The notes under the pieces: model-generated
Database searches by the model: none
Told to the model about the DNA's origin: nothing
The model's input: the letters and a program-made list of their open reading frames with translations, nothing else
Position numbers and translations under genes: made by a program
Source of the DNA: a virus
Lineage: Duplodnaviria; Caudoviricetes
IMG/VR virus record: IMGVR_UViG_3300005365_000022
Coordinates: 24,171 to 88,170 of that record
Length of the DNA stretch: 64,000 bases
Strand: one strand, 5' to 3'
Shown here: positions 1 through 64,000 of the stretch, in pieces
How the letters are laid out: every line of letters starts with the position of its first letter
Position numbering within the stretch: position 1 is the first letter of the stretch

Positions 1-1
1 A

Positions 2-484
2 TCAGGTCGTCGGAGCGAACACCGCGGCCATCTGCGCGGCCGACAGCGTGAGCGGGATGTACTCGATGACGAACGCCGTCACGTCAGCGGTCGGAAACGC
101 GAGCGTCTTGCCGTCGTCGCTGATCGTCGCGATCCCGACGACCGTGCTCGCGGTCGGGCTTACCTTAGTCCCGCTCGCGTCGCTGACGATGTACGTCCCG
201 ACCGTGTTGGCCGTGGTCGCCGCCGTGACGCGCAGCGTGCGGACGTGCGCCGCGGGCAGGCGGTTGGGGTTCGCGGTTCCCGTGGTCTCGCCGCTCGCGT
301 CCAGCGCAGTCAGGTCGTACGACGCCGCGCCGGTGAGTCCGGTGAACGTGCGCTTCAGCGGGGTGTGCAGCGTCCCGAGCTTCAGCAGCTGGAGCGCCGA
401 GGCGATCTCGCTCGGGTTGGACTCGTCGAGGACGACCTTGGTCGACCGTACTTGGGTGAGAGTGGATCCGAATGCTGCGGGCAT
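2..484 (-). CDS. Putative virion structural (head decoration-like) protein
   Basis: 160 aa, Thr/Ala/Val-rich and beta-prone; downstream of the head genes; no diagnostic motif. Confidence 0.4.
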   Translation of the reverse strand: MPAAFGSTLTQVRSTKVVLDESNPSEIASALQLLKLGTLHTPLKRTFTGLTGAASYDLTALDASGETTGTANPNRLPAAHVRTLRVTAATTANTVGTYIVSDASGTKVSPTASTVVGIATISDDGKTLAFPTADVTAFVIEYIPLTLSAAQMAAVFAPTT

Positions 485-487
485 CTG

Positions 488-841
488 TCAAGCTCCTTGG
501 CCGAGAGTCAACCGAACCGTCGTGGTCTGGCCCGCCACGCGGATGAGGGAAATCCCAGTGATCGGTACAGCCCGAGATTCCACGAACCAGAGCTCGCAGG
601 GCAAGCCCTGCAGGGTTCCGGCGGCGCTCGTGACGAGCACGGTGATCGGGTGATCGGCCTCGACCAGAAGCATGTTGACGCCCGGCATCTCCGCCAGATC
701 GACCACGAACGGCGAATCCGATGTCAACGTCACCGGTCGGACAGCGGCGTCGCGCGCAAGCGGCATCCGTACGTCCAGCGAGCGGAACGCGTCGCCGTCC
801 GGTAGCGACACGAGCGAACCTTGAAGCTGCAGCGTCGCCAC
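488..841 (-). CDS. Hypothetical protein (possible virion protein)
   Basis: 117 aa ORF tightly packed with neighbours; phage-like codon use. Confidence 0.55.
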   Translation of the reverse strand: MATLQLQGSLVSLPDGDAFRSLDVRMPLARDAAVRPVTLTSDSPFVVDLAEMPGVNMLLVEADHPITVLVTSAAGTLQGLPCELWFVESRAVPITGISLIRVAGQTTTVRLTLGQGA

Positions 842-855
842 GGCGATCGGCTCCG

Positions 856-1320
856 TCAGTACTTCGGCGGCGCCTTGGGCGGTGGCTTGGACGCCCCGCC
901 GCCGCCGCCCTGGCCGTCGCCCGTACCGGCCATCTCCGCCTCGTGCTCCTGGCGCTGCCCGGCAAGCACGTTGTTGATCTGCTCCATCTTGTCGTCCAGC
1001 TGGGCGATCATGGTTGCGGCCTCGCCGATCATCTTCTCGGCGCCCGGGTCGATGTCCTGGGCCAGCTCGGCGTCCTGCTGCAGCTGCTCGATTGCCTCGC
1101 GGGCTTCGTCGACTGCGGCCTCCGCCGTCTGGCAGAGCTCGTGCAGAGCGATCGCCTCGGACGGCGGTGGCTCGACGGCTGGGGCGCCGGGTCCTGGCGC
1201 TGCGGAGCCGTTCATCGGCGGTGGACCGCCGGATCCGCCAAGGCTGGCGAGCAGGGCTGGATCGATTCCGGGCATGGGGCGAGCATCGGCGACCGCCAGC
1301 GGCCCGCGCAAGTCATGCAT
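856..1320 (-). CDS. Acidic coiled-coil hypothetical protein
   Basis: 154 aa with an E/A/Q-rich helix flanked by Pro/Gly-rich ends. Confidence 0.55.
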   Translation of the reverse strand: MHDLRGPLAVADARPMPGIDPALLASLGGSGGPPPMNGSAAPGPGAPAVEPPPSEAIALHELCQTAEAAVDEAREAIEQLQQDAELAQDIDPGAEKMIGEAATMIAQLDDKMEQINNVLAGQRQEHEAEMAGTGDGQGGGGGASKPPPKAPPKY

Positions 1321-1321
1321 C

Positions 1322-1549
1322 CTACGACCGCGATGCCAAGGGCGCTAACTCGACGATTTCGAGGGCGGACTCTAGACGATCGTCGTACCCGCTGTCGATA
1401 AGCGCCTTGACGGTCGCTTGCCGCTCGATCTGGAGCGGTCCGCACCGCTTGCACCACCGGCAGCCATCAAGCAGCGTGTCGAACATCGGATCCGGAACGA
1501 TCGCACATGCCGGATCCGCGCTCCACGCGCATCGGTGCTCGATCAGCAT
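1322..1549 (-). CDS. Small Cys-rich hypothetical protein
   Basis: MLIEHRC...CRWCKRC; start chosen at ATG 1549 overlapping the upstream ORF. Confidence 0.4.
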   Translation of the reverse strand: MLIEHRCAWSADPACAIVPDPMFDTLLDGCRWCKRCGPLQIERQATVKALIDSGYDDRLESALEIVELAPLASRS

Positions 1550-1764
1550 TTGGCGGCTCGCCCGAGCGCTCTGATGGTGGTCTCGATGTCGGCCTGTGCC
1601 CGCAGCGCCTCGAGCAGCGCCGCGTCGAGCATGCGAACGGCGGCCCGTTGCTCGCCCGCCGTTACGGCGATCTCGTGCCGTGCGACCTGGAGCTGCGCGA
1701 TCGCGATCTGCGTGCTGCGCAGCGCGGTGCAGGCGCGGGCGTACTCGATGTGGCGGTCGCTCAC
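1543..1764 (-). CDS. Small helical hypothetical protein
   Basis: 73 aa with start/stop overlap coupling. Confidence 0.5.
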   Translation of the reverse strand: MSDRHIEYARACTALRSTQIAIAQLQVARHEIAVTAGEQRAAVRMLDAALLEALRAQADIETTIRALGRAAKC

Positions 1765-2129
1765 GGCTGTGTCCCTGCCACGACTCGCGCGTACTCGGCT
1801 GCCGCGATGTCGTCAGGGTCCATCCCGGCATGCAGTCGGGAATTTTCTTCGAACCACCCGTCGCAGTGCTCGCACCCGGCCAGGAATGCATCGCGAAGAT
1901 CCGCCTCGCGCTGCGCCGGATCGAACAGACGGATGATCGACTCGATCTCGCTGGCCGACGATCGGCAGATCTGCTCCAGGGCGCCGGCCTGGTAGGCGAG
2001 CCGTCCGCGCGCAGCCATGTCTGGATCGGTGCCGCGCTCGGTGGCCGCCGCGCGCTCCGCCGTGTACTCGGGCGCCGCGGCGAGCCTCGTGGCCAGCTCG
2101 CGTAGCCTGGCGATCGCGTCCGCGCTCAC
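1761..2129 (-). CDS. Hypothetical protein
   Basis: GTG at 2129 overlaps TGA at 2126 (GTGA coupling). Confidence 0.5.
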   Translation of the reverse strand: MSADAIARLRELATRLAAAPEYTAERAAATERGTDPDMAARGRLAYQAGALEQICRSSASEIESIIRLFDPAQREADLRDAFLAGCEHCDGWFEENSRLHAGMDPDDIAAAEYARVVAGTQP

Positions 2130-2389
2130 GACGCGCCCCCTGTCAGCTCGAGACACGTGCGTCCCAGCGGCGTGAGCGCCGACATCACGGGGCTCAGACC
2201 GCCGCCGTACGAGTGCACCAGTGCGCGCCGGTGAACCGATCCGTCTATGCGGAACTGCGCGCCGAGCTCGGAATCGACGGTGATGTATCGCTGAGGTCCA
2301 GCCTGCAGGTGACGCAGCCTTGCCACGTGGCATGGCCCGCAGCGCGCCATGATCATCGCGGCGGCCTGGCGCGCCTCGTCGCGCGTCAC
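2126..2389 (-). CDS. Hypothetical protein
   Basis: 87 aa, ATGA-coupled to both neighbours. Confidence 0.5.
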   Translation of the reverse strand: MTRDEARQAAAMIMARCGPCHVARLRHLQAGPQRYITVDSELGAQFRIDGSVHRRALVHSYGGGLSPVMSALTPLGRTCLELTGGAS

Positions 2390-2592
2390 GACACACCACC
2401 TGCCGGCGTCGTCCAGACCACCCGGCCGTGCACCAGGTGGTTGCGGTGGCGGAACTCGTGCCGGCCGTCAGCCGTGCCCATGTACTGCCAGTCCTCGAAG
2501 CCGTTGGGCTGGCTGGACGCGCCGAAATGCGAAGCCAGCGCGGCCCACATGCGCTTCCACTCTTGGCTGTTACGCCTCACCGAAGCGATCAT
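2386..2592 (-). CDS. Hypothetical protein
   Basis: MIASVRRNSQEWKRMW..YMGT..HEFRHR; ATG 2592 overlaps upstream TGA 2589. Confidence 0.5.
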   Translation of the reverse strand: MIASVRRNSQEWKRMWAALASHFGASSQPNGFEDWQYMGTADGRHEFRHRNHLVHGRVVWTTPAGGVS

Positions 2593-2735
2593 CGGATCTC
2601 CGACGTCTTGATGATCGCACCGCTCGAGAGAACCAGCATCCACTCACGGTACTTGCGGACCTCGACGATCTCGAGGTCGTCGCCGCGGTACATCACCTTG
2701 CTGCCGACCATCTGTACTGCGTGTCGTTTCGTCAT
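2589..2735 (-). CDS. 48 aa leaderless ORF (not in ORF track)
   Basis: MTKRHAVQMVGSKVMYRGDDLEIVEVRKYREWMLVLSSGAIIKTSEIR; ATG sits 6 nt after a -10 hexamer and the stop overlaps the next ATG. Confidence 0.5.
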   Translation of the reverse strand: MTKRHAVQMVGSKVMYRGDDLEIVEVRKYREWMLVLSSGAIIKTSEIR

Positions 2736-2789
2736 GCTGGTAACGTAATACGCGCGTTAGCAGGTGTCAAGCGCGAGATTACGCGTTCA
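2733..2789 (-). promoter_or_regulatory. Repeated promoter/operator cassette, copy A
   Basis: Minus strand TTGACA-N17-TACGTT-N6-ATG with CGTAAT/CGTATTACG boxes; near-identical to 25310-25366 and 27808-27864. Confidence 0.75.
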
Positions 2790-2990
2790 CGCGTCGCGGA
2801 TCACGTACCGGTGGCTTGCCCCGCACCGGCGCCGCAGCTCAGCCAGGAACGGCGCTCCGCTGGCCGGCTGAACCGGCCACGATGCCACCTCGGCCTCCAT
2901 CTCGCGATCGCTGTACTCGGCCGTGCCGCCATCGAACCTGGCGAGCTCTACCAGGTGATCGGCGTCCTCGACGAAGTAGAGGATCGTCAT
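2787..2990 (-). CDS. Candidate immunity protein for the MuF-kinase
   Basis: 67 aa, ATGA-coupled to the MuF-kinase stop; function inferred from position only. Confidence 0.4.
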   Translation of the reverse strand: MTILYFVEDADHLVELARFDGGTAEYSDREMEAEVASWPVQPASGAPFLAELRRRCGASHRYVIRDA

Positions 2991-5341
2991 GGCGAACCAT
3001 CCGCGATGGCGTCTGCCGCGGCCCGGCCGGCATCCGAGATTCGGTCGCGCGCGGTGAGGCTCGGCTGCGCCAGAAAGCGCTCCTGGTCGCTCTGCCCCAT
3101 CTGGTCGAAGCGCTGCGGCCTACCGCCCATGGTGACGTGCCCGGGAACCGCCAGCACCGAGGGCTGCTCCTTGAGCAGCGTGGCGCGGTACATCGCGTGT
3201 CGGACGGACTCGTCATCTAGGCCGCGCCGTCGCAAAGTGGCCGCCAGATCGGCCAGGTCGAGGTCTCGAATGCGCGCCTCGGTGGTCGGCAGCAACCCCA
3301 TGCCCACGAACGGCTTGCTCGTGGCGACGGGCTGCTGGATTCCGGCGCGAGACGACGGGAACGCCTGACCGTTGTCGATGGCCACCACGGCCCCGCCTTT
3401 CTTGCGCAGGAAGTTCTCCGGGTGACGATCGCGGTTCCCGGTGACGAAGTCGAGCAGGCGCATCTGCTCGGCGGACTCGCGGTCGATCTTGGTCGCCGAC
3501 CATCCCGGCCGAGCTCGCACGAACGCCTGCACGGACCCCTCGCCGCCTTCGTGGCGGCGGACCGTGGTGGGCGGAACGACGTCGATCCCCATGAGCCGAG
3601 CCACATCGTAGGTGGCCGCCTCGCGCAGGTGCATGGTGCCCGGCTGGATCCCGGTTGGCAGTTCGTCGGCTGCCTCTCCGGACGTCGGCTTCCACACGGC
3701 AGATCCGCCGCCGCGGAACCTGACAACCTTCGACGCGTTGACGCCACCGCCGAGGTCCTTGGTGCTAGTGATCTCGGCGTGCAGCGCGCGCACCGCGGCG
3801 TCCTCGACATCCGGACGCGGCCCGCCGCCGATGCCTGGGGCCGGCCCGCGCTCGCCGCCCTTCGCGAGATGGCCGGCGGGGACCTCAGGCGTCTGCCGCC
3901 ACTGCACGGGGATCGGCTCGTCGAGGTCGGCTGCGGCGTTGAGCCGGGCGGCGTCCGCTGCGCCATTCACGACGAGGTTGTTGCGCGGCGTGACCCCGAT
4001 CTGCACCGGCTGCTCGAGCCCGTCGGCGACCTCCTGGTACGCGCGCTCAGCCCGCTCGAGGTCGGCCTCGTAACCAGTGGGCTCGTACCAGCCGTGGTCG
4101 GCGATCGCCTGCGGGTCGGCCGCCGGGGTGCTGGCCGGGGCGGTGAGATCTCCGTGCTCCGGGATCTCACCGGCCGGGATCTCAGGTGAGATCTCGGCTG
4201 TAACCTTGGGCGACTCGAAGCCGATCGGCAGTGGGCCCGCGCGCTCGGTGTCGGCCTCATCTCCGGCCTGATCGCCCTGGGATTCCTCGGCGGTGGGAGA
4301 CTGGAATCCGATCCCGGTAGGCGCTGGAGATCCCGCCTCGTCGTCCGATGAGATCTCGGCCTGAGATCCCCGGGATCTCATCCACGCCGCGTTAGTCCGC
4401 TGCGCCGCCGTCTCGGTGACCGGCACCCGCCGGCCGTCCTCCCATCGCCAGCCGGGGACGCCCCAGTGGGCGCGCCAAGGCACGAGGACGGCGCGATCGT
4501 TGGGGCGGTTGGGCGGCGAGGTCCACTCGCGGCCGACCAAGGAGTCGCCGACCTCGTCGCCCTGGCGGTTGGTTGGCGGCTGCGTGAACGGCTCGCCGGG
4601 CGGCGCCACCTGGCCGTGCATTGCCTCCGAGTCGACGCCGACGCGGTCGTCCAGCGGCATGCCTTCGTCGCTCACGTGCTCGGTCCAGCGCGACCACATG
4701 TCGCCGTCGAGATCCTCGGCCTGCTCGTCGGCTGCGGCGCGCGCCGACCGGCCGGCGGCCCACGAAAGCTCGGTGCGTACTACACGCTCTGCGCGCCACC
4801 ACTGCATGTCGCCGACGTTCATGACCCGGTCGATCGCCTGCGTGTGCGTCTCCCCGAGCGAGAGCGACGCCCCGAGCTCCTCCTCCATGCGGCCGACGAG
4901 CTGCGCCCCGAACCTCGCCATCGAGGTCGCGTGCACGCGCATCAGGCTTGACACCTGCCCGTCTACCAGCCCGCGGAGCCTGGCGCTCTCGAGCAGCGGC
5001 AGCGAGATCACCGCCCCGCTGAAGTGCTTCTCGAGCGCGGCGGCGTCCTGCAGGAGCGTGCGCGCGGCGTGTACTCCGACCTTCGTGGCGCTCTCCTCGA
5101 CGGCGTCTCCGAGCGGGGCCTGCAGGCGCGCTAGCCCGAGCTTGACCTGCGCGAGCAGCCCGGTCAGCTGCTGGTGCGAGAACGTGCCGGCCGGCGTCGC
5201 CCGGATCCGCCGCGTGACGTCCTCGAGCATCCGGTCGTAGAGCGCCCGCACCGGAGCGATCCCCGTGCTTCGCACGAGGCGCTGCAGCTGGTCCTGCTGG
5301 TCCAGGATGATCGCGCGGTAGGCCGGGGGCAGCGCGGGCAC
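2987..5341 (-). CDS. MuF/SPP1 gp7-like minor head protein with C-terminal PI3/PI4-kinase/HipA-like kinase domain
   Basis: N-half has RAERVVRTE...W...DDRV...MHGQ...PPNRPNDR (MuF pattern); C-end has AVWKP, REAA, LDFVTGNRDRHPENFL and IDNG (atypical kinase motifs). Confidence 0.8.
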   Translation of the reverse strand: MPALPPAYRAIILDQQDQLQRLVRSTGIAPVRALYDRMLEDVTRRIRATPAGTFSHQQLTGLLAQVKLGLARLQAPLGDAVEESATKVGVHAARTLLQDAAALEKHFSGAVISLPLLESARLRGLVDGQVSSLMRVHATSMARFGAQLVGRMEEELGASLSLGETHTQAIDRVMNVGDMQWWRAERVVRTELSWAAGRSARAAADEQAEDLDGDMWSRWTEHVSDEGMPLDDRVGVDSEAMHGQVAPPGEPFTQPPTNRQGDEVGDSLVGREWTSPPNRPNDRAVLVPWRAHWGVPGWRWEDGRRVPVTETAAQRTNAAWMRSRGSQAEISSDDEAGSPAPTGIGFQSPTAEESQGDQAGDEADTERAGPLPIGFESPKVTAEISPEIPAGEIPEHGDLTAPASTPAADPQAIADHGWYEPTGYEADLERAERAYQEVADGLEQPVQIGVTPRNNLVVNGAADAARLNAAADLDEPIPVQWRQTPEVPAGHLAKGGERGPAPGIGGGPRPDVEDAAVRALHAEITSTKDLGGGVNASKVVRFRGGGSAVWKPTSGEAADELPTGIQPGTMHLREAATYDVARLMGIDVVPPTTVRRHEGGEGSVQAFVRARPGWSATKIDRESAEQMRLLDFVTGNRDRHPENFLRKKGGAVVAIDNGQAFPSSRAGIQQPVATSKPFVGMGLLPTTEARIRDLDLADLAATLRRRGLDDESVRHAMYRATLLKEQPSVLAVPGHVTMGGRPQRFDQMGQSDQERFLAQPSLTARDRISDAGRAAADAIADGSP

Positions 5342-5350
5342 GACGCCAGC

Positions 5351-5551
5351 TTACCCCGCCCGTGATCGACGCTTGCGAGGTGGCGCCAACCCAAGTAGCT
5401 CAGCCGTCGGCCCGTTCTTGGCCGACCTGACCTGCTCCGGTCTCATGACTGCCATGAGCGGGATGGTTCCGTCGTGCCAAAAGATCTCGACGTCACCTTG
5501 CTACACGAGATAGGCCAGCTGCCTTAGCCGCTCGGCCGTCACTGGCTTCAT
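5351..5551 (-). pseudogene. Small ORF interrupted by one in-frame TAG (5501-5503)
   Basis: ATG 5551 overlaps upstream TGA; MKPVTAERLRQLAYLV*QGDVEIFWHDG...RSRAG stays open for 49 more codons and ends 10 nt before the MuF start. Confidence 0.35.
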
Positions 5552-5856
5552 GGAGCAGATCTCCTGAATTGAGCGTTGTAGGCGCGCGCTGCCTTCAGGG
5601 TGGCCGATTCCTCCGGTGTTGCCTTGGCGCGCGGTCTACGCGGCAAGCGAGCCCGGCCAGCTGTGGCGCTCGTGTTCGTATCCCGGATCTCGGCACGTTG
5701 CCGTCGTGCGTCCGCCTGGAGCACGTCGATGACGTTCGCGGCATGGACCGACGCGCATTCCACGATCCAGCGCTCGAGGGGAACACGCGCGGCGTCGGCG
5801 CACCGCGCGAACGCGCGCTCTTGATCTTCGGTCAGCGTGAGCGTGATGGTGCTCAT
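5548..5856 (-). CDS. Ribbon-helix-helix (DUF1778-like) DNA-binding protein
   Basis: ITLTLTEDQERAFARCADAARVPLERWIVECA matches the RHH pattern. Confidence 0.55.
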   Translation of the reverse strand: MSTITLTLTEDQERAFARCADAARVPLERWIVECASVHAANVIDVLQADARRQRAEIRDTNTSATAGRARLPRRPRAKATPEESATLKAARAYNAQFRRSAP

Positions 5857-6236
5857 GATAGGTCAGAGATCACCCCGACGATCGGCACCTCGGGTCCTGG
5901 CCCACGGTCGATGTCGACGATCGCAAACGAGTAGCCGCGCGCCGCGGCACGCTCGAGCGACGCCTGGCATCCACTGCACGCGAACTGCTCGCTCCAGCGG
6001 ACCGCCGTCCCCCGCTTAGTCTTCACCGGGTGCACGCGCCGCAGCGCGAGCTCGACCATCGCCCGGTGCCTGAGGTCGGCCGACATGTCAGCGAGCGCGA
6101 TGAACACCTGCACCCGAAGTACGACGTGGGAGCTACGGCAGCCTCCGCACCGAGCCCCCGGCCAGGCGTCCTCGGCGTAGACCTCGGCGGCTGGGCGGCC
6201 TCCGAATAGCTTGCTTCGATGGATGGTGTTGGCCAT
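5853..6236 (-). CDS. Zn-finger-like hypothetical protein
   Basis: Two CxxC pairs (CGGC, CSGC). Confidence 0.5.
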   Translation of the reverse strand: MANTIHRSKLFGGRPAAEVYAEDAWPGARCGGCRSSHVVLRVQVFIALADMSADLRHRAMVELALRRVHPVKTKRGTAVRWSEQFACSGCQASLERAAARGYSFAIVDIDRGPGPEVPIVGVISDLS

Positions 6237-6239
6237 GGG

Positions 6240-6389
6240 CTACTCGCTCGCCGGATGGCACGTAGGACATGTGACGGCGCAGTACGGAGGTGACCCCTCG
6301 TGCAGCGGGACGTTGACGAACCCGAGCGCCTTGCAGAGCAGCACGGCGTGCTCTGGATTCGTTTGGTCGTAGTCCTGCGACACGGTCAT
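6240..6389 (-). CDS. Small Cys-containing hypothetical protein
   Basis: MTVSQDYDQTNPEH...CPTCHP; ATGA-coupled. Confidence 0.4.
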   Translation of the reverse strand: MTVSQDYDQTNPEHAVLLCKALGFVNVPLHEGSPPYCAVTCPTCHPASE

Positions 6390-6679
6390 CCTCCCTGCGC
6401 GATCAGCAGCATCTCGACCAGGCGCTCCGGCGGAACACCCTGCTCTGAGGCGCGCGCACGAACCTTGGCCCCGACGACGCCGTTGATGATCACTGGCGCC
6501 TGCCCAGGCTCGGCTCCGGCCGAGCGCGACGCTCCAGCGAGCGCGTGCGTCAGGATCAGCGTGTTGAGGTCGCACCCGGCGCGCTCCGCTGCGCTCACCA
6601 GGAGCGCCTTCTGCTGCCTGCTGCACACCAGCGACACCCGTGCCTTGTCCTCGTCGGCGATCCGTCTTGCCGGCGGCAT
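6386..6679 (-). CDS. Tandem RHH-like DNA-binding protein
   Basis: RVSLVCSRQQKALLVSAAERAGCDLNTLIL plus a second AKVRARASEQGVPPERLV helix pair. Confidence 0.5.
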   Translation of the reverse strand: MPPARRIADEDKARVSLVCSRQQKALLVSAAERAGCDLNTLILTHALAGASRSAGAEPGQAPVIINGVVGAKVRARASEQGVPPERLVEMLLIAQGG

Positions 6680-7044
6680 CAGGCCGCGCTCGCCATCGCC
6701 ACGCGGTAGCTGGGCTGAGCCTCCGACCTCGGCTGGCTGACCAGCGAGCGAACGATCTGACGACGCCCGGGCCCGCCGTCGCGAACGTAGTCGTACACCG
6801 TGTCCGCGATCTGCGCTGGAGGCGGGTCGCCGATCCACCGCAGCTGGAGCACGTACTTGCCCCAGCTGAGATCCCCGCTGCCCCGGCCGGTGCACACCTG
6901 AATCAGCGCGGCGGATGCTGTGCGAGGCATGTCGTCCACCCACGATACTTGGATGCCGCCGATCCACGAGCTCATCGGGTCGTGTGGGGCCTGGGGGTCC
7001 GGCTCTCGCCGGTCGATTGCCCCGGTGATTCTGAGAGTCGTCAT
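6679..7044 (-). CDS. Hypothetical protein
   Basis: Start ATG 7044 lies below a TTGACA; weak copy of the repeated promoter (GTCAAGCGCGA) at about 7075-7086. Confidence 0.4.
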   Translation of the reverse strand: MTTLRITGAIDRREPDPQAPHDPMSSWIGGIQVSWVDDMPRTASAALIQVCTGRGSGDLSWGKYVLQLRWIGDPPPAQIADTVYDYVRDGGPGRRQIVRSLVSQPRSEAQPSYRVAMASAA

Positions 7045-7135
7045 GCGTTCATCTGTGCGCGCGTTTGAGCGCAGTGTCAAGCGCGATGTTGGGCGCGTCA
7101 TGTGACTGACGTTGTGCGCATGCATCGCGTGATAT

Positions 7136-7507
7136 TCACCGCTCGCTACGCAGCTGCATCAGGCGACCGATGAGATCTCCGGCCGCGTCGCGCGACAGCA
7201 AGCCCGCGACCGGCCGACACCCGTGCTGGCACTCGAGGCCGACCGCGGCGCCGTACAGCCGGCAAATCAGCGGCCTGACCTGGTAGATACTGCACCGACC
7301 TCGCCGCAGGTACCGGCAGCTCCCGTCGTCAGCCGTGCGCATCACGAGGTTGTCGACCTGCGGCAGCGTCTTCACGCGGCGGCCGGTGAGCTTCTCGATG
7401 GCCTCGCGCTCGACCTTGGCGATCGGAATGACGGTGCACTGGTCGGTGCATAGCCCCTTGCATGTGGTTGCGGGGACCGAAGCGTAGATCTCGCGCAGGC
7501 TGCTCAC
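7136..7507 (-). CDS. YkgJ/UPF0153-type cysteine-cluster protein
   Basis: CKGLCTDQC...CRYL..GRCSIYQVRPLICRLYG. Confidence 0.75.
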   Translation of the reverse strand: MSSLREIYASVPATTCKGLCTDQCTVIPIAKVEREAIEKLTGRRVKTLPQVDNLVMRTADDGSCRYLRRGRCSIYQVRPLICRLYGAAVGLECQHGCRPVAGLLSRDAAGDLIGRLMQLRSER

Positions 7508-7752
7508 CGGCGCCCACCGCGCCGCGCCCGCGGGATCGGTTTCGACCAGACCTCGATGGCTATCCGGATCTCCCGCGCCGCCTGCTCGCACGTCGCCATC
7601 CACTGAGCCAGGAAGACGTCGCTGAAGTGGGCGCGGTCGATCGCGTCTATCGCCACCTCGCCTGCTTTCTCGCGGCCGGACCCGAGCGCCGCATCAAGAC
7701 GATCGGCGATGCCGCGCAGCGCATGGGCCAGCCCATCTGGGATGCGGATCAT
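7504..7752 (-). CDS. Hypothetical protein
   Basis: MIRIPDGLAHALR...; ATGA-coupled. Confidence 0.45.
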   Translation of the reverse strand: MIRIPDGLAHALRGIADRLDAALGSGREKAGEVAIDAIDRAHFSDVFLAQWMATCEQAAREIRIAIEVWSKPIPRARRGGRR

Positions 7753-8075
7753 GGGAGCGTGTCCTCGAAGCGTTCGTGTTGCGGTCCAACGACCTCGACG
7801 TTGGCGTCGATCCGTCCTTGGATGACGGCTAACCGAAGACCGATGTTGTTGCCGACGCCGATCTGGTTCACGAGCCAGCCGACGCACGGCAGCTCCTTTC
7901 CGACCGGCGTGTCGTGGCATGCCATCACCCGAAGTCCGCTGACCACCAGCTCTCCAGGCTGGGCAATCGTATCGGACAGCGCTCGGTGCTTGATCTCGCA
8001 ATACCCGTTTGGGATTTCATGCGGATTGCTGCCGGTCTTCCACGGGCACTTCGCGCACTGCTTGCGAGGCCTCAT
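7749..8075 (-). CDS. Cys/His-rich phage protein (DUF6283-like)
   Basis: QCAKCPWK...MACH...PCVGWL..Q..VGNN. Confidence 0.6.
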   Translation of the reverse strand: MRPRKQCAKCPWKTGSNPHEIPNGYCEIKHRALSDTIAQPGELVVSGLRVMACHDTPVGKELPCVGWLVNQIGVGNNIGLRLAVIQGRIDANVEVVGPQHERFEDTLP

Positions 8076-8299
8076 GGCCAGGGCGCCCTGTCTCGCACGA
8101 TCGTGACCTTCCCGGCCGCGATGCGCGCCTGCTCGTGGAGCGCCCTGACGGCGCGCGTCACCTCGTGGCCGGCGAGCACATGCTCGAGGGCGCGTGCTGC
8201 GCGATCGATCGGCTCAAGCACGGTCGAAAGCAGAACATCGGCCTCGATCACCGAGGCCATGCGGTGCGCCCGCTCGGCGCGATCTGCCAGGTCGGTCAT
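8072..8299 (-). CDS. Helical hypothetical protein
   Basis: ATGA coupling both sides. Confidence 0.45.
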   Translation of the reverse strand: MTDLADRAERAHRMASVIEADVLLSTVLEPIDRAARALEHVLAGHEVTRAVRALHEQARIAAGKVTIVRDRAPWP

Positions 8300-8502
8300 G
8301 TCGCGTACCTCACATCTCCGCAAACCTCGCGCAGCTTGGACACCGAGAAGTAGCGAGGATGCTCTCGATCCTCGCGCCGGAGTTCCGATGCAAGAACTTC
8401 TACTGTGCCGGCATGTCGGTTCGCCTGGCACATGAACTCGGCGTGCCAGCACGAAGCGCAACGACAGGCGGAGCAAACGGTAACGTAGTAGTCGCGTCTC
8501 AT
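8296..8502 (-). CDS. Small Cys-rich hypothetical protein
   Basis: TVCSACRCASCWHAEFMC; ATGA coupling. Confidence 0.5.
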   Translation of the reverse strand: MRRDYYVTVCSACRCASCWHAEFMCQANRHAGTVEVLASELRREDREHPRYFSVSKLREVCGDVRYAT

Positions 8503-8900
8503 GGCGCATCTTTCTTGGGAGCATCCGGATCGAGGTGACAGCCGTGCCCGCGGTGCCAGTCGCGCCAGTGCCCGGCGCCGGCCGAGCGCGGCATGGCCCC
8601 GTGCGGGCACTCTTTCACGCGGAGCTTGACCTCCTTGGCGTGTTCCTCGTCGTCGAGGTGCTTGCACAGGTCGATGAGCGCGTCGCGCATCGACCGCGCT
8701 GTGTCGCGCCCGAGCTCGATGTTCGATACCGTTTGCACGCGGTGGCAGTTCGGGTCGAGCAGCTTTTCGGGTAGCACGTTCTCGTCGGCGATGCAGAACG
8801 CCCCGGTGTCGTCGGGGTCATAGTCGACTCGGATCCGAGACCCCGCATCGGCGCGCGGATCCGGGTCAGGGATGATGCGGACGAAGCGTCGCCCGCTCAC
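8499..8900 (-). CDS. Hypothetical protein
   Basis: GTG 8900 overlaps TGA 8897; C-terminal CPH...HWRDWHRGHGCH. Confidence 0.45.
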   Translation of the reverse strand: MSGRRFVRIIPDPDPRADAGSRIRVDYDPDDTGAFCIADENVLPEKLLDPNCHRVQTVSNIELGRDTARSMRDALIDLCKHLDDEEHAKEVKLRVKECPHGAMPRSAGAGHWRDWHRGHGCHLDPDAPKKDAP

Positions 8901-9373
8901 GGCCTGACTCCTGGCGCGGACGGGAACACGTTCCAGATCTTTGCCTCGTTGACCGCGTCGAGCCCGTTGCTCTGCAGCCAACCGAGGCCGTCGTGGTCCA
9001 GGTACCAGCGGCCGTCGTGGCTGGTGATCAGCTTCATGAAGGCCATGTCGGACAGCAGATCATCGGTGTCGCGCCGCTGCGGCGACTTCGATCCGTCGCC
9101 GATCGCCGTGCCGATCTGGTTCGCCGTCTTGGGTCCGCTGCGCAGCGCGCACAGCACGGCGATGGCCCGTGGCCTGAGGTCGCCGGCTCGGCCGCGCGCC
9201 GCCTTCTTCTTGAGCTTGTCGATCTGCTCGACGAGCCCGTCGTGCTCCCACGCCGTGCGGATGTTGCCGAGCGTGATGTCGACGACGGTCCGCAACGGCG
9301 CGTCAGGCGCGCATGCCGTGCCGAGAGCCTCGCGAATGTGCGCGAACTCGGCCAGTAGCTCGTGGTGCTTCAC
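8897..9373 (-). CDS. Hypothetical protein with C-terminal winged-HTH-like segment
   Basis: AIAVLCALRSGPKTANQIGTAIG...LLSDMAFMKLITSHDGRWYL; GGAGG RBS before GTG 9373. Confidence 0.5.
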   Translation of the reverse strand: MKHHELLAEFAHIREALGTACAPDAPLRTVVDITLGNIRTAWEHDGLVEQIDKLKKKAARGRAGDLRPRAIAVLCALRSGPKTANQIGTAIGDGSKSPQRRDTDDLLSDMAFMKLITSHDGRWYLDHDGLGWLQSNGLDAVNEAKIWNVFPSAPGVRP

Positions 9374-9576
9374 AGAACCTCCCATGTGCGGCCGTGGGCC
9401 GCTGCATTGCTGGCGATCGACGGCCACCCTGACCTACGATCCACGCGGACCTCGCAAACCCGGCGTGTGAGGGCCGCCGCGTCATCGCTGCGCCGGATGA
9501 ACTCCTCCACCGAGAGCCCGGCCTTGGCAGCCTTCGCGGCGATCATCGCCTGCCGGTACGCATCGAGCTTTGTCAC
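9370..9576 (-). CDS. Small RHH-like protein, probably leaderless (GTG)
   Basis: IAAKAAKAGLSVEEFIRR; GTG 6 nt after the TACATA hexamer of a TTGACG-N17 promoter. Confidence 0.4.
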   Translation of the reverse strand: MTKLDAYRQAMIAAKAAKAGLSVEEFIRRSDDAAALTRRVCEVRVDRRSGWPSIASNAAAHGRTWEVL

Positions 9577-9672
9577 GCTCTCTATGTAATACGTCATCAC
9601 GTTAGCGTCAACATCAGCGATTACGATTTCAACGCTTGACTCGTGAACGCTTACGAATTACGATTTAACACA
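9576..9672. promoter_or_regulatory. Divergent promoter pair with ATTACG boxes
   Basis: Leftward TTGACG-N17-TACATA; rightward TTGACT-N17-TACGAT-N7-ATG(9672); several CGTAAT/ATTACG boxes; AT-rich island. Confidence 0.7.
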
Positions 9673-10335
9673 TGAGCATCTCCAAGCGTCCCACGTTCAC
9701 CAAGTAATGGATCGCTCTCGCTGGCGCGTACGAGAGCGCCGCCAATGCCGTTCGCCGCGCAGACTACGATGACGCGATCTCGAGCGACGCGTACGCCAAG
9801 CTCGTACAGCGCGTAGAGGCCGAGCGCGATGCATGGAGGGAGGTGGTCGCTGGATCAACTGACGATGTGGTGTCCCTCGCTGATAGCTTCCTTGCCGGCG
9901 GAGAGTCTCCGCCATTGCACCCCGATACGACCGTCCGGCTGGCCAGAGCGGTCATCAAGCTGCGGTCCGAGATCGATGCCGTCGATGCGGCGCTGGATAT
10001 GGGTGGCATCGAGCGCGCGTTCGACCGCTATCAGAAACGACCGGCCACGCGGTTACAGCGGATCGACCACGCGATCGCTACGCGCTCCGCATTGCGCGCC
10101 GAGTTGGACGACGCCCGCGATAGGATCGAGGAACTCGAGGGCGAGACCGAAGTGCTGAGCGTTGCGCGCGACGCGGCGACCAGCAATGCCGAGCACTACG
10201 AAACGCGAACTGGTCGACCTGCGCCGCCGGTTCGACGACCTCCAGCGGGACCGCGATCGGCTGCAGGAAGACATCGACACGAGAGATCGCAAGATCCGCG
10301 ACGTCGAGCGCGAGCTTCAGCGCGCCCGCTACTGA
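9672..10335 (+). pseudogene. Coiled-coil protein pseudogene (in-frame TAA at 9705, frameshift near 10203)
   Basis: MSISKRPTFTK*WIALAGAY... is in frame with track ORF 9843; after HYE another frame continues ELVDLRRRFDDLQRDRDRLQEDID...ARY* to TGA 10333-10335. Confidence 0.65.
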
Positions 10336-10866
10336 TCAGGAGCCGGATCCAGCCGGTGGCGGGCTCGCGATCGCCTGCAGCGCGGTGGCGGCGGCGTCGA
10401 TCTTCCCGTTCGACGTGTCGATCTCGTTGCTCTGCGCCGTGAGCGTGTCCGACGCGGCACCGATCGCTCTGACCGCAGCCGAGGTGCGGCCATCGATGGC
10501 GGCCAGCGTGTCGAACACCGATTGCGGGATCTGTCCCTGCCCGCCGAGCTGGTCGCGGAGCTGCTGCACCAGCGTGCCGACGCCGCCGATCTGCTGGGCG
10601 ACGCCGTCGAGCTTGGTCGACTCGGCGTCGAGCTTACCCTGGACCGTGGCCAGCGAGGCGGTCTCGGTGGCGAGCCCTGCGGCGATGTTGGTGGTGTCGG
10701 TGTCGATCTTCGCGAGCGCGGCCTGGAGATCTTGCACGGTGTTCATGAGAATCAGCTCCTGAGCGAGAGTTTCACGGACGTCGTGGGCGATGCCCGCCTG
10801 TCCGGTCGCGAGCGCGTCGACCTTCCTGGTCAACGCGTCGAAGGCGGCCTTTACATCTGCGTCCAT
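10336..10866 (-). CDS. Heptad-repeat coiled-coil protein
   Basis: 176 aa with L/I/V every 3-4 residues throughout. Confidence 0.6.
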   Translation of the reverse strand: MDADVKAAFDALTRKVDALATGQAGIAHDVRETLAQELILMNTVQDLQAALAKIDTDTTNIAAGLATETASLATVQGKLDAESTKLDGVAQQIGGVGTLVQQLRDQLGGQGQIPQSVFDTLAAIDGRTSAAVRAIGAASDTLTAQSNEIDTSNGKIDAAATALQAIASPPPAGSGS

Positions 10867-10900
10867 GGCGGGAAACCCTGCCCGAGCGCCGCGCTCAGCG

Positions 10901-11104
10901 CTACCTGTCGGCGCCGCTTTCGTCGTCGGCGATGACGCGCACGCGCAGCGACGCCAGCCGACCGGCGATCCGGATCAGCCACGCCGCGATCCGTCGCCGC
11001 CATCGCGCCGGGCGCGGCGTGCGAGAGAACCTGACCTCTAGCTCTCCGCGGGGCCCGGCGATCGGCACGCACATCACTTGGACCAGGACGTCCCTCATGG
11101 TCAT
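10901..11104 (-). CDS. Small basic hypothetical protein
   Basis: ATG 11104 overlaps TGA 11101. Confidence 0.4.
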   Translation of the reverse strand: MTMRDVLVQVMCVPIAGPRGELEVRFSRTPRPARWRRRIAAWLIRIAGRLASLRVRVIADDESGADR

Positions 11105-11463
11105 GAGTTGACCACGGGACCGACGCCAACCAGGCCGAGCCCGGCGGTGTTCAGGATCTGGTTGGCCCGTTCCAACGAGACGTCGCTGAAGCCGACGACC
11201 AGGCCAGCATCCTCGGCGCGCTTCCAGCAAATGTCCTGGCACTCCTGAGAGCAGTAGGAGTCCATGTACGGTCGCCCATCCCGTCGTAGGAACGGCTCGC
11301 CGCTCGCCAGTGGTAGTCGATTGGGGCGCGCCGGACCGCCGCACTGGCGGCACTTGCCGTAGCAGGCGCCCGGCCACTTGCAGTCCGAGCATCCGCACGT
11401 CTCGCACTCGAGGATGTCGCAGGCTGCATCCCCGCAGTGACACGGCCGCATTCCGGGCGTCAC
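11101..11463 (-). CDS. Cys-rich zinc-binding hypothetical protein
   Basis: Multiple CxxC motifs, CRQC...YCSQEC. Confidence 0.5.
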   Translation of the reverse strand: MTPGMRPCHCGDAACDILECETCGCSDCKWPGACYGKCRQCGGPARPNRLPLASGEPFLRRDGRPYMDSYCSQECQDICWKRAEDAGLVVGFSDVSLERANQILNTAGLGLVGVGPVVNS

Positions 11464-11472
11464 GATCCAACC

Positions 11473-13188
11473 TTAACCGGGTTTTGGTAGCGCCGCGTGA
11501 CCGGCGCTCGGCGGCAGATGTCCTGGCGGCGCAGCCCCCGCGCCGCCAGGCGCCGGTGATGGCTTTCCGGCACTGAGGAGCGCCTCGGTGAGCGCGTCAT
11601 CGGCGGCGCCGCCCTCGGCCTGCAGGCGCTTGAGCGCCGCGGCTGGGTCGTCGATCCCGAAGAAGGGCGCCACGTATTCCACGGCGCTCTGCTGGTCGAT
11701 CACGCGAGCGGAGCGCGCCGAGGCGATCGCCGTGGCCGCGGCCGTGGCGTCGGTGGGCCCGCGCTTGATCCACTCCGGCCACGCCAGCTCGACTAAGTCG
11801 TCGGAGAACGCGGCGAGCCAGGCCGGCATGTCGCGCGCGACCGGCGACTGCCCGGCTCGCTGGGCCGGGGGCAGCACGGTCATCGGGACCGCGGCGAGCC
11901 CTGTTGTCGGATCGAGCGCGGGCGAGCGGCGCAGCGCGAGGAACGCGCGGACGATCTTCGCGATGAGCGGCTTGGCGCCGTTCTCGCCGTACTGCTCGCG
12001 GAAGATGTCGCCCCGCTCGTGCATCGGAGAGTACCGGCGCTCCACTTCGGTCGCCGTCATCGTCCCCTCGCTGAGCTCGCTGTCGAGCACGACCTGGACG
12101 ACCTCGAGCGCGTTCCGCCGGTGCACGTCGGCGACCTTCAGCGCGGCCTCGACCCCGGAACCGGTCATCTCGACGTACTGCGCCGATCCCCCCTTCTCGG
12201 CCTTGAGAGCGTTGCGGGAGCCCTTCTTCACTGAGTCCTGCTTCCATTCGTCGCTGAAGATCCCAAGCGTCGGGTCGGCGTTCTCGACCGCGCCCTGGTC
12301 GGCCTGCGAGAGCAGCCGGTCGATCGCCTCCTGCGCCTCGAAGATCCCGAGGCAGTCGGGGTCGCCGTCGACGTCATCGGTCGGCGTGTTGCGGATCCAG
12401 ACCGCGGGGCACTCACCGAACCCGTGGGGCCCGCCCGTTGCCGGCGTCCAGCTCGGTTCGTCGCCATCGCCCACGAGCTCGGCGCGGTACACGATATCCT
12501 GCTGCGCGTCGATCGTCCGCCGGTACCAGTACCAGACCTGCTCCATCACGCCGTCGGGACGCCGCTGCTCGCGGGGGTACTGGTAGCGGATCTCGAGCGC
12601 CGAGATCTCCCCGGTCTCCGGGTCGATGAACTCCGGGGTGCACCACCGGGCATCGTGCACCGAGATCAGCGGCTTGCCGCCGCGGAACCTGAACGACATC
12701 GCAACCGACCCGATGGCGCCGCCGAGCGTGCGCGCGTTTGCCATCTTGATCCACAGCCGGCCCGCGCTGATCAGCCCCTCCACCCACGACTGCAGATCGG
12801 GGTCCCCGGCGACGCGGGCCTGGGGGTGCATTTTCGAGCTGAACAGCAGCCCGGTGAACCGGTTCACGACGCTGCGGGTGAGGTGATACGGCGCCCGCGG
12901 CATCCGCAGGTCAAGCGGCATCTCGTCGTACATGCCGGACGGGTCCCAGAACCCCATCGGCAGCACCGTCGAGCGAGCTATCGTCTCCCGCTCGATCGGC
13001 GACAACACCTTCCTGCCCGACCAGTCGACGGTGCGCGAATCGTACTGCGTGCAGCAGTAGAAGCTGTAGTACCGGTTGAGCTCCAGCTGCCGCGGCGACA
13101 TCCCCATGCGGGCGATCCGCGCCTGCTGGATGTCATGCATCACCATCCCGCCGGCGTAGGCGGTCAGGGGGCTGTAGGTCGGCGCCAC
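11473..13188 (-). CDS. Phage portal protein
   Basis: 571 aa directly downstream of TerL; HGFGECPAVWIRN, S..G.AL(K) and SQQSA(V)-like portal patterns. Confidence 0.8.
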   Translation of the reverse strand: MAPTYSPLTAYAGGMVMHDIQQARIARMGMSPRQLELNRYYSFYCCTQYDSRTVDWSGRKVLSPIERETIARSTVLPMGFWDPSGMYDEMPLDLRMPRAPYHLTRSVVNRFTGLLFSSKMHPQARVAGDPDLQSWVEGLISAGRLWIKMANARTLGGAIGSVAMSFRFRGGKPLISVHDARWCTPEFIDPETGEISALEIRYQYPREQRRPDGVMEQVWYWYRRTIDAQQDIVYRAELVGDGDEPSWTPATGGPHGFGECPAVWIRNTPTDDVDGDPDCLGIFEAQEAIDRLLSQADQGAVENADPTLGIFSDEWKQDSVKKGSRNALKAEKGGSAQYVEMTGSGVEAALKVADVHRRNALEVVQVVLDSELSEGTMTATEVERRYSPMHERGDIFREQYGENGAKPLIAKIVRAFLALRRSPALDPTTGLAAVPMTVLPPAQRAGQSPVARDMPAWLAAFSDDLVELAWPEWIKRGPTDATAAATAIASARSARVIDQQSAVEYVAPFFGIDDPAAALKRLQAEGGAADDALTEALLSAGKPSPAPGGAGAAPPGHLPPSAGHAALPKPG

Positions 13189-13227
13189 GGTGCGCAGGAT
13201 CGCGGACCGGCGCGTCGGCGGGCAACG

Positions 13228-13461
13228 TCAGCGCGTCCTGGTTGGATCTGGCGGCCGAATCCCGACAATCCGCTTGCCCTTGTTGGCGGCGACCACGAGC
13301 TGGTCGAGCTCCTGATCGAGGATCCACCGAATCCTCGCCTCGCCATCCGGAACCGGATCGCCGTTTACGATCGGCACCTGGTGCGTAGCGCAGGCGGACA
13401 CGATGACGTCGCCGTATTCCTCGCTGCGCTCCCAGACGCATCCGCAGGTCGTGGTGCTCAC
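13228..13461 (-). CDS. Hypothetical protein
   Basis: 77 aa, overlaps the TerL stop (GTGA). Confidence 0.45.
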   Translation of the reverse strand: MSTTTCGCVWERSEEYGDVIVSACATHQVPIVNGDPVPDGEARIRWILDQELDQLVVAANKGKRIVGIRPPDPTRTR

Positions 13462-16130
13462 GTTCGCCTCTTTCGCTTCTGGTAGCCGGCGCCGCTCGTC
13501 GCGAATCGTGCACCTTCGCGGGCCAGCCAGCAGTTGTGGACTGCGATCCCCTCAGCCACGTACGACTCGTCCTCCTCCACGTGGAGATTGAAGACCTGAC
13601 CGGTGTACGGGTGGCTCCTGATGCTGGATAGCCGCACTGCCACCCCTCCGACCTGGGGGATCGAGCAGGAGTTGGTGCGCGTCCTCAGCGGCGCCCATCT
13701 GTCTCCCCAGCGTTGTAGTTCTTCCGGTCGCGCATCGAGTAGCAGTTCGGTCGAGTCCGTAGCTGACAGCGCGAGCTCCTGCGCCGGCTTGTGACCGCAA
13801 GGGATGCCCTGGAACGTTCCTGTTTGATCGAATGGCTGCACCGACGTGCCAAGCCCGAGACGCCACAGGAATTGTTGCATCTGGTATATCAGCGAGCGCG
13901 AGATGCTGACGCCTCGAAGGCGAGGCGTTCCATCCCGATAGCCAAGACAGCCATCACCGACGAACCATCCGCGCACAATCTGTGACCCGGTTAGCGCGGG
14001 CAACGCCATCCACCCCCATGGCAGCGCCTTGTGTTCCTTCTTGCCAAACGGCCTGAACTCGTTGGCCGCGCGCTTCGATTGCACGCTGACGGTCATCCCG
14101 CCGTGGCCGGCCCGCGTGTAGATGCTCGTCTTGGCCCCCCAACGCTTCATTGCATGATCCCGGACGAAGTCGGCCAGGTAGGTCTCTTTCCGGTGAAACG
14201 CGAAGTTCAATTGGTGATCTCCGGCCCAGCCTTCCGCGAGATATAGCCCGGCCAGAAATGCATAGTCGTCGTCTACTGTCGGGGCGATCCATGGCCACGG
14301 TGACACTGGAGCAAGGACAAAGTCGCCTGCCATCTTCCGTCCGGCGCGCAGATCTTCTGCGGGGACAAAGTCCCACGAGGCGCGATCGGGGACGAGTCTA
14401 TTGGTTCTCTCACGCGTCGTCATTCGCGGCAGCGCGCGGTACACCGGATGTTCTCCGGTGACCTGGAGCGTCCGCATGCCCTTAGGCTTGACCTCGAAGA
14501 CGTCGCCCTCGTAGGGCCGCGACATCGTCTGGCTGACCGGACGCCAGCGCCCGCGGTGCGTCAGCACCTGATCGCCGATAACGACGTTCTCGATCGGAAC
14601 CAGACCACGCGCCGTGGTGATCAATTGCCCAGGGGTCAAACAGGCGATGAGCCGATCCCCGGTGTGGCTCTTGGGGTCGTACCGCAGCATCTCACCGATC
14701 AGCGCCCTGACCTCCGGGTGCATGTCTGCCATGATTCCCTTGGTCTCCCCGCCGCGGTTCGGGATAACCCACTTACCGGCGCTGAACTCGATCGCGAGAG
14801 ACTCGATACCGAAGCTCGGGTCGTACTTGTTCTTCCCGGTGTAGAATGCGCGCGTCGGTACAGCGCTCTTCTCATTGACAAACTGCCGGATAAAAAGCTG
14901 GGCTCCGTTGCTCTCTACGATTACCTGTGAGTTGTAGCGGCGGTTCGCGTCAATGATTCGATCGACGAGCTCGGGGCCAGGCCAGCGCCCGGACTCCACG
15001 TCCAACAGCGATCGCACGCCGTCCTTCTCGCGCACGGCGATCGTCACGATCGCGGATAGGTCGGTGCGCTTCTTCCGATGCCGCTTGAGCTCGGCCGCCG
15101 CGATGTCAACGCCGGTCACCGTGCGCCAGCCTGGCGGGACCGCAGCGAGCGAGTACGCCAGATCGACGCCGTCGCCGTTGGCCAGCGCCTTGTTGATGTA
15201 CGCCTCCTTGAAGCGCCGATCGGCGTCAGCGACCGGATCGCAGAACATCGAGCGCCGGCTCTCGATCGGTCCGCGGTTCTCGATCTCGGCCTCGATGCGC
15301 TCCTCGGGCCACATCTCGGGCCAGGCGAGATTCCCCGCGGCGTCGCGCACCGGGAACTTCTTCGAGAACGTGCGCCGCTCGGAGGCGTAGCGGTGCATGG
15401 CGTCGTCTGGGTGCCAAGCGTTGCCGACGAACCAGATCCGGCCGCGCGTCGTCCGCCGGCCCTCGATGGTGCTCTTGAGCCAGCCGTAGTACTTATCGCG
15501 CTGCTCCTCAGTGTGCGTGTTCTCCGCCGTGAGGTAGTCGTCGACGATGATCAGGTCGTAGCGGCCACCGAGCACGTTGCCGCCGAATCCGCACGCCTGG
15601 ACCGTCGGGTCTTTCGCGCCGATCGAAGAGCGCTTGACGATGAATGCCTCGTTGGTCCACAGCCCGCTGCTGTCGCTCTTGTCGGGCTGGATCCCGGGGA
15701 ACACCAGCCGGAACTCGACGCTGCGCTCGATGTAGCCCTTGAGCGACCGGACGATCTTCCGCGCCGGCCCCGCGGCGCTCGACAGGATCAGGATCCGGAT
15801 GTTGGGGTTCTTGCCGATCTCCCAAAGCACGCGGCCTACCGACACCTCCGAGGTCTTCGCGAGCTCGGTCGCCGACCACAGCACCACGCGATCGTGCTCG
15901 GTGAGGATGTCGTGCCACTCCTCGTGGATCGTCGCGAGCCGCACCGGCTCGTTGGTGTCCTCGGTGCGCAGCACGCTCTGGCAGAACACCGCGGGGTCCC
16001 GCTGGGCGGTCTCGGCGAGCCGCGCCAGCGCCGGCCCGAGCTGCTGAGCCTCGTCGATCAGCCGGCGGTGATCGCGTCGATCAGTTCGCGTCACCGGGCT
16101 CCACGCCGAGTTCGGGCTCTGCGTCTTCAT
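13458..16130 (-). CDS. terL: Terminase large subunit containing an intein
   Basis: ATPase half (LAKTS, Walker B LIIVDD, GNAWHPDD); RNaseH-like nuclease (TGVDIA, VESNGAQ, HTGDRLIA/CW); intein at residues 497-866. Confidence 0.9.
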   Translation of the reverse strand: MKTQSPNSAWSPVTRTDRRDHRRLIDEAQQLGPALARLAETAQRDPAVFCQSVLRTEDTNEPVRLATIHEEWHDILTEHDRVVLWSATELAKTSEVSVGRVLWEIGKNPNIRILILSSAAGPARKIVRSLKGYIERSVEFRLVFPGIQPDKSDSSGLWTNEAFIVKRSSIGAKDPTVQACGFGGNVLGGRYDLIIVDDYLTAENTHTEEQRDKYYGWLKSTIEGRRTTRGRIWFVGNAWHPDDAMHRYASERRTFSKKFPVRDAAGNLAWPEMWPEERIEAEIENRGPIESRRSMFCDPVADADRRFKEAYINKALANGDGVDLAYSLAAVPPGWRTVTGVDIAAAELKRHRKKRTDLSAIVTIAVREKDGVRSLLDVESGRWPGPELVDRIIDANRRYNSQVIVESNGAQLFIRQFVNEKSAVPTRAFYTGKNKYDPSFGIESLAIEFSAGKWVIPNRGGETKGIMADMHPEVRALIGEMLRYDPKSHTGDRLIACLTPGQLITTARGLVPIENVVIGDQVLTHRGRWRPVSQTMSRPYEGDVFEVKPKGMRTLQVTGEHPVYRALPRMTTRERTNRLVPDRASWDFVPAEDLRAGRKMAGDFVLAPVSPWPWIAPTVDDDYAFLAGLYLAEGWAGDHQLNFAFHRKETYLADFVRDHAMKRWGAKTSIYTRAGHGGMTVSVQSKRAANEFRPFGKKEHKALPWGWMALPALTGSQIVRGWFVGDGCLGYRDGTPRLRGVSISRSLIYQMQQFLWRLGLGTSVQPFDQTGTFQGIPCGHKPAQELALSATDSTELLLDARPEELQRWGDRWAPLRTRTNSCSIPQVGGVAVRLSSIRSHPYTGQVFNLHVEEDESYVAEGIAVHNCWLAREGARFATSGAGYQKRKRRT
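13533..14642 (-). mobile_element. Intein (370 aa) with LAGLIDADG homing endonuclease
   Basis: Block A CLTPGQLITTARG; block B VTGEHP; LAGLYLAEG and RGWFVGDG dodecapeptides; VFNLHV..ESYVAEGIAVHN followed by Cys+1. Confidence 0.92.
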
Positions 16131-16740
16131 CGTCTTCGACGTCCGACGAGGTCGCGTCGATCACCGGCGGCGGCTGCGGGGCCGACGTGAGCGCCCCGCG
16201 GCGCACGGCCATATCGGCGAGCGCGGCGGCGTGCTGGATGAGCCGCAGCGCCTCCTCTGGAGTCGCGACGGTCGAGCTCGCCGGCAGCAACGTACTCGCG
16301 TCGAACGCGTAGGCCCCATCGATGCGCGCGATCTTGTCGAGCGCGGCCACGCCGGCGGTCAGGAATCCGGCCGCCTTGGCCGTGAGCTTGGGGTCGTAGG
16401 ACAGCTCGAGCGCGCGCCGCGCGAACAACGTGAGCATCCCGCGGGTGCGCGCCTGCTTGCGAGACTTCGGCGCCGTGACCTCGCCGTCGATGCGCTCCAG
16501 CGCCTTCTCGAGGATGATTCGAGCGCCCGCCCGGTTGGTCTTCCAGTCCTTGTCGGGGGTCTCCGTCATCATCCACCCGACGACCTGGGCCGGCGTGTAT
16601 CCGCGATCGAGCATGTCGCGGGCGCCCTCGACACGCTGCTCTGGCGTGCTCTTGGGGCGCGGCGCCGGCTTCGCGCTGACCTCGGCCGGCTGCGGCGCAG
16701 GCATGTCTGGCTGCGCGGGCTTGGGATCCCCTTCCGCCAC
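16081..16740 (-). CDS. Probable terminase small subunit
   Basis: Immediately upstream of and overlapping TerL; HTH-like N-half, helical middle, acidic tail. Confidence 0.55.
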   Translation of the reverse strand: MAEGDPKPAQPDMPAPQPAEVSAKPAPRPKSTPEQRVEGARDMLDRGYTPAQVVGWMMTETPDKDWKTNRAGARIILEKALERIDGEVTAPKSRKQARTRGMLTLFARRALELSYDPKLTAKAAGFLTAGVAALDKIARIDGAYAFDASTLLPASSTVATPEEALRLIQHAAALADMAVRRGALTSAPQPPPVIDATSSDVEDDEDAEPELGVEPGDAN

Positions 16741-16743
16741 CGG

Positions 16744-17286
16744 CTACACCGCCGACGAGTGCCCGAGCCCGGTCACGACGTCGAGCGCCGACAGCTTGGC
16801 GAGCCGCGCGTGCTCGATGACTAGCCACCGCAGGGGGTCGGAGCCGGCGATCTGCAGAGTGATCCGCGCCTGGCGCTCGCGAGCGTCGATCTCGACCACG
16901 CCGGCCAGCGCCGACCCGGCCACGAAACGGCGCACGGTGCCGATGATCCTTACCCCGTATCGCGCGGCCTCCTCGCGAGAGATCTTCTCCTGCTTGTCGC
17001 GGTAGATCTCGCCGTGCAGGGCCAGTACGCAGCCGGCAGGCACGGCACGCCGCTGGACTTCGTCGGCGATTCGCAGCTGCGCGAAGGTCGCGAACATCGC
17101 GAGGTGCCGGTCGCAGATCTGGAGCCCGTCCTTCCACGCCCGCTGCGACACGACGACCAGCTCGGCGCACGCCTCGCCGATGTCGCTGACCGCCCACCAG
17201 CGCGCCCCCAGCGCTCGCTGCATTAGCTCGACCAGGCCGCCGTCGCGGAATGGGTGGCGCTCGCACGCCGGGCAGATGCTCACCAA
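16744..17286 (-). CDS. Hypothetical protein
   Basis: 180 aa ORF in the packaging operon; CPAC and C-x-H motifs. Confidence 0.5.
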   Translation of the reverse strand: MVSICPACERHPFRDGGLVELMQRALGARWWAVSDIGEACAELVVVSQRAWKDGLQICDRHLAMFATFAQLRIADEVQRRAVPAGCVLALHGEIYRDKQEKISREEAARYGVRIIGTVRRFVAGSALAGVVEIDARERQARITLQIAGSDPLRWLVIEHARLAKLSALDVVTGLGHSSAV

Positions 17287-17315
17287 ACCAGGATAACACG
17301 CCCTCAGCGGTCAAA

Positions 17316-17702
17316 TCATAGGTCGTCAGCCGTGAGCTCCCCAGGCGGGCGCCACCCGCGGCCACGCAGCGCCCCGCTCGCGATCCACTCGACGAGGGGC
17401 GGCAGGTCCAGCGCCAGCGTGCCGATCGGGTACCGCGGGTCGAGCACCGGGTAGAGCTGCACCGGCGGGTCTCCGAGGTCTGCGGCGTCGCGGATCCCGA
17501 AGTACGATAGGTGGCCGGCGCGCGCCATGCCCGCGAGGATCTCCGCGACCGCGACCTCGCGCCCGGCAACCAGATCCGGCGTGACCGGTCGGCCGGCGCG
17601 CTCGCGCACCGCGTGGACAGCAACCCACTGCAGCAGGACGCCAAGGCAATGCCGCTCTCCCCGCTGCCGCTCCCGGATGGCCTTCTGCGCCGCGAGCTTC
17701 AT
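17316..17702 (-). CDS. Hypothetical protein
   Basis: 128 aa; preceded by a 42 aa ATGA-coupled ORF (17700-17828). Confidence 0.45.
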   Translation of the reverse strand: MKLAAQKAIRERQRGERHCLGVLLQWVAVHAVRERAGRPVTPDLVAGREVAVAEILAGMARAGHLSYFGIRDAADLGDPPVQLYPVLDPRYPIGTLALDLPPLVEWIASGALRGRGWRPPGELTADDL

Positions 17703-17827
17703 CTCAAAAGGACCCCTCTTACCACCAGCGCAGTCCGCTCACGCTCGGCGATCTCCGAGGGCTGTTCGACATTACATGGGTCATGTGTTGACTGGTCGAA
17801 CTGCCGAGGGGCTCGGACGTTACCCAT

Positions 17828-17870
17828 GCCGGGTAGGATTACCGTAATACGCAATCCACCAGGCGTCAAG
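17828..17870 (-). promoter_or_regulatory. Repeated promoter/operator copy upstream of the packaging operon
   Basis: TTGACG-N17-TACGGT with GCGTATTACG box. Confidence 0.65.
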
Positions 17871-17875
17871 CTATC

Positions 17876-18952
17876 GGGTGGTACGGGCTCGAAACGTCGC
17901 GTCGTACGGCAGGGAGCGGAATAGGCTAGGCATGTCGCGTGGAGTCGTCTCGTGTGGTGACGGGTTGCTACGCGTTGGCATGTCGCTCCGGTCTACTATG
18001 CGTTCGCTGTTGGGATGGGGTGTTCTGAGTAGTCGCTCCGTACGGGCGGGTGACGACGTGGGACGGCTCGTCGCAACAGCACGGATGGGCGCGGTTTGGG
18101 TAGTCGCATCGCAGCTGCGCCTGCATGGCTCGGCATGTCGCTCGGGCACGGCCAGGTGCACGTTGGGAAGTCGCGAGGCATCGGAGCGGCAGGCGCGGGT
18201 GTTGGGCTGGCCAGTCGCCACGGTCTGCGATGGTCCGGTTTGTCGCACTGCTCGCGCTCGGTGTGCCCTGGCCAGTCGCCATGAGGCGGTCCGGTCCGGT
18301 TTGTCGCGCTGTTCTGTCGTGCCTTGACCTTGGTAGTCGCTATGGGGATGCTGTAGCACGGTCCGTCGCGATGCAGCGGCACGGTCAGTTCTGGGCTGGT
18401 CCGTCGCGATGCAGGGGTATAGAAGGGCCGGCATTGTCTCGCTGTCAGGTGGTGACCAGGCATGACCAGTCGCTCGGGCGGGGCAGGGAGCGGAAGGGCA
18501 GGCATTGTCGCGTCGAGACGGCTTGGTCGGATCAGTCGCCTCGCGTAGAACCGTCGTTGCTCGGGCTTGTCGCCTTGCTCGTAACGGTCTCGGGTTGGGA
18601 AGTCGCCGGGCCCAGGAAAGGACGGGCCGGAATAGTCACGATGACGCGAAGTGATCGCGAAGGATAGGCAAGTCGCAGCGCACGCGAGACGATTTCGATC
18701 GGCCAGACAAGTCGTGCAGCCTTGACATAGGTAGTCGCCCAGCATGGATGAGCGAAGGATAGTCGCTGTGGGCGGATCAGACTGGAAAGGACACGTCGCT
18801 ATGTTGCTTGTCGCACTGCGCGGCGAGGACACGGATAGAGGACACGGATAGTCGCCACGGCGAGGCCGGCCGCCGTTACGAGTAGGGTAGTCACGCAGCA
18901 TCCGATCGACTTGTCACCAGGGCCTCGCGGCTCACCCGGCCTGCCCCGTCAC
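17876..18952. repeat. Non-CRISPR periodic array, about 30 units of GTCRC + NNN + n x (G/GG-led pentamer); putative guide-RNA array
   Basis: GTCGC or a variant at 17896, 17934, 17982, 18032, 18070, 18103, 18137, 18170, 18214, 18242, 18275, 18303, 18336, 18365, 18403, 18436, 18469, 18507, 18535, 18569, 18602, 18635, 18672, 18711, 18734, 18762, 18795, 18810, 18851, 18890, 18913. 20 of 30 intervals are 5n+3 (23/28/33/38/48) and 6 more are 5n+4 (hand count). Confidence 0.85.
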
Positions 18953-18955
18953 GGG

Positions 18956-19741
18956 CTACGCTGCGGCGGTGTCGCTGACGCCGAGATCCTCCATCGACAG
19001 GATATCGAACTTGCCGATCCCCTGTGAGCGAGACGCGCCGATCCCGTGCTCTGCGGCGTGCAGCAGCGACGCGGCGAGCGATTCGTCTGGTAGCTTGCCT
19101 TCGATCTCCTTCGCGATGGCGATCTCGAACTCGATGATCGGCTGCTTCAGGTACTCGTTGCGCTTGATCGACGCGAGCTTCTGCCCGCGGATTTCGCTGT
19201 GACACACCGACGTCGCAATGCCGTCGGGAGCAGCGCCGAGATAAATATAATCGCGCTCAACGGGCGCAGAGCCCTCCGGCGGCACGCTGTACACGAACAG
19301 CGCCTCGGCGATCGACACGCGGGATCCGAGGTGGGCCTGGCGAAACCCGAGAACCGACCAGTTTTCCTTGAGCATCGCCTTCAGGTTGTTGGTCGGGAAC
19401 CAGATCCCATCCTTTCCCGGGCGCCGGTGGAACTGGCAAATCCCCTCCTCGGATACCCGCTCCGCGGCCTCTGCGCGCGCCGTCGGGTCGTCCGGGATGG
19501 CCTCGATCTGGTCGCCGAGTCCTCGAGCGGCGAGCATCGCGTTCGCTGCGTCGAGGTGGCGCGGCTGACCGCCGTACAGGAGCTCGCGGAGCTGGATCTT
19601 GATGCGGATCCTCCTCCACTTGTTGGAGGCCACCTGCTTCAGCAGGTTGTCCCACTGCATGCGGTTCTTGGGCTGGATGATCGCTGGTGTCTTCGGAGAT
19701 GGGGCGTCGGGGGCGTCCGGCGCTTTAGGCTTGCGTGCCAT
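18956..19741 (-). CDS. Stand-alone RAMP-superfamily (Cas7-like) protein
   Basis: 261 aa from ATG 19741 after an AAGGA RBS; N-terminal strand RIRIKIQLRELLYGG; IWFPTNNLKAMLKE (cf. RAMP iPgSslKGalR); C-terminal G-rich loop HGIGASRSQGIGKF. Confidence 0.8.
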   Translation of the reverse strand: MARKPKAPDAPDAPSPKTPAIIQPKNRMQWDNLLKQVASNKWRRIRIKIQLRELLYGGQPRHLDAANAMLAARGLGDQIEAIPDDPTARAEAAERVSEEGICQFHRRPGKDGIWFPTNNLKAMLKENWSVLGFRQAHLGSRVSIAEALFVYSVPPEGSAPVERDYIYLGAAPDGIATSVCHSEIRGQKLASIKRNEYLKQPIIEFEIAIAKEIEGKLPDESLAASLLHAAEHGIGASRSQGIGKFDILSMEDLGVSDTAAA

Positions 19742-19780
19742 GATGGTGTCCTTGTTGGTGTCGGCACCCGAGCCGACGTT

Positions 19781-19845
19781 GCATACTTGCGTATTACGCA
19801 TACGCGTGTCAACTACGAACGCGTAATACATCTACCGTCAACGCG
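19781..19845 (-). promoter_or_regulatory. Promoter/operator upstream of the RAMP gene
   Basis: Two minus-strand TTGAC hexamers and two copies of the CGTAATAC/GTATTACG box. Confidence 0.6.
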
Positions 19846-20173
19846 CCGCGGCGATCGTGCATGCCGGACAGAGGTCACGATCGCCATCGGCCTCGAGAAC
19901 CAGCTCCCGCGCCGTCGTCCTGCCCAGTGACCAGCGCGCCCGGCGGGCGAGATCGCCGATGCTCTGCCGGAGCTCGGCGTCGCCAACCGTGAGCGTGGAC
20001 GCCACCAGCAACGCTGCTCCGCATCGGTCGCAGCTCAGCCGCATCCAGTGCCGGTCGCGCGGATCGGCCTGGGGCTCGACCGCCTGCTGGCTGGCGTCCT
20101 TGGCCTGCCGGAGCGCCGCACCAAGCCCGGCCACGCGCTGCTCGAGGACGCGGCAATCCGTGCAGTCGCTCAT
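19838..20173 (-). CDS. Zn-finger/coiled-coil hypothetical protein
   Basis: CTDC, CDRC and CPAC motifs; ATG 20173 overlaps TGA 20170. Confidence 0.5.
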   Translation of the reverse strand: MSDCTDCRVLEQRVAGLGAALRQAKDASQQAVEPQADPRDRHWMRLSCDRCGAALLVASTLTVGDAELRQSIGDLARRARWSLGRTTARELVLEADGDRDLCPACTIAAAR

Positions 20174-20427
20174 CGGCGACCTTGGCGACGCCAACGCATC
20201 CGCGTTCGCTGCCGGCCGGTGATTGGGCGGTTACACCTCGAACACGGCACTCCATAGCACACATGGCCGCACGGCCGGCGAGGGAGATACCCGTGCTCCC
20301 AACACTCGCGCGTGGAGTCGTACCTGCACGGCTTTGCGTTGTACTCGGCAGCCGCCCGATCGCGGGATGCACGTTCTTCTGGCGTGTTCCACTCCGCGAG
20401 CAGATCGTCAATCGTCGTTGGCGTCAT
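20170..20427 (-). CDS. Small Cys-rich hypothetical protein
   Basis: 85 aa, coupled starts and stops. Confidence 0.45.
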   Translation of the reverse strand: MTPTTIDDLLAEWNTPEERASRDRAAAEYNAKPCRYDSTRECWEHGYLPRRPCGHVCYGVPCSRCNRPITGRQRTRMRWRRQGRR

Positions 20428-20702
20428 GGCTCGCCCGTACTGCCGTCGCCCGGCACCGCGATCCCGTGCCGCTTCCTGATCGCCGCGATGATCCCGGCAG
20501 CCTCGCCGTCGCTTGCGTCTTCCCAGCCGGCGAGCGCGATGGCGAGGTCATCACGAGTTGCTGCCAGGTCGCGCTGTGTTGCGGATGGCGCGACCGCGCG
20601 AGCTGCTGGTTCGCTTCGCTGGCTGCGCGCGATGACCTCCGGGGCCCGGCGCTTACTGGCCAGCACCGCGGGTCCCTGGATGCCGAGACCAGAGCGGCTC
20701 AC
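20424..20702 (-). CDS. Hypothetical protein
   Basis: 92 aa, ATGA coupling. Confidence 0.4.
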   Translation of the reverse strand: MSRSGLGIQGPAVLASKRRAPEVIARSQRSEPAARAVAPSATQRDLAATRDDLAIALAGWEDASDGEAAGIIAAIRKRHGIAVPGDGSTGEP

Positions 20703-21067
20703 AGCGGCCTCGGGTGGTACTTGCGGTTGCTCGCGATGTGCCCCTCGATCCCGCAGCGCGTACAGGCGGTGTGCTTGCGGAGCCTATCGATCCGCTGCTC
20801 GCCGGCCTCCTCGTGGTCGGCTGCGCGGGCACGCCGCACCAGGTCGGCAACCTGTTCCGGCGTCATCGGAATCGGCTCCACCACCACCTGTGTGGCAACC
20901 GGCTCCGGCGAAGGCGCCGAGATGCGACCTCGCACGTCGGCGCGCCGCCGGTCGAGGTCGTCGCGCTTCGGCGGCGTGTACCCGGCCACGATGACCGCGC
21001 CCCATCTGCTCGTGCCGGTAGGGGTCACGATCGTTGCGCTGAGTGATGGCGTGGGAAGTCCGATCAC
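20699..21067 (-). CDS. Hypothetical protein with zinc-knuckle-like end
   Basis: CTRCGIEGH; GTG 21067 overlaps TGA 21064. Confidence 0.45.
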   Translation of the reverse strand: MIGLPTPSLSATIVTPTGTSRWGAVIVAGYTPPKRDDLDRRRADVRGRISAPSPEPVATQVVVEPIPMTPEQVADLVRRARAADHEEAGEQRIDRLRKHTACTRCGIEGHIASNRKYHPRPL

Positions 21068-22422
21068 GCGCCGCGCGCTGCGATCAGCGCCCTCCGGTGC
21101 CGGTCGATCTCGTCCACGGTCCCATCCGGCCAGCCGAACACCATCTGGAGATCCTCGAGCACGTCGCGCTCGTGGCCCACCAGCACACCGTAGACCCAGG
21201 CGAGGCACGGGCTGCGCTGCCAGTTCATCCCGCTGGTGGCGACCACGGCGGTGAGCGCAGAGAGCGCGCCGGCGGCTGCCATGACCTCGCCGACCTCCGC
21301 CGCCGGGGACTGCATCGGGATGCGCAGCGCCCACATCCCGTCTCCGCGGTCGAGCCACTCGCCGACCTTCATGCTGTGACCGCGGTGATCCTCGACCTCC
21401 ACGAATCTCCCTGATGTTGGCCCCGGTGGCCAGTCGCACACCACGTCGATGAACTCGATACGATCTCGAGTCGAGGTCTCATCCGCATCGGAAGCCAGCG
21501 CACGGAACGCGTATACGTCCGAGACCGGTGACCTGCGTGCAGCGTCTTCGGGATGCTTCTCGTGGTATCGCTGTTGCGCTTCCGGGCTCGTCGTGCCGGG
21601 ATGGACGATCACGTTGCACGTCTCGCATTCGACGCGATACCGCGGCCGACTGGAATGGAACGCGGTTTCACCGGTAGGTGTCAATTGGAAGCTATGAGCT
21701 GATCGGTGGTCGGTGGTCGGAGCCGGATTCGAATCGGCCAGGGTAGCGGCTGCGCTTGCTACGTCCTCAGGGTCAGCGCCTTTCATCATCTCGGCAACCA
21801 TCTCCCCGTGCTCTCGCACGAGCTGGGCAACGCGCTCCGCAACGGGCACCTGCTCGTCACCAGGCGGTAGGGCGGCGCGAGCTTGGACCAGGGCGTGATG
21901 TTCGCGTTCGACTGCGGCGACGAGATCCTTCCACCCGGCACGCTCCCACCCGCTGTAGTCGAGCGCGGAGGCGACGAGCTCGTGCATCTTCTCGTTGTGC
22001 TGTTCTGCGGTCAGCGCCGCTGTCTCGGCGCGCTTTCGCCGCTCCTCAGATTGCGTGAGCTCCGCCGTCAGGCGGTTGTATTCCACTTTCCAATCTACCG
22101 GGTCGTCGAGCTTACCTGCCATTCGTAAGACGCCGCGCTCGATGACATGCATCTCCCTGAATGCGATCGCCTCCATGGCCGCCGCCTGCTGGCGCTCGGG
22201 AAGCAGCTCGATATCGCCGAGCGACCTAAGTAGGTCTCCGATTACCGTGTGTGCTCGCTCGAGGCGAGCTTCGAGAGCGGCTTCATCACCCATTCGCCGA
22301 ATATGCCGGCGCGGTCGGCGAATGTCAACGAACCCTTGCGGGCCCCTCTTACCGCCCGGTCGCGCTGCAGCGTGCCAGGATGACGGTCTCGTAGGCTGAT
22401 CGGAATCCGTTTTCTCCGGCAC
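21064..22422 (-). CDS. Multidomain phage hypothetical protein (coiled coil, Zn-finger-like segment)
   Basis: 452 aa; CETC...H..H; long E/A-rich helices. Confidence 0.55.
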   Translation of the reverse strand: MPEKTDSDQPTRPSSWHAAARPGGKRGPQGFVDIRRPRRHIRRMGDEAALEARLERAHTVIGDLLRSLGDIELLPERQQAAAMEAIAFREMHVIERGVLRMAGKLDDPVDWKVEYNRLTAELTQSEERRKRAETAALTAEQHNEKMHELVASALDYSGWERAGWKDLVAAVEREHHALVQARAALPPGDEQVPVAERVAQLVREHGEMVAEMMKGADPEDVASAAATLADSNPAPTTDHRSAHSFQLTPTGETAFHSSRPRYRVECETCNVIVHPGTTSPEAQQRYHEKHPEDAARRSPVSDVYAFRALASDADETSTRDRIEFIDVVCDWPPGPTSGRFVEVEDHRGHSMKVGEWLDRGDGMWALRIPMQSPAAEVGEVMAAAGALSALTAVVATSGMNWQRSPCLAWVYGVLVGHERDVLEDLQMVFGWPDGTVDEIDRHRRALIAARGA

Positions 22423-22479
22423 CCATTAGCCGGCGGAGAATCACAGCGAGGGCTACGACGTTGGCCTTTCGGCCCAAGG

Positions 22480-22555
22480 TAGCGCGAGCTGGATTTGAAC
22501 CAGCGACCTTCGGGTTATGAGCCCGACGGGAACGACCAGGCTTCCCTACCGCGCG
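22480..22555 (-). tRNA. tRNA-Met(CAT) with initiator (fMet) features
   Basis: CGCGCGG..GGGA/TCCC D arm, TCGGG-CTCATAA-CCCGA anticodon arm (three G:C pairs), GGTTCAAATCC T arm, C1xU72 mismatch, A73. Confidence 0.9.
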
Positions 22556-22632
22556 ACTCCTTGTACCTCCACGGTCCGCCGGCGGTCAAGCGAAGACAGC
22601 TTCGTGGCACACGATCTCGAGCATGCGACCAA

Positions 22633-23016
22633 TCAGGTGGCGTTCCGTCTCGCGCGCAATCGGTACGCCGTAGGCTTTACCTTGAACACCTTGCGACAAT
22701 TCGGACATCCGGCGAACAGGAGTGGTAGCGTCTGATGCTGGCGCGAATGCTCTGCATTCGAGACAAGATCGAGGTTTTCTTGAGCGTCGTCAGTCTTGTC
22801 GTGGTTCACATGATGTACGACCTCTTCAGGATCGAGCAGCCTGCCGATCCGGTTCTCTACGATCACACGATGAAGCGGGTATAGTCCCTTGGTATTTCTG
22901 CGCGGGTGAGGAGGGTCGGTCCTACAGTAACGATACCCTCCGCCCTTGCACACCGACACGATCATAAACGGCGGGCCGTCGGGATGTGGCTGGCTGGTGT
23001 CGTTCGGCGTCGTCAT
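22633..23016 (-). CDS. HNH endonuclease (HNH_3-like), truncated by a premature TGA in its C-terminal Zn finger
   Basis: LHRVIVENRIGRLL..EVVHHVNHDKTDD..ENL; CPNC...RRNAT*LVACSRSC continues in frame after the TGA. Confidence 0.75.
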   Translation of the reverse strand: MTTPNDTSQPHPDGPPFMIVSVCKGGGYRYCRTDPPHPRRNTKGLYPLHRVIVENRIGRLLDPEEVVHHVNHDKTDDAQENLDLVSNAEHSRQHQTLPLLFAGCPNCRKVFKVKPTAYRLRARRNAT

Positions 23017-23034
23017 GCTGATGATCGTTTTACC

Positions 23035-23652
23035 ATGGCCACCGATCAAGCATCCGCGCTCGTCAGGGCGCTCGTCGCCAAGCGTCAACAGCCGAGCTCG
23101 CCGGGCGGCGCGCGCGCTTTGGTGCGTCGCATCATCGAGCCCAACCTCGATGAGAACGACCTCAGCATCCAGCCTCCAGACGTCGGGCCAATCCGTGAGG
23201 AGTTCGAGAAGCTCCGACGCGAGTTTTGGTCCAATCACTTCGCGTACGCCGACCCATGGATCGGCCGGTCGCGCACGTACGATCCGACCGGCAAGTACAA
23301 CTGCGGGCGCTGCAACATGGTCGACGCGGTCCGCTGCCTGCTGCTCAAGGTCCCGGAGATCGACCCGGTCGGCGGTAGCTGCTCGCACTGGGAGGACCAG
23401 TGCGCCGGTGACGCCGAGATGCCGGTCCACGCGATCCCTCCTGAAGGCGCCGCGTACGCCGAGACCGGCCCCGACGGCTGGGGATGCGTCCGTTGCTGGT
23501 GGGCAGAGCCGGCGATCGCACCGGACAGCATGGGCAGGACGCTGTACTGCCGGCGGGCTGACTGCCGGGTACTCGAGACGGCGTGCTGCGCGATCAACAG
23601 CGCTGATCAGCCATCGTTCGAGGCTGCCGTCGCGTCGCTGGGATCGGATTGA
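23035..23652 (+). CDS. Cys-rich protein with tandem HiPIP-like metal-binding motifs
   Basis: CGRC-x7-C-x11-GGSCSHW and CVRC-x17-C-x11-CC; lone plus-strand gene. Confidence 0.5.
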   Translation: MATDQASALVRALVAKRQQPSSPGGARALVRRIIEPNLDENDLSIQPPDVGPIREEFEKLRREFWSNHFAYADPWIGRSRTYDPTGKYNCGRCNMVDAVRCLLLKVPEIDPVGGSCSHWEDQCAGDAEMPVHAIPPEGAAYAETGPDGWGCVRCWWAEPAIAPDSMGRTLYCRRADCRVLETACCAINSADQPSFEAAVASLGSD

Positions 23653-24029
23653 TCCGCCGCGACGAGCGCGTCGAGCCTCCGCTGTGCGTCGCTGCCGATC
23701 TTGATGGCGAGACGCAGGCACTCGACGCAGTTGACCTCGTCGATCCACGCTCCATCGTCGGTCCACGTGACTCGATCGAGGTCGATGTTCGTGTAGTCGT
23801 GTGCTGACTCCTCGTCGCACAAGTTTGAGCAGCGCTCCTCAGACTCGCCGAGGTGCACAAGCGATCGCACCGCGATGATCTGGTCGAGCTGCGCGCGCAG
23901 CGCCGGGTCATCCGTGCTCGAACGCATTTCACGCGCGAGCGCAAGCACGCCAGGCGACGGTGGCCAGCGTGTCTCAAGCTCGCGTTCGAGCGCTACGGTC
24001 TCACGCGGCCAGTTCTCACGCTGTCTCAT
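23607..24029 (-). CDS. Hypothetical protein
   Basis: ATGA-coupled; VNCVECL motif. Confidence 0.45.
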   Translation of the reverse strand: MRQRENWPRETVALERELETRWPPSPGVLALAREMRSSTDDPALRAQLDQIIAVRSLVHLGESEERCSNLCDEESAHDYTNIDLDRVTWTDDGAWIDEVNCVECLRLAIKIGSDAQRRLDALVAADQSDPSDATAASNDG

Positions 24030-24307
24030 CGCGTCCTCGCGTTGGCGTACTTCGCCCAGCGCTCGGCGTCCTCCCATGGGTTACCCTTGGTCGGGTCAGG
24101 CTCGAACGGCTTGAGCCCTGGGTCCTGGCTGCCGCTGATTCCCGCCAGGAACGCGCTCAGGCACCCGCCGTTCTCGAGCTGGCGCCGGACGAGTTCGCGC
24201 TGCTGCGCGGTCAGGCGAGGATGCCGGCGAGGCACCCCAATACCCGGCGAGGTGACCTCTACCAGATCTTCGGTGTCGATTCGATACAGCTGCGGTGTGG
24301 TGCGCAT
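24026..24307 (-). CDS. Hypothetical protein
   Basis: MRTTPQLYRIDT... Confidence 0.4.
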   Translation of the reverse strand: MRTTPQLYRIDTEDLVEVTSPGIGVPRRHPRLTAQQRELVRRQLENGGCLSAFLAGISGSQDPGLKPFEPDPTKGNPWEDAERWAKYANARTR

Positions 24308-24312
24308 GGCGA

Positions 24313-24855
24313 TCACCCAGCCTCCCCGAGATCCACAGGCCATGACACGCCGTCGACCTCGACAGCCATCCTGCGCTCGCGGTTGTACCGGATCCGGTAG
24401 ACCTGCTCTCGCAGGAGGTCAATGCCGGGAGGAGGCGCGATCTTGGCGAACCGCGAACCCATCGCCGAAGGTCTCTCCGGACGCGGCGCGATGTCGGCCG
24501 CGACCTCCGCATACGACCGCCCGGTGATTGCCACGGTCGCGCGCTCGAACGCGTCCTGCACGCGCCGCTGCGCCATCCGACCCAGGTTGTGCGTGTGCTC
24601 GCACCACGCGATCGCCGTCTTGTCGGCCGCAGTGTCTTTGTTGACGCCGCCGCGCCGCGACCGCCACCCGACGTTTCTCCCGCGCTCCACGGCCTCCTGC
24701 AGGTCCGGGTCGCCGCTCACCACCGCGATCAGCAGGGACTCCTCGGTCAGCCCGGCCAGCACATCGTCGCACAGCTGCTCGAGCTCGGTGTCGCCGCGCT
24801 CGGCCGCGTAGGTCGCGACGTGCTCGACGAGCTCTGGGCGATCGAGGCGGGTCAT
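24313..24855 (-). CDS. Hypothetical protein carrying a copied DUF5131 N-terminal peptide
   Basis: Contains ADKTAIAWCEHTHNL, nearly identical to the peptide encoded at 39865-39910. Confidence 0.55.
   Translation of the reverse strand: MTRLDRPELVEHVATYAAERGDTELEQLCDDVLAGLTEESLLIAVVSGDPDLQEAVERGRNVGWRSRRGGVNKDTAADKTAIAWCEHTHNLGRMAQRRVQDAFERATVAITGRSYAEVAADIAPRPERPSAMGSRFAKIAPPPGIDLLREQVYRIRYNRERRMAVEVDGVSWPVDLGEAG
24583..24628 (+). repeat. 46 bp direct repeat, copy 1 (copy 2 at 39865-39910)
   Basis: CAGGTTGTGCGTGTGCTCGCA(C/A)ACGCGATCGCCGTCTTGTC(G/C)GCC; 2 mismatches. Confidence 0.9.
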
Positions 24856-25067
24856 GGCGTCACCGTCGGCAGCGTGTGGGCTGCCAGCAACCATCTGCAG
24901 GCGTCCTCATCGATGCAGCCGGCGTTCTTTGCGGCCACGAACAGGAGGCCAGCGATCAGCTGGACCACCGTCACGGCTGCCTCCTGCGCCAGATTGCAGC
25001 GCTCACCATCGCGCCGACCGCGAGCCCGGTGAACAGCCCAGCAAGGTAGAGGTGCCACATGGATCAA
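24852..25067 (-). CDS. Small hypothetical protein
   Basis: 71 aa, coupled. Confidence 0.35.
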   Translation of the reverse strand: MIHVAPLPCWAVHRARGRRDGERCNLAQEAAVTVVQLIAGLLFVAAKNAGCIDEDACRWLLAAHTLPTVTP

Positions 25068-25312
25068 AACTCCTGCCCGTCGGCAGCCATCATCGCCGCG
25101 CGATCGAAGGCGCGGTCTACGGTGGCCGCGCGCGCGATCCGCGACAGGCGACCATTGACGCGGTGGGTACCGATGCCATGCTCGCGGTCGAGCCGGTCAG
25201 CGAGCTGCTCGGCAAGCTCGGGGTTGAGCACCGGGCGGGATAGCTGCGGGCCGACGCCGGGGCCGGTCACGAGGTTGGACGCGAGGTGCGAGTAGCGGTC
25301 TGAGCTCGTCAT
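25064..25312 (-). CDS. Leaderless hypothetical protein
   Basis: ATG 25312 lies 6 nt after the TACGTT -10. Confidence 0.5.
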   Translation of the reverse strand: MTSSDRYSHLASNLVTGPGVGPQLSRPVLNPELAEQLADRLDREHGIGTHRVNGRLSRIARAATVDRAFDRAAMMAADGQEF

Positions 25313-25366
25313 GCTGGTAACGTAATACGCGCGCGTCATGGTGTCAAGCGATAGATTACGTGTTCA
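25310..25366 (-). promoter_or_regulatory. Repeated promoter/operator cassette, copy B
   Basis: CATGCTGGTAACGTAATACG..GTGTCAAGCGATAGATTACGTGTTCA; TTGACA-N17-TACGTT on minus. Confidence 0.75.
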
Positions 25367-25368
25367 CA

Positions 25369-25851
25369 TTACCCCGGGCCTTCGAGCGCGTCACGCCGTC
25401 GCGCTTCGTCTTCGGCGGATCCCGGCTGGCAAACGCCGCACCCACGGCAGCCATCCATCGCGCACGGCTGGTCGGATTCCGCTGCCGTGACGTCAAGCTC
25501 GACCGTCTGTATGCCAGACGCGACATCCGGGTGGAGATCAACGACCTCTGGCACGGCGGGCACCTCGATGAGGCCAGTGCCTGTCGTCACCTGAACTCGG
25601 ACGTCGGCCGCCGCGTTCAGGATCGGCCTGGCCCACTCCGCCCAGTCTTTGGCCCCGCCGCGCTTGACCGCCGCGAGCTGGGCATCGTGCTCTCCGGTCG
25701 ACAGCCGTACCGTCTTGATAACGGAGCGAACCACGCCGACGCCGAGCTTGGGCTTTGGACCGCTTCCCGCCCTGGCCCCGCCCACCTTGCTCTTGGCCTC
25801 CTTGACGCGGGACTTCTTGGATGCGCGTGTCTTACTTGTTTGTTTGGTCAC
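25369..25851 (-). CDS. DNA-binding protein (basic N-tail, GGARxGSGPKP hook, RHH-like)
   Basis: GGARAGSGPKPK followed by KTVRLSTGEHDAQLAAVKRGGAKDWAEWAR. Confidence 0.55.
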   Translation of the reverse strand: MTKQTSKTRASKKSRVKEAKSKVGGARAGSGPKPKLGVGVVRSVIKTVRLSTGEHDAQLAAVKRGGAKDWAEWARPILNAAADVRVQVTTGTGLIEVPAVPEVVDLHPDVASGIQTVELDVTAAESDQPCAMDGCRGCGVCQPGSAEDEARRRDALEGPG

Positions 25852-25896
25852 GTGTTTCGCTCCTTGGTCACGTGATACGTCGGCAGAGAGATCCGG

Positions 25897-26322
25897 TCAA
25901 CCCGGCAGGTCGGCGTGACGCGCGGCTGCCTCGGCGGCGATGCTGCGCCGGAGCTGCTGCTCGTGCTCCGTCTGGCGCTCGTTATCGGCATGCTGCATCG
26001 CGGCGAGATCCCGGTACGCCGCCAGTGCTCGCTCGCCGCGGGGCGTGATCGCGAACAGCTGCGGAGGTGGTCGCCGCGTGCCATTGCCGCCCGGCTGGCG
26101 CCGCTGGGTAACCGGCGTCGCGAGTCCGAGCTTGAGAAGCGCCCGCCGCATCATCGGCTTCTCGGCGAGCGGGGCCGGGCGCATCGCCAGAATCTCGAGC
26201 ATCGCCGCGCGCTCTGCGCTGATGCGGTCGTAGTGCGACAGACCGCACGCCGGGCACTTCGCCCTGGTCGGCAGCTGGCCGAGCCAGGAGCAGGCGCAGA
26301 CCGCGTACACCATGCGCTTCAT
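25897..26322 (-). CDS. Zn-ribbon plus wHTH-like hypothetical protein
   Basis: CAC..CPACG; LLKLGLA...FAITPRGERAL. Confidence 0.5.
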   Translation of the reverse strand: MKRMVYAVCACSWLGQLPTRAKCPACGLSHYDRISAERAAMLEILAMRPAPLAEKPMMRRALLKLGLATPVTQRRQPGGNGTRRPPPQLFAITPRGERALAAYRDLAAMQHADNERQTEHEQQLRRSIAAEAAARHADLPG

Positions 26323-26507
26323 CGCTCGCCTCGGTTCCGTTTGTGGTCGATGATGATCCCGTTGCCCAGCAGTGGACACCACTTCGGGGTTCCGCGCAGT
26401 GGCAGAACTCCACCGTCGATGTTGCATTCGAGCATGTGACCGGTGTTATGACCGGTGTTGAACGGGCAGGTCTTGCAGCTGGCGACAACCATCAGCGCTC
26501 GCTTCAT
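26319..26507 (-). CDS. Small Cys-rich hypothetical protein
   Basis: SCKTCPF...C...PKWCPL. Confidence 0.5.
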   Translation of the reverse strand: MKRALMVVASCKTCPFNTGHNTGHMLECNIDGGVLPLRGTPKWCPLLGNGIIIDHKRNRGER

Positions 26508-26668
26508 GGCGCCGCCGATGCTTTCCATCCCACAGGCCAGAAGGCCGGATGATGAACGGCCAGCGAGCGAAGCTCGCGCTTCTGGGTGCGACGGCTGAGG
26601 CGGCGCAGTCTCCGCATCGCGCGCTTGACGCGGCGCCGGATGTTGGCCGGCAGGTCTGAGGTGTTCAT
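26504..26668 (-). CDS. Small basic hypothetical protein
   Basis: ATGA coupling; GGAAGG RBS. Confidence 0.35.
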   Translation of the reverse strand: MNTSDLPANIRRRVKRAMRRLRRLSRRTQKRELRSLAVHHPAFWPVGWKASAAP

Positions 26669-27390
26669 GGCGCCTTCCTTCCTGTGCGCGCGATGTCGGC
26701 AATCGCCGCGGAGGTCGCCTGCGCAGCGTCCACGCCGATCGCCTGCATGACCTCGACGAGTGGGTTGCTCTCCACGCCCCGCGCCCGCCGCAGCTGGGCT
26801 GCGAACCGCCGATCGAGCGACGACATGCCGGCGACCGCGAGCTCGGCGTGGTCCAACCTCGCCAGCGTCTCGTCGCTCGGCACCTCTCCACGCGCCCGCG
26901 CCCGTTCCACGGCGACGGTCGCGAGAAGCCACTCGTCGAGCAGACCCTGGATGGCGCCGACGACGTCACCGATGGGTGATGGCGAGCTGCCGAGCGAGGC
27001 CAGCCGGTGCTTGGCATCGGCGAGCGCGGACAGCGCTTCGCGGAGCGATGGGGCGCCATCGACAACCTGGCCGGTCACGATCCGCTGCGCCACGAGCTCG
27101 GCGCCGACGACTCGGTCGATCACAGCAACGTAGTCGGGCTGGGCCTCGATCCAGCGCGCCATCTCCTCGCACCCGTCGCGGCCGACGACGCGCTGCGCCT
27201 CGCCTCCGCTCAGAAAGGCGCGCGCCAGGTCGAGCGCGCGCCTGCGGTCCGGCGGTGCAGTATCCGGCGACGGCGAGCCATCTGGCATCTCACCGCGCGC
27301 GTGGATGATCGGCTGTGTTGGACGGTCGGGAAGCGGTCGCTCGCTGTCCCGCCTCGATCGTCCTCCGAGCGTGATCTCGTCGTGACTCAT
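26665..27390 (-). CDS. Helical hypothetical protein
   Basis: GGAGG RBS before ATG 27390. Confidence 0.55.
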   Translation of the reverse strand: MSHDEITLGGRSRRDSERPLPDRPTQPIIHARGEMPDGSPSPDTAPPDRRRALDLARAFLSGGEAQRVVGRDGCEEMARWIEAQPDYVAVIDRVVGAELVAQRIVTGQVVDGAPSLREALSALADAKHRLASLGSSPSPIGDVVGAIQGLLDEWLLATVAVERARARGEVPSDETLARLDHAELAVAGMSSLDRRFAAQLRRARGVESNPLVEVMQAIGVDAAQATSAAIADIARTGRKAP

Positions 27391-27403
27391 ATTTATCCCT
27401 CCG

Positions 27404-27475
27404 TGCGCCAAGCAGGAATCGAACCTGCGACCCGCCGGGTGTAATCCGGCTGCTCTACCGCTGAGCTACTGGCGC
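27404..27475 (-). tRNA. tRNA-Val(TAC)
   Basis: GCGCCAG-TA-GCTCAGCGGTAGAGC-A-GCCGG-ATTACAC-CCGGC-GGGTC-GCAGGTTCGATTCCTGC-TTGGCGC-A; no encoded CCA. Confidence 0.85.
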
Positions 27476-27564
27476 ATGACGACGCGCGGAATTGCGCGCC
27501 GGGCCCCGGCAGGTGCCACCCCGAGTCACGCCGAAGTGCGCGGCGCGGCCGGACATGTTTCTCG

Positions 27565-27810
27565 CTACCTACCGGCGAGACGGTTGTAGGCTGCGACGCA
27601 CTGCTGAACTTCCGGCGCCCGGCGGTTTCCCGTCTCGAGCGCATCGCTGGCCGGCCCGAGCGCCATGCGCGTCCAGCGGTCGATGTCGCTGAGCTGCAGC
27701 ATGTCGATGTGCTGCTCGGTCAGCTCGGCGGCCGTGATGGGTGTCGCGGCGCGAAACATCTCGGCGGCGCGGCTTGCGGTCATGCGTACGGTGGAGCAGT
27801 GGTTGAGCAT
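27565..27810 (-). CDS. Leaderless hypothetical protein
   Basis: 81 aa; ATG 6 nt after the -10. Confidence 0.5.
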   Translation of the reverse strand: MLNHCSTVRMTASRAAEMFRAATPITAAELTEQHIDMLQLSDIDRWTRMALGPASDALETGNRRAPEVQQCVAAYNRLAGR

Positions 27811-27864
27811 GCCGGTAACGTAATACGTGTTAGCTTAGGCGTCAAGCGATAGATTACGCGTTCA
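27808..27864 (-). promoter_or_regulatory. Repeated promoter/operator cassette, copy C
   Basis: CATGCCGGTAACGTAATACG..GCGTCAAGCGATAGATTACGCGTTCA. Confidence 0.75.
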
Positions 27865-28368
27865 GCAAGTGCGGGTGGGTGCGGTCTCATCGGCCGGCTC
27901 CGCCGCACCATGCGTCGCCTTCCGCACTCTACCGCCCCGCGGTCGCCGCATCGGCACCACCTCAACCACCTTCCTGCGCAGCGTCATCCTCGTCACCATG
28001 TCAGTGGTCCCATTTGAGATCCCGTCCCAGAAGACGAGCGCAGCGTCTCCGACCTCGGCCATCCGGCTGTTCCTCACCTTGGGCGCCATGAACTTGCCGT
28101 AGCGCCGCACGTCGGCATCGGAGATCGGCTCCGGGTGAACCGCGAGGCCCCTCGCCTTGGCCCAGCGCTCGCCACAGGCGTCCACCCCGCCGCCCGGAGA
28201 CTGGCCGCTCACCACCAGCTCGACCACCTCGCGCACGCGTGAGATCTCTGGCGGGATCTCTCCCCAGATCGGCATTCGCAGGACCTCGGCGTCGATCTGC
28301 TCATCGGTCGGGTGAAGCGACCGACTGCCGGCGATGATGAGCTTGACCACCGACGGCGAGCGTCTCAC
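27862..28368 (-). CDS. SLOG-superfamily (DUF2493/YspA-like) protein
   Basis: KLIIAGSRS..VVSG...GVDACGERWA..RN..MAEVGDAALVFWDG.SNGT. Confidence 0.75.
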   Translation of the reverse strand: MRRSPSVVKLIIAGSRSLHPTDEQIDAEVLRMPIWGEIPPEISRVREVVELVVSGQSPGGGVDACGERWAKARGLAVHPEPISDADVRRYGKFMAPKVRNSRMAEVGDAALVFWDGISNGTTDMVTRMTLRRKVVEVVPMRRPRGGRVRKATHGAAEPADETAPTRTC

Positions 28369-28396
28369 GTGACCCTGACGCGCGGCGCCGACTGGA

Positions 28397-28996
28397 TCAG
28401 GTCATGATCATGTTGATGACGCCACCATCGACGGTCAGCACCCCAATCGCGCACGCCCGCCAGAGCACGACATCCACGGTGGCAACGCGGTCTCCGGTGG
28501 CCGCGGCGAGCCTGGCGCAGAGCGCGTCGACCGTCTCTCCATCCGCCTGAGCCAGCCGAACGAGCCAGCGGTCGGGCTTGGCGCAGTCGACGCCCAGGTT
28601 CTTGGCGAGGTGGTAACGCGTGATCTTGACGATCCAGGGCAGCGACTCGCACCACTCGAGCACGCGCGCCGGGTCATCGCAGAGCTCGCGGAACTCAGCC
28701 AGCCGTAGGGCGCGCCGGTCCCACATCAAGCCGATCGCAAGCGCCTTGCCGGCGTGACCAAACGCTGCCGGATAGAGCGGCAGGTCGGCTACGAGCCGCG
28801 GCCAGACCCGGTCCATGATCGCGCGGGCGGCGCGGTGGTGCATTCCGCTATTCACCACGACCAAGGCGTACTCACGCACCAGATCTTCGGCGTTTACAGG
28901 AGCTCGGACGTTCTGCGCCCACTCCCAGTCCTCTACGTAGCCGAGCGCGGCCAGCCGGGCGCGCGTCTCGCGGTACAGATCAGGCGTGAGCTTCAT
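28397..28996 (-). CDS. HhH-GPD DNA glycosylase-like protein
   Basis: LVVVNSG...ESLPWIVKITRYHLAKNLG..AKPDRWLVR...VDVVLWR. Confidence 0.6.
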   Translation of the reverse strand: MKLTPDLYRETRARLAALGYVEDWEWAQNVRAPVNAEDLVREYALVVVNSGMHHRAARAIMDRVWPRLVADLPLYPAAFGHAGKALAIGLMWDRRALRLAEFRELCDDPARVLEWCESLPWIVKITRYHLAKNLGVDCAKPDRWLVRLAQADGETVDALCARLAAATGDRVATVDVVLWRACAIGVLTVDGGVINMIMT

Positions 28997-29002
28997 GGCG
29001 AT

Positions 29003-29062
29003 GAGATCTCCACTAGTTGGAGAGATCCCTGCGTGAGATCCCCGATGAGATCCCGGGATCTC
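29003..29062. repeat. Cluster of GAGATCYC motifs ending in the 16 bp palindrome GAGATCCCGGGATCTC
   Basis: Copies at 29003, 29022, 29035, 29047 and 29055; perfect palindrome again at 29195-29210; variant at 4363-4379. Confidence 0.7.
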
Positions 29063-29077
29063 AAATTTGGCGCCGGC

Positions 29078-29842
29078 TCATAGACCGCTGTGATGACACG
29101 AGGTTTCTCGACTGTACCAGTCGGTTAAGCCCATCCCGTGCGTGTCGGTAAGCGCGATCTGCCACCGCCCACCGACCATGTTGTAGACCTCGAAGAGATC
29201 CCGGGATCTCACGCCGTGCTCCATCTCCCGGCACATGCCGTCAGACAGCCGCGCTCCCCAGAGCACGATGCCGTCGCAGCGCTCGACCACCGCGCAGGCA
29301 TCCACGAGCCCCGCCTCGCGCTGAGCAGGATCTCGGTCGTCCTCGCCGGACAGCACGCTGGAGATCCACGGCGCGATGAGGGTGGTCTCCGGGAAGGCAT
29401 GGCGGAGTCTCATGAACGCGCGCTGTGCCTTCCTGAGGTTCACGCTAGTGGCCTCAGCGCGTGGGGTTGGATGCCCACCGGTTACCTCCGCGGCGATCTC
29501 ATCGCCGGTCGGTCGGAGCGGGGCCGCGAAGTACAGCACACGCCTGCGCGCGCTGGCCGGGATCTCATCGGCGCGCCGTCGCTCTTCGATCTCCTGCCGG
29601 ATGTACTGCGCCAGGTCGAGCACCTCCTGGTAGGCGTCGACGATCGCCACACGGCCGTTGCGGGCCTGGAGCTTGGTGCCGTACTTCGCCTCGCCGATCT
29701 TGGCGCGCTCGCGGAGGTCGTCGATCACCAGGTCCACGATGGCTGGGCCGTCGTTGGTCACCGGGCGGGGCTGCACGACGGTCGCTGGCGATTGCGTCTC
29801 GCTTGGATCTATCGACGATTCTTCCTGTCTATTTGCTATCAT
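29078..29842 (-). CDS. Two-domain protein: small helical phage domain plus nucleoside-deoxyribosyltransferase-like (DUF4406/DUF1937-type) domain
   Basis: RAKIGEAKYGTKL..DAYQEVLDLAQY; VLYFAAPL..CDGIVLWG..SDGMCREME. Confidence 0.6.
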   Translation of the reverse strand: MIANRQEESSIDPSETQSPATVVQPRPVTNDGPAIVDLVIDDLRERAKIGEAKYGTKLQARNGRVAIVDAYQEVLDLAQYIRQEIEERRRADEIPASARRRVLYFAAPLRPTGDEIAAEVTGGHPTPRAEATSVNLRKAQRAFMRLRHAFPETTLIAPWISSVLSGEDDRDPAQREAGLVDACAVVERCDGIVLWGARLSDGMCREMEHGVRSRDLFEVYNMVGGRWQIALTDTHGMGLTDWYSRETSCHHSGL

Positions 29843-29977
29843 GCGGCACTTCCTTCAGCGGAAGGTCGAGCTGGTGCTCGTACCATCGCTGGGCACGTCG
29901 TCGTTGGCGATCGTTCCTGAGCGCGAGGAATTTGGCTGCGGTCTCCGCGCTGGACTCGCGGCGCGGTCCCGGCATGG

Positions 29978-31279
29978 CTAGGCGTCCCCAAAGCGGCGCT
30001 CGAGCGCCATTCTGACGAGATGTTCCTGCAGGTCGGCTGGCGTCATGGCGACAACCGCCGGGTCGTCGGCTATCGCGTCATCAGCCTCCGCGCCTCCGCG
30101 CAGGATTCGCCGGATCATCTTCGCCCGTCCGGCTCGATCGAGCGGCGGGACCTCGACGAACAGGTCAAGCCGCCCGCGCCTTCGCAGCGCGGGGTCGATA
30201 GTGTCCGGACGGTTCGTCGTGACGATCAGTAGAACACCGTCCGATGCCTGTACGCCGGCGATGCTGTTCAGGAGCTCGACGAACGAGAGCTCGACGCGCT
30301 CGTGCATCGGCTGGTCGCCATCGAACACCGCGTGCAGGTCCTCGATGAGGGCTACGCACGGCACATCGGTGAGCATGCTCACCCACGCCTGCCGGAAGCT
30401 GTGGTTGTCGAGCCCGGCGACGTCGAAGACGTGGATCGGCATATTGTGCTCCACGGCAAGCGCGCGGGCCAGCGTGGTCTTTCCGGTCCCCGGAGCGCCG
30501 GCCAGGCAGATACCGAGCCGCCATGGGATCCCTCCTTCCTCGCACCACTCCTTGCTGTCGATCCAGTTTCTAACGCGATTAGTCACGCCTTTGAGCTCTG
30601 GTCCAAGGCTCAGGTCGTCGATCGTCAGCATAGGTCGGCCGAGGAGATCGGACGGCTGCCAGTGAAGCAGCCGCAGACCGTAGCTTGGATTTCCGCACTC
30701 GCCGCGCCCCGCCTTGGCAGTCGGCGCCGGCTGAGAACTCCCATCACCGAGCTGGCGTCCGTGATGGACGACGCCAAACCTATGGCGAGATCCCTCCTGT
30801 AAATCTGCGTGCCGCGCGTCCTCGTAGGCAGCCGCGTCGGCCAGTAGGCGATCCCAGTCGATCGTGCCCCGGATGAACGAGAACTCGCCGCGCGTCGTCT
30901 CTCGCGGAGATCCGGGCGGCCCAAGCTCGGTCGGCGAGTACCAGATCGGACGACTGCGCAGCCAGAAGCGCTGCGGCGACTCCTTGAGGTCTTCGTACCA
31001 GACGCGATACGGACGCCCCATCGGACGCAGGTGAGGTCTCTCGCTGCTGTAGTACCCAGACCTCGGCTTCCAACCGGCGGTTGCGCGCAGGTAAGACAGC
31101 ACAGGTCCAGACGAATACGAGTCCGTTCTCCTCGTTACGAGGAGGAGTCCAACCGGCCACGCCAGCCACGACCTGATCTGATCCCACAGGGCCACTGCGG
31201 CGGCTATCAGCGTGACCACCTCGAACTCTCGAATCGACATCACCTGGTCCTCTTGTGGGTATCGTGGCATGCGTCGCAC
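29978..31279 (-). CDS. BCS1-like AAA+ ATPase
   Basis: Walker A GAPGTGKT, Walker B ALIED, LLNSIAGV, TTNRPDTIDPALRRRGRLD. Confidence 0.8.
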   Translation of the reverse strand: MRRMPRYPQEDQVMSIREFEVVTLIAAAVALWDQIRSWLAWPVGLLLVTRRTDSYSSGPVLSYLRATAGWKPRSGYYSSERPHLRPMGRPYRVWYEDLKESPQRFWLRSRPIWYSPTELGPPGSPRETTRGEFSFIRGTIDWDRLLADAAAYEDARHADLQEGSRHRFGVVHHGRQLGDGSSQPAPTAKAGRGECGNPSYGLRLLHWQPSDLLGRPMLTIDDLSLGPELKGVTNRVRNWIDSKEWCEEGGIPWRLGICLAGAPGTGKTTLARALAVEHNMPIHVFDVAGLDNHSFRQAWVSMLTDVPCVALIEDLHAVFDGDQPMHERVELSFVELLNSIAGVQASDGVLLIVTTNRPDTIDPALRRRGRLDLFVEVPPLDRAGRAKMIRRILRGGAEADDAIADDPAVVAMTPADLQEHLVRMALERRFGDA

Positions 31280-31539
31280 CTACATCCGTGCGTCGCCGGA
31301 CCGTGTGTTCCCGCCTCGTTCTCGTTGATGCATGCTGACCTGCGCCCATCTTCGAGCACCGGGCTCAGCCTCGATCGGCGTCGCTTCGCCTTGGAGCGCA
31401 CGTGGTAGGCCGTCTTATAGGTCCGCTTTGGCTTCTGCTTGGCGCGCTCTGCGGCGGCCCAGTCTCGCTCTATGATCTCGTCCTCGGCATCGCCTCCGCA
31501 GTCGCAGGCCCCGGTGTTGAGCTGCGGCTTGAGCGACAT
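31240..31539 (-). CDS. Hypothetical protein with C-terminal HG..CRCxxC motif
   Basis: HGPATHGCRCDAC. Confidence 0.45.
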   Translation of the reverse strand: MSLKPQLNTGACDCGGDAEDEIIERDWAAAERAKQKPKRTYKTAYHVRSKAKRRRSRLSPVLEDGRRSACINENEAGTHGPATHGCRCDACHDTHKRTR

Positions 31540-31639
31540 GCACCAGGATGCGTGGCCTCGGAGCCCGAGTGGAGCTCTGCTTGGTTGCGACGTACGCATT
31601 TCCATCGTCCGGTATTTGTCGCCAGGGTTGGAGAATTAG

Positions 31640-31822
31640 TCAACGGTCACGTGCTGGCATCGCCGCAAGACACGATCGGCAGTGCACCGCGCTAACCGGA
31701 CGCTGACTTCGCGGTCCGTAATGCGGCGAGCATGCAGCACGATCGCCGCTACGGTCTCGCAGGTGACCAGCTCGCCGCGCTTGGGTTCCTTCCAGGTCAT
31801 GGCGCATCAGCTTCGCGCTCAT
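31640..31822 (-). CDS. Small hypothetical protein
   Basis: 60 aa, HCRSC, ATGA-coupled. Confidence 0.3.
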   Translation of the reverse strand: MSAKLMRHDLEGTQARRAGHLRDRSGDRAACSPHYGPRSQRPVSAVHCRSCLAAMPARDR

Positions 31823-32142
31823 CGCACATCACGTGCACGCGCCGCAGTCTCGAAGATGGCCGGGTCACCACCATCGATTGCATCGGCGTGCTTCACCAAC
31901 AATGCGGCGATCTGGCGCGCTTCGCATGGTGGAAGACCTACCCAAGCGACCGGCGTTCCGAAGTCCAGCACGACAACGCCGTCTCTGGAACCGACTGCCA
32001 TCCGGATGCCGCCTTCATCCGTTGGCGTCAGCCGACCGCGAGGATGCTGGCCGGTCTTACCGAGCGGCTGGCCGATCTGCTCCAGCATCTCGCGGAGGAT
32101 CGGATCTGGAGCCGGGTATGGATCGCTGCTGTGATTGCTCAT
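31819..32142 (-). CDS. Conserved-type phage hypothetical protein
   Basis: PRGRLTPTDEGGIRMAVG..VVLDFGTPVAWVGLPP; AAAGGA RBS. Confidence 0.6.
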   Translation of the reverse strand: MSNHSSDPYPAPDPILREMLEQIGQPLGKTGQHPRGRLTPTDEGGIRMAVGSRDGVVVLDFGTPVAWVGLPPCEARQIAALLVKHADAIDGGDPAIFETAARARDVR

Positions 32143-32800
32143 GTAGTTGTCCTTTGTTTAGAGGATTTGGGTAGGAGGTATCGCTATCGCGATCGATCGA
32201 CGGAACGAGCATGGGGGGAAGCCACAGCGCGCCCACGGCGTCGGGCATCGGTCCGGTCCCTGCAACGGTCACGGGCACGCCGGAGCGCCTGGCGGTATCC
32301 ACGTCCTGGCGCCCGACCAACAGGGGGTCTCGCCACACCACCACGGCGTGGAGGGCGGTCGCTGTCGCTGTCGCGGCATCCATGGAGCCGGGGCGGCCGG
32401 CGGCCCCGGGGGTGAGCAGCGGGGACGAGCAGAACAGGCCGTAGCGCTGCAGGAGCTCGCAGGTCGCCGCCTGGCCGTGCCTTGCCGCGTCGTCGTGCTC
32501 CGCCTGCATGCCTTCGCCGAGCGGGAAGGCCAGGTAGACCGTCATGGGCATGCCGAGCGCCATCCGGGCCGCGGGGGTGACGCGGATCGGGCGCGGAGTG
32601 GTGCACTTTCCCGGCCCCTTGACCAGGTAGCCCAGCTCGACCAGGCGCAGGACCAGCGTGTAGCCTGACTTCGACCCGTGGCCCTTGATGCCCAGCGCCC
32701 GCTTCACCTCGGGGATCAGGGGGGGGCGGCGGAGTTCGGTGTGCAGCGCGTCCACGGCGCGGATCCACTTGATCTGGTGGTCGGTGATCTTGAGCGTCAT
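32057..32800 (-). CDS. LexA-type wHTH fused to a degenerate deoxyribosyltransferase-like domain
   Basis: ITDHQIKWI...RPPLIPEVKRALG..SG..LVELGYL..PRPIRV; then VYLAFPL...AVVVW. Confidence 0.55.
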   Translation of the reverse strand: MTLKITDHQIKWIRAVDALHTELRRPPLIPEVKRALGIKGHGSKSGYTLVLRLVELGYLVKGPGKCTTPRPIRVTPAARMALGMPMTVYLAFPLGEGMQAEHDDAARHGQAATCELLQRYGLFCSSPLLTPGAAGRPGSMDAATATATALHAVVVWRDPLLVGRQDVDTARRSGVPVTVAGTGPMPDAVGALWLPPMLVPSIDRDSDTSYPNPLNKGQLHEQSQQRSIPGSRSDPPRDAGADRPAAR

Positions 32801-34410
32801 CGCGGCCCCGGAAGTGGAAGCGTGCGCTGCGCGGTCCGCTCCTTGGCGAGCTCGGCGTACCCGAGGTCGAAGCCGATCCAGCGCCGGCCGTGCTTCTCTG
32901 CGACAGCGCCAGTTGTCCCCGATCCGAAGAACGGATCGAGCACGAGGTCGCCTGGCCGGGTACCGGCTAGGATGCACGGATCGATCAGCTTGGGCGGGAA
33001 CGTGGCGAAGTGCGCGCCGCCGAACGGCTGAGTTGCGACGGTCCAGACAGAGCGCTTGTTGCGGCGTTCCGGAGGATCTGCGTCGAGCGCGCGAAGTCCT
33101 CGATGCGGAGGTGCGCCCGGCATCGTGGTATCGATCGGGCCCGTGTCGGTGCGGTTCTGCCCGCGCCATGTCGACGGCTCAGAGATCGCGTCGGCATCGT
33201 AAAGGTACCGCTCGCTCTTGCTCAGTAGGAATAGGTACTCATGCGCCTTAGTCGGCCGGTCCGTGACCGACTCCGGCATCGGGTTCAACTTCGACCATAT
33301 GATGTCGGATCGGAGGTAGAATCCTGGCTCGGTCATCGACTCGGGCGGCGGGAAGTCAACATCCGTCGGAGTCCCTCTGTGCAATCCGATCAGCGCGGCG
33401 TGTGCTGCCTCGGCGCGCTCCCCGGAAGACGGACATCCGCAGAGGATGCGCGCCTGGTGCTGCTTGGCGACGAGATACGGGTACAGCTCACGCACGAAGT
33501 CGCGACACTCGATCGTCCGCAGGTTCCACCTGTAGATCCGTTGCTTGCGACGCTGATTCTCCTCGGGACCCTGCGAACAGATCGAGCCCTTGCCGACCAG
33601 CGCCATGATTCGCTCGACCACGGCGAGCGACGTGTTGCAGATCTCAACGCCGGGTCCGTAGCTATCTGACTGCCGGATGTAGCCCTGCCCGTTGTTCTGT
33701 CCGGCCTTCCGCTTGTGGATGAACAGGCAGCCCTCAGCGTCGAGCATCGCCGCGATCCAGATCCGGTCGCGCTCGTCGCGAATCGAGCCGGTGTAGTACG
33801 GCTGGCGCAGCGCGAACGCGGTCATCCAGGGGATCCCGACAAGGTCTTTGGGCTTGAGTCCGTCGATCGGCATCCGGTTAGGTTGGGTCATCGGCCCGAC
33901 CGCGGTGTGCTTGCCAGCGTGCTTCGGATCGCGGTCCGCGCGCGTCCGGATCGTTTCGCCGGGCGACGCGCCTACGCGACCAGCGCCCGTCGCATACGAG
34001 TCCCCGAGATTCAACCACAGCGTTCCGTCGTCACGTAGAACACGGCGCACGCCGCGGAACACGTCGACCATTGCCGCTACGTAGAGCTCAGGTGTCGCCT
34101 CGAGTCCGATCTGGCGATCGATGCGCCGAGCGCCGCAACGTCCGCAGTCACCGCGAAACACATGCGATGCATGCACCGTCGCCTTGCTGCCGCCGAGCGT
34201 AGACGAGATGACGCTCGCCGCTGTCCGAGACGGCCTGCTCTCCATGTGGTCGCAGACATGATCGCCACCCTCCCACTGCGCCGTGCCATAGTCGCGCAGC
34301 CCCCAGTACGGGGGGCTCGTGATGCAGGTCTGGACGCACCCGTCGGGTAACTGGGTGAGCAACTCGCGGCAGTCGCCTACGTAGTGACCGGAGGTGCTGA
34401 CGTCGATCAT
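32797..34410 (-). CDS. Beta-class DNA methyltransferase (SPPY) with in-frame LAGLIDADG insertion
   Basis: GDCRELL, TCITSPPYWGLRDYG, KDLVGIPW, YLRSDIIW, AHEYLFLL, HFATFP, VLDPFFGSGTT. Confidence 0.88.
   Translation of the reverse strand: MIDVSTSGHYVGDCRELLTQLPDGCVQTCITSPPYWGLRDYGTAQWEGGDHVCDHMESRPSRTAASVISSTLGGSKATVHASHVFRGDCGRCGARRIDRQIGLEATPELYVAAMVDVFRGVRRVLRDDGTLWLNLGDSYATGAGRVGASPGETIRTRADRDPKHAGKHTAVGPMTQPNRMPIDGLKPKDLVGIPWMTAFALRQPYYTGSIRDERDRIWIAAMLDAEGCLFIHKRKAGQNNGQGYIRQSDSYGPGVEICNTSLAVVERIMALVGKGSICSQGPEENQRRKQRIYRWNLRTIECRDFVRELYPYLVAKQHQARILCGCPSSGERAEAAHAALIGLHRGTPTDVDFPPPESMTEPGFYLRSDIIWSKLNPMPESVTDRPTKAHEYLFLLSKSERYLYDADAISEPSTWRGQNRTDTGPIDTTMPGAPPHRGLRALDADPPERRNKRSVWTVATQPFGGAHFATFPPKLIDPCILAGTRPGDLVLDPFFGSGTTGAVAEKHGRRWIGFDLGYAELAKERTAQRTLPLPGPR
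33328..33801 (-). mobile_element. Single-motif LAGLIDADG endonuclease domain inserted in frame; no intein motifs
   Basis: About 158 aa between AFALRQ and PGFYLRSDII; WIAAMLDAEGC, VEICNT, YRW, ELYPYLVAKQHQA. Confidence 0.75.
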
Positions 34411-34694
34411 CGCGGATCCTTGAACGCATCGGCTGTTCGGATCCGGCGGACGGCCGCAACGAATTCGGTGCGATCGCACTCGATGGCACCCGCCGCGACC
34501 GCGAGAGCACGCTTCGACTTGCAGATGTCGTAATGCGGCGTCGATACGTTAATCGTTCTGGGATCCTGGAACCATTTCCGCGCAACGCCGATCCGGTCTG
34601 CCATCGCGTGGAGCTCATCCGGCGTGTCAGCGATCAGGTGACACATCACCATCCGCCCGTACTGGTTGACAGCCTTGTCGACGTAGACGCTCAT
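34407..34694 (-). CDS. DUF4031-family protein
   Basis: MSVYVD..MCHLIADTPDELHAMADRIGVARKWFQ..HYDI. Confidence 0.8.
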   Translation of the reverse strand: MSVYVDKAVNQYGRMVMCHLIADTPDELHAMADRIGVARKWFQDPRTINVSTPHYDICKSKRALAVAAGAIECDRTEFVAAVRRIRTADAFKDPR

Positions 34695-36451
34695 CGTGCA
34701 CCCACCTTTGCCAGCACGGATTCCGCGAGCCGCCGGACATGGTCCGCAGCCGCCCCTGCCTGGATGGCGTCGCCCTTCCCGTCGGCGGGGTTGAGCAGCC
34801 ACTGCGACTGGGCGTGCTTGATGCCCAGGACGTCCTCGATCACAGGGTCGCTTCCTTCCTCGGCGACCAGCACGTAGGCCATCACCGGGTGTTGCTGGCC
34901 GTCGCGGTGGACCCGGCCGTGGTCCTGGTGCATGACCGCCGGCGACCAGTCGAGCTCGGCGGTCACGCAGGTCCTGCAAACGCGCTGGAGACCGTCGAGC
35001 CCGGCGCCGGCGCGCAGCGAGATGATCATCACCTGGGCGTCGCCATCGACGAACCGGGCCCGGGCGTCGTCCTTCTGCTTGTCGCTCTGCTTGCCGGTGT
35101 ACAGCGCGTAGGGGATCTGCACGCCGCGGTCGAAGTGCGACTGCAGCAGCGCGTAGACCTCGTGGTGCCACGCGTACAGCACCACCCTCTCGCCGCTCTC
35201 GACCAGCAGGCGCACGAACTCGGCGACCGCTGCTGCCTTGGCGATCCCGGTGGCCTGGCGGAGCTTGTAGTCGATCTCCCCGGCGGCTCGCATCTGCTCG
35301 AGCGGGGAGCCGATGCGGTCCAGGACGCGCCGCGCGAGCTCGGCGACGTCGGCGGTGGCCTGGGCGATCGACTCCGGGTCGCACTCGACCACGTGCCGCA
35401 CCAGCGTGAGCGCCGGCAGCTCGCGGCCGACATCCTTCCGGGTTCGCCGGATCATCAGGCCGGTCTCGCGCAGATAGCTGCCCAGCGCGGCCGGGTCGCT
35501 CACCATCGCCTTGCCGTCCCTCACCTGGCGCTCATCACCGTCGCCTCCTCCGCCACACCACGAGTCGAGGAACTCCTTGGCCGTCCCGAGCTGGCCGGGG
35601 GCTACGACGTCCATCACGTTGTAGATCTCGACGCCGTAATTATACACTGGCGTGGCCGTGAGGCCTCCACGCACATCCGCGGCCTCGGCGATCGCTCGCG
35701 CCGCGGTGTACTTGTGCGTTCCGCTGTGCCTGAGCTCCTGGCACTCGTCGAAGATCACGGCGCGGGCGATCCCGGACAGCGTCTCCGCCCACCTGTGCAG
35801 CTTGTGGTAGTTGATCAGTATTACGTCGGGTACGCCCTTGTTGCGCATGACGCGGCGGCGCTTGGTGTCCGGGTCCACCTCGACGCGCACGTCGGTGAAC
35901 GCGTAGGGCTCGCCCTTCCGGATCCGATGCACGCGAAGCCGAGGGGCGAACCTCGCGATCTCGCGCTCCCACTGCCGGGTGAGGTGTGTCATGGTGACGA
36001 CGACGGCGGGGAGTGACCCGGGGGCGGCGAGAGCACAGATCGCCGTGCATGTCTTACCAGTCCCCACCTCGTCCGCGATCAGCAGGCTACCTGCTCGCAC
36101 GAGAAGATCAGCCGCCATGCGCTGGTACTCGCGCGGTGGGATGGCCAGGTCGAACTCTCGCGGCACGTAGCCGGCCTCGTAGAGCTCCGCGATCGCCGCC
36201 AGCTTGCGCTCGTGCTGCGCGACCAACTCCGCGAACCGCGCCGCGCTATCCGGCGCGACCTGCAGCGGGTACCTCGTCGAGAACCAGTGCACGTCGTAGG
36301 CGCGCTCTGGCGTGGCCACGAGCTCGAACACGCACGCCTTCCTCCGGTGGGCACCAACGAACATCCGCCGGAACTGCAGCGCGACGTGTGGCCTCGCCTC
36401 GACGACCAGCATGTTGCCGTCGAGCTCGACGGTTCCCACCGGGCCGCTCAC
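34691..36451 (-). CDS. SNF2/SF2 helicase
   Basis: LIADEVGTGKT, IFDECQ, LTATP, GAGLDGLQ, QDHGRVHRDGQ. Confidence 0.9.
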   Translation of the reverse strand: MSGPVGTVELDGNMLVVEARPHVALQFRRMFVGAHRRKACVFELVATPERAYDVHWFSTRYPLQVAPDSAARFAELVAQHERKLAAIAELYEAGYVPREFDLAIPPREYQRMAADLLVRAGSLLIADEVGTGKTCTAICALAAPGSLPAVVVTMTHLTRQWEREIARFAPRLRVHRIRKGEPYAFTDVRVEVDPDTKRRRVMRNKGVPDVILINYHKLHRWAETLSGIARAVIFDECQELRHSGTHKYTAARAIAEAADVRGGLTATPVYNYGVEIYNVMDVVAPGQLGTAKEFLDSWCGGGGDGDERQVRDGKAMVSDPAALGSYLRETGLMIRRTRKDVGRELPALTLVRHVVECDPESIAQATADVAELARRVLDRIGSPLEQMRAAGEIDYKLRQATGIAKAAAVAEFVRLLVESGERVVLYAWHHEVYALLQSHFDRGVQIPYALYTGKQSDKQKDDARARFVDGDAQVMIISLRAGAGLDGLQRVCRTCVTAELDWSPAVMHQDHGRVHRDGQQHPVMAYVLVAEEGSDPVIEDVLGIKHAQSQWLLNPADGKGDAIQAGAAADHVRRLAESVLAKVGAR

Positions 36452-36837
36452 CAGGACCTCAGGGCAATCGCGGCGAACGGCTTTCCTCCGAGCTCCTGCA
36501 GGTCGGCGAGCTGCCGCGCCAGCCGGCGCGAGGTCGTCACCACCGCCACGCCGTCAACTCCGTGGGACATCGCGTAGCGCTGCGCCTGGCGCTCCACCGC
36601 GGCAACCGAGGCACGCACCTTGAGCTCGAGGACGACGCGCAGCGGTCGCTCACTGCGGGCGGTCACGAGCACGTCGAACCGCCCGCCGTCGTCGATCACC
36701 TCGGTGGAGATCTCGATCCCGGAGACGCCCCGGAGCGCCTCAACTACGTGCGCCTGCAGCGCGTCCTCTCGCCTGGTCACGTAGGCGCGTGCATCGATCG
36801 CCTGGCGCACCAGCGCGAACACGTCGCGCGACGTCAT
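36448..36837 (-). CDS. PD-(D/E)XK nuclease-like protein
   Basis: GRFDVLV..VLELK..QAQRY. Confidence 0.65.
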   Translation of the reverse strand: MTSRDVFALVRQAIDARAYVTRREDALQAHVVEALRGVSGIEISTEVIDDGGRFDVLVTARSERPLRVVLELKVRASVAAVERQAQRYAMSHGVDGVAVVTTSRRLARQLADLQELGGKPFAAIALRSW

Positions 36838-37364
36838 GGCTCGGTTCCCCACCGCAGGAAGCGCAGCTGCACGCCGGCCGCGGAGAGCTGCCATACCTGG
36901 CGAGCGAACAGCCGCGGGAACAGATCGATCATGGCGCCTGCTTCGTGATCTCCATCGACGATCAGGCACGAGTTGCAGGCGCCGCGCTCGTCGCCCTGCG
37001 TGCGATCCCACCACGCCGCGATCGTGCAGCCGGCGATCGCGTGGAGCAGAAACTCGCCCTGCGGGCACTCCTCACTTTCGCGCTCCAGACGGTGACGCTG
37101 ATCCCAGTCGTCACCGGCCATTCGAGTGAACACGATCCGGTCATCCGGGATCGCGAACGGAGAGCGTGGTAGCCACGCTCTCGGGCGCAGGCGACGTGGC
37201 GCGAGCCCCCCATCGAGGTACGTCGCCTCGTAGATGCTGCCGCTCGGGCGCAGTGGGCACGGCCCAATCATGTCGGGACCTCTGCGCCCGTTGACGTCGT
37301 GGAGGTAATGCCCAGACTCGAGCCAGCAGCCGTGCCACCACGCTCTCGGGAGCGCTTCGCTCAT
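36834..37364 (-). CDS. Hypothetical protein
   Basis: GHYLH..DGGL..WWDRT.D.RG.CNS; ATGA coupling. Confidence 0.55.
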   Translation of the reverse strand: MSEALPRAWWHGCWLESGHYLHDVNGRRGPDMIGPCPLRPSGSIYEATYLDGGLAPRRLRPRAWLPRSPFAIPDDRIVFTRMAGDDWDQRHRLERESEECPQGEFLLHAIAGCTIAAWWDRTQGDERGACNSCLIVDGDHEAGAMIDLFPRLFARQVWQLSAAGVQLRFLRWGTEP

Positions 37365-37942
37365 GACGCCTCGTACGCCGGTAGGAACCCGGCGCCCTTC
37401 CCCATGTCGATGATCGCCCCATTGCCGACCAGCCGGCGCAGCACGTAATGGCTTTTCAGCTTTGGCATCCCGGTAGCCACGGACACCTCGTTGCAGGTGA
37501 CGAGCCGGCGCTCCTCGGCGTAGCTCCTGCGCACGAACTCGAGCACGCGGGCATCGCTCGCTCGCGGCCTCGAAGCGGCGGGCTGCTGTCGCCGGGCGGC
37601 GTCGCGCGCAGGCCGGTGTGGCTCCGGCGCCACCTCCTGCACCCACCGGCGCGCCTCCTCTTCGCCGTCGTCGTACCATCCCGCGATCACCTCCTTCACG
37701 ACCGCGGCTATCTGCTCGGCACCCGCGGCCGGCTCGATGACCGCCTGGAGATCGTCCACCAGCGCTCCCTTCGGGGCCGGGCGGTGGCTCCTGAAGTCGT
37801 GGTACGCGCCGCACGCGGCATCGAGCGCAATCCGGCACAGCGCGCGCCGCGCATCTCCTTCTGCCTGGTCGGCGATGCCTAGCATCCTGCGATAGAGCCG
37901 CTCGGTAGCCTCCCCGAGCCGGGCGCGAATCCCGGGGATCAT
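37361..37942 (-). CDS. Helical domain plus C-terminal wHTH protein
   Basis: VLEFVR..VTCNEVSVATG..HYVLRRLVGNG. Confidence 0.5.
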   Translation of the reverse strand: MIPGIRARLGEATERLYRRMLGIADQAEGDARRALCRIALDAACGAYHDFRSHRPAPKGALVDDLQAVIEPAAGAEQIAAVVKEVIAGWYDDGEEEARRWVQEVAPEPHRPARDAARRQQPAASRPRASDARVLEFVRRSYAEERRLVTCNEVSVATGMPKLKSHYVLRRLVGNGAIIDMGKGAGFLPAYEAS

Positions 37943-38244
37943 CGCGCGCACCCAACGATGCGGGCGTCGGCCTCCCGGTGAGCCAGGACCACGATCGGGT
38001 GCGATCCTCCGGTGCAGTAGATGCGGCCCTGGATCTCGCCCGGCATGTCGACCGTGCGGTCCGGGAACCCGCCGGAGCCGTCGTATCCCGGATCTCCGCC
38101 GGGCACCCGCTGGCAGGTGTAGACGCCGCTCGGCCGGAGGTTCGCCAAGTACCAGCCGGGCCAGCACTCGGCGCGCCCTGGCTCCACGGCCATCGAGTAG
38201 CAGAGCAAGATCATCGATGCGATCGCGCAGGCGATATCGATCAT
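37939..38244 (-). CDS. Small secreted/membrane protein
   Basis: Hydrophobic N-terminus, paired Cys. Confidence 0.45.
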   Translation of the reverse strand: MIDIACAIASMILLCYSMAVEPGRAECWPGWYLANLRPSGVYTCQRVPGGDPGYDGSGGFPDRTVDMPGEIQGRIYCTGGSHPIVVLAHREADARIVGCAR

Positions 38245-38471
38245 CGATTCCTCGAATCGCACGCGGGGCACTTCCCGCCGATACATCCCGGCATACAATC
38301 GCAGTCGATCAGCGGCGCATTGCACTCCATGCATCGTTCCGCTGTGTCCCAACGCCACCTCGCGCGTCCCATAGGCGGGCGCCACTTCAGGCGCGCAAGC
38401 ACGAGCAGATCGTCGATGATCGCCAGTAACAGCGCGGCTAACCCACGGACCAGCAGCCACACGACGATCAT
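38241..38471 (-). CDS. Small membrane/Cys-rich protein
   Basis: Hydrophobic N-terminus, CxxC x3. Confidence 0.35.
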   Translation of the reverse strand: MIVVWLLVRGLAALLLAIIDDLLVLARLKWRPPMGRARWRWDTAERCMECNAPLIDCDCMPGCIGGKCPACDSRNR

Positions 38472-38974
38472 CGCGTCACCTGCTCCTGAACAGCGCGTTC
38501 AACGGCTGACACCTGACCACGTTCGCGCTGTTCTTTTGGCGTCAGGTACCAGAATCCCTGCCACCCGCGGCACGCTACAGGGGTAGCCAGTACGCGCACG
38601 TCGCGCAGTACGTAGCCGATGGGCCCGAAGAACCACCGGCGCTGGTCGTCGGGTAGCTCGGCAGGATCGTAGGTACCGAGATCGATTACATGGTCGATAG
38701 TCGCAACCGCGATCACCGCGCTGGTGATGCGCGATAGCCTGTACCATTCCGTTGGCATTCCTCCGATGAATGCCCTCAACTCCGGCGCTATCCGGTGGCC
38801 GCGCTCGTACGCCTCATCTTCGATCTCTCGGCTCGCGTGGATCGCTAACGGCCTGCCGAAGTCCGATCGCTTGATCATCGGTCGTCTCCTATTCTCGATG
38901 AGCTTGATCTCTGCAGCGATCAGCCCTGCCCACGGCTGTGTCACCGTGAGCGCTCTCATGAAGTGCGCGGTCAC
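38468..38974 (-). CDS. ASCH-domain protein
   Basis: ALTVTQPWAGLIAAEIKLIENR..AIHAS..CRGWQGFW. Confidence 0.85.
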   Translation of the reverse strand: MTAHFMRALTVTQPWAGLIAAEIKLIENRRRPMIKRSDFGRPLAIHASREIEDEAYERGHRIAPELRAFIGGMPTEWYRLSRITSAVIAVATIDHVIDLGTYDPAELPDDQRRWFFGPIGYVLRDVRVLATPVACRGWQGFWYLTPKEQRERGQVSAVERAVQEQVTR

Positions 38975-40866
38975 CGCGGCCTCGCCTCGTGCCGCTGGCC
39001 GTCCAGGATCGGCAGGTGAATGGTCCGCTTCCCGCCCTCGCGTGTCCCGGTGATGCCGACGTCAGGACCGGTCCGCCCGTTCCACTGCTTGAACACGAAG
39101 GCCACGCCATGGCGAGCGGCGGCATCGCGCGCCGTTCGAACCCAGTCGGCCTGCGCCGGCCGGCGGCCCGGACCGCTCTCGTCGCCGACGATCAGCCAGT
39201 TGACCGATCCGAGTCCATCGCGACGTGGCACGGGAAACGACTCAACGCCACCGACGCCATCTTCGGCGATCTCGAACTCGACATCGCGCGCCAGCACACC
39301 GTCCCAGTCCTTTGCCGCGATGTGCTCAAGCAGCGGCTCAGCGGATACGAACCGCACGACCGCTCTGATCTGGCGAAGCCGGTGCGCGCGCCAAAGCGAC
39401 GACCGCGCACCGCACGTCGTGCCGACCCAGACGTTCGGCCACGGGTCGCCGCCGTCCCGGTACCACGGCAGCAGCTTTGGTGCGTTCTCGATCCGCTTGG
39501 TGAGTAGCAACCAGTCGAGCCACGGGGTCCGCGGTATGAGCTCCCACAGCCGGGCGCGCTGCTCGTCCAGCAGCCTGCCGCGCTCGCCGCCGAGCATCTC
39601 CGCCCAGTCGGCCATCGACGAGCAGAACACCCGGGCGCGCTTACCGGAGCGCTCTGCTGCGGCGTTCCACTTCAGCGGCTTCCGCCAGTATTCGTCGGAC
39701 AGCAGCCGGCGCGGCGCGTCCGCCCCCCAGTGCTCCCCGCCGTACCGCCGGTCGAATCTCTCGGCGTAGCAGTTATCGCACTCCGGGCTGGTCGTCACCG
39801 GATCATCCGTTGACTGCGGACGGTCCTCTGGGGCGTCGCGCGGCGCGTGCTCGCATCCGATCCACAGGTTGTGCGTGTGCTCGCACAACGCGATCGCCGT
39901 CTTGTCCGCCATGTCGATGTCCTCCTCGATCGCCGTGTCTGGCGACGCCGCGATGACTTTGTTCACCCCGCTGCCAAGCACCTGGCGGACGCGCTCGCGG
40001 CTAACGAACATCCGCTGAGCGATGCCGTCGAGCAGGCAGTCCAGCTGGCTGCGGTCGATCGTCTTGATCTCGTCGAGCAAGCAGCTCGCGACCGGCTCGG
40101 CCCCGGCGGCGAACCAGTGCTCGATCGCGTCCTCGAGCTCGTCGCGGAACGAGGCATCGATGTCGCGCTCCACTAGACCGGCGCGCTCGAGGTCGTCCGG
40201 CCAGTCGCGGTGCACGATCGCAGATCCGGTTCCGTGCTCCGCCGACCACAGCCCGGAGACCTCATTCGCCCGCGTCGCCGAATCGAAGGGCCCGAGGACG
40301 AACACCCTAAGGCGCTCTCGCCGCTCGACCGCTGCGGTCATCTCGGCCGCGAGCTCAGAAGATCGAATGGCGGCTCGCTCGCGAAGCTCCCGAGCATGGT
40401 GCTGGGCTCTACCCATGATCTTCGCTACGCGCTCGCGCCGTCGATCTCTACTCCGCGGTGTCGACCCTCGGGGCAACCGGTCAACGCGGCCGCGCGCTTG
40501 CTCAACGAGCGCGTCCGCCTTGGTATCGGCAGTCGACCGGATTGCCGAGATTCTCTCGGCCAGACGCGCCGCGCTCTGCTCGTCGCGAGCCTTCGCCGCC
40601 GTCATGCTGCGTTCGTTGTCGTCCTCCGGCAGCCTGACCTCGACGTACCACTGCCGATCGATGGCGTGGCGGTCTGGGAACACCCGCTCTGCGCCGGTCA
40701 GCCTATTGGATGGCGCGTTGAGTACGAGCCCGCCGTCCTCCATAATATCTATTAGAAGATTGTACTTACAGCTCACGAATGCGCACGGCCGCATGCCGTT
40801 CTCGCAGTCGGCTACGGTCCGAGGTCTTACAATCTCCGGTTGGAGAACTGGCAGGTGTACGGCCAC
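38971..40866 (-). CDS. Fusion: Cys-motif/sigma70 region-4-like DNA-binding protein plus Gp37/Gp68 (DUF5131, radical-SAM-like) domain
   Basis: RPRTVADC..RPCAFVSCKYNL; SCLLD..VSRERVRQ; internal GAGGAGG-ATG (39912) MADKTAI..NLWIGC..CDNCYAE, VFCSSMADW, LLLTKR, WLIVGDESG, FKQWNG. Confidence 0.8.
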   Translation of the reverse strand: MAVHLPVLQPEIVRPRTVADCENGMRPCAFVSCKYNLLIDIMEDGGLVLNAPSNRLTGAERVFPDRHAIDRQWYVEVRLPEDDNERSMTAAKARDEQSAARLAERISAIRSTADTKADALVEQARGRVDRLPRGSTPRSRDRRRERVAKIMGRAQHHARELRERAAIRSSELAAEMTAAVERRERLRVFVLGPFDSATRANEVSGLWSAEHGTGSAIVHRDWPDDLERAGLVERDIDASFRDELEDAIEHWFAAGAEPVASCLLDEIKTIDRSQLDCLLDGIAQRMFVSRERVRQVLGSGVNKVIAASPDTAIEEDIDMADKTAIALCEHTHNLWIGCEHAPRDAPEDRPQSTDDPVTTSPECDNCYAERFDRRYGGEHWGADAPRRLLSDEYWRKPLKWNAAAERSGKRARVFCSSMADWAEMLGGERGRLLDEQRARLWELIPRTPWLDWLLLTKRIENAPKLLPWYRDGGDPWPNVWVGTTCGARSSLWRAHRLRQIRAVVRFVSAEPLLEHIAAKDWDGVLARDVEFEIAEDGVGGVESFPVPRRDGLGSVNWLIVGDESGPGRRPAQADWVRTARDAAARHGVAFVFKQWNGRTGPDVGITGTREGGKRTIHLPILDGQRHEARPR

Positions 40867-40868
40867 GA

Positions 40869-41486
40869 CTACACCAGCCTCTGCTGCGGAGACGCGGAGA
40901 CTCCGGCATGTCCGAGGGACGCGAGGAGCTCCATCGCGACGTGGTCGAGTTCACTCACCATCCGCGCGCGCACGTCAACACCCGTCCAGCCCTTCCACGG
41001 CGCGTAGGTCTCGTACAGGTGTGCGACGCAGACCTGGGCGTCGTCCTCAACGAGCGCTCGCGACAGCCCATCGAGCACCGCCCGCTGCATCTTGTCGAGG
41101 TCTGGCTTCACCGAAGGGAGTTGCTTGGCGCGGCCCTCTGCGGTGAGCGAACCGGTTGACGTCCAGTGCCCGCCCGGCCGGGGCATGACGAACACCATCG
41201 TGACCTCGCACGCCGCCGGCCGTGCGATGGCGCGCATGCCGTTCGCGTTACGTGCGCTGAGCGCCTGCACGAACACGTGATCCTGCCACGCCTCGAGCTC
41301 CTTGCCGCCCTGGTCGGTCACGGTGACGCCAACGATCGTCCCTCCGAAGCACGACCGCCCACGGCACGGCTTTCCGGGCTTGCACTCGGAGCACTTTCCG
41401 CGCGCGATTGGAAACCCGGACATCGATCCCTTGCTGACCGGTACCCCCGGGACCGAGAAGCGAACGTCGAGCGGCAGGCCGGACAT
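40869..41486 (-). CDS. rusA: RusA-like Holliday junction resolvase
   Basis: FSVPGVPVSK..KPDLDKMQRAVLDGL..EDDAQV. Confidence 0.8.
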   Translation of the reverse strand: MSGLPLDVRFSVPGVPVSKGSMSGFPIARGKCSECKPGKPCRGRSCFGGTIVGVTVTDQGGKELEAWQDHVFVQALSARNANGMRAIARPAACEVTMVFVMPRPGGHWTSTGSLTAEGRAKQLPSVKPDLDKMQRAVLDGLSRALVEDDAQVCVAHLYETYAPWKGWTGVDVRARMVSELDHVAMELLASLGHAGVSASPQQRLV

Positions 41487-41788
41487 CAGTTGCTCGCTTC
41501 GCCTTCGCTGGGCTTGGTCTTGAGCTTTCGTACGGTGACCTTCTCCTCGCCGGGTTCCCGCTTTGCGGTGCGCTCGACTCCCTCGTCATCGACGTACGTG
41601 TGGGTCATGAGATTGTGGCGGCGCATCGCATCACGCAGCGCTGATGCCAGTTCTCCCTCCTTCTCGGTGAGCTCCATCCGCTCCTCGCGGACGATCCGAA
41701 GCGCCTCCGCGGCGTCCTTGACCTCCGGGATGTCCGGGCGCTCCGTGCCCGGGATCTGCGTCTGCTCCTGTCGCTTCCTGCCTGCCAT
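41486..41788 (-). CDS. Hypothetical protein
   Basis: 100 aa, charged helical. Confidence 0.6.
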   Translation of the reverse strand: MAGRKRQEQTQIPGTERPDIPEVKDAAEALRIVREERMELTEKEGELASALRDAMRRHNLMTHTYVDDEGVERTAKREPGEEKVTVRKLKTKPSEGEASN

Positions 41789-41794
41789 ATCCGG

Positions 41795-42559
41795 TCATGC
41801 TTTCTGCTGCGGCTGCGCGGCAGCGATGCGACGCCGCGCGTAGTCGGCGTATCTGGGGTTGAGCTCTATACCAACCGACCGCATCCCCAGGATCTTGGCG
41901 GCGACCTGCGTGGTGCCGGCGCCAGTGAACGGGTCGACGATGAGCTGCCCTGGCCTGGCGACGTTGCCCAGGATATCGACTAGCAAGCTCAGCGGCTTCT
42001 GCGTCTTATGGACCCGTCCGGCGCCGCGTACGACCGGATGCGTGTAGATCGCTGGCTCCTTGAAGTTACCGGTCCAAGTCATGCGCCGGCCCTTGTGGGC
42101 CAGGACGATTACCTCGAAGCCGGTGGGAGGCCGGTCTCCGGTGAACTGCGGCGCGCCGGACGTCTTGATCCTGACGTTCTCGTCGAGATCGTCGCCGGAT
42201 CGGATCCAAAGCGCCGGTCTGACATAGACGAGCCCTGCAGCTTCCAGCGCCCGCGCCCACTTCTCGGCGCTCTCGAAGTCGCTGAACACCCCGGCCCAGC
42301 CGCGGGTAGCGGTCGCAACCCATCGCGCCCATCGCGCACGCCTCTCGGCCGTGGCGGACTCGAACTCGAGGAGAGTCTCGGCGCAGATCGTCGTATTGCT
42401 CTGTTTTCCGTGGCGGATGTTCGCTTGGGTCCGATCGTCATAGGGCGGATCCGTGATCACGTGGTCCGCGATACCATCGTCGACCTCGACATCCTCGATC
42501 GCCTCGTTGAACACGACATGGGATCTGTCACGTAGTTCATTGCGGGTCAGTCGGATCAC
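41795..42559 (-). CDS. Beta-class DNA methyltransferase (DPPY)
   Basis: HVITDPPY, HKTQKPLSL, IVDPFTGAGTT, GIELNP. Confidence 0.85.
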   Translation of the reverse strand: MIRLTRNELRDRSHVVFNEAIEDVEVDDGIADHVITDPPYDDRTQANIRHGKQSNTTICAETLLEFESATAERRARWARWVATATRGWAGVFSDFESAEKWARALEAAGLVYVRPALWIRSGDDLDENVRIKTSGAPQFTGDRPPTGFEVIVLAHKGRRMTWTGNFKEPAIYTHPVVRGAGRVHKTQKPLSLLVDILGNVARPGQLIVDPFTGAGTTQVAAKILGMRSVGIELNPRYADYARRRIAAAQPQQKA

Positions 42560-43962
42560 CTTGGCGCCCTCCTCCGCAAGGCTCTCGCTTGCTGATAATC
42601 GAGTTCGTTATTGTACAAGGCGTTCGATTTTACGTCCCAGAACAGAATAATGCAACGACCTGCCTCTCCGTTGTGGTTCTTGAGGCAGTGGACCTCGAGC
42701 GTGTTCTTGAGGCTGTCATCGCTTCGGTCGTAGTAGTACGGGTAGCGAATCCCAAGGATCAGCTTGCCGTCCTGCTCGAGCGCGCCGGAATCGCGGATAT
42801 CAGATAGTCGAGGAACGGTGTCGTCCCGTCGCTCCACCTCACGGTTGAGCTGACAGCAGACCACGAGAGCGGTGTCCTCGCGCACCGCCATCGTGGACAG
42901 CTGCTGGGAGATGTAGGCCAGCCCCTCGTCCCTGGTTCGCGCGTGCGGCGGATTTGGGATCTTCTGGACGTAGTCGACGATCACCTGCCGCAGCGGCTTC
43001 TTGCCGGCCAGCTTTCGTCGCATGTTCTCGCGACGGACCCGGCGCACGAGCGCCTCGACGGTCATCCCAGAGGCGGACAGAAACGATTCGGTGCGCGCGT
43101 GGCTGGCCGCCCATCCGGCGCTGATCTCGGCGATGTCGTCGATTCCGAGCCGGCGCGCCCGGATGAGCTCGGTGGATATCCCGCTCTCCTGGGCGATCCC
43201 GCGCTGCCCGAACGACTGGCCGCCGTCCTCGTAGCTCACCAGCAGTGAGTCCATGCCGGCGATTCGATTGGATGCCGCGGCGATAGCCATCGCGATCGTC
43301 GTCTTTCCGTTCCCCGGACGGGCGATCACCAGTGTCGGGATCCCGATGGGCACCCCGCCGATGTTGTGGTCGATCGCCGCGAACCCAGTGGGCACCCCGA
43401 CGTACACCGCCTTCCCGTTCCTGCGCGCCTCCGAGTCCTCGATCGCACTGCGCGCCTCGCGCGCGATGAGCTCGGCCATAGTGACAATGGGGGCGTCGTC
43501 GCGCGTTCGGATCGCGTTGAGCGCCGCCGAGATGTCGTGGCAGAGCTGCTCGCCCTCGATCTCATCGGCGTACGCCTCGTCCATTACGTTCGAGAGCATC
43601 TGGATAACCTCGCGGGAGATCCGCTTGTCGACGACGATCTTCGCGTATGCCTCGACGTTGTCCGCGGTCGGCACGCGCAGCGTGAGCTCGCCGAGGAACG
43701 CGACCCCGCCGAGCGCGTCGAGCTTGCCGGCCTTCTGGATCTCATTCTCGAGCGTTACGATGTCGATCGGCCGCTCGGCGGCTTCCAGGTTGCGGATCGC
43801 CGCGAATACCACCTTGTGGCGGTTGTCGTAGAAGTCCTCGGTCTCCAGCGTGTCGATCTGGCTCAGCACCTCGTTGCGCAGGATGATCCCGCCAAGGATA
43901 CTGGCCTCGGCCTCGCCGTTGTGGGGAAGCACGCGGATGGGCGGTTGTTCTCGTCTGGTCAT
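42556..43962 (-). CDS. dnaB: DnaB-like replicative helicase
   Basis: PHNGEAEASILGGI; ARPGNGKTT; IVDYVQ; QLNREVE; PRLSDIRDSGALEQD; KNHNG. Confidence 0.92.
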   Translation of the reverse strand: MTRREQPPIRVLPHNGEAEASILGGIILRNEVLSQIDTLETEDFYDNRHKVVFAAIRNLEAAERPIDIVTLENEIQKAGKLDALGGVAFLGELTLRVPTADNVEAYAKIVVDKRISREVIQMLSNVMDEAYADEIEGEQLCHDISAALNAIRTRDDAPIVTMAELIAREARSAIEDSEARRNGKAVYVGVPTGFAAIDHNIGGVPIGIPTLVIARPGNGKTTIAMAIAAASNRIAGMDSLLVSYEDGGQSFGQRGIAQESGISTELIRARRLGIDDIAEISAGWAASHARTESFLSASGMTVEALVRRVRRENMRRKLAGKKPLRQVIVDYVQKIPNPPHARTRDEGLAYISQQLSTMAVREDTALVVCCQLNREVERRDDTVPRLSDIRDSGALEQDGKLILGIRYPYYYDRSDDSLKNTLEVHCLKNHNGEAGRCIILFWDVKSNALYNNELDYQQARALRRRAPR

Positions 43963-45140
43963 TCGTCACCGGTCCATGTCTTGATCTCGCGCCGCGCGCG
44001 CGGATCCGGCTGGCCGTTGGCGCCGCGCGGCGCGCGCTTCGCCTGTCCCTGGCGCGTGTCCTGGATGCGGTCCCACTTGGTGATCAGCGAGCCCGGCGAG
44101 TCCACGCGGAATCCCGTCGTGGTCTGCCCGTGGAACAGCCAGTGGACCGTGCGCGAGATCTCGGTCCATGCGTCGTCGCTTGTCGTGACAGGCGCGGCGG
44201 CGGTGAGCGCCGCTAGCAGCTTGCCGTGGAGCTGGTGGAACTCCCTGGCCCAGCCAAGGCGGAGCCCGCTCCTGGAACCGTCACCGGTGCGCTCGCCCTG
44301 CTTGCCGGGCTGCCATGTCCATCCGCACTCCCACGCTTTCCTGCCGAGCAGGCAAGCCGGGAAGCGCTGGATCACCTGAGCCCTCAGGTAGTCGGCGGCG
44401 GCCCATGCGCGCTCTTGGATCTGAGCGGTGTCTACCGCGGTCGCCCTGGGCTTGGCAGGCTGGTCAACGTCTTCGTCTCGGTGCCCTACCGGCCACTCAG
44501 CAGCTGGAGGGAAACTGTCCAAACCCAGCAGAGACTTGTTAAGATCTCTAGGGGTTGAAGATCTGAGAGGATCAGATCTCAGATCTGGATCTGAAGATCT
44601 CAGAAGATCCAGATCCGCGCGCGCGCGCGGGGAGGGGAAAAGCGGGATCAGCTTCCCCTGGACACTTTCTGAAAACTGTCCAACCTTCCCAGGATCCGGA
44701 GGCACGCCGGATCTGCAAACGTCAGAGTTCTCTCCTGTTTCAGGCGAGAAAAAACTGTCCACGTTTTCGCCGGAAAACTGTCCAAGGATCACCAAAATCG
44801 GCGATCCGCGGCCACTTTTCATGGACAGTTTCAGGAGGCCGCGCTGCTCGAGCTCGAGCAGCATTCGGCGCACCGTAGAGCGTGACGCACCACATAGTGC
44901 GACAATATCTGCCATCCGCGTCACCACTCGGTAACCGCTGTGCGTCGCCACTTGGCGATCGCTGTCGCCGCCCACCTGGGCGGTGTTGGGATCCTCGGCC
45001 GCCAGCGCGAGGAGGTTGAGGACAAGCCTGAAGTGTCGGTCAGGCAGGCGCCGCCACCAGGCGGTGCAAAGTTGCGACCTTAGCCACTCGATCGGGACCA
45101 CGACAGGGCGTGCTCCTGAGTCGCTGAGGCGTTGGCGCAC
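43959..45140 (-). CDS. Phage replication initiator
   Basis: wHTH (IVALCGASRSTVRRMLLELEQRGLL), low-complexity linker holding iterons, directly upstream of dnaB. Confidence 0.7.
   Translation of the reverse strand: MRQRLSDSGARPVVVPIEWLRSQLCTAWWRRLPDRHFRLVLNLLALAAEDPNTAQVGGDSDRQVATHSGYRVVTRMADIVALCGASRSTVRRMLLELEQRGLLKLSMKSGRGSPILVILGQFSGENVDSFFSPETGENSDVCRSGVPPDPGKVGQFSESVQGKLIPLFPSPRARADLDLLRSSDPDLRSDPLRSSTPRDLNKSLLGLDSFPPAAEWPVGHRDEDVDQPAKPRATAVDTAQIQERAWAAADYLRAQVIQRFPACLLGRKAWECGWTWQPGKQGERTGDGSRSGLRLGWAREFHQLHGKLLAALTAAAPVTTSDDAWTEISRTVHWLFHGQTTTGFRVDSPGSLITKWDRIQDTRQGQAKRAPRGANGQPDPRARREIKTWTGDE
44512..44831. promoter_or_regulatory. Putative replication origin inside the initiator gene
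   Basis: AAACTGTCCA at 44512, 44673, 44752, 44775; inverted at 44822; 1-mismatch inverted copy at 44659; nine GATC in 44542-44616. Confidence 0.7.
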
Positions 45141-45202
45141 GCCATACCGTCTACGCGATCGGAGCGCACCAGGTCAACGATTTTCCCGCTATGGTCGGCG
45201 TA

Positions 45203-45556
45203 TCAGTCCGTGTGCGGCCACAGATGGCTGAGATCTCTCACCCAGTGGACCACATCTACGAGACCTTCCGTTGCCAGGCTTACAAGCCAGATCGTGATCG
45301 GATGCGGCCAGTGCGCCCCGTTGACGCTCTCGCGAAGCGCCTTGCTGGTGGGCGCCGCGGCATCCGGGAGCCCGTGCCGTCTGGCCTGCACGGCGAGGTC
45401 ATCGGCGAATGCGACGACCGTCTTGTTGCGGGCGCGCAGCCAGCGCGCGAGCTCCGTGCGAGGCTCCATCGGTGGCCTGCCGCGGCGCGGCTTGTGCTGC
45501 GATGGGGTCGGAGACGTCACGCGCGCCAGCGTATCTGCGCGTGACGACACCGGCAA
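45203..45556 (-). CDS. Cro/YdaS-like HTH regulator
   Basis: LARWL..TVVAFA..VNGAHWP..LVSLATEGLVDV; at the divergence point; true start may be downstream. Confidence 0.6.
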   Translation of the reverse strand: MPVSSRADTLARVTSPTPSQHKPRRGRPPMEPRTELARWLRARNKTVVAFADDLAVQARRHGLPDAAAPTSKALRESVNGAHWPHPITIWLVSLATEGLVDVVHWVRDLSHLWPHTD

Positions 45557-45669
45557 GGTTGATTATTCGTCGGTGGCGGATAATTCACTGGACACGCCAC
45601 GGACTAATGGCTTAGGACGTTGGAGCATGAGCGCCCTGGACACAGGGCGCCGAAGACACAGGAGGATTC

Positions 45670-46227
45670 GTGGACGTAAGCATTCAAATTCCCGACATCA
45701 CACAAGAACAGGTCATCGAGGCGATGGCAGCGCGGCTGCTCGGAGATCCGTACCAGCGCGACGACGAGTTCGACCCCGAAGATCCGACACCGCGCCCGAC
45801 CAGCTGGGACCGCAAGGCGATCGGCAAGCACCTTCGGCAGTACTTCGAGGCGCGCATCAAGGAGACCGTCGAAAATATGGTCGCCGAAGCTGTGGACCAG
45901 GCTATCAGCGCCGAGATCGCTTCCGAGGTTCGCCGGGTGTGCACCGAGGGATGGCAGACCACCGACGAGTACGGCCGTCCGAAGGAGCGCAAGACGATGA
46001 GCGATCTCGTGCTCAAGTCGCTCACAATGCCGGTTCACTACAGCTCGTACTCCAGCACCCAGTCGACACTCGCCGAGCGGGTCATGCGCGACACGATCGA
46101 GGACGCGCTCAAGCGCGGATTCTCCGACGAGATCAAACGCGCGCAGGACAAGTTCCGCGAGCAGTTCGACGCGCTGATCCAGGCCAAGTTCGCCGACACC
46201 ATCAAGTCAGCACTGGGGCTCCGATGA
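45670..46227 (+). CDS. Hypothetical protein (first rightward gene)
   Basis: GGAGG RBS, 185 aa, helical. Confidence 0.7.
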   Translation: MDVSIQIPDITQEQVIEAMAARLLGDPYQRDDEFDPEDPTPRPTSWDRKAIGKHLRQYFEARIKETVENMVAEAVDQAISAEIASEVRRVCTEGWQTTDEYGRPKERKTMSDLVLKSLTMPVHYSSYSSTQSTLAERVMRDTIEDALKRGFSDEIKRAQDKFREQFDALIQAKFADTIKSALGLR

Positions 46228-47306
46228 TCGCAGGCCGCGACTACCTGGTTCCGGTCAACCTGGACCCCGAGCGCAACCGCGAGGCGTGGCTCGCTGATCG
46301 GTTGCTCGGACACGGCGGCAGCGACGTCGCCAAGATCGTCGGTGAGCACCCCAATAAGGGGCCGATCGACGTCTGGAGAGCTCACACCGGAGACGGTGTC
46401 CAGGATGACGACACCGAGCGCTCTCGCGCCGGACGCTGGTTGGAGCCTCACGTGATCCGCTGGTTCGCCGCGGGTGGCGAGGACTGGCCGCGCATCGGTG
46501 GTCCATACCGCATCGCCAAGCCGCCAACGGTCTACCACCGCGACCGCCCATGGCAGCGCGGCAGCGTCGACGGACTCGGCTACTACCCCGAGGCGATCGC
46601 GCATCTCCCTTATGGCGACGCCGAGCTGAGCGCCGTGATGGCTCCGAGTTTCCTGCTCGAGGTCAAGACGCACGGCTGGTTCGGCTCGAAGTGCTACAAT
46701 CTCGACGACGAGGACATGCCGCTGATCTCGGTACCGCCCGACAAGCGGATCCAGGTCGCGTGGTACCAGGAGCTCTACGACTGCGACGTTGCGTATCTCG
46801 CCGCGCTCGCCGACACGCACCTGAAACGGACGTTCCTGCTACCGCGCGACCGCGCGCTCGGCGCGATGCTGCTCGATGAGGTCGAGAGCTTCCGCAAGCG
46901 GTACATCCTCACCGGTGAGGCGCCGCCTCCGGACGGCAAGCCGAGCTACCACGACTTCCTGCGCGCGCGGTTCAAGACGCACGACGCCGAGCTGGTTGCA
47001 TCGACGGACGAGGTCGACACCGCCGTCGAGGCGCTGATCGCCATTAAGCGCGACCAGAAGCGGCTCAAAGCCGAGCGCGAGCTGGCCGAGCAGGTGATCA
47101 AGAAGCACATCGGAGAGCACGCCGGCGTGAAGTCGTCGTCTGGGATCGTGACGTGGAAGTCCCAGCGATCCGGAAAGTACCGCGACAAGGAGATGCGCGC
47201 CGAGCTCTACGCGGTCGCCGGATGGACCGACGTCGAGATCGCCGCGTTCGAGGAGCGGTTTGCACTCCCCGACAACCGCGTGATGCGCACGCCGGGGAAG
47301 GACTGA
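46224..47306 (+). CDS. YqaJ-like viral recombinase/exonuclease
   Basis: WLADRLLGHGGSDVAKI; GRWLEP; GSVDG; LEVKT; QVAWYQ. Confidence 0.88.
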   Translation: MIAGRDYLVPVNLDPERNREAWLADRLLGHGGSDVAKIVGEHPNKGPIDVWRAHTGDGVQDDDTERSRAGRWLEPHVIRWFAAGGEDWPRIGGPYRIAKPPTVYHRDRPWQRGSVDGLGYYPEAIAHLPYGDAELSAVMAPSFLLEVKTHGWFGSKCYNLDDEDMPLISVPPDKRIQVAWYQELYDCDVAYLAALADTHLKRTFLLPRDRALGAMLLDEVESFRKRYILTGEAPPPDGKPSYHDFLRARFKTHDAELVASTDEVDTAVEALIAIKRDQKRLKAERELAEQVIKKHIGEHAGVKSSSGIVTWKSQRSGKYRDKEMRAELYAVAGWTDVEIAAFEERFALPDNRVMRTPGKD

Positions 47307-47314
47307 AAGTCACG

Positions 47315-48808
47315 ATGACGACTCGAACTCCGCAACAAGAAGCTGTTGTCGACTGGTTCCGACACGGGACCACCGATCTCTGCGTCACGGCGAGAGCCGG
47401 CTCCGGCAAGACAAGCACCGGCCTCGCCGGCGTTCTCGCGCGGCCGTCCAACCAGTCTGCCATGCTGTGCGCGTTCGCGAAGCGGATCGCAGACGAGCTG
47501 GTTGGTCGCTTGGCGGAGTGGAACGCCGGGCCGCGTGTGCGCGCCAAGACGCTACACGGGATCGGATACAGCGCGGTCTCGCGTGCGTTTCGTGATCGCG
47601 GTCTGCGCGTCCGGGTCGATGGCAATCGCGAGGCTGGGATCGCACTTGATCTTCTCGGCGGCAGCACGGCGATGGAGGATGAGGCGAGAACGGTCGGCAA
47701 GCTGGCTGCCCTCGCTAAGGAGACGATCTCCGAGGACATCACGCACGAGTCACTCTGCGATCTCGCGCTCGACTTCGGACTGGCAGACACCGAGAACGAG
47801 GACGACAACCCGGAACAGATCGCAGCCTCGCGAGCTCGCGTAGCCCTTGATGTGATCGCGCGATCCGAAGAGGAGATCGACGGCACGATTTCGTATGCCG
47901 ACATGCTGTGGCTGCCGATCGTGAAGTCGTGGGCTCCGGACCCCGCTGACCTCGTATTCATCGACGAGGCGCAGGACATGACGCGAACCCAGCTCCGCCT
48001 TGCTACCCGCGTGTGCCGCGCCGGCGGGCGCATCGTGATCATCGGCGATGACCGCCAGTGCATCTTCTCGTTCCGCGGCGCGGATCCCGGGTCGCTCGAT
48101 CGCATGGCCACGGAGCTCAGGGCGCGCCGGCTCGCGCTCACGGTGAGCTTCCGCTGCCCGCAGGCGGTGGTTGCCGAGGCCGTACCGCTGGTTCCCGATC
48201 TCCAGGCCGCCCCCGGCGCCATCGTCGGCACGGTGCGGTCGGCCCAGGAAGCCGTGCTCATGGCGAGCGCTCAGGTCGGCGACTTCGTTCTGTCGCGCAC
48301 CAACGCGCCGCTGGCTCGCATCTGCCTAGGCCTGATCCGCGCCGGGACCCCGGCAAGGATCGTCGGCAAGGAGATCGGACCCGACCTGGTGAAGCTGGTC
48401 CGTCGGATGGCCAAGGGTAGGAACGTTGGCGACGAGATCGCCGGGCTCATCGATCGGATCGTGAAGTGGCGCGATCGAGAGGTCGCGCGCGCCGTGGCAG
48501 CCAAGCGCCAGACACGAGCTGACTACGTCTCTGACCAGGCGGAGACCATCATCGCGTTGTCCGACGGGATAGCCGGAGTATCCGCGCTCATCTCGCTGAT
48601 CGAGCGCGTGTTCGCAGACGACAAGGCGCCGCGCGTCACCTGCTCGACGATCCATCGCGCCAAGGGGCTCGAGGCCGATCGGGTATGGGTGCTCGCGGAG
48701 ACGCTCGACAAGATGCGCGCGAAGGACGCCGCGCAGGAGCTCGAAGAACAGAACCTCAAGTACGTGGCGATCACCAGGGCCCGGCGAGAGCTCGTCTGGG
48801 TTCGGTAG
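47315..48808 (+). CDS. UvrD/SF1 helicase
   Basis: ARAGSGKT, FIDEAQD, GDDRQCIFSFRGA, SFRCP, STIHRAKGLE, YVAITRAR. Confidence 0.9.
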   Translation: MTTRTPQQEAVVDWFRHGTTDLCVTARAGSGKTSTGLAGVLARPSNQSAMLCAFAKRIADELVGRLAEWNAGPRVRAKTLHGIGYSAVSRAFRDRGLRVRVDGNREAGIALDLLGGSTAMEDEARTVGKLAALAKETISEDITHESLCDLALDFGLADTENEDDNPEQIAASRARVALDVIARSEEEIDGTISYADMLWLPIVKSWAPDPADLVFIDEAQDMTRTQLRLATRVCRAGGRIVIIGDDRQCIFSFRGADPGSLDRMATELRARRLALTVSFRCPQAVVAEAVPLVPDLQAAPGAIVGTVRSAQEAVLMASAQVGDFVLSRTNAPLARICLGLIRAGTPARIVGKEIGPDLVKLVRRMAKGRNVGDEIAGLIDRIVKWRDREVARAVAAKRQTRADYVSDQAETIIALSDGIAGVSALISLIERVFADDKAPRVTCSTIHRAKGLEADRVWVLAETLDKMRAKDAAQELEEQNLKYVAITRARRELVWVR

Positions 48809-48827
48809 CCAAGAGAAAGGTACGACG

Positions 48828-50147
48828 ATGAGTTATCGAATCAGCGCCGTCGCAATTCGCGACTACAAGCGAATCCACGAAGTTAGCATATCTCCTGCCG
48901 CCGACTCGACTCTGATCCTGATCGGCGGAGAGAACGCTCAGGGGAAGACCAGTATCCTCGACGCTCTTGAGGCCGCGCTCGGCGGGAAGGACGCGGTGCT
49001 CACGGACCCGGTGCGCCACGGTGCCGAGGGCGCGGAGATCCGGGTCTCTCTCGCTCCTGACGACGGCTTCCCGCCACTTGTCGCGCGGCGGCGCGTCTCG
49101 CCCGATGGATCGAGCACGCTCGAGCTTCGCGACGACATCGGCGCCCTGAAGTCGCCGCAGGCGATGCTCGACAAGATCATCGGGGCGCGGTTCCTGGACC
49201 CGCTGCGATGGCTTAGGCTCGATTCCGGAGAGCAGCGCAAGCGGCTACTCGAGCTCGTTGACCGTGACGGCGAGATCGCCAAGTTGGACGCGCGGCGCGA
49301 TCGGCTGTACGCACGGCGCACCGAGGTATCGCGCGAGATCAAGCGGACCGCGGGGGCGCTGGCATCCGCCGGGCCGGCAGCGGACCCACCGGAGCCGATC
49401 GACGTGTCGGCGCTGAGCTCTGAGCTCCAGCAGATCAGCGATCAGATGCGCGACATCGATCGCGCGAGCTCCAGGAGACAGGTCGCCATCGAAGCCGCCG
49501 TGCGTGCCGCTCTTGCCGTTGAGGTCGCGCGAGAAGCGCTGGCGCGCGCGGAGTCGGCACATGCTTCGGCCGAACAGGCGGTGCGCGACGCCGATGCAGT
49601 GGTGCCGCCGATCGATCGGATAGCCCTCGACCAGCGCCGCGCAGAGATCCAGTCGGAGATCGGACAGGCCGTCGCCCACAACGGCATCGTGGCAAAGGCG
49701 CAGGTCGCCATTGAACACCGCCGCAAGCTCGTTGCGGAGCACGAGAGCAACGCCGCGACGCATCTCCAGATCGAGGCCGAGATGTCCTCGATTGACGAGG
49801 CGAAGCGGGCCACGCTCGCCGCCGCCGCTCTGCCGGTCGATGGACTCGGAATCACCGATGCCGGGGTCACCTACCGTGGCGCGCTCCTGGCCAACGCCAG
49901 CGGCGCCCAGCGCATGCAGGTCGCGATCGCGCTCGCAGCCGCCGCGCAGCCGCAGCTTCGTGACGTGTGGATCCGCGACGGAGCGATCATCTCGGCTCAG
50001 AGCCTTGCCGAGATCGCCGAGATGGCTCGCGCGGCAGGGATCCGGCTGTGGGTCGAGCGCGTCGAGACCAGAGACCAGGGCGTGATCGAGATCCACGATG
50101 GGCGCGTCGTAGCGACGACCGTTGCACAGGGGATCCTGTTCGAATGA
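48828..50147 (+). CDS. SMC/Rad50-like ATPase
   Basis: GGENAQGKTS, coiled coil, ASGAQ signature. Confidence 0.8.
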   Translation: MSYRISAVAIRDYKRIHEVSISPAADSTLILIGGENAQGKTSILDALEAALGGKDAVLTDPVRHGAEGAEIRVSLAPDDGFPPLVARRRVSPDGSSTLELRDDIGALKSPQAMLDKIIGARFLDPLRWLRLDSGEQRKRLLELVDRDGEIAKLDARRDRLYARRTEVSREIKRTAGALASAGPAADPPEPIDVSALSSELQQISDQMRDIDRASSRRQVAIEAAVRAALAVEVAREALARAESAHASAEQAVRDADAVVPPIDRIALDQRRAEIQSEIGQAVAHNGIVAKAQVAIEHRRKLVAEHESNAATHLQIEAEMSSIDEAKRATLAAAALPVDGLGITDAGVTYRGALLANASGAQRMQVAIALAAAAQPQLRDVWIRDGAIISAQSLAEIAEMARAAGIRLWVERVETRDQGVIEIHDGRVVATTVAQGILFE

Positions 50148-51358
50148 CGAAGCGCACCGAACCGGTGAAACCGCAGCCAGGGCTACCCATCAGCGACCTG
50201 CCAACCGAGCGAGTCGCTGCGCGCCGAGATCCAGAGCCTACCCAGGGGCCCGGAAGCGCCGCCGGCGAGGTTGGTGATAGCGCAACACGCGCCGCGTTCG
50301 TCGCCGGCGCGCCGATCCACGACGGCAATGCGACCACGCATTCGGCCGAGAATGGCGCTCCGTCAGCGGCTTCTCCGGCACCCGCCACCGAGGCCGCACT
50401 AGAACAACCGCCGTCGCCAGCCGTCGCCCACCAGCCCGCCACCGCCTCGCGACCGCTCCAGCCCGAGGATGGACCCGGCCCGCTCAACAACCAGGGGCAG
50501 CGAGTCGCGGTCTCCTTCGACCCGCAGAACGCCGACGAGATGTACCGCTACGCCCAGATGCTCGCGCGCAGCACGCTGCTACCGCGGGGGTTCTATGACC
50601 GGGACGACAAGGAGAAGAAGCACGCTCGCGTCGGCGACGTGCACTTCGTGCTGATGAAGGGCCGCGCGCTCGGCCTGCACCCGATGACCAGCATCGGCAA
50701 CATCAACATCATCGACGGCAAGGCCGAAGTCGGCGCGCTCTTGATGCTCTCGATGGTCCGCAAATCCGGCCTCATGGCCCCCGGCGGATGGAAGCTTGTG
50801 CACAGCGACGACAAGCGAGCCGTGTTCGCCACGCGCCGTATCGACGAGGACTGGACCGAGTTCGAGTACACGATCGGTGAGGCAGACCTGATGGGCCTGC
50901 TCGACAAGGGCCGATCCGAGTGGGCGCAGGCGAACAACCAGTGGAAGAAGCAGCCGCGCACGATGCTGCGTCGCCGCGCCCAGTCGATGCTCCTCCGAGA
51001 GGTCTATCCCGACGTGGTGCTCGGCTGCTACGACCACGACGAACTCACCGAGATGCGCGAGCGCGAGCGGGCGCTCGGGATCGACCCGGATCGCGTGATC
51101 GCGGCAGGCGCTCCTGCGGCGATGCTTACCGGCGGCGGCGGGAAGGGCCCGATTGAGACGCTCGCCGATGCCCGGCTCGTCACCGAGCTCGATCCACTGA
51201 AGGCGCGTCTCGCCGCCCGCCAGGCAGACCGTACCGATTCCAGCTCGGCGATGTCACCGAGCTCCTACGCAAACGCTGACCATGCCGAGCGGCACTGCAC
51301 CGCATGCGGATCGCCGCTCGACGAGCGCGACACCGATCCGTGCATCGCCTGCCGCTGA
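50144..51358 (+). CDS. recT: RecT-like single-strand annealing protein
   Basis: LARSTLLP..GRALGLHPM..INIIDGK..WKKQPRTMLRRRA..YPDV..YDHDE; in an operon with YqaJ. Confidence 0.7.
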   Translation: MTKRTEPVKPQPGLPISDLPTERVAARRDPEPTQGPGSAAGEVGDSATRAAFVAGAPIHDGNATTHSAENGAPSAASPAPATEAALEQPPSPAVAHQPATASRPLQPEDGPGPLNNQGQRVAVSFDPQNADEMYRYAQMLARSTLLPRGFYDRDDKEKKHARVGDVHFVLMKGRALGLHPMTSIGNINIIDGKAEVGALLMLSMVRKSGLMAPGGWKLVHSDDKRAVFATRRIDEDWTEFEYTIGEADLMGLLDKGRSEWAQANNQWKKQPRTMLRRRAQSMLLREVYPDVVLGCYDHDELTEMRERERALGIDPDRVIAAGAPAAMLTGGGGKGPIETLADARLVTELDPLKARLAARQADRTDSSSAMSPSSYANADHAERHCTACGSPLDERDTDPCIACR

Positions 51359-51435
51359 CCTGACCTTCACCGGATCATCGCTGGCCGGCGCGGCGCGGTG
51401 GATCCAACGACATCACCCGCGCCCTCAGGAGATCC

Positions 51436-52968
51436 ATGGCTACCGCAACCGAAGAAGTGAAACCGATCAAGCTGGAGTCGTTGCACGTCGCGACTTTCCA
51501 CAAGCGCTCCGTGTGGGGTCCGATGACCGACCTGCGCGACTCGATCGTCGCCAACGGCGTCCTCGAGCCGCTCATCGTCCGCCCCCGCGACCGGAAGGCC
51601 GGAGGCGGCTTCGAGATCGGCGCCGGCGTGCGCCGCTGGAAGGCCGCGACGATGGCCGAGCTCAAGACGGTGCCGTGCATCGTGCGCGAGCTCGACGACG
51701 AGGACATGATCGCGCTGCAGGTCGACGAGAACCGCCAGCGCGAGGGGCTGCACCCCATCGACGAGGCCGACTACTGCCAGGAGCTGGCGTCCCGGGGGAT
51801 GGCCAACGAGGCGATCGCCAAGCGGCTCGGGATCAAGAAGCGCATGGTCGTCCAGCGCATGGCGCTTCTGGCACTCGGGAAGCAGGCGCGCGCGGCGTTC
51901 GTTGACGGCCGCATCGACGCCGAGGCGGCGCTCGCGCTGGCCCAGGTCGGAGACGTCTCTCGCCAGCGCGATGTCTTGGCAGCGCTCGACGCTGGCACGC
52001 TGTGCGCTGAGGAGATCACCAGTTACGTGCGTCGGACGTTCACCAAGCCGCTCGACGACGTTCCGTGGCGGAAGACCGACGAGAAGCTCGTCGTGAAGGC
52101 TGGGCCGTGTTCGACCTGCCCGAAGCGCTCGGAGGTTCAGCGCGACCTCTTCCCAGACGCCACGCAGGGATCGCGCTGCCTCGACGTCGACTGCTGGACC
52201 TCCAAGATGGAGGCGACGTGGGCGATCGAGGTCGCGAAGCCAGACGTTACCCTGCTGGACCAGCCCGCCGAGCAGTTGTTCATTCCGTCGAGCACCGGGC
52301 GATCGCCGGTCATCCGCAGCTCCGGGATGGTGGACATGAGCGCGCTCTGCCCGCTGGTTGACAACTACACGTGGCACGAGGCGATCGAGAGGATTGTACC
52401 GATAATGGCCGAGAAGCCGTCGCTGTACATCGCCCGCGACCTCGACGGCCGCCCGCGCTTCCTGTTCCGGGAGGCGATCGTCAGCAAGATCGTCAAGAAG
52501 TCTGACCTCGCGAAGTCGTCGGCCGAGGCCAAGGCTGCTCAGGACCCGCATCGCGACGGTGCCGGCGAGCAGCAGCCCGCGGAGCCGGGGGCGCCGTCGC
52601 CGCGCGCTGAAGGGAAGATCCGCCGCCGGATCATCGCCGCCATCGCCGAGCGCGTTATTCGCGACGACCACGACACCTGGCCCTGGGTGGTCGCGCAGCT
52701 GCTCGACCAGCTGACGCCGCGCGCCGTGTCTGCCGCTGCCGAGCTCCTAGGACCGGCGATCCGCCAGCTCGACCCGCCGGCGCAGGACGGAATGCCGGGG
52801 CTCATCCAGCTTGCCGGCGAGTCGGCCCGCCAAGCTCGCCGCGTGGCTACTGCAGCGCTGGTCTTCGAGGTCGCCGACGTCGTCGGTGAGATCGTCGCGC
52901 CGATCCGCGAGCTGGCAGCGCTGTGCGGTATCGATCTCGCCGAGTTGGAAGCCGAGGTGCGCAAGTGA
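51436..52968 (+). CDS. parB: ParB/Spo0J-family protein
   Basis: LRDSIVANGVLEPLIVR..GVRRWKA..ENRQREGLHPIDEA; HTH; CSTCP. Confidence 0.85.
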   Translation: MATATEEVKPIKLESLHVATFHKRSVWGPMTDLRDSIVANGVLEPLIVRPRDRKAGGGFEIGAGVRRWKAATMAELKTVPCIVRELDDEDMIALQVDENRQREGLHPIDEADYCQELASRGMANEAIAKRLGIKKRMVVQRMALLALGKQARAAFVDGRIDAEAALALAQVGDVSRQRDVLAALDAGTLCAEEITSYVRRTFTKPLDDVPWRKTDEKLVVKAGPCSTCPKRSEVQRDLFPDATQGSRCLDVDCWTSKMEATWAIEVAKPDVTLLDQPAEQLFIPSSTGRSPVIRSSGMVDMSALCPLVDNYTWHEAIERIVPIMAEKPSLYIARDLDGRPRFLFREAIVSKIVKKSDLAKSSAEAKAAQDPHRDGAGEQQPAEPGAPSPRAEGKIRRRIIAAIAERVIRDDHDTWPWVVAQLLDQLTPRAVSAAAELLGPAIRQLDPPAQDGMPGLIQLAGESARQARRVATAALVFEVADVVGEIVAPIRELAALCGIDLAELEAEVRK

Positions 52969-53117
52969 AGATCCCGGTTGGGACGATCATCGCGCAGCAA
53001 GGAGGTCAGCAGTACATGATCATCTGCAGTGCGTCGTACAGGAGATCGTGGTGGCGGCGCGCTCTGGTGGCGCTCTCCATTCGCTTGCTGGCCATCGCAG
53101 ACCGGGGCGCGCCGTGA
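52965..53117 (+). CDS. Small hypothetical protein
   Basis: GTGA-coupled. Confidence 0.35.
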   Translation: MKIPVGTIIAQQGGQQYMIICSASYRRSWWRRALVALSIRLLAIADRGAP

Positions 53118-53374
53118 CTGTTGAATCATCTACGCTCGACGTCCGCCGCGATCTCTACGAGACCCTCACCGAACGAGAGCGCGAGGTCTGCAAGCTCCTG
53201 GCATTCGGCCGCACCTGCGCTGACATCGCGCGCGAGCTGGCCATCTCCGTGAAGACCGCGAAGACCCACCGAGGGCACGTGCTCACCAAGCTGCGCCTGC
53301 GGAACGTCGCCGAGCTCGCGCGTGACGCCATCATGGTCGGGTTTGTGCCGGCCCCGGGGGAGGCCTCGCCATGA
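53114..53374 (+). CDS. LuxR/GerE-type HTH regulator
   Basis: LTEREREVCKLLAFG..IARELAISVKTAKTHRGHVLTKL. Confidence 0.88.
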   Translation: MTVESSTLDVRRDLYETLTEREREVCKLLAFGRTCADIARELAISVKTAKTHRGHVLTKLRLRNVAELARDAIMVGFVPAPGEASP

Positions 53375-53892
53375 CCTACGCGGCAAACACGGTGGTAAGC
53401 GTCGACAAGTCGCGCGCAGAGATCGAGGCGACGCTGGTTCGCTACGGCGCCTCCATGTACTTCAGCGGGTGGGACGAGCAACACGCCTTCGTCAGGTTCT
53501 GCGTGCGCGATCGCCACATCAAGCTCGTGCTTCCGCTGCCGAAGCTGGACGAGGAGCGCTTCACTCACCACAAGGACCGCAACGGGTTTCTCCGTCTGAA
53601 CACGCCGGCCAAGGCGCTCGACCTCTTCGAGCAGGCGAAGCGCTCCCTGTTCCGCGCTCTCCTGCTCGCGATCAAGGCCAAGCTCGAGTCCGTGGAGTCG
53701 CGGATCGAGACCTTCGAGCAGGCTTTCCTCGCGCACATCGTGCTGCCCGACCAGTCGCTCGTCGGCGACCGCGTCAAGGCGCTCGTCGACGAGGCATATC
53801 GAACCGGGCGCATGGGCCATCTCGCGCTGGAAGCTGGCGCGGATGACCCTGTCGCCGATGCCGAGTTCTCCGATCCCGCAGAGGCGGGGTGA
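53371..53892 (+). CDS. Phage hypothetical protein
   Basis: MTYAANTVVSVDKSRAEIE..FEQAFLAHIVLPD. Confidence 0.7.
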   Translation: MTYAANTVVSVDKSRAEIEATLVRYGASMYFSGWDEQHAFVRFCVRDRHIKLVLPLPKLDEERFTHHKDRNGFLRLNTPAKALDLFEQAKRSLFRALLLAIKAKLESVESRIETFEQAFLAHIVLPDQSLVGDRVKALVDEAYRTGRMGHLALEAGADDPVADAEFSDPAEAG

Positions 53893-54329
53893 AGCGCTCG
53901 CCTATGCGCAGGAAGACGCCGCTCCGCTCGACATCGTCTCTCTCGAGATCTCCGATGCGGCGCGGCGCCAAGCGAACGAAGTACGCCCGGCGCGAGCGCG
54001 ACACGCCGTACATGATGGCCGTGAAGGCGCTCCCGTGCGCCGCGGTCTCCTTCGATATGCCGTGGCCGATCGACAACCACACGCCGTGCAGCCATGTAGT
54101 CGAGGCTGATCACATGGGCGACCGCGGGCGCGGGAAGAAGGCTGCGGACGACACCTGCGTGCCGATGTGCTCGCGCCACCACGCCGAGCGCGGAGACCAC
54201 ACGGGACGTTTCCGGCACGCGACCAAGGATCAGCTGCGCACGTGGCGCGCGACGGTTATCGCGGCGACGCAGAAACGGATCGCGTACCTCAAGCAGATCG
54301 CCGACGTCAGTTGCGACACGATCTGGTAG
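53889..54329 (+). CDS. DUF968-like HNH-related protein
   Basis: LPC..C..EADH..KKAADD.CVPMCSRHH. Confidence 0.65.
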   Translation: MKRSPMRRKTPLRSTSSLSRSPMRRGAKRTKYARRERDTPYMMAVKALPCAAVSFDMPWPIDNHTPCSHVVEADHMGDRGRGKKAADDTCVPMCSRHHAERGDHTGRFRHATKDQLRTWRATVIAATQKRIAYLKQIADVSCDTIW

Positions 54330-54338
54330 CTCGCGACT

Positions 54339-55226
54339 TTACGCCGGGTCGGCCGGGTCGGAGGGCACGTCACGCCACCGCCCGATCTGGTGACGCGCCA
54401 TCGCGGCTAGCGACTGGCCACCGCAGACGCCATCGACCACCAGCGGGCGCCAGGTCAGGCCGACCTTAGCATCGAGCGCGTTCAGCGCGCGCTGACGTAG
54501 CTTGCCGATCTCGATGTCCTCGTTCGCGTCGTAGTCGATGCCCTCGAAGCCGAGCGCCGCGAGTCGCTGCCAGATCGCATCCCCGGGGTCTCCGACGCCG
54601 CGCCGCGCGGTCTGATCGCGATGGCCGATCACGCCGCATACCCCGGCGCCGTTGTCCTGCACGCCAGCCAGCTCGAGGCGGCGAAGCGGCATTGACCGGT
54701 AGGGACCGCGTGGCATCATCGCGGGAACAGGCAGCAGTCCGGACACCGACCCGCCGCTCCAGGTAAGCGCAGCGACTAGCGCGGCGGTGGCGTCCAGCGT
54801 GGCGGCGTAGATTCCGCCGTCCGGGCGCGTGCACATCTCGATGCCGACGCTCCGGTGGTTGATCGCCTGCGCGTGGTAGGCAGCGCACCACGTGAGGTCG
54901 GCAGCGCAGTAGATCGTGCCGTCGTAGTCGACGACGATGTGCGCGGCGCTGTGGACGCTCTCGCCGTCGCCACTATCTCTACCGGACCACATCTCGAATA
55001 TCTGCTGTGCGTGACCGGCGGGCCCGGGTCCAGAGATGATCGGCTGCGACGGGTGGCCTCCGGTCGTGTGGATCACGACGATCGACACCGGGTACCGCCG
55101 CGCGGTGTAGTCGTCGGGGCCCAGCAGGCACCAGGACGGTCCGCCGTGCTGTCCGGCGGGAGGCACGATCGTCAGGCCCGGGACGTCGTGCAGCTGGCCG
55201 GAGATCAGTAGCCCGCTCGAGGTCAC
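54339..55226 (-). CDS. Endolysin, N-acetylmuramoyl-L-alanine amidase (Amidase_2) with C-terminal PG-binding segment
   Basis: IVVIHTT, SAAHIVVD.DG, AYHA..NHRSVGIE, GHRD, DPG, LVVDGVCG. Confidence 0.85.
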   Translation of the reverse strand: MTSSGLLISGQLHDVPGLTIVPPAGQHGGPSWCLLGPDDYTARRYPVSIVVIHTTGGHPSQPIISGPGPAGHAQQIFEMWSGRDSGDGESVHSAAHIVVDYDGTIYCAADLTWCAAYHAQAINHRSVGIEMCTRPDGGIYAATLDATAALVAALTWSGGSVSGLLPVPAMMPRGPYRSMPLRRLELAGVQDNGAGVCGVIGHRDQTARRGVGDPGDAIWQRLAALGFEGIDYDANEDIEIGKLRQRALNALDAKVGLTWRPLVVDGVCGGQSLAAMARHQIGRWRDVPSDPADPA

Positions 55227-56077
55227 AGGACGCCCGCGCGCGTGGACACCGGCGCCCATCCGAGCTCAGCGCGCAGTCCAGCAAACGCTGCTCGCACGGC
55301 GATCGCGTCGACCTCGAGACCAGCGGCGGCAGGCGCGCCGGGTTGCTGCGGCGCTGGCGTCGTCGCGATCGCGAGCGCCGTGGTCAGCGCGCATTTCAGC
55401 TGCGCGTCCTTGTCGGTGAGCGGCGCCATCGCGGCCTTCAGCTTCGCCTTGTCGATGTGCTTGCCGTCGCCGCTAATCCAGCTCAGCACCGCGTCACCTG
55501 CGATCGGCAGCATCGACACGAAGGTCCCCGCCAGTGCGGGCCCCTCGCAGTTGAGCAGGGCAGATCCTCCAGTTGCCGCGAAGTCAGCCTCTCGTTGCCG
55601 AGCGCTCGCGCTGCATGCGCTCGAGCTCGACGCCAGCGCGCCAGCGATTCCGACGACGACCAGTAGACCAAGCGTGCCAGGGCCTGCCGCTCGTGCCACC
55701 TGAGGATCCGCCGGCGCCGGAACTGGGTGCGTGATCAGCGCGATCGCCCCCATCAGCGCGGTCGCGATGCCGGCGGCGGGGGATCCTCCGAACTTCCACT
55801 CGAGCACCGACGTGATGACCGCGGCGAGCCCAGTGAGCCCGGCGAGCAGGCGCCCCTGCAGGAGCCAGTGCTGGCGGTCCAGGAAGGTGCGTAGGCCGAC
55901 CATGACCAGCACCAGCGCCCCCCAGAGTGGTCCGTTCGTCACCCAGACGTCCCACGCGGTCTCGGCGGCCTGGCTGCCGGACCGGACCGGGTCGGCAGCG
56001 TTCGCCACACCGGGGAGGATCAACAGGCAGACGATCGCGAACAGCAGCCAACCCACACGAGGAATTTTTTGAGTCAT
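55223..56077 (-). CDS. Multi-TM holin-like protein with C-terminal exported domain
   Basis: Signal-like N-terminus, three further hydrophobic helices, then LLVVVGIAGALASSSSAC; directly upstream of the endolysin. Confidence 0.5.
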   Translation of the reverse strand: MTQKIPRVGWLLFAIVCLLILPGVANAADPVRSGSQAAETAWDVWVTNGPLWGALVLVMVGLRTFLDRQHWLLQGRLLAGLTGLAAVITSVLEWKFGGSPAAGIATALMGAIALITHPVPAPADPQVARAAGPGTLGLLVVVGIAGALASSSSACSASARQREADFAATGGSALLNCEGPALAGTFVSMLPIAGDAVLSWISGDGKHIDKAKLKAAMAPLTDKDAQLKCALTTALAIATTPAPQQPGAPAAAGLEVDAIAVRAAFAGLRAELGWAPVSTRAGVL

Positions 56078-56132
56078 ACGAATTATTATCAGCGGGCCGC
56101 TGATCGCGCACCAGCGTCTCCGACCATCGGCC

Positions 56133-56369
56133 TTACGGCGATCCGGAGTCGACATCAGGCGGCACAGCGATGGTGCCAGTGCCGCAGCGGCCATCCATGC
56201 CGCAGCGTGAACAGCCGCCGAGCGGATCAGATATCCGGCAGTCGAAGCTTCCGCTGCACGGCAGACCGCAAGCGTTCGGGTGAATGTTCGCGGCCGGTTG
56301 GTCAGGACACCCGGCTACGGCGAGGATCAGTGCGAGAGCAACAAAATAGGTGGACCGGGCTTTTGACAT
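56133..56369 (-). CDS. Small Cys/Pro-rich lipoprotein (o-spanin candidate)
   Basis: Lipobox LAVAG-C. Confidence 0.55.
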   Translation of the reverse strand: MSKARSTYFVALALILAVAGCPDQPAANIHPNACGLPCSGSFDCRISDPLGGCSRCGMDGRCGTGTIAVPPDVDSGSP

Positions 56370-56890
56370 GAGAGAGAGCCTTGCTGCTTGGCCGTCCCAA
56401 GATCAAGGGGCGAAGCGAACACGCTGGGGCGCGGCATCAACATGGATCCCGGGGCGGATTCACGCTCGCTGGTCGGTGGCGGCGATTGCGCATCCCCCGG
56501 GTGGCGTGGACCGGTCGTGCCGAGCTTGCGTAGATCCCAGACATGACCCTCGAGCGCATCGATTTCTCGCCGCATCTCCGCTGCCTGGGCGCGCGCCTCC
56601 GCCTGGGCCTGTACACGGCTCGAACACCCATAGGCGAAGGTGCCGACGTTGGTCGCCCCGATCGTCACCACGGCGACCACGCCGCGAATGATCCACGAGC
56701 GCCAGCGATCGGCCCCCGAGATCCATCGGGCGTCGGCATGCTGGCGATCGGCGAGCATCGCGAACATCCACCACGGCACACCGTGACCGTCGCTCAGCCC
56801 GAGCATGTGCCCGAGCTTGCGATGCTGCTCGCTCGGTTGGTCTGCGAGGTACTCTGATGGGGCGCGAGTGTCGATGGCGTCGGTCATCAC
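56327..56890 (-). CDS. Single-TM protein with coiled coil (i-spanin or holin candidate)
   Basis: TM IIRGVVAVVTIGA..; 3' end overlaps the lipoprotein gene by 43 nt. Confidence 0.45.
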   Translation of the reverse strand: MMTDAIDTRAPSEYLADQPSEQHRKLGHMLGLSDGHGVPWWMFAMLADRQHADARWISGADRWRSWIIRGVVAVVTIGATNVGTFAYGCSSRVQAQAEARAQAAEMRREIDALEGHVWDLRKLGTTGPRHPGDAQSPPPTSERESAPGSMLMPRPSVFASPLDLGTAKQQGSLSCQKPGPPILLLSH

Positions 56891-56939
56891 GCACCACGCT
56901 ACCCGGCTCAGGTTGCAGCACGCCAGATCGGTGATCTTC

Positions 56940-57341
56940 CTACTGGAAGTTGTTACCGACCGCCTGCGGAGCGAGCACGAATTCAGACACCGGGATCAGC
57001 GCTGACCGCTCGGCCCCTCGGATCGACCACAGGTCGAACGTCCCGGTCTGGGCGATCATCCCGGATGTCACCGAGGCAGCCATCGCGATCACCTGTTCGT
57101 CGGCATCCGCGACGGACCTCGCCGTGAACAGCTGCCGGCCGCGGCGCGCCGCGCGGGCGGTGAGCTGGAGGAACTCGCCGGCCCGGAGCAGCACGACGCC
57201 GCCAACTGGGTTGATCAGCGTGACGCGTATGGTGGTCGTCTCGCCGACGGTCATCTCGAGCGGGCGCCGCTGGTCCACCGGGATCCCGGCGCCGTACGGC
57301 CGGGTCCCGTCGTCGTACACCACGCGCCAGATCCGGATCAC
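56940..57341 (-). CDS. Tail-associated beta-sandwich protein
   Basis: 133 aa downstream of the fibre-like gene. Confidence 0.5.
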   Translation of the reverse strand: MIRIWRVVYDDGTRPYGAGIPVDQRRPLEMTVGETTTIRVTLINPVGGVVLLRAGEFLQLTARAARRGRQLFTARSVADADEQVIAMAASVTSGMIAQTGTFDLWSIRGAERSALIPVSEFVLAPQAVGNNFQ

Positions 57342-57367
57342 GGCGCGAGCGTATCAGCTGTGCTCAT

Positions 57368-58909
57368 CTACGACCAGAACTCCGCGACGCAGCCGCCGAC
57401 CTGCCCATTGCCGCCGACGTTGCCACCCTGGCCGCCGCTCCCGCCGCCGCCGAACCCGCCGGTGTCGCCGTTCTTGCCGGCACCGACCGTGACTGGCGCG
57501 CCGCCGGCGCCGAGCTCGGTTCCTCCGCCCTGCCCGGTGAACCCCGTAACGCCGGGATCTCCGAAAGCGGAACCGCCGTATCCGAAGCTGACATATCCCC
57601 CCGAAGAGGTGCCGGCGGCAGGAGCTGCGCTGATCGCGCTGTTGATGGCAGCTCCGCTCGGTACCCCGATCCCGCCACCGCCTCCCTTGGCCGTGAAGGT
57701 CGTGCTGTTGACCGTGAAGGTCGAATCAGAACCGGCCGCCCCGTTGCCGCCCGCAGCGCTCCCGCCGCCGCCCCCGGCGCTTCCCATCGCCCACGAGAAC
57801 GACGACGAGAGCGGGACGCCTGGCGTGCCCACCTCCCGGTTGAGCAGCGCGCCAGATGATCCACCTGCGCCGACTGCCGCGGCTACCGCGCCGCCGCCGC
57901 CGCCGCCCTGGCCGATCAGGAGAAATCGAACCACCGAGGTTCCGGCCGGCAGTGTCGAGCTTCCGGATCCGGTGAGAATCAGGCGACCGAGATAGTTGCC
58001 GCCGAGCATCGTGCGAATCTGCGCCGGGGTCGCGTCTGCCCCGGCCGCTGTGGATCCGGTGATGTTCGCCTTGATCGACGTCGCCGCCATCGTCGAGAAC
58101 GAGCTGAACGCCGCCGCCGCGAGCTCCGCATCTACGCCGCCGTCGACCACCCACTGGTAGCTTCCGCCGGACGCCGCAACCACGTAGCCGATCGCCCGCG
58201 ACACGGTGCCCGGGGTGAGCGCCGGGGTCGCCGTGTTGCTCAAGAACACCGTCGCGCCGACCGACGGCGACCCGGAAGCGCTCGTGGGCACGAGCCCGAA
58301 CATGCGCACCAGCACGAGCGCGCCGGCCCCGATGCTGCCTGGCACCACGCCGTCGATCAGGACGCCGAGCGCGTTGCTGTGCGCGGCGGTTCCGAGGGCG
58401 GCAACGATGCCCGGGGCCTTAAAGCTCGCCTGGGTTCCGGAGTTGATCGTGCTGACGCCGGTCAGGCTGACGATGGTGCCGGCGCCTATGCTTCCCGGGC
58501 TCACGGCCACCACGAGGTTGGCATCGACCGAAGCGTGCAGTGTGCGGTTCAGGATCCGCTTCACCGCCAGAGCCCATCCTTGGCTGCTGCCTGCCTCGAC
58601 CGTCTCGGTCGCCGCCGGCACGCGCTCGTGCGTCCGGGCGTCCAGCACGGCAACCACCGCTGTCTGAATTAGCAGGCTATTGACGGTGAGTTGAAGCTCG
58701 TACGATCCCTCCTTGGTCGGCGTGAAGGCCACATCGCGCACGCTGGTAGAGCTCAGGCTGTCTCCGGTCCCCTCTGGTTGGTCTACGATCGACCAGCTGT
58801 AGGTTGTCTCCCCTCCAGTGTCGTGATTTGAGAGGTTAACTGCCACACCGATAGTGACGGTTGCAAATCTCGCGTCAGTCCCGTTGATCTTGATCTGCGC
58901 GGTCGGCAT
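57368..58909 (-). CDS. Tail fibre-like protein (PKD-like N-domain, Gly-rich C-terminus)
   Basis: TYSWSIVDQPEG..FTPTKEGSYELQLTV; GQGGGGGG, GAGGSSG, AKGGGGG repeats. Confidence 0.7.
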   Translation of the reverse strand: MPTAQIKINGTDARFATVTIGVAVNLSNHDTGGETTYSWSIVDQPEGTGDSLSSTSVRDVAFTPTKEGSYELQLTVNSLLIQTAVVAVLDARTHERVPAATETVEAGSSQGWALAVKRILNRTLHASVDANLVVAVSPGSIGAGTIVSLTGVSTINSGTQASFKAPGIVAALGTAAHSNALGVLIDGVVPGSIGAGALVLVRMFGLVPTSASGSPSVGATVFLSNTATPALTPGTVSRAIGYVVAASGGSYQWVVDGGVDAELAAAAFSSFSTMAATSIKANITGSTAAGADATPAQIRTMLGGNYLGRLILTGSGSSTLPAGTSVVRFLLIGQGGGGGGAVAAAVGAGGSSGALLNREVGTPGVPLSSSFSWAMGSAGGGGGSAAGGNGAAGSDSTFTVNSTTFTAKGGGGGIGVPSGAAINSAISAAPAAGTSSGGYVSFGYGGSAFGDPGVTGFTGQGGGTELGAGGAPVTVGAGKNGDTGGFGGGGSGGQGGNVGGNGQVGGCVAEFWS

Positions 58910-59135
58910 GTAAGACGTAAGGTACGATCGGGCGTTGGCGCGCGCCACTGCCCGCAGTGTGCAGAATGCCTTACGGCACCTGAGTGCTGAGCTCCCGCTA
59001 CGATGCGCTCCTGCGCCTCGGGGAGGCATTGCGCGCCGCGAGTAACGATCGATGTCTATCCGCCGGGTTGCCCATTGGCCCGCAGCGAGCATCGGCGCGA
59101 TCCGGCGATCGGATGCTCGCCGCAAGGAGCCAAAC

Positions 59136-59957
59136 GTGGAAGATTTCGCTGACGATCCAAACGCCTACGAGGAGCCCAGACCGGAGCAACCTCCCGATAT
59201 CAAACCATACCTGGAGCGGCTGATCGGCTGGGGGGCCGAGCACGCCGCGGCCGTGGAACGCGCAGCCGGCGCCGTGGAACTGGCCCGCAAGCGCATTTCT
59301 CACCTCGCGCTGTTCGGTCCAGGTGATCTGGTCCCGATCGCGATGTCGCTTCACCGGCGCACGGTCGGCCGGGACCGGCCGTTCATCGTGATCGATCCGC
59401 GCCGCAAGATAGACCCATGCTGCGGGCGATCGGCGGCGCGGAGCCTCGCGACTCTCGCCGAGGCTATGAACGCTGCACAGGGCGGAACTATCTGCATCCG
59501 CGCGATCAGGCGGCCACGCGATTGGGACGAGGCATGTGGACGGCTTGCCGACCCTGCCGAGGACGTTCGGCTCATGGTGTGCTACCCGCCAAGCCGCCTG
59601 GGCGACATCGAGCTCGCGCGGCCGACGCCGGTCGTTGTCGCGCCGCTGGCCGGCCGCGACATCCAACGCATGATCGACGAGTACGCCGAGGAGGCGCGGG
59701 CAGATCTTGACATGACGGACCAGATCACCGCGGCCCAGGCCACATGGATCGCCGCACACAGCCACGACCACAACGCGCTCGAGACCGCTGTGCGGCGCTT
59801 CATCGCGCTGTCGTGCACTCGGGGAATCTGCGACGCCGCGTACCACCTCGGCATGGCCCCGGTGTCGCTCTCCCGGTGGATGCGTCGCCGTGGGTTGACC
59901 GTCCAGCTCGTTGCCAGGGCATGGCGCCAGGATCCAGAGAGCGGCCAGCCTGGGTGA
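59136..59957 (+). CDS. Degenerate sigma54-activator-like (AAA remnant plus HTH) protein
   Basis: AAGGAG RBS/GTG; LHRRT..RDRPFIVID; AAQGGTICI; C-terminal AAYHLGMAPVSLSRW; no intact Walker A or GAFTGA. Confidence 0.5.
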   Translation: MEDFADDPNAYEEPRPEQPPDIKPYLERLIGWGAEHAAAVERAAGAVELARKRISHLALFGPGDLVPIAMSLHRRTVGRDRPFIVIDPRRKIDPCCGRSAARSLATLAEAMNAAQGGTICIRAIRRPRDWDEACGRLADPAEDVRLMVCYPPSRLGDIELARPTPVVVAPLAGRDIQRMIDEYAEEARADLDMTDQITAAQATWIAAHSHDHNALETAVRRFIALSCTRGICDAAYHLGMAPVSLSRWMRRRGLTVQLVARAWRQDPESGQPG

Positions 59958-59958
59958 T

Positions 59959-60159
59959 CTACGACCCGTCGTCCGATCTCGCCGCCTCGGCATCGGCGCG
60001 CTCGACCTCGCGCTTGATTACCAGGTACGCCCAATCGGCAAGCTTGCGGTCCGATGACCGGGCAAGCTCGATGATGCGTTTGAGCATCGACTCCGGAAGG
60101 CGTACGGCGATTCGCTCGGTGCGTTTCTCGCTTTTGTCCACGGGTCGCTGCGGCTGCAA
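59959..60159 (-). CDS. Arc/RHH DNA-binding protein
   Basis: RIAVRLPESMLKRIIELARSSDRKLADWAYLVI. Confidence 0.75.
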   Translation of the reverse strand: MQPQRPVDKSEKRTERIAVRLPESMLKRIIELARSSDRKLADWAYLVIKREVERADAEAARSDDGS

Positions 60160-60327
60160 TACGCTGGCCGGGGCTGGCCTTCACGATGTGCCGCCGGGCT
60201 ACGGGCGCCGGAGCACGCCGGGGATGGTCGTCGTCGTGATGCTGCATGGTTGCGCTCGGACGGCGTTGGCGCGCTACGAGCATCCCCTACGCGGCATGAG
60301 CGCCCTACGATCCGCTGCCGTCGTACA

Positions 60328-60669
60328 TCAGCGCATGCGCCTGGTTGTCCTGGCGCACTGGTCGCCTGACGCAGGATCCGCCGGCGCGATCGCTGCGTCG
60401 ATCGCGTCCTGCTCGGCAAGGAGTGTGCGAACGTGCGCCCGTCCCGACGTGAGGCACAAGAACCGCGGCAACAGGCGCCGCGTCTCCGCGCATGATCTGC
60501 AGTGCTCCGCTTCGGCGTCGATGATCTCGGCAGCGCAATCCTTGCACCGACGCGTCAGTGGTTTCGACTTGGCGGTCGTGGCTGCGTCGTCGTCCACGCG
60601 ATCCAGTGTACATGGGGTCAGGGAGCGGCGCGGTCCCCTGTTCGGTTGTGCGAGGTATGGGCTCACCAC
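60328..60669 (-). CDS. Cys-rich hypothetical protein
   Basis: CKDC..CRSC. Confidence 0.3.
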   Translation of the reverse strand: MVSPYLAQPNRGPRRSLTPCTLDRVDDDAATTAKSKPLTRRCKDCAAEIIDAEAEHCRSCAETRRLLPRFLCLTSGRAHVRTLLAEQDAIDAAIAPADPASGDQCARTTRRMR

Positions 60670-60842
60670 CGTACACCGAGCCGCTCCCCGACTAGACTAC
60701 AGTGTCATTGTCTGTGTGGAAGTCCAATCCGGAAGGGACTTCTCACGCCGATACTTGATGACCTGGCTCAATTTTGGTGTAGTGGCCAACGGCGCTGCGG
60801 CGCCTTGATCTATGACGGCCTCCCCTGGTCGTCGAGAAAGGT

Positions 60843-61859
60843 ATGAAGATGAGAAACCTGTATCGTGTATTGCTATTTTGTTCGCTGAGTTGGTTCATCG
60901 GGTGCGACATCCCAGATCGCACCGACGATCCGTTGTCGCGTGCTCAGGCCGCCCTGACGGCCCCGACCACGATCGCGCCCACGAGCGGGTTCGGCGATCC
61001 TGGGACGACGACCACGATCGACGCCTCCGGCAACGTTAACTGGGTGGGCGGGGCGTGGTACGTGCCGCTCGGGCTGCAGGCGGGCGACGTCGTCGGCTCG
61101 GTGTCCGTGGTCGTCCGTGACAACGGGGCGTCAAACGGGCACTCCTCGGACGGTAACAACGTGATCGCTCTCCTGGTGTCGCGCACCGCGGCAGGGGACG
61201 TCACCAAAGGATCAGCGTCGAGCACCGGCTCCGGTCTGCAGCAGACGCTTCCGATCGCCCCCACGGGTGGCTCGTACACCGTCCAGGCAGGTGACGAGAT
61301 GCTGCTCGAGACGTTCGGGATGAAGGGCGGCGCGCTCCCGGGGTTGAGCACCGTGCCGTCGATGACTGGGCCGGTGACAGTGTCGCCGCGATCCGGTCCT
61401 GTCCCGTTCAGCGCCGGGTGGCGGCTCCAGTGGAACTCAGGATCTCCATTGGCTACCGTCCACTCGATCCAGGCTCCAGCAGGAGTGCAAATTGGACTTG
61501 TGCCCATCTTTCTGAAGGGCTCTGCAGAGTTGTATGTGGCACCTGACTATATTGACACCGGAACGGTGATCATGACGGCGTCTCATGGCACTGGTCAGGA
61601 TTACACCGATCGCTTTTCGATCGGACTACAGTCACCACTTGGGTCAGGCGGCACAGGAGACCCGGTGGTGACCGCCACGGCCAGCATGGTCGCCGCCGCC
61701 GCGCGTGCCACGCCGCCGGTTTCTCTGACTGTCGGGCAGCGGTTCCTCTATGCTCGGATCGTGTCGAGATTCATCGCGTCTAACGGCACATCAAATCAGT
61801 TTGATCCGTCTCTCGATGACGCAGTGATACGAGCGGTGGGAACGTTCACCAATAAGTGA
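60843..61859 (+). CDS. Lipoprotein whose C-terminal domain is a paralogue of the C-terminus of the convergent tail gene
   Basis: Lipobox WFIG-C; C-domain WRLQWNSGSP..G.DYTDRFSIGLQ..RIVSRF..SLDDA.I.AVGT. Confidence 0.75.
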   Translation: MKMRNLYRVLLFCSLSWFIGCDIPDRTDDPLSRAQAALTAPTTIAPTSGFGDPGTTTTIDASGNVNWVGGAWYVPLGLQAGDVVGSVSVVVRDNGASNGHSSDGNNVIALLVSRTAAGDVTKGSASSTGSGLQQTLPIAPTGGSYTVQAGDEMLLETFGMKGGALPGLSTVPSMTGPVTVSPRSGPVPFSAGWRLQWNSGSPLATVHSIQAPAGVQIGLVPIFLKGSAELYVAPDYIDTGTVIMTASHGTGQDYTDRFSIGLQSPLGSGGTGDPVVTATASMVAAAARATPPVSLTVGQRFLYARIVSRFIASNGTSNQFDPSLDDAVIRAVGTFTNK

Positions 61860-63024
61860 GCGTTCCCACCGCTGAGATAATCGCATCCTCAAGAGAGGTG
61901 TCTGTGTTGTTGCTTGCTCCGGTGTTCGTGACGAAACGCGAGATTATCCGCTCGGCTACGACCTGACATCCCAGGGCTGCGATTACTGGAGGTGATCCCG
62001 CGGCCAGGGCGGTTTGAGTGGACCCATCGCACGCGATCACCTGCGAACCGGTGAACCCGTTGGTCGCCTGAAGACCGACGCTGAATCGGTCCGTGAAGTC
62101 GTGTCCGTGTTGATGCGCCGCCGTGATGGTGACCGCTGCAGATTGGATTTGTCCGCCAACTACGAACAGGCTACCTGCGCCTCGAAGACCTACCGGGGTG
62201 AACGTAACGTCTATGCCTGGCGGCGCAGCGATTGCGATCGCGGTCGCGGTCGGGGATCCGCTGTTCCACTGGACTCTCCATCTTCCCGAGAAGCGGCCGA
62301 CGCCGCCGGCGAATAGCAGGGCGCGCCTGTCGATGATGCCAATTGCGCCTATCGACGTGGCGCCATTCGGTACCAGGACCTCGGCGATCTTGATGTAGCC
62401 CGGCGTCGTCGGTGGCACCAACCCAGGGTTGCCGGACGTGCCCGTCTTGTAACTCAGCGGTGCCGTCGACGGAGAAGGATCGGTGACCGTGCCGCACTGC
62501 AGGTTGTCGATCTGGAACGCGAGCGTCTTGTTGAAGATGTGGTCGTCGTACTGGAGCGTGTTCGGGTCGAGCTGGCGGCGCGGGATGGCGTTCTCGAGGC
62601 GCCGCGGGTTCCGGACCTCGATGATGTCGATGCGCGAGTTCGGCGCGGACGGCGCCACGGGCACGTTGAAGGTCTGCGGCGTCTGGACGAGCAGCGGCTT
62701 GTACGGCGACCGGTCGTCCACGCTCTCGAGGTCCGTCGCTCCGAGGTCGGTGGGGATGTCGGTCGGGGCGAACATGAAGCCGAGCCCGGCCGAGACCGCG
62801 ACGCTCATCCCCGCCGGGGTCGACGGGACCACGCGCAGGCCGGCGCCGTGGAAGCCGCTGATCGACTGCGCGGCAGACGACCCCGCGGACACGCGGGCAT
62901 CGTGGATGTACCGGTGCGCCTCGCGGATCGTCATGTAGAGCTGCGACGAGAGTTGGTTCCAGTCGGCGGAGACCGGCCGCTCGCGGAGTCCGTAGTTGGT
63001 TTGATCGAACGGGTTGTCGGCCAT
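61846..63024 (-). CDS. Minor tail/baseplate-associated protein
   Basis: GLRVVP..GMSVAVSAG..PSAPNSRIDIIEV..GYIKIAEVLVP pattern typical of tail proteins. Confidence 0.65.
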   Translation of the reverse strand: MADNPFDQTNYGLRERPVSADWNQLSSQLYMTIREAHRYIHDARVSAGSSAAQSISGFHGAGLRVVPSTPAGMSVAVSAGLGFMFAPTDIPTDLGATDLESVDDRSPYKPLLVQTPQTFNVPVAPSAPNSRIDIIEVRNPRRLENAIPRRQLDPNTLQYDDHIFNKTLAFQIDNLQCGTVTDPSPSTAPLSYKTGTSGNPGLVPPTTPGYIKIAEVLVPNGATSIGAIGIIDRRALLFAGGVGRFSGRWRVQWNSGSPTATAIAIAAPPGIDVTFTPVGLRGAGSLFVVGGQIQSAAVTITAAHQHGHDFTDRFSVGLQATNGFTGSQVIACDGSTQTALAAGSPPVIAALGCQVVAERIISRFVTNTGASNNTDTSLEDAIISAVGTLTYW

Positions 63025-63111
63025 GAGCTATGAGGTTACGTGCGACGCTGACCGGCTGACAACCGCCCGTGCCGGTCGTGCCGCGCGTGTCGCGCGCGAT
63101 ACCCTGCCAGC

Positions 63112-63531
63112 ATGGACGAGATGCTCACCAAGATCGCCAAGCTGAACGAGGCGCAGGCGGCGAACCGCATCGACGAAGCGACATGGAAGAAGATCTTCGA
63201 CGCCGCGGCCGACGGGATGATCGTGGTGGACAGGAAGGGGACGATCATGGCGGTCAACGACCGGATCATCCACATGTTCGGGTACCCGTCGGAGGAGCTC
63301 GTCGGCAAGCCCGTGCACATCCTCCTCGCGCCGGAGTTCGTCGAGCGGCACAAGCAGCACATCCCGCTCTGGTTCAAGAACCCAACGGCTCGGCCGATGG
63401 AGAGCGGTCGCACGCTGCAGGGCAGGAACTGTGACGGCGAGATCGTCAACGTCCAGATCTCGATCGCCCCGACCGTGTACTATGGTGGCGTGCTCGGAGT
63501 CGCCACGCTCCGGCCGGTGACCGGTGGCTGA
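63112..63531 (+). CDS. Stand-alone PAS-domain protein
   Basis: IFDAAADGMIVVDRKG.I..VN..MFGY..EELVGKPVHILL..RH..GR..DG..VQISI. Confidence 0.88.
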   Translation: MDEMLTKIAKLNEAQAANRIDEATWKKIFDAAADGMIVVDRKGTIMAVNDRIIHMFGYPSEELVGKPVHILLAPEFVERHKQHIPLWFKNPTARPMESGRTLQGRNCDGEIVNVQISIAPTVYYGGVLGVATLRPVTGG

Positions 63532-63856
63532 GCGCAGCCGTCCGATCGACGACGAGCGCAACGCGCTGGTGCTCAAGGAGCTCGAGCACATCCACGCGAC
63601 GATCGCGCGGCTCGAGGGGGCGATGGGCATCCTGAGCACGAACCTCGACGCGGTCAGGACAGCCGAGCTCAAGTCGATCCGCGAGAGCCTGACCGACTCG
63701 ACGGCGCGCATCACCGCGGAGCAGGCGCGGCAGGAGAGCGATCTGAAGCTGCTGCGGTACCAGATGGGGCGGAGCAACGCGATGTGGGGGCTCATTATCA
63801 CGCCGGTCACGGCCGCGGTGGTGGCTGGGGCGATGGCGCTGCTGATGCGCCACTGA
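63524..63856 (+). CDS. Coiled-coil protein with C-terminal TM (holin/XhlA-like)
   Basis: Heptad N-part and C-terminal hydrophobic helix; overlaps the PAS stop. Confidence 0.6.
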   Translation: MAERSRPIDDERNALVLKELEHIHATIARLEGAMGILSTNLDAVRTAELKSIRESLTDSTARITAEQARQESDLKLLRYQMGRSNAMWGLIITPVTAAVVAGAMALLMRH

Positions 63857-63938
63857 GCCGAGCGTCAGCGGGTCGCCGATCGCCGGGCGTCAGCTACGAT
63901 CTGGCGCGCTCTCTGAGCTCCGCCGCATCATCGTCAGC

Positions 63939-64000
63939 ATGGCCTGGCAATTCGACGTCACGACGCGCAACGCCGCGCTCGACGCCCGCGAGTCATCCAT
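63939..64000 (+). CDS. Start of a probable virion protein (truncated by window end)
   Basis: MAWQFDVTTRNAALDARES resembles common phage tail-protein N-termini. Confidence 0.35.
   Translation, partial: MAWQFDVTTRNAALDARESS

Follow-up and report, generated by a model that had tools for sequence, protein, structure and literature searches.

The window (the whole 64,000-nt stretch analyzed, taken from an 88-kb IMG/VR virus record) very probably carries a VIPR system (Viral Interference Programmable Repeat), encoded by a soil phage of high GC content and composed of one Vipr protein and a multi-guide array. VIPR is described in the text of two preprints as an RNA-guided silencing system (bioRxiv 2026, 10.64898/2026.04.26.720920 and 10.64898/2026.04.26.720927). 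The sequence-only reading of this DNA had pointed to such a system; it does exist in print, and the protein family found here is profile-homologous to a validated member. Because of this profile-profile match to the SUSP1 Vipr, the locus is considered a VIPR system and not a new kind of system. It belongs to a VIPR sub-family with an unusual array layout that differs from the published type II. The earlier term "distinct variant" is fair when it is taken to mean a variant of the published kind.

The vipr gene (18956 to 19741, minus strand) encodes a stand-alone Cas7-like RAMP protein of 261 aa. The two RAMP strings GIWFPTNNLKAMLKE and GIGASRSQGIGKF are both found within the minus-strand ORF 18956-19831. 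The start codon was assigned to the ATG at 19741, where the homologues of 255 to 261 aa also start, and the stop codon is TAG (18956-18958). Folding of the single sequence was uninformative (pLDDT 35). An AlphaFold2 model of the protein with 52 homologues in the input reached pLDDT 85 and pTM 0.77. The model contains b1 (residues 42-51), helix-1 (117-130), a long hairpin (174-199), a helix (219-232), the G-loop (233-243) and b4 (245-255), so that the elements of RAMP architecture (RRM core, glycine-rich loop and thumb hairpin) are present. In a Foldseek search of the PDB the best matches were all Cmr4, Csm3 or type VII Cas7 (E ~1e-7), and all 26 of the 26 top rows of a wide VIA-align search were CRISPR RAMPs (Z 11.0-7.6). 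The best BFVD matches were viral stand-alone RAMPs (E 5e-13 to 1e-7). Pfam and PHROGs searches with the 261-aa protein gave no match, and a family-profile sequence search of the PDB returned nothing meaningful. Based on the predicted structure, the Cas7-like RAMP fold is assigned with confidence, which bears out the RAMP protein proposed earlier.

The relationship to VIPR was detected at the profile level. The reference was the experimentally validated Vipr of Escherichia phage SUSP1 (YP_009199429). When the broad family (92 sequences, query included) was compared by hhalign with 28 SUSP1-type Viprs, the match scored 95.7% (E 8.5e-9, 138 columns) and was collinear from helix-1 (GIW.P.NN.KA.LKE vs G.YIPG.NI.A.L) through the G-loop. 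The narrow-family profile alone gave a weak alignment to the SUSP1 family (E 0.003), and the single-sequence comparison with SUSP1 Vipr was not significant. The broad Vipr family comprises 984 representatives at E <= 1e-3. In the alignment, the SUSP1 residues D177 and W178, which read G1 and G2, are matched by Ala and Ser in the soil-phage protein, and R179 of the SUSP1 pyrimidine pocket is kept. Two histidines beside the G-loop, His228 and His232, are specific to the clade.

The array is found at 17876 to 18917, with the plus strand as the G-bearing strand. It is a non-coding tract of 1.04 kb that was parsed into ~31 units of the form 3 nt + n x (G-R-n-N-N) + GTCGC, and the final boundary, a GTCAC, runs to 18917. 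The vipr stop codon had been described as abutting an array of 1.08 kb. The two are indeed close, and a spacer of 38 nt lies between them. Exact GTCGC is present in 26 copies between 17896 and 18855, all on the plus strand (starts at 17896, 17934, 17982, 18032, 18070, 18103, 18137, 18170, 18214, 18242, 18275, 18303, 18336, 18365, 18403, 18469, 18507, 18535, 18569, 18602, 18672, 18734, 18762, 18795, 18810 and 18851), and the background density across the window is ~3.4 per kb per strand. Five one-base variants (GTCTC at 18436, GTCAC at 18635, GTCGT at 18711, GTCAC at 18890 and 18913) bring the anchors to 31; the earlier reading had proposed about 30 short guides. The boundary is usually preceded by GGCtt. 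The G autocorrelation at lag 5 is +0.28 in the array, 6 sd above the window mean (-0.011, sd 0.048, all 1-kb windows), and no other tract of such periodicity is found in the 88-kb record. The mini-units contain 4 to 9 pentamers, and each boundary shifts the pentamer phase by 3 nt. Unit length is 3 mod 5 (5n+3) in 20 of the 31 units, most commonly 33, 38 or 28 nt. Of 163 pentamers, 127 have G at position 1 and 78 have it at position 2, while positions 3 to 5 are mixed; the G(G)N-NN description given before is accurate. Units that are off frame keep the register beside both anchors and slip in the middle, so they are uninformative on the guide strand. Rfam searches (hammerhead included) of both array strands found no family, and RNA folding of the units and spacer showed no excess over shuffles (z -0.7 to +1.4). 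The array is without a structured tail.

A period-5 array adjoins vipr in ~30 metagenomic loci, down to ~31% protein identity. The G-bearing strand is opposite to the vipr gene in all of them. Both the adjacency, for which a survey of homologues had been suggested, and the opposite orientation noted in the window thus hold in these loci. Among 26 arrays, GTCGC is the commonest 5-mer in 23 and within the top four in all 26. The anchor spacing is 3 mod 5 in 312 of 453 cases, with peaks at 28, 33, 38, 43, 48 and 53 nt. Across 26 loci, pentamer position 1 is G in 93%, position 2 is a purine in 85% (G 64%, A 21%), and positions 3 to 5 are variable, position 3 being weakly pyrimidine. In 24 loci of at least 3.5 kb, no gene other than vipr consistently accompanies the array; neither an accessory gene nor a neighbor is conserved. 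Megablast of 12 kb against GenBank phages gave no match, a scan of 185k species genomes found no relative, and a scan of IMG/VR found just one. The array lies just upstream of packaging genes in the window and in the four relatives closest to it.

Comparison of close relatives shows turnover of units. In L006 and L007 (97% and 96% protein identity) the units are either shared with the window array in the same order or without counterpart, and L001 (89% protein identity) has 0 units in common with it. Indels of 1 nt, 13 nt and entire units (5n+3) separate the arrays of close relatives. One of the conserved units spans 18142-18174. Within 22 orthologous unit pairs, changes were found at positions 2+3 in 43 of 224 and at positions 4+5 in 17 of 224, a 2.9-fold contrast (Fisher p = 4e-4) among pairs that are phylogenetically non-independent. 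Position 1 was changed in 5 of 112. The slower change at positions 4-5 is consistent with guide information being held there. The array is inherited together with the vipr gene.

By analogy with the characterized system, Vipr protomers would polymerise along the array RNA, one per pentamer, and grip the fixed base(s). The last two bases of each pentamer would be presented for gapped pairing with double-stranded DNA, and a unit of 4 to 9 pentamers may read a footprint of ~12-27 bp; in SUSP1 an 18-bp, six-unit footprint is functional (10.64898/2026.10.15.759431). Such binding is predicted to silence genes of rival phages or other mobile elements. GTCGC appears to close each unit and to reset the pentamer phase by +3, and it is most likely a handle or boundary, either a guide separation point or a filament start/stop. 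The 5n+3 unit length, the slower change at positions 4-5 and the cassette turnover agree with the proposals that each pentamer binds a single protomer, that its last two bases carry the information and that GTCRC delimits the units.

The type II reference systems, as presented in the text of the preprints, are those of Escherichia phage SUSP1 and a Pseudomonas fulva prophage, each with Vipr, vap1 and vrRNAs (10.64898/2026.04.26.720920, 10.64898/2026.04.26.720927, 10.64898/2026.10.15.759431). The soil-phage locus shares with them a phage-borne stand-alone RAMP with RRM core, G-loop and thumb hairpin, profile-level homology, and the absence of cas genes. Also shared are an adjacent non-coding tract of 5-nt period, with fixed bases followed by two putatively informative bases, and guide content that varies between close relatives. 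The differences are considerable. The soil-phage Vipr is longer than that of SUSP1 (261 vs 195 aa), being extended at the N-terminus and carrying an insertion at residues 52-112, and its G-loop reads GA.RSQG instead of GDWRP. It is accompanied by ~31 units of 4 to 9 pentamers, while type II has 4 vrRNAs of 9 to 16 repeats. The boundary is the 5-nt GTCGC with a 3-nt phase shift, where type II has a pseudoknotted tail of ~40 nt, and the pentamer G-R-n/NN is more degenerate than GGY/NN. The G strand is opposite to the gene in the soil-phage clade and on the gene strand in SUSP1, and no vap gene is conserved in the clade, in contrast to vap1 of type II. Because of the opposite G strand, the lack of a structured tail and the lack of a conserved accessory gene, the soil-phage system is not assigned to type II. 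Back-to-back vrRNAs, in which the end of one marks the start of the next, and degenerate fixed positions are shared with other VIPR types in the published text. The text of one preprint counts seven types and six vap genes, which implies one type without an accessory gene (10.64898/2026.04.26.720920). The GTCGC boundary, the 5n+3 rule and the antisense placement are not mentioned in the published VIPR text (figures and data tables apart).

CRISPR Cas7 backbone subunits (Csm3, Cmr4, type VII Cas7, Csf2 and Cas7-11 domains) are the best structural matches (Z 11.0-9.2 over ~155-170 residues). They, too, form polymers along a guide, at a fixed number of nucleotides per subunit; the sequence identity is 10 to 16%, and the period is 5 nt here versus 6. 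The locus differs from CRISPR class 1 in having a single RAMP gene without a repeat-spacer array, Cas5, Cas6, Cas10 or Cas1/2. The sequence-only reading had stated that cas genes and CRISPR repeats are missing. This stands as far as tandem repeats and RAMP genes were covered: no CRISPR-like tandem array is found in the window, and the 88-kb record has a single RAMP gene.

Two readings are weighed for the strand that gives rise to the guide. We assign close to an even chance to the G-bearing strand, with a slight lean based on motif homology, since the G1 preference, the purine at position 2 and the weak pyrimidine at position 3 resemble a worn-down G-G-Y. The array would then be convergent (antisense) to vipr. 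In the alternative, to which we give a little under an even chance, the guide is the gene-sense transcript and the array belongs to the 3' UTR of vipr, or in L005 to its 5' UTR. The scaffold would be C-based (NN + n-Y-C) with units opened by GC-GAC, and the clade would have changed its fixed-base specificity. GCGAC is on the gene-sense strand in all ~30 loci, whether the array is downstream or (L005) upstream of vipr, while the gene beyond the array varies among loci and may be on either strand. In loci such as L001 and L007 the array reaches right up to the start codon or RBS of the sense gene that follows, and in L005 it fills the interval between the stop codon of the sense gene before it and the RBS of vipr. 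There is thus little space for an antisense promoter, and transcription through the array in the sense direction is implied. Some subclades have vipr, a small sense gene and then the array, comparable to vipr-vap1-vrRNAs in SUSP1. The loss of D177/W178 together with the retention of R179 also fits a gene-sense guide, and fixed triplets with C at position 3 (GAC/NN, CAC/NN) have been published (10.64898/2026.10.21.760802). A gene-sense guide would remove the "strand paradox", the SUSP1 vrRNAs being likewise 3' of vipr. On the other side, the characterized vrRNAs are all G-based, and G-R-y/NN fits the N-R-Y pattern of every published motif, whereas n-Y-C/NN conflicts at position 2. L034 has a strong intrinsic terminator in the sense direction between vipr and the array. 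At the far end of the same locus, where an array promoter would be located, TTCACA-17-AATACT points into the array on the G strand; it is the one sigma-70 match in L034, and one is expected by chance. No sigma-70 promoter was found in scans of the window, L035, L005 and L042. In L011, L014 and L032 the far neighbor is encoded by the G strand and could be a source of transcription on that strand.

We tentatively propose, at a little under an even chance, a gene-sense guide whose scaffold has switched from guanine to C, with ~30 mini-guides per phage (12-27 bp) and a 5-nt boundary instead of tails or ribozymes. VIPR is only months old, and experimental work has so far resolved only G-G-Y guides that bear long tails. 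The soil-phage clade appears to use many very short guides behind 5-nt punctuation, without the two guanine-reading residues of SUSP1. If the gene-sense strand is used, Vipr can be retuned to a different scaffold letter; if the G strand is used, arrays are workable in a convergent antisense layout. The answer also bears on how far a guide and its boundary signal can be reduced, with relevance to compact programmable DNA binders and to models of CRISPR origins.

It is very unlikely that the array acts as DNA, with GTCGC as protein-binding sites (pac or replication iterons) upstream of the terminase module and the RAMP gene as a bystander. The location just upstream of packaging genes would suit such sites. 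The neighbors, terminase included, are not conserved in the 24 loci where vipr alone travels with the array, the spacings step by 5 nt (28, 33, 38, 43) so that helical phase is not kept, and unit content is hypervariable at 97% protein identity. That the tract codes for protein is most improbable: a 301-aa ORF (17996-18901, minus strand) and others overlap the array and the JGI annotation of L001 has a 346-aa gene across its array, but the period is 5 and not 3 (G autocorrelation at lag 3 = -0.05), the indels among close relatives break any frame, and long open frames easily arise by chance in DNA of 65-70% GC. Spurious "genes" called over such arrays are thereby flagged for genome annotation.

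The search for targets with gapped NN patterns, which had been suggested earlier, yielded no excess in related DNA or in IMG/VR. NN and NNN codes with skips of 0 to 3 showed no enrichment over order-shuffled guides in the phage's own genome and 45 loci (0.26 Mb). According to the preprint text, published VIPR targets follow a skip rule of 1 nt (xNN) and are mostly in wobble alignment within coding sequences of rival elements (10.64898/2026.04.26.720920). Exact gapped scans of IMG/VR with three guides, in which an exact match was required, gave 0, 0 and 46 matches, none beyond chance. The space covered and the insistence on exact matches were too limited for an adequate test of targeting. The 46 matches are attributed to chance since they are mostly in contigs of 23-53% GC; the 48-nt window unit that produced them arose by fusion of two ancestral units. 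A guide of L023/L024 has a match in the GKFD region of three vipr genes, with the skip on codon position 1. This match is probably fortuitous, as it is not wobble-aligned and ~20 one-mismatch matches are expected.

The 38-nt spacer (18918-18955) between the vipr stop codon and the array is conserved in L001 and contains a small CCCG-loop-CGGG hairpin. Its folding is not more stable than that of shuffled sequence. A hairpin is found at this position in many relatives, and it is there that L034 has its full intrinsic terminator. Upstream of vipr, the region 19742 to 19837 (minus strand) carries TTGAC motifs and an inverted repeat with 14-nt arms (19791-19804 and 19816-19829, 86% complementary), and is a putative promoter/operator. 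A GTAATACGC-type motif lies there together with the inverted repeat (19791-19829); this type of motif is over-represented in the window (11 matches vs 4.6 expected; 0 of 100 shuffles reached 11). The earlier claim that the gene has its own promoter/operator box is therefore partly confirmed; the copy on the array side points away. Boxes related to the vipr upstream box are found at ~2745, 17844 and 25322. At the outer end of the array, a promoter-like box (17828-17875, minus strand) aligns with those at ~2745 and 25322 and fits TTGACG-N17-TACGGT. It precedes a 42-aa ORF (17699-17827) and faces away from the array, toward this ORF and the packaging genes. It was rejected as an array promoter because it is oriented the other way. 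The box is missing in L001 and L007, whose arrays extend as far as the start codon of the next gene. It is a mark of the array boundary and lies outside the VIPR system. The boxes at ~2745 and 25322 are located directly upstream of minus-strand ATGs.

The vipr gene (19741 to 18956, minus strand) encodes a 261-aa protein that contains both amino acid strings quoted as RAMP hallmarks in the sequence-only reading. Pfam, PHROGs and PDB sequence searches found no match to it, and none of its 90 close homologues is named. Among 1.84 billion cluster representatives searched by profile, 984 are relatives at E ≤ 1e-3. The AlphaFold2 model from a 52-homologue alignment is confident (pLDDT 85, pTM 0.77) and shows the RAMP order of b1, helix-1 (NNLKAMLKENW), a long hairpin at 174-199 (thumb), helix, G-loop (HGIGASRSQGIG) and b4. 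The top PDB structural matches are all CRISPR Cas7-type RAMPs, in agreement with the identity proposed earlier: Foldseek found Cmr4, Csm3 and type VII Cas7 (E ~1e-7) and the first 26 rows of VIA-align are all CRISPR RAMPs (Z 11.0-7.6). Among the viral models of BFVD, stand-alone RAMPs of phages match best.

VIPR, which the sequence-only reading had named, does exist in print (10.64898/2026.04.26.720920; 10.64898/2026.04.26.720927). As a kind of system it is already published, and the system in the window is a variant of it. In the text of the first paper, Vipr RAMPs are carried by phages and paired with vrRNAs built of GGY/NN pentamers, DNA is recognised with one base skipped per unit, and there are seven types and several array architectures (10.64898/2026.04.26.720920). 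In the Vipr structures pentamers and protomers are matched 1:1; G1 is read by H17 and D177, G2 by R138 and W178, and Y3 by a pocket including R179 (10.64898/2026.04.26.720927). We located the Vipr gene of Escherichia phage SUSP1 at NC_028808 28474-29061 (minus strand). Profile comparison with the 28-sequence SUSP1-type family gave E 0.003 for the narrow family, and a probability of 95.7% (E 8.5e-9) for a 92-sequence alignment including distant relatives, the 138 collinear columns of this match spanning helix-1 to the G-loop. By this latter profile match the 261-aa protein belongs to the Vipr superfamily. SUSP1 D177 and W178, which read G, align with Ala236 and Ser237, whereas the pyrimidine-pocket arginine is common to both proteins (R179 and the invariant Arg238). 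His228 and His232 flank the G-loop and are invariant or nearly so in the close clade, not in the wider family. Self-processing by Vipr is speculative.

The non-coding array runs from 18917 down to ~17876, with its G-bearing strand on plus. The vipr stop codon (TAG) lies near the array but does not abut it as claimed earlier, a 38-nt spacer intervening. Parsed on the plus strand, the array consists of ~31 units, each made of 3 nt, n G-initial pentamers and GTCGC. Exact GTCGC occurs 26 times, always on the plus strand (17896-18855), and five further unit boundaries are one-base variants. Unit length is 5n+3 in 20 of the 31 units (33, 38 and 28 nt being most frequent). The lag-5 G autocorrelation is +0.28 against a window mean of -0.011 (sd 0.048), and the array is the only such place across the source record (88,170 bp, linear, ~67% GC, estimated 69% complete in IMG/VR). 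Since the tract shows no lag-3 signal, the ORFs drawn over it are not genes. In the related locus L001, a public call of a 346-aa 'hypothetical protein' (1609-2649) lies wholly over the guide array, an annotation artefact of the sort typical in high-GC DNA. Neither strand of the array matches an Rfam family or shows excess secondary structure.

A 42-aa ORF (17699-17827, minus) separates the array from the next gene, its stop and the start of that gene overlapping as ATGA. L001 and another relative, L007, lack this ORF; in both, the array runs directly up to the orthologous start codon. A box of ~50 nt has three copies in the window (about 2733-2790, 25310-25365 and 17828-17875). Read on the minus strand it is TTGAC(A/G)-N17-TACG(T/G)T, with an ATG ~6 nt later in two of the three, which resembles a phage promoter whose transcripts have short leaders or none. 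The large terminase (890 aa, 13458-16130, minus) apparently carries an intein with a homing-endonuclease domain; its L001 orthologue has recorded Pfam matches to Hint_2 (weak) and LAGLIDADG_3 (faint).

We fetched 45 related loci and judged adjacency wherever flanking DNA sufficed. A period-5 tract adjoins vipr in all of these, nearly always directly downstream (upstream in L005). The G-bearing strand is opposite vipr in every case, including L092, whose protein is only ~31% identical. GTCGC ranks first among 5-mers in 23 of 26 arrays and no lower than fourth in the other three. Anchor-to-anchor spacing is 3 mod 5 in 312 of 453 cases, with peaks at 28, 33, 38, 43, 48 and 53 nt. In the 3-mod-5 units, the pentamer opens with G in 93% of cases, followed at position 2 by G (64%) or A (21%); position 3 has a weak preference for C, and positions 4-5 are free. 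The pentamer preceding the anchor is typically GGCtt. Across 24 loci vipr is the only conserved protein gene; in some subclades a further small gene separates vipr from the array. In one subclade this gene (L022:2960-3300 and L032:3780-4160; ~115-125 aa, motif YPEDGSLS.LFIGHDGRT) is conserved and may be an accessory (vap-like) gene; the small gene that L023 has in that interval is a different one.

By homology, each pentamer of the array RNA would be covered by one Vipr protomer, which would display positions 4-5 for gapped pairing. A six-unit, 18-bp footprint works in SUSP1 (10.64898/2026.10.15.759431), so guides as short as these units, with their 4-9 pentamers, are plausible. GTCGC is in the pentamer frame of one flanking unit and its GC is in the frame of the next, so that it inserts a 3-nt phase shift. 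In off-frame units the register holds on either side next to the anchor; the slip is mid-unit. Presumably GTCGC is the site of guide separation, or the filament start or end. The GTCGC boundary, the 5n+3 rule and the antisense placement are unmentioned in the running text of the VIPR papers, figures and tables apart. 'Staggered arrays with overlapping vrRNAs' and NNNGG-type repeats do appear in that text, and these may be the window clade.

The GGT-NN repeats of SUSP1 are on the gene strand, whereas in the window clade the G repeats are opposite the gene. We give the G-bearing strand about an even chance of being the guide. All characterised vrRNAs are G-based, and G-R-y/NN matches the N-R-Y pattern of all published motifs, non-canonical ones included. 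L034 has a strong sense terminator separating vipr from the array and, at the far end, a promoter-like site directed into the array, although chance alone would give one such match. L011, L014 and L032 carry their far neighbour on the G strand. The gene-sense strand is a serious contender, at somewhat less than even chance. The array keeps its orientation to vipr while the flanks vary, and its placement mimics the 5' and 3' UTR vrRNAs of SUSP1. It is wedged against sense-strand starts or stops in L001, L007, L005 and others, which leaves no apparent space for an antisense promoter and seems to demand that the array be transcribed in the sense direction. Loss of both G-reading residues with retention of the pyrimidine-pocket arginine also argues for the gene-sense strand. 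Other explanations take the small remainder. Gapped target searches cannot settle the strand because in a two-strand search the pattern is its own reverse complement.

Searches limited to small sets or exact matches found no guide targets, which is a gap rather than a negative result. The pattern of a window 8-pentamer guide has 46 exact matches in IMG/VR, among which L057:8410-8432 (64% GC) and L064:1413-1435 (61% GC) are the only high-GC contigs. A unit of L023/L024 (pairs CT GA GA GT GT CT GC) matches the vipr genes of L016, L022 and L032; this match may be chance, since its skipped base is at codon position 1.

Units turn over between phages with nearly identical proteins: about ten of the window's units recur in unchanged order in L006 (97% protein identity) and L007 (96%), where its other units have no counterpart, and none recurs in L001 (89%). 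One 48-nt window unit is two L006 units fused via a 13-nt deletion. Substitutions were counted in 22 orthologous unit pairs of equal length (≤20% difference, well clear of the chance distribution). Pentamer positions 1 to 5 changed in 5, 21, 22, 11 and 6 of 112 cases, respectively, and the anchor in 0 of 110. Positions 2+3 changed more than 4+5 (Fisher p = 4e-4, the pairs not being independent). Slower change at 4-5 is the direction that a code with these positions specifying a conserved target would give. L006 also has a 735-nt insertion (2281-3015) relative to the window, between the orthologues of the two genes after the array. A distant Vipr relative (203 aa) in L094/L095 (2760-3000; contig ~48% GC) carries, in the 5' leader of its gene, a period-5 tract of another kind with GGACA-type motifs, a further array flavour in the same superfamily.

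What the first reader, a model, noticed from the sequence alone, without database searches (positions are those of the whole stretch)
17876..18952. Array grammar: GTCRC anchor + 3 nt + n pentamers, unit lengths quantised at 5n+3
Seen (hand count): 20 of 30 anchor-to-anchor intervals are 23, 28, 33, 38 or 48 nt, and 6 more are one base longer. In 11 fully parsed units, 50 of 54 pentamers begin with G and 29 of 54 begin with GG. Examples: GTCGC GAT GCAGC GGCAC GGTCA GTTCT GGGCT GGTCC; GTCGC TCG GGCGG GGCAG GGAGC GGAAG GGCAG GCATT. The last two bases of each pentamer vary freely. A period of 5 is incompatible with codon structure and the units are not copies of one another, so this looks like an information-bearing ncRNA rather than a satellite.
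Basis: seen in the sequence. Interest (0 to 1): 0.9.

Follow-up and report, generated by a model that had tools for sequence, protein, structure and literature searches.

The report
VIPR-type guide array beside Cas7-like gene
This 1.1-kb non-coding stretch of a phage genome is most likely the guide-RNA array of a VIPR system, a CRISPR-like weapon first described in 2026 preprints. Here it takes a divergent form: about 32 short guides written in five-base steps, separated by a three-base slip.

Summary
The region holds 30 strict GTCRC anchors (32 with two degenerate ones), all on one strand. A G recurs every 5 nt, phase-locked to the anchors. Unit lengths are quantised at 5n+3 (P about 6e-6; shuffles never come near). 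No codon periodicity is present.

The gene next door (18956-19741, minus strand) folds as a lone Cas7/Csm3-like RAMP protein. Relatives of this protein in 77 other viral and metagenomic loci are almost always flanked by the same kind of array. Phages whose flanks are 82-93% identical carry partly or wholly different units.

This matches VIPR systems (Vipr protein plus pentamer-repeat vrRNAs; bioRxiv 10.64898/2026.04.26.720920 and .720927). This scan has also noted VIPR-type loci about 143 times on other DNA.

The locus differs from the characterised type II system in four ways:
- Only one base per pentamer is firmly fixed.
- Units are short (4-9 pentamers) and have no structured tail.
- A GTC/GAC slip punctuates the units.
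- The G lattice lies antisense to the protein gene.

Which strand is the RNA, and what the reading code is, remain open. No target was found.

The parts
17876..18955 (.). Pentamer-lattice array of about 32 units. On the + strand each unit reads GTC + GCNNN + (G[G]NNN)n, ending GGNHH. On the - strand (sense to the RAMP gene) it reads GYGAC + (NNN[C]C)n + NNN. Units hold 4-9 pentamers, most often 6 (33 nt).
18956..19741 (-). Gene for a lone Cas7/Csm3-like RAMP protein (261 aa; an upstream ATG at 19831 would give 291 aa). Candidate Vipr-type effector.
   Evidence: AF2 model with pLDDT 82. VIA Z 12.2 to Csm3 6ae2_B and 12.1 to type VII Cas7 8yhd_A. Foldseek top hits are all Cmr/Csm/type VII Cas7 at E about 1e-7. 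C-terminal G-rich loop, nearly invariant in 40 homologues. No Pfam, PHROG or NCBIfam family.
18910..18955 (.). Array end next to the gene. It is conserved with L047 and is 94% identical in L051/L052, unlike the array interior. The first sense-strand anchor (GTGAC) starts 3 nt after the stop codon of the RAMP gene.
   Evidence: sequence
18436..18442 (+). Degenerate anchor GTCTCGC, which splits the 66-nt interval into 33 + 33.
   Evidence: Sequence; unit list
18711..18715 (+). Degenerate anchor GTCGT, which splits the 62-nt interval into 39 + 23.
   Evidence: Sequence; unit list
17703..17875 (.). Spacer of about 170 bp between the array and the next gene (start codon at 17702, - strand). It is the only room for a + strand promoter of the array. 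No sigma-70-like promoter or clear terminator was found.
17316..17702 (-). First gene after the array (128 aa, no known family). It is conserved with L047 (84% aa) and is followed by the packaging genes. Context only; there is no evidence that it is an accessory (vap) gene.

Best explanation
The array and the adjacent RAMP gene form a divergent VIPR-type RNA-guided system of an uncultured, 67% GC tailed phage.

The array is transcribed as a long precursor and cut at or near the GTC/GAC punctuation into guides of about 23-48 nt. One RAMP protomer binds each 5-nt step and clamps the fixed base (G on one strand, C on the other). The free bases of successive steps together read a double-stranded DNA target in a gapped way. 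In the tested VIPR clade this silences genes of rival phages or satellites. Each unit is a separate guide, so the phage carries about 32 of them.

Shown here:
- the grammar of the array;
- the Cas7-like fold of the neighbouring protein;
- the family-wide linkage of this protein with such arrays;
- cassette-like turnover of units between relatives.

Taken from the preprints for another clade: filament assembly with one protomer per repeat, gapped DNA recognition, and silencing.

Inferred only: transcription, the strand, processing at the anchors, and the code. My odds for the RNA strand are about 60% for the strand sense to the RAMP gene (C lattice) and 40% for the G-lattice strand.
For: 1. The array statistics are far beyond chance and are unique in the genome.

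2. The adjacent protein has a Cas7-like fold with a G-rich loop and a faint Csm4 match over that loop. No other cas gene was found among the neighbours scanned.

3. Linkage. 32 of 45 loci (43 viral plus two metagenome contigs) with relatives at 22-89% identity carry a lattice segment of at least 250 nt next to the gene. The controls gave 1 such segment in 190 kb. 18 of the 26 closer metagenomic loci scanned have it directly downstream; most of the other 8 end within about 400 nt of the gene. Across the family, 339 of 686 GTC[AG] intervals are 5n+3 (P 3e-66).

4. Hypervariability. In L047 the flanks are 82% identical, but the array cannot be aligned except for one unit. That array still has 45 units, 29 of them 5n+3. 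In L051/L052 the flanks are about 93% identical; about 12 units are shared in order and about 10 are private.

5. Literature. VIPR is a lone minimal RAMP plus vrRNAs of YNNGG pentamers. Variants with NNNGG, YNNNG and NNNNG repeats and 'staggered' arrays are mentioned. The systems are mostly phage-encoded, bind one protomer per repeat, and target dsDNA. An independent study recovered 5-nt-period arrays next to Vipr-like folds, including non-canonical fixed letters.

6. The SUSP1 reference locus shows the same lattice signal with my scan.
Against:
- Sequence similarity to the characterised Vipr family is marginal (hhalign E 0.002, probability 13.5%). A profile search of PDB sequences does not reach SUSP1 Vipr 36pp.
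- The fixed motif is G(G)NNN, not GGY/NN.
- Units have 4-9 pentamers, not 9-16, and no tail of about 40 nt. No structure signal was found and there is no Rfam hit.
- The G lattice is antisense to the gene in every family locus, whereas it is sense in SUSP1.
- No accessory gene is conserved around this subclade.
Confidence: 0.8

Rival explanations
1. The array makes RNA that binds the RAMP protein, but the RNA does not act as a DNA-targeting guide. It could be a decoy or sponge against a rival's VIPR or CRISPR machinery. It could also be a C-rich untranslated leader that controls read-through into the packaging genes.
For: No target was found. The sense strand is C-rich and G-poor over 1 kb (GC skew about 0.2) and lies just upstream of the terminase operon. 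The protein is only remotely related to tested Vipr proteins.
Against: A decoy or leader would not need unit content that turns over between close relatives while the grammar is kept. Arrays lie in many different gene contexts across the family.
Confidence: 0.08
2. The array works as DNA. It would be a set of oriented binding sites for a packaging, replication or partition protein, comparable to the short-repeat arrays next to the terminal repeats of T7 (recalled from my own knowledge, not looked up).
For: It lies about 1.7 kb upstream of the large terminase gene, in the same gene block. All sites share one orientation.
Against: The linked gene across 77 loci is the Cas7-like protein, not a terminase. 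Contexts differ widely. DNA-binding sites would conserve a motif, not a single base every 5 nt with free neighbours. Close relatives with near-identical packaging genes have different units.
Confidence: 0.05
3. The region is a decayed pentanucleotide satellite or a G-quadruplex-forming tract with no sequence information.
For: About half of the pentamers start with GG, so runs of GGNNN could form two-tetrad quadruplexes.
Against: Decay would erode all five positions alike. Here position 1 holds at 93% while positions 3-5 are at about 2 bits. The punctuation and the 5n+3 rule are conserved across proteins only 22-50% identical. Tandem Repeats Finder sees no satellite.
Confidence: 0.03
4. The 301-codon ORF 17996-18901 (minus strand) is a real gene.
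For: It is an open frame of 301 codons. A gene caller also placed a 346-codon ORF over the array of L047.
Against: GC by codon position is flat at 0.64/0.64/0.65 and there is no period 3. The anchors fall in all three frames (intervals). The two array-spanning ORFs share no significant similarity (best blastp E 0.017 over 37 residues). Long spurious ORFs are usual at 67% GC.
Confidence: 0.01

Closest known systems
VIPR type II (Escherichia phage SUSP1, KT454805.2; Vipr structure PDB 36pp; bioRxiv 10.64898/2026.04.26.720920 and .720927)
   Same: Both are phage-encoded. Both have a lone small RAMP protein with an RRM core, a G-rich loop and a thumb-like hairpin. Non-coding arrays with a strict 5-nt rhythm flank the gene, with fixed and hypervariable positions in each step. 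Several guides are present per locus.
   Different: SUSP1 has about 100-nt vrRNAs of 9-16 GGY/NN repeats. Each has a pseudoknotted tail of about 40 nt and its own upstream element, and the G lattice lies on the gene's strand. Here there are about 32 units of 4-9 pentamers. Only one base is firmly fixed, there is no tail, and 5-nt anchors with a 3-nt phase slip punctuate the units. The G lattice is antisense to the gene. The protein is 261 aa instead of 195 aa and is only marginally similar in sequence. In the low-confidence hhalign alignment of the G-loops, the Asp-Trp pair that holds G1 and G2 in SUSP1 Vipr aligns with Ala-Ser here.
Other VIPR types named in the preprint: 'staggered arrays with overlapping vrRNAs' and NNNGG/YNNNG/NNNNG repeats
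   Same: Back-to-back guides without tails, in which the end of one marks the start of the next. Reduced fixed motif.
   Different: I could read only the text and legends, not the figures or tables. Whether this clade, its GTC/GAC slip and its strand arrangement are what the authors call staggered cannot be checked here. The preprint says that only the ribozyme-interspersed and single-guide architectures were confirmed by RNA sequencing.
Class 1 CRISPR backbone proteins (Csm3/Cmr4, type VII Cas7) with crRNA
   Same: These are the best structural matches, Z 10-12 over residues 40-261. A protein filament measures the guide in fixed steps. On the gene's strand the anchor GCGAC equals the last five bases of the Thermus thermophilus repeat that ends ATTGCGAC. 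It is established knowledge, not tested here, that the last 8 nt of such repeats become the 5' handle of type III crRNAs. L010 uses ATTGCAAC.
   Different: The step is 5 nt, not 6. There are no 25-40-nt repeats, and no cas1, cas2, cas5, cas6, cas10 or other cas genes were detected near the gene. The anchor likeness covers only 5-8 bases and may be chance.
TIGR-Tas arrays
   Same: Phage-borne non-CRISPR arrays of short guides with an internal rhythm (mentioned).
   Different: TIGR arrays have an 18-nt period and a Nop-domain effector. Here the period is 5 nt and the effector is a RAMP.

Membership tests
VIPR (broad sense) | Lone RAMP-fold protein (RRM core, G-rich loop, thumb) outside any CRISPR-Cas locus | tested here: met
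   Model pLDDT 82. Z 12.2 to Csm3 and 12.1 to type VII Cas7. Foldseek E 1e-7. G-loop motif conserved. Long beta-hairpin at residues 174-199 in the model. No cas families among the neighbours.
VIPR (broad sense) | Tandem pentanucleotide repeats with fixed and hypervariable positions in the intergenic DNA next to the gene | tested here: met
   Lag-5 autocorrelation 0.28, z about 9. Position 1 is G in 93% and positions 3-5 carry about 2 bits. The same holds in 32 of 45 and 18 of 26 related loci.
VIPR (broad sense) | Detectable homology to characterised Vipr proteins (SUSP1 / X1U2U4 family) | tested here: inconclusive
   Profile-profile E 0.002, probability 13.5%, colinear over 132 columns. Single sequence E 0.15. 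The PDB sequence profile search does not reach 36pp.
VIPR (broad sense) | Predominantly encoded by phages or proviruses | tested here: met
   88-kb contig with large terminase and portal genes. Relatives lie on IMG/VR viral contigs.
VIPR (broad sense) | Array RNA is expressed and co-purifies with the protein | not testable with these tools
VIPR (broad sense) | Guides match rival mobile elements under a gapped (1-nt skip) rule | tested here: inconclusive
   No enrichment over shuffled guides in 1 Mb of held sequence under seven rules. Three exact pattern scans of IMG/VR gave 0, 0 and 2 hits, the 2 being chance-level hits in low-GC contigs.
VIPR (broad sense) | Accessory gene (vap) next to vipr | tested here: inconclusive
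   No neighbour is shared beyond the closest relatives. A gene of about 180 aa with no known family sits upstream of the RAMP gene in 22 distant loci, but not here.
VIPR type II (SUSP1-like) | GGY fixed trinucleotide alternating with NN | tested here: not met
   G 93%, G 48%, pyrimidine 55% at positions 1-3.
VIPR type II (SUSP1-like) | 9-16 repeats followed by a conserved structured 3' tail of about 40 nt | tested here: not met
   4-9 pentamers per unit, anchors of 5 nt, no tail. No fold signal.
VIPR type II (SUSP1-like) | G lattice on the same strand as vipr | tested here: not met
   The C lattice is on the gene's strand in all family loci with an array. SUSP1 has the G lattice on the gene's strand.
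CRISPR-Cas class 1 | Array of 25-40-nt direct repeats with spacers, plus cas5/6/8/10 or cas1-cas2 | tested here: not met
   No such repeats. No cas families near the gene.
Protein-coding gene (ORF 17996-18901) | Codon periodicity and GC3 excess typical of this genome | tested here: not met
   GC by codon position 0.64/0.64/0.65, against 0.65/0.45/0.84 for the neighbouring gene. Period-3 power about 0.

The most novel reading that the evidence does not exclude
In this clade the guides are read from the strand that also encodes the RAMP protein, as one transcript with the gene. Each unit would be 5'-GYGAC-(NNN[C]C)n-NNN-3'.

The fixed letter would then be C, not the published G. Three bases per step would be free, so the reading code would differ from the published two-plus-one-skip rule. 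The 5-8-nt punctuation would act as a miniature CRISPR repeat or 5' handle that marks where one guide ends and the next begins.

That would make these arrays a single-transcript, multi-guide format intermediate between VIPR and CRISPR arrays.
Probability: 0.3. Interest if true: 0.65.

Novelty: new variant of a known kind. Interest (0 to 1): 0.4.

Why it matters
VIPR is a very recent class, and its code is established for one clade only. This locus and its roughly 77 relatives define a clade with a different scaffold letter pattern, very short tail-less guides, a conserved 3-nt phase slip and a fixed orientation opposite to the reference system.

If the strand and the code were determined, three things would follow:
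- It would show how far the 'one protomer per five bases' principle can be varied.
- It would show whether guides can be packed 30-90 to an array without tails.
- It would show whether short punctuation marks foreshadow CRISPR repeats.

For annotation, the finding shows that the long ORFs called across such arrays in high-GC phages are spurious.

Tried and rejected
- Rfam scan of the whole window: only two tRNAs, no hammerhead or other family in the array.
- Tandem Repeats Finder: only a 13-bp duplication inside the array.
- blastn of the array and tblastn of the RAMP protein against 50,697 phage records: nothing.
- Sigma-70 promoter and terminator scan around the array: nothing useful.
- Folding of both array ends: no better than shuffles.
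- Pfam, PHROGs, NCBIfam and PADLOC on the neighbours: no accessory-gene candidate.
- Supplementary tables of the VIPR preprint are not held, so I could not check whether this clade is among its 667 systems.
- One context look-up (P0008) timed out.
- Target search, local: seven decoding rules against 1 Mb of held sequence gave no excess over shuffled guides. One perfect 14/14 match (unit 18365 in L036) is within chance at this GC content.
- Target search, IMG/VR: the 9-pentamer unit at 17934 under the xNN rule gave 2 hits in 28% and 38% GC contigs, as many as chance predicts. An 11-pentamer unit of L047 gave 0 hits. A contiguous three-base reading of unit 17934 gave 0 hits.
- Substitutions in units shared with L051 number only 11, too few to test which positions are constrained.
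- Terminator orientation as a strand test gave mixed results. Strong sense-oriented terminators stand exactly at the array ends in L043 and L032. An antisense-oriented one stands beside the upstream array of L006.
- I considered and dropped terminase-binding arrays, TRAP-like or Csr-like protein sponges, quadruplex tracts and TIGR arrays once the RAMP fold and the family-wide linkage were clear.

Full report
**Setting.** The window is bases 24171-88170 of an 88,170-bp contig with 67% GC. It carries a large terminase gene with an intein (13458-16160, minus strand) and a portal gene (11473-13227). It has no close relative among 50,697 deposited phages. The region in question lies in a block of minus-strand genes. 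It sits between a 261-aa gene (18956-19741) and a 128-aa gene (17316-17702) that precedes the packaging genes.

Thirty GTC[AG]C sites lie between 17896 and 18948, all on the plus strand. GTCGC is six times denser here than elsewhere, and its complement GCGAC is absent. Seventeen of 29 intervals are 5n+3 (P 5.6e-6). With the two degenerate anchors at 18436 and 18711 the count becomes 20 of 31, with 6 more one base longer.

Dinucleotide-preserving shuffles give 6.8 +/- 2.3 anchors, 20% of intervals at 5n+3, and a lag-5 G autocorrelation of 0.001 +/- 0.031 against the observed 0.281. In the whole contig only this locus shows the signal.

Aligned on the anchors, G stands at -5, -10, -15 and at +8, +18 and so on in 25-28 of 30 units. 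The two bases before an anchor are never G. The simplest description is a G every five bases, interrupted by one three-base step (GTC) at each anchor.

In 69 inner pentamers the first base is G in 93% and the second in 48%. The last three positions are at 1.93-1.98 bits. Units hold 4-9 pentamers, most often 6.

The region has no codon periodicity. The 301-codon ORF across it has flat GC at all codon positions.

**The neighbouring protein.** The 261-aa product matches no Pfam, PHROG or NCBIfam family. It gives only a faint Csm4 match over its C-terminal glycine-rich loop. It has 90 metagenomic homologues.

An AlphaFold model built on 40 of them (pLDDT 82) matches Cas7-family backbone proteins and nothing else at the top:
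- Csm3: Z 12.2, rmsd 3.3 over 154 residues.
- Type VII Cas7: Z 12.1.
- Cmr4, Cas7-11 domains and type IV Csf2: Z 10-11.
- Foldseek: E about 1e-7.

**Linkage of protein and array.** I fetched 43 viral loci encoding relatives at 22-46% identity, two contexts of closer homologues and 32 metagenomic loci at 41-97% identity.
- Of the first 45 loci, 32 have a segment of at least 250 nt with lag-5 autocorrelation above 0.22 right beside the gene.
- 190 kb of control DNA gave one such segment.
- 18 of the 26 closer metagenomic loci scanned have the array directly after the stop codon; most of the other 8 end within about 400 nt of the gene.
- The commonest 5-mer in these arrays is almost always GTCGG, GTCGC, GTCGA or GTCAG.
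- 339 of 686 anchor intervals are 5n+3 (P 3e-66).

The grammar therefore belongs to the protein family, not to this phage alone.

**Turnover.** L047 encodes a protein 89% identical, with flanks 82% identical at the DNA level. Its array has 45 units that cannot be aligned to ours except for one unit. It still obeys 5n+3 in 29 of 45 intervals. L051 and L052 (proteins 96-97% identical, flanks about 93%) share about 12 units with the window in the same order, and each side has about 10 private ones. This is cassette-like gain and loss of units under a fixed grammar, as expected for a repertoire of guides.

**Comparison with the literature.** Full-text search found four 2026 preprints.
- The first (10.64898/2026.04.26.720920) defines VIPR systems. 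A minimal RAMP protein, Vipr, is encoded mostly by phages and flanked by non-coding DNA. That DNA yields vrRNAs of 9-16 YNNGG repeats, in which GGY is fixed and NN is hypervariable, plus a structured 3' tail. The NN pairs read double-stranded DNA with one skipped base per step. Natural targets are rival satellites and prophages. Seven types are named, with variant repeats (NNNGG, YNNNG, NNNNG), 'staggered arrays with overlapping vrRNAs' and ribozyme-interspersed arrays.
- The second gives cryo-EM structures. One protomer binds per repeat, and G1, G2 and Y3 are held by the G-loop, the thumb and helix 1.
- The third (10.64898/2026.10.15.759431) concerns competition between a phage and a satellite. 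A term search of it found nothing on array processing.
- The fourth recovers 5-nt-period arrays next to Vipr-like folds from entropy patterns, including non-canonical fixed letters.

My lattice scan picks out the SUSP1 reference locus (KT454805.2, genes at 28031-29061) cleanly. The finding is therefore a VIPR-type locus, and the class is not new. This scan has about 143 earlier notes on VIPR-like loci in other genomes.

**Differences from the characterised type.**
- Sequence similarity to the SUSP1 family is marginal (E 0.002, probability 13.5%).
- In that low-confidence alignment, the Asp-Trp pair of the SUSP1 G-loop that holds G1 and G2 aligns with Ala-Ser here. This would fit the weaker second G and the missing pyrimidine, but it is only suggestive.
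- Units are short, there is no tail, and no hammerhead or other Rfam family is present.
- The 3-nt slip is conserved family-wide. It may be what the preprint calls staggered arrays, but I could not see its figures or tables.

**The strand problem.** In SUSP1 the G lattice is on the strand of vipr. In this family the C lattice is on the gene's strand in every locus with an array, whether the array is upstream or downstream.

Evidence that the sense strand is the RNA:
- Arrays start 0-3 nt after the stop codon in about ten loci, including the window.
- In L028 the array runs up to the ribosome-binding site of the gene.
- In L043 and L032, strong intrinsic terminators (-27.7 and -25.7 kcal/mol, with T runs) stand exactly at the distal end of the array in the sense orientation.
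- L002 carries a second, canonical Vipr-like gene with GGYNN arrays on the gene strand. Our type's C-lattice array is squeezed between its own gene and one of those canonical arrays.
- On the sense strand the anchor reads GCGAC (ATTGCAAC in L010, GTGAC in L028). This recalls the 3' end of CRISPR repeats such as ...ATTGCGAC of Thermus thermophilus.

Evidence that the antisense strand is the RNA:
- Every vrRNA tested so far has G as the fixed letter.
- L006 has an antisense-oriented terminator beside its upstream array.

I put the odds at about 60:40 for the sense strand.

**Targets.** I decoded units under seven rules and searched 1 Mb of held sequence. This gave no excess over shuffled guides. 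Exact pattern scans of IMG/VR with the longest units gave nothing beyond chance. This says little, because natural targets usually tolerate mismatches and the host is unknown.

**Verdict.** The class is known since 2026. This locus is a divergent variant whose strand, processing and code are open and directly testable.

Noticed in passing
window 13458-16160 (-): The large terminase gene carries an intein (Hint and LAGLIDADG domains at residues 506-876). The same arrangement is present in L047.
   Followed up: partly
L002 3020-4900: One viral contig has two RAMP genes in tandem. The first is a canonical Vipr-like gene (3147-3722) flanked by textbook GGYNN arrays on its own strand. It is followed by a relative of the window's protein (3959-4621) with a GCGAC-punctuated C-lattice array, and then by another canonical array.
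   Followed up: partly
L035 4226-7300: An array of about 3 kb with 74 GTCGA anchors, 65 of 96 GTC[AG] intervals being 5n+3. It is the largest of this family seen here.
   Followed up: no
L008, L013, L016, L033 and 18 other loci, directly upstream of the RAMP gene: A conserved gene of about 180 aa with no Pfam family sits upstream of the RAMP gene in 22 distant loci. It is a candidate accessory (vap-like) gene. It is absent from the window's own subclade.
   Followed up: partly
window 18825-18860: A 13-bp tandem duplication (GAGGACACGGATA, 2.1 copies) inside one unit, a sign of local slippage within the array.
   Followed up: no
window 2987-5350 (-): A 787-aa protein with a PI3/PI4-kinase-like domain at residues 624-673.
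   Followed up: no
window 22480-22555 and 27404-27475 (-): Two tRNA genes in the phage genome.
   Followed up: no
L047 1609-2649; window 17996-18901: Gene callers and ORF lists place 300-350-codon ORFs over these arrays in high-GC phages. These are artefacts of the composition.
   Followed up: yes
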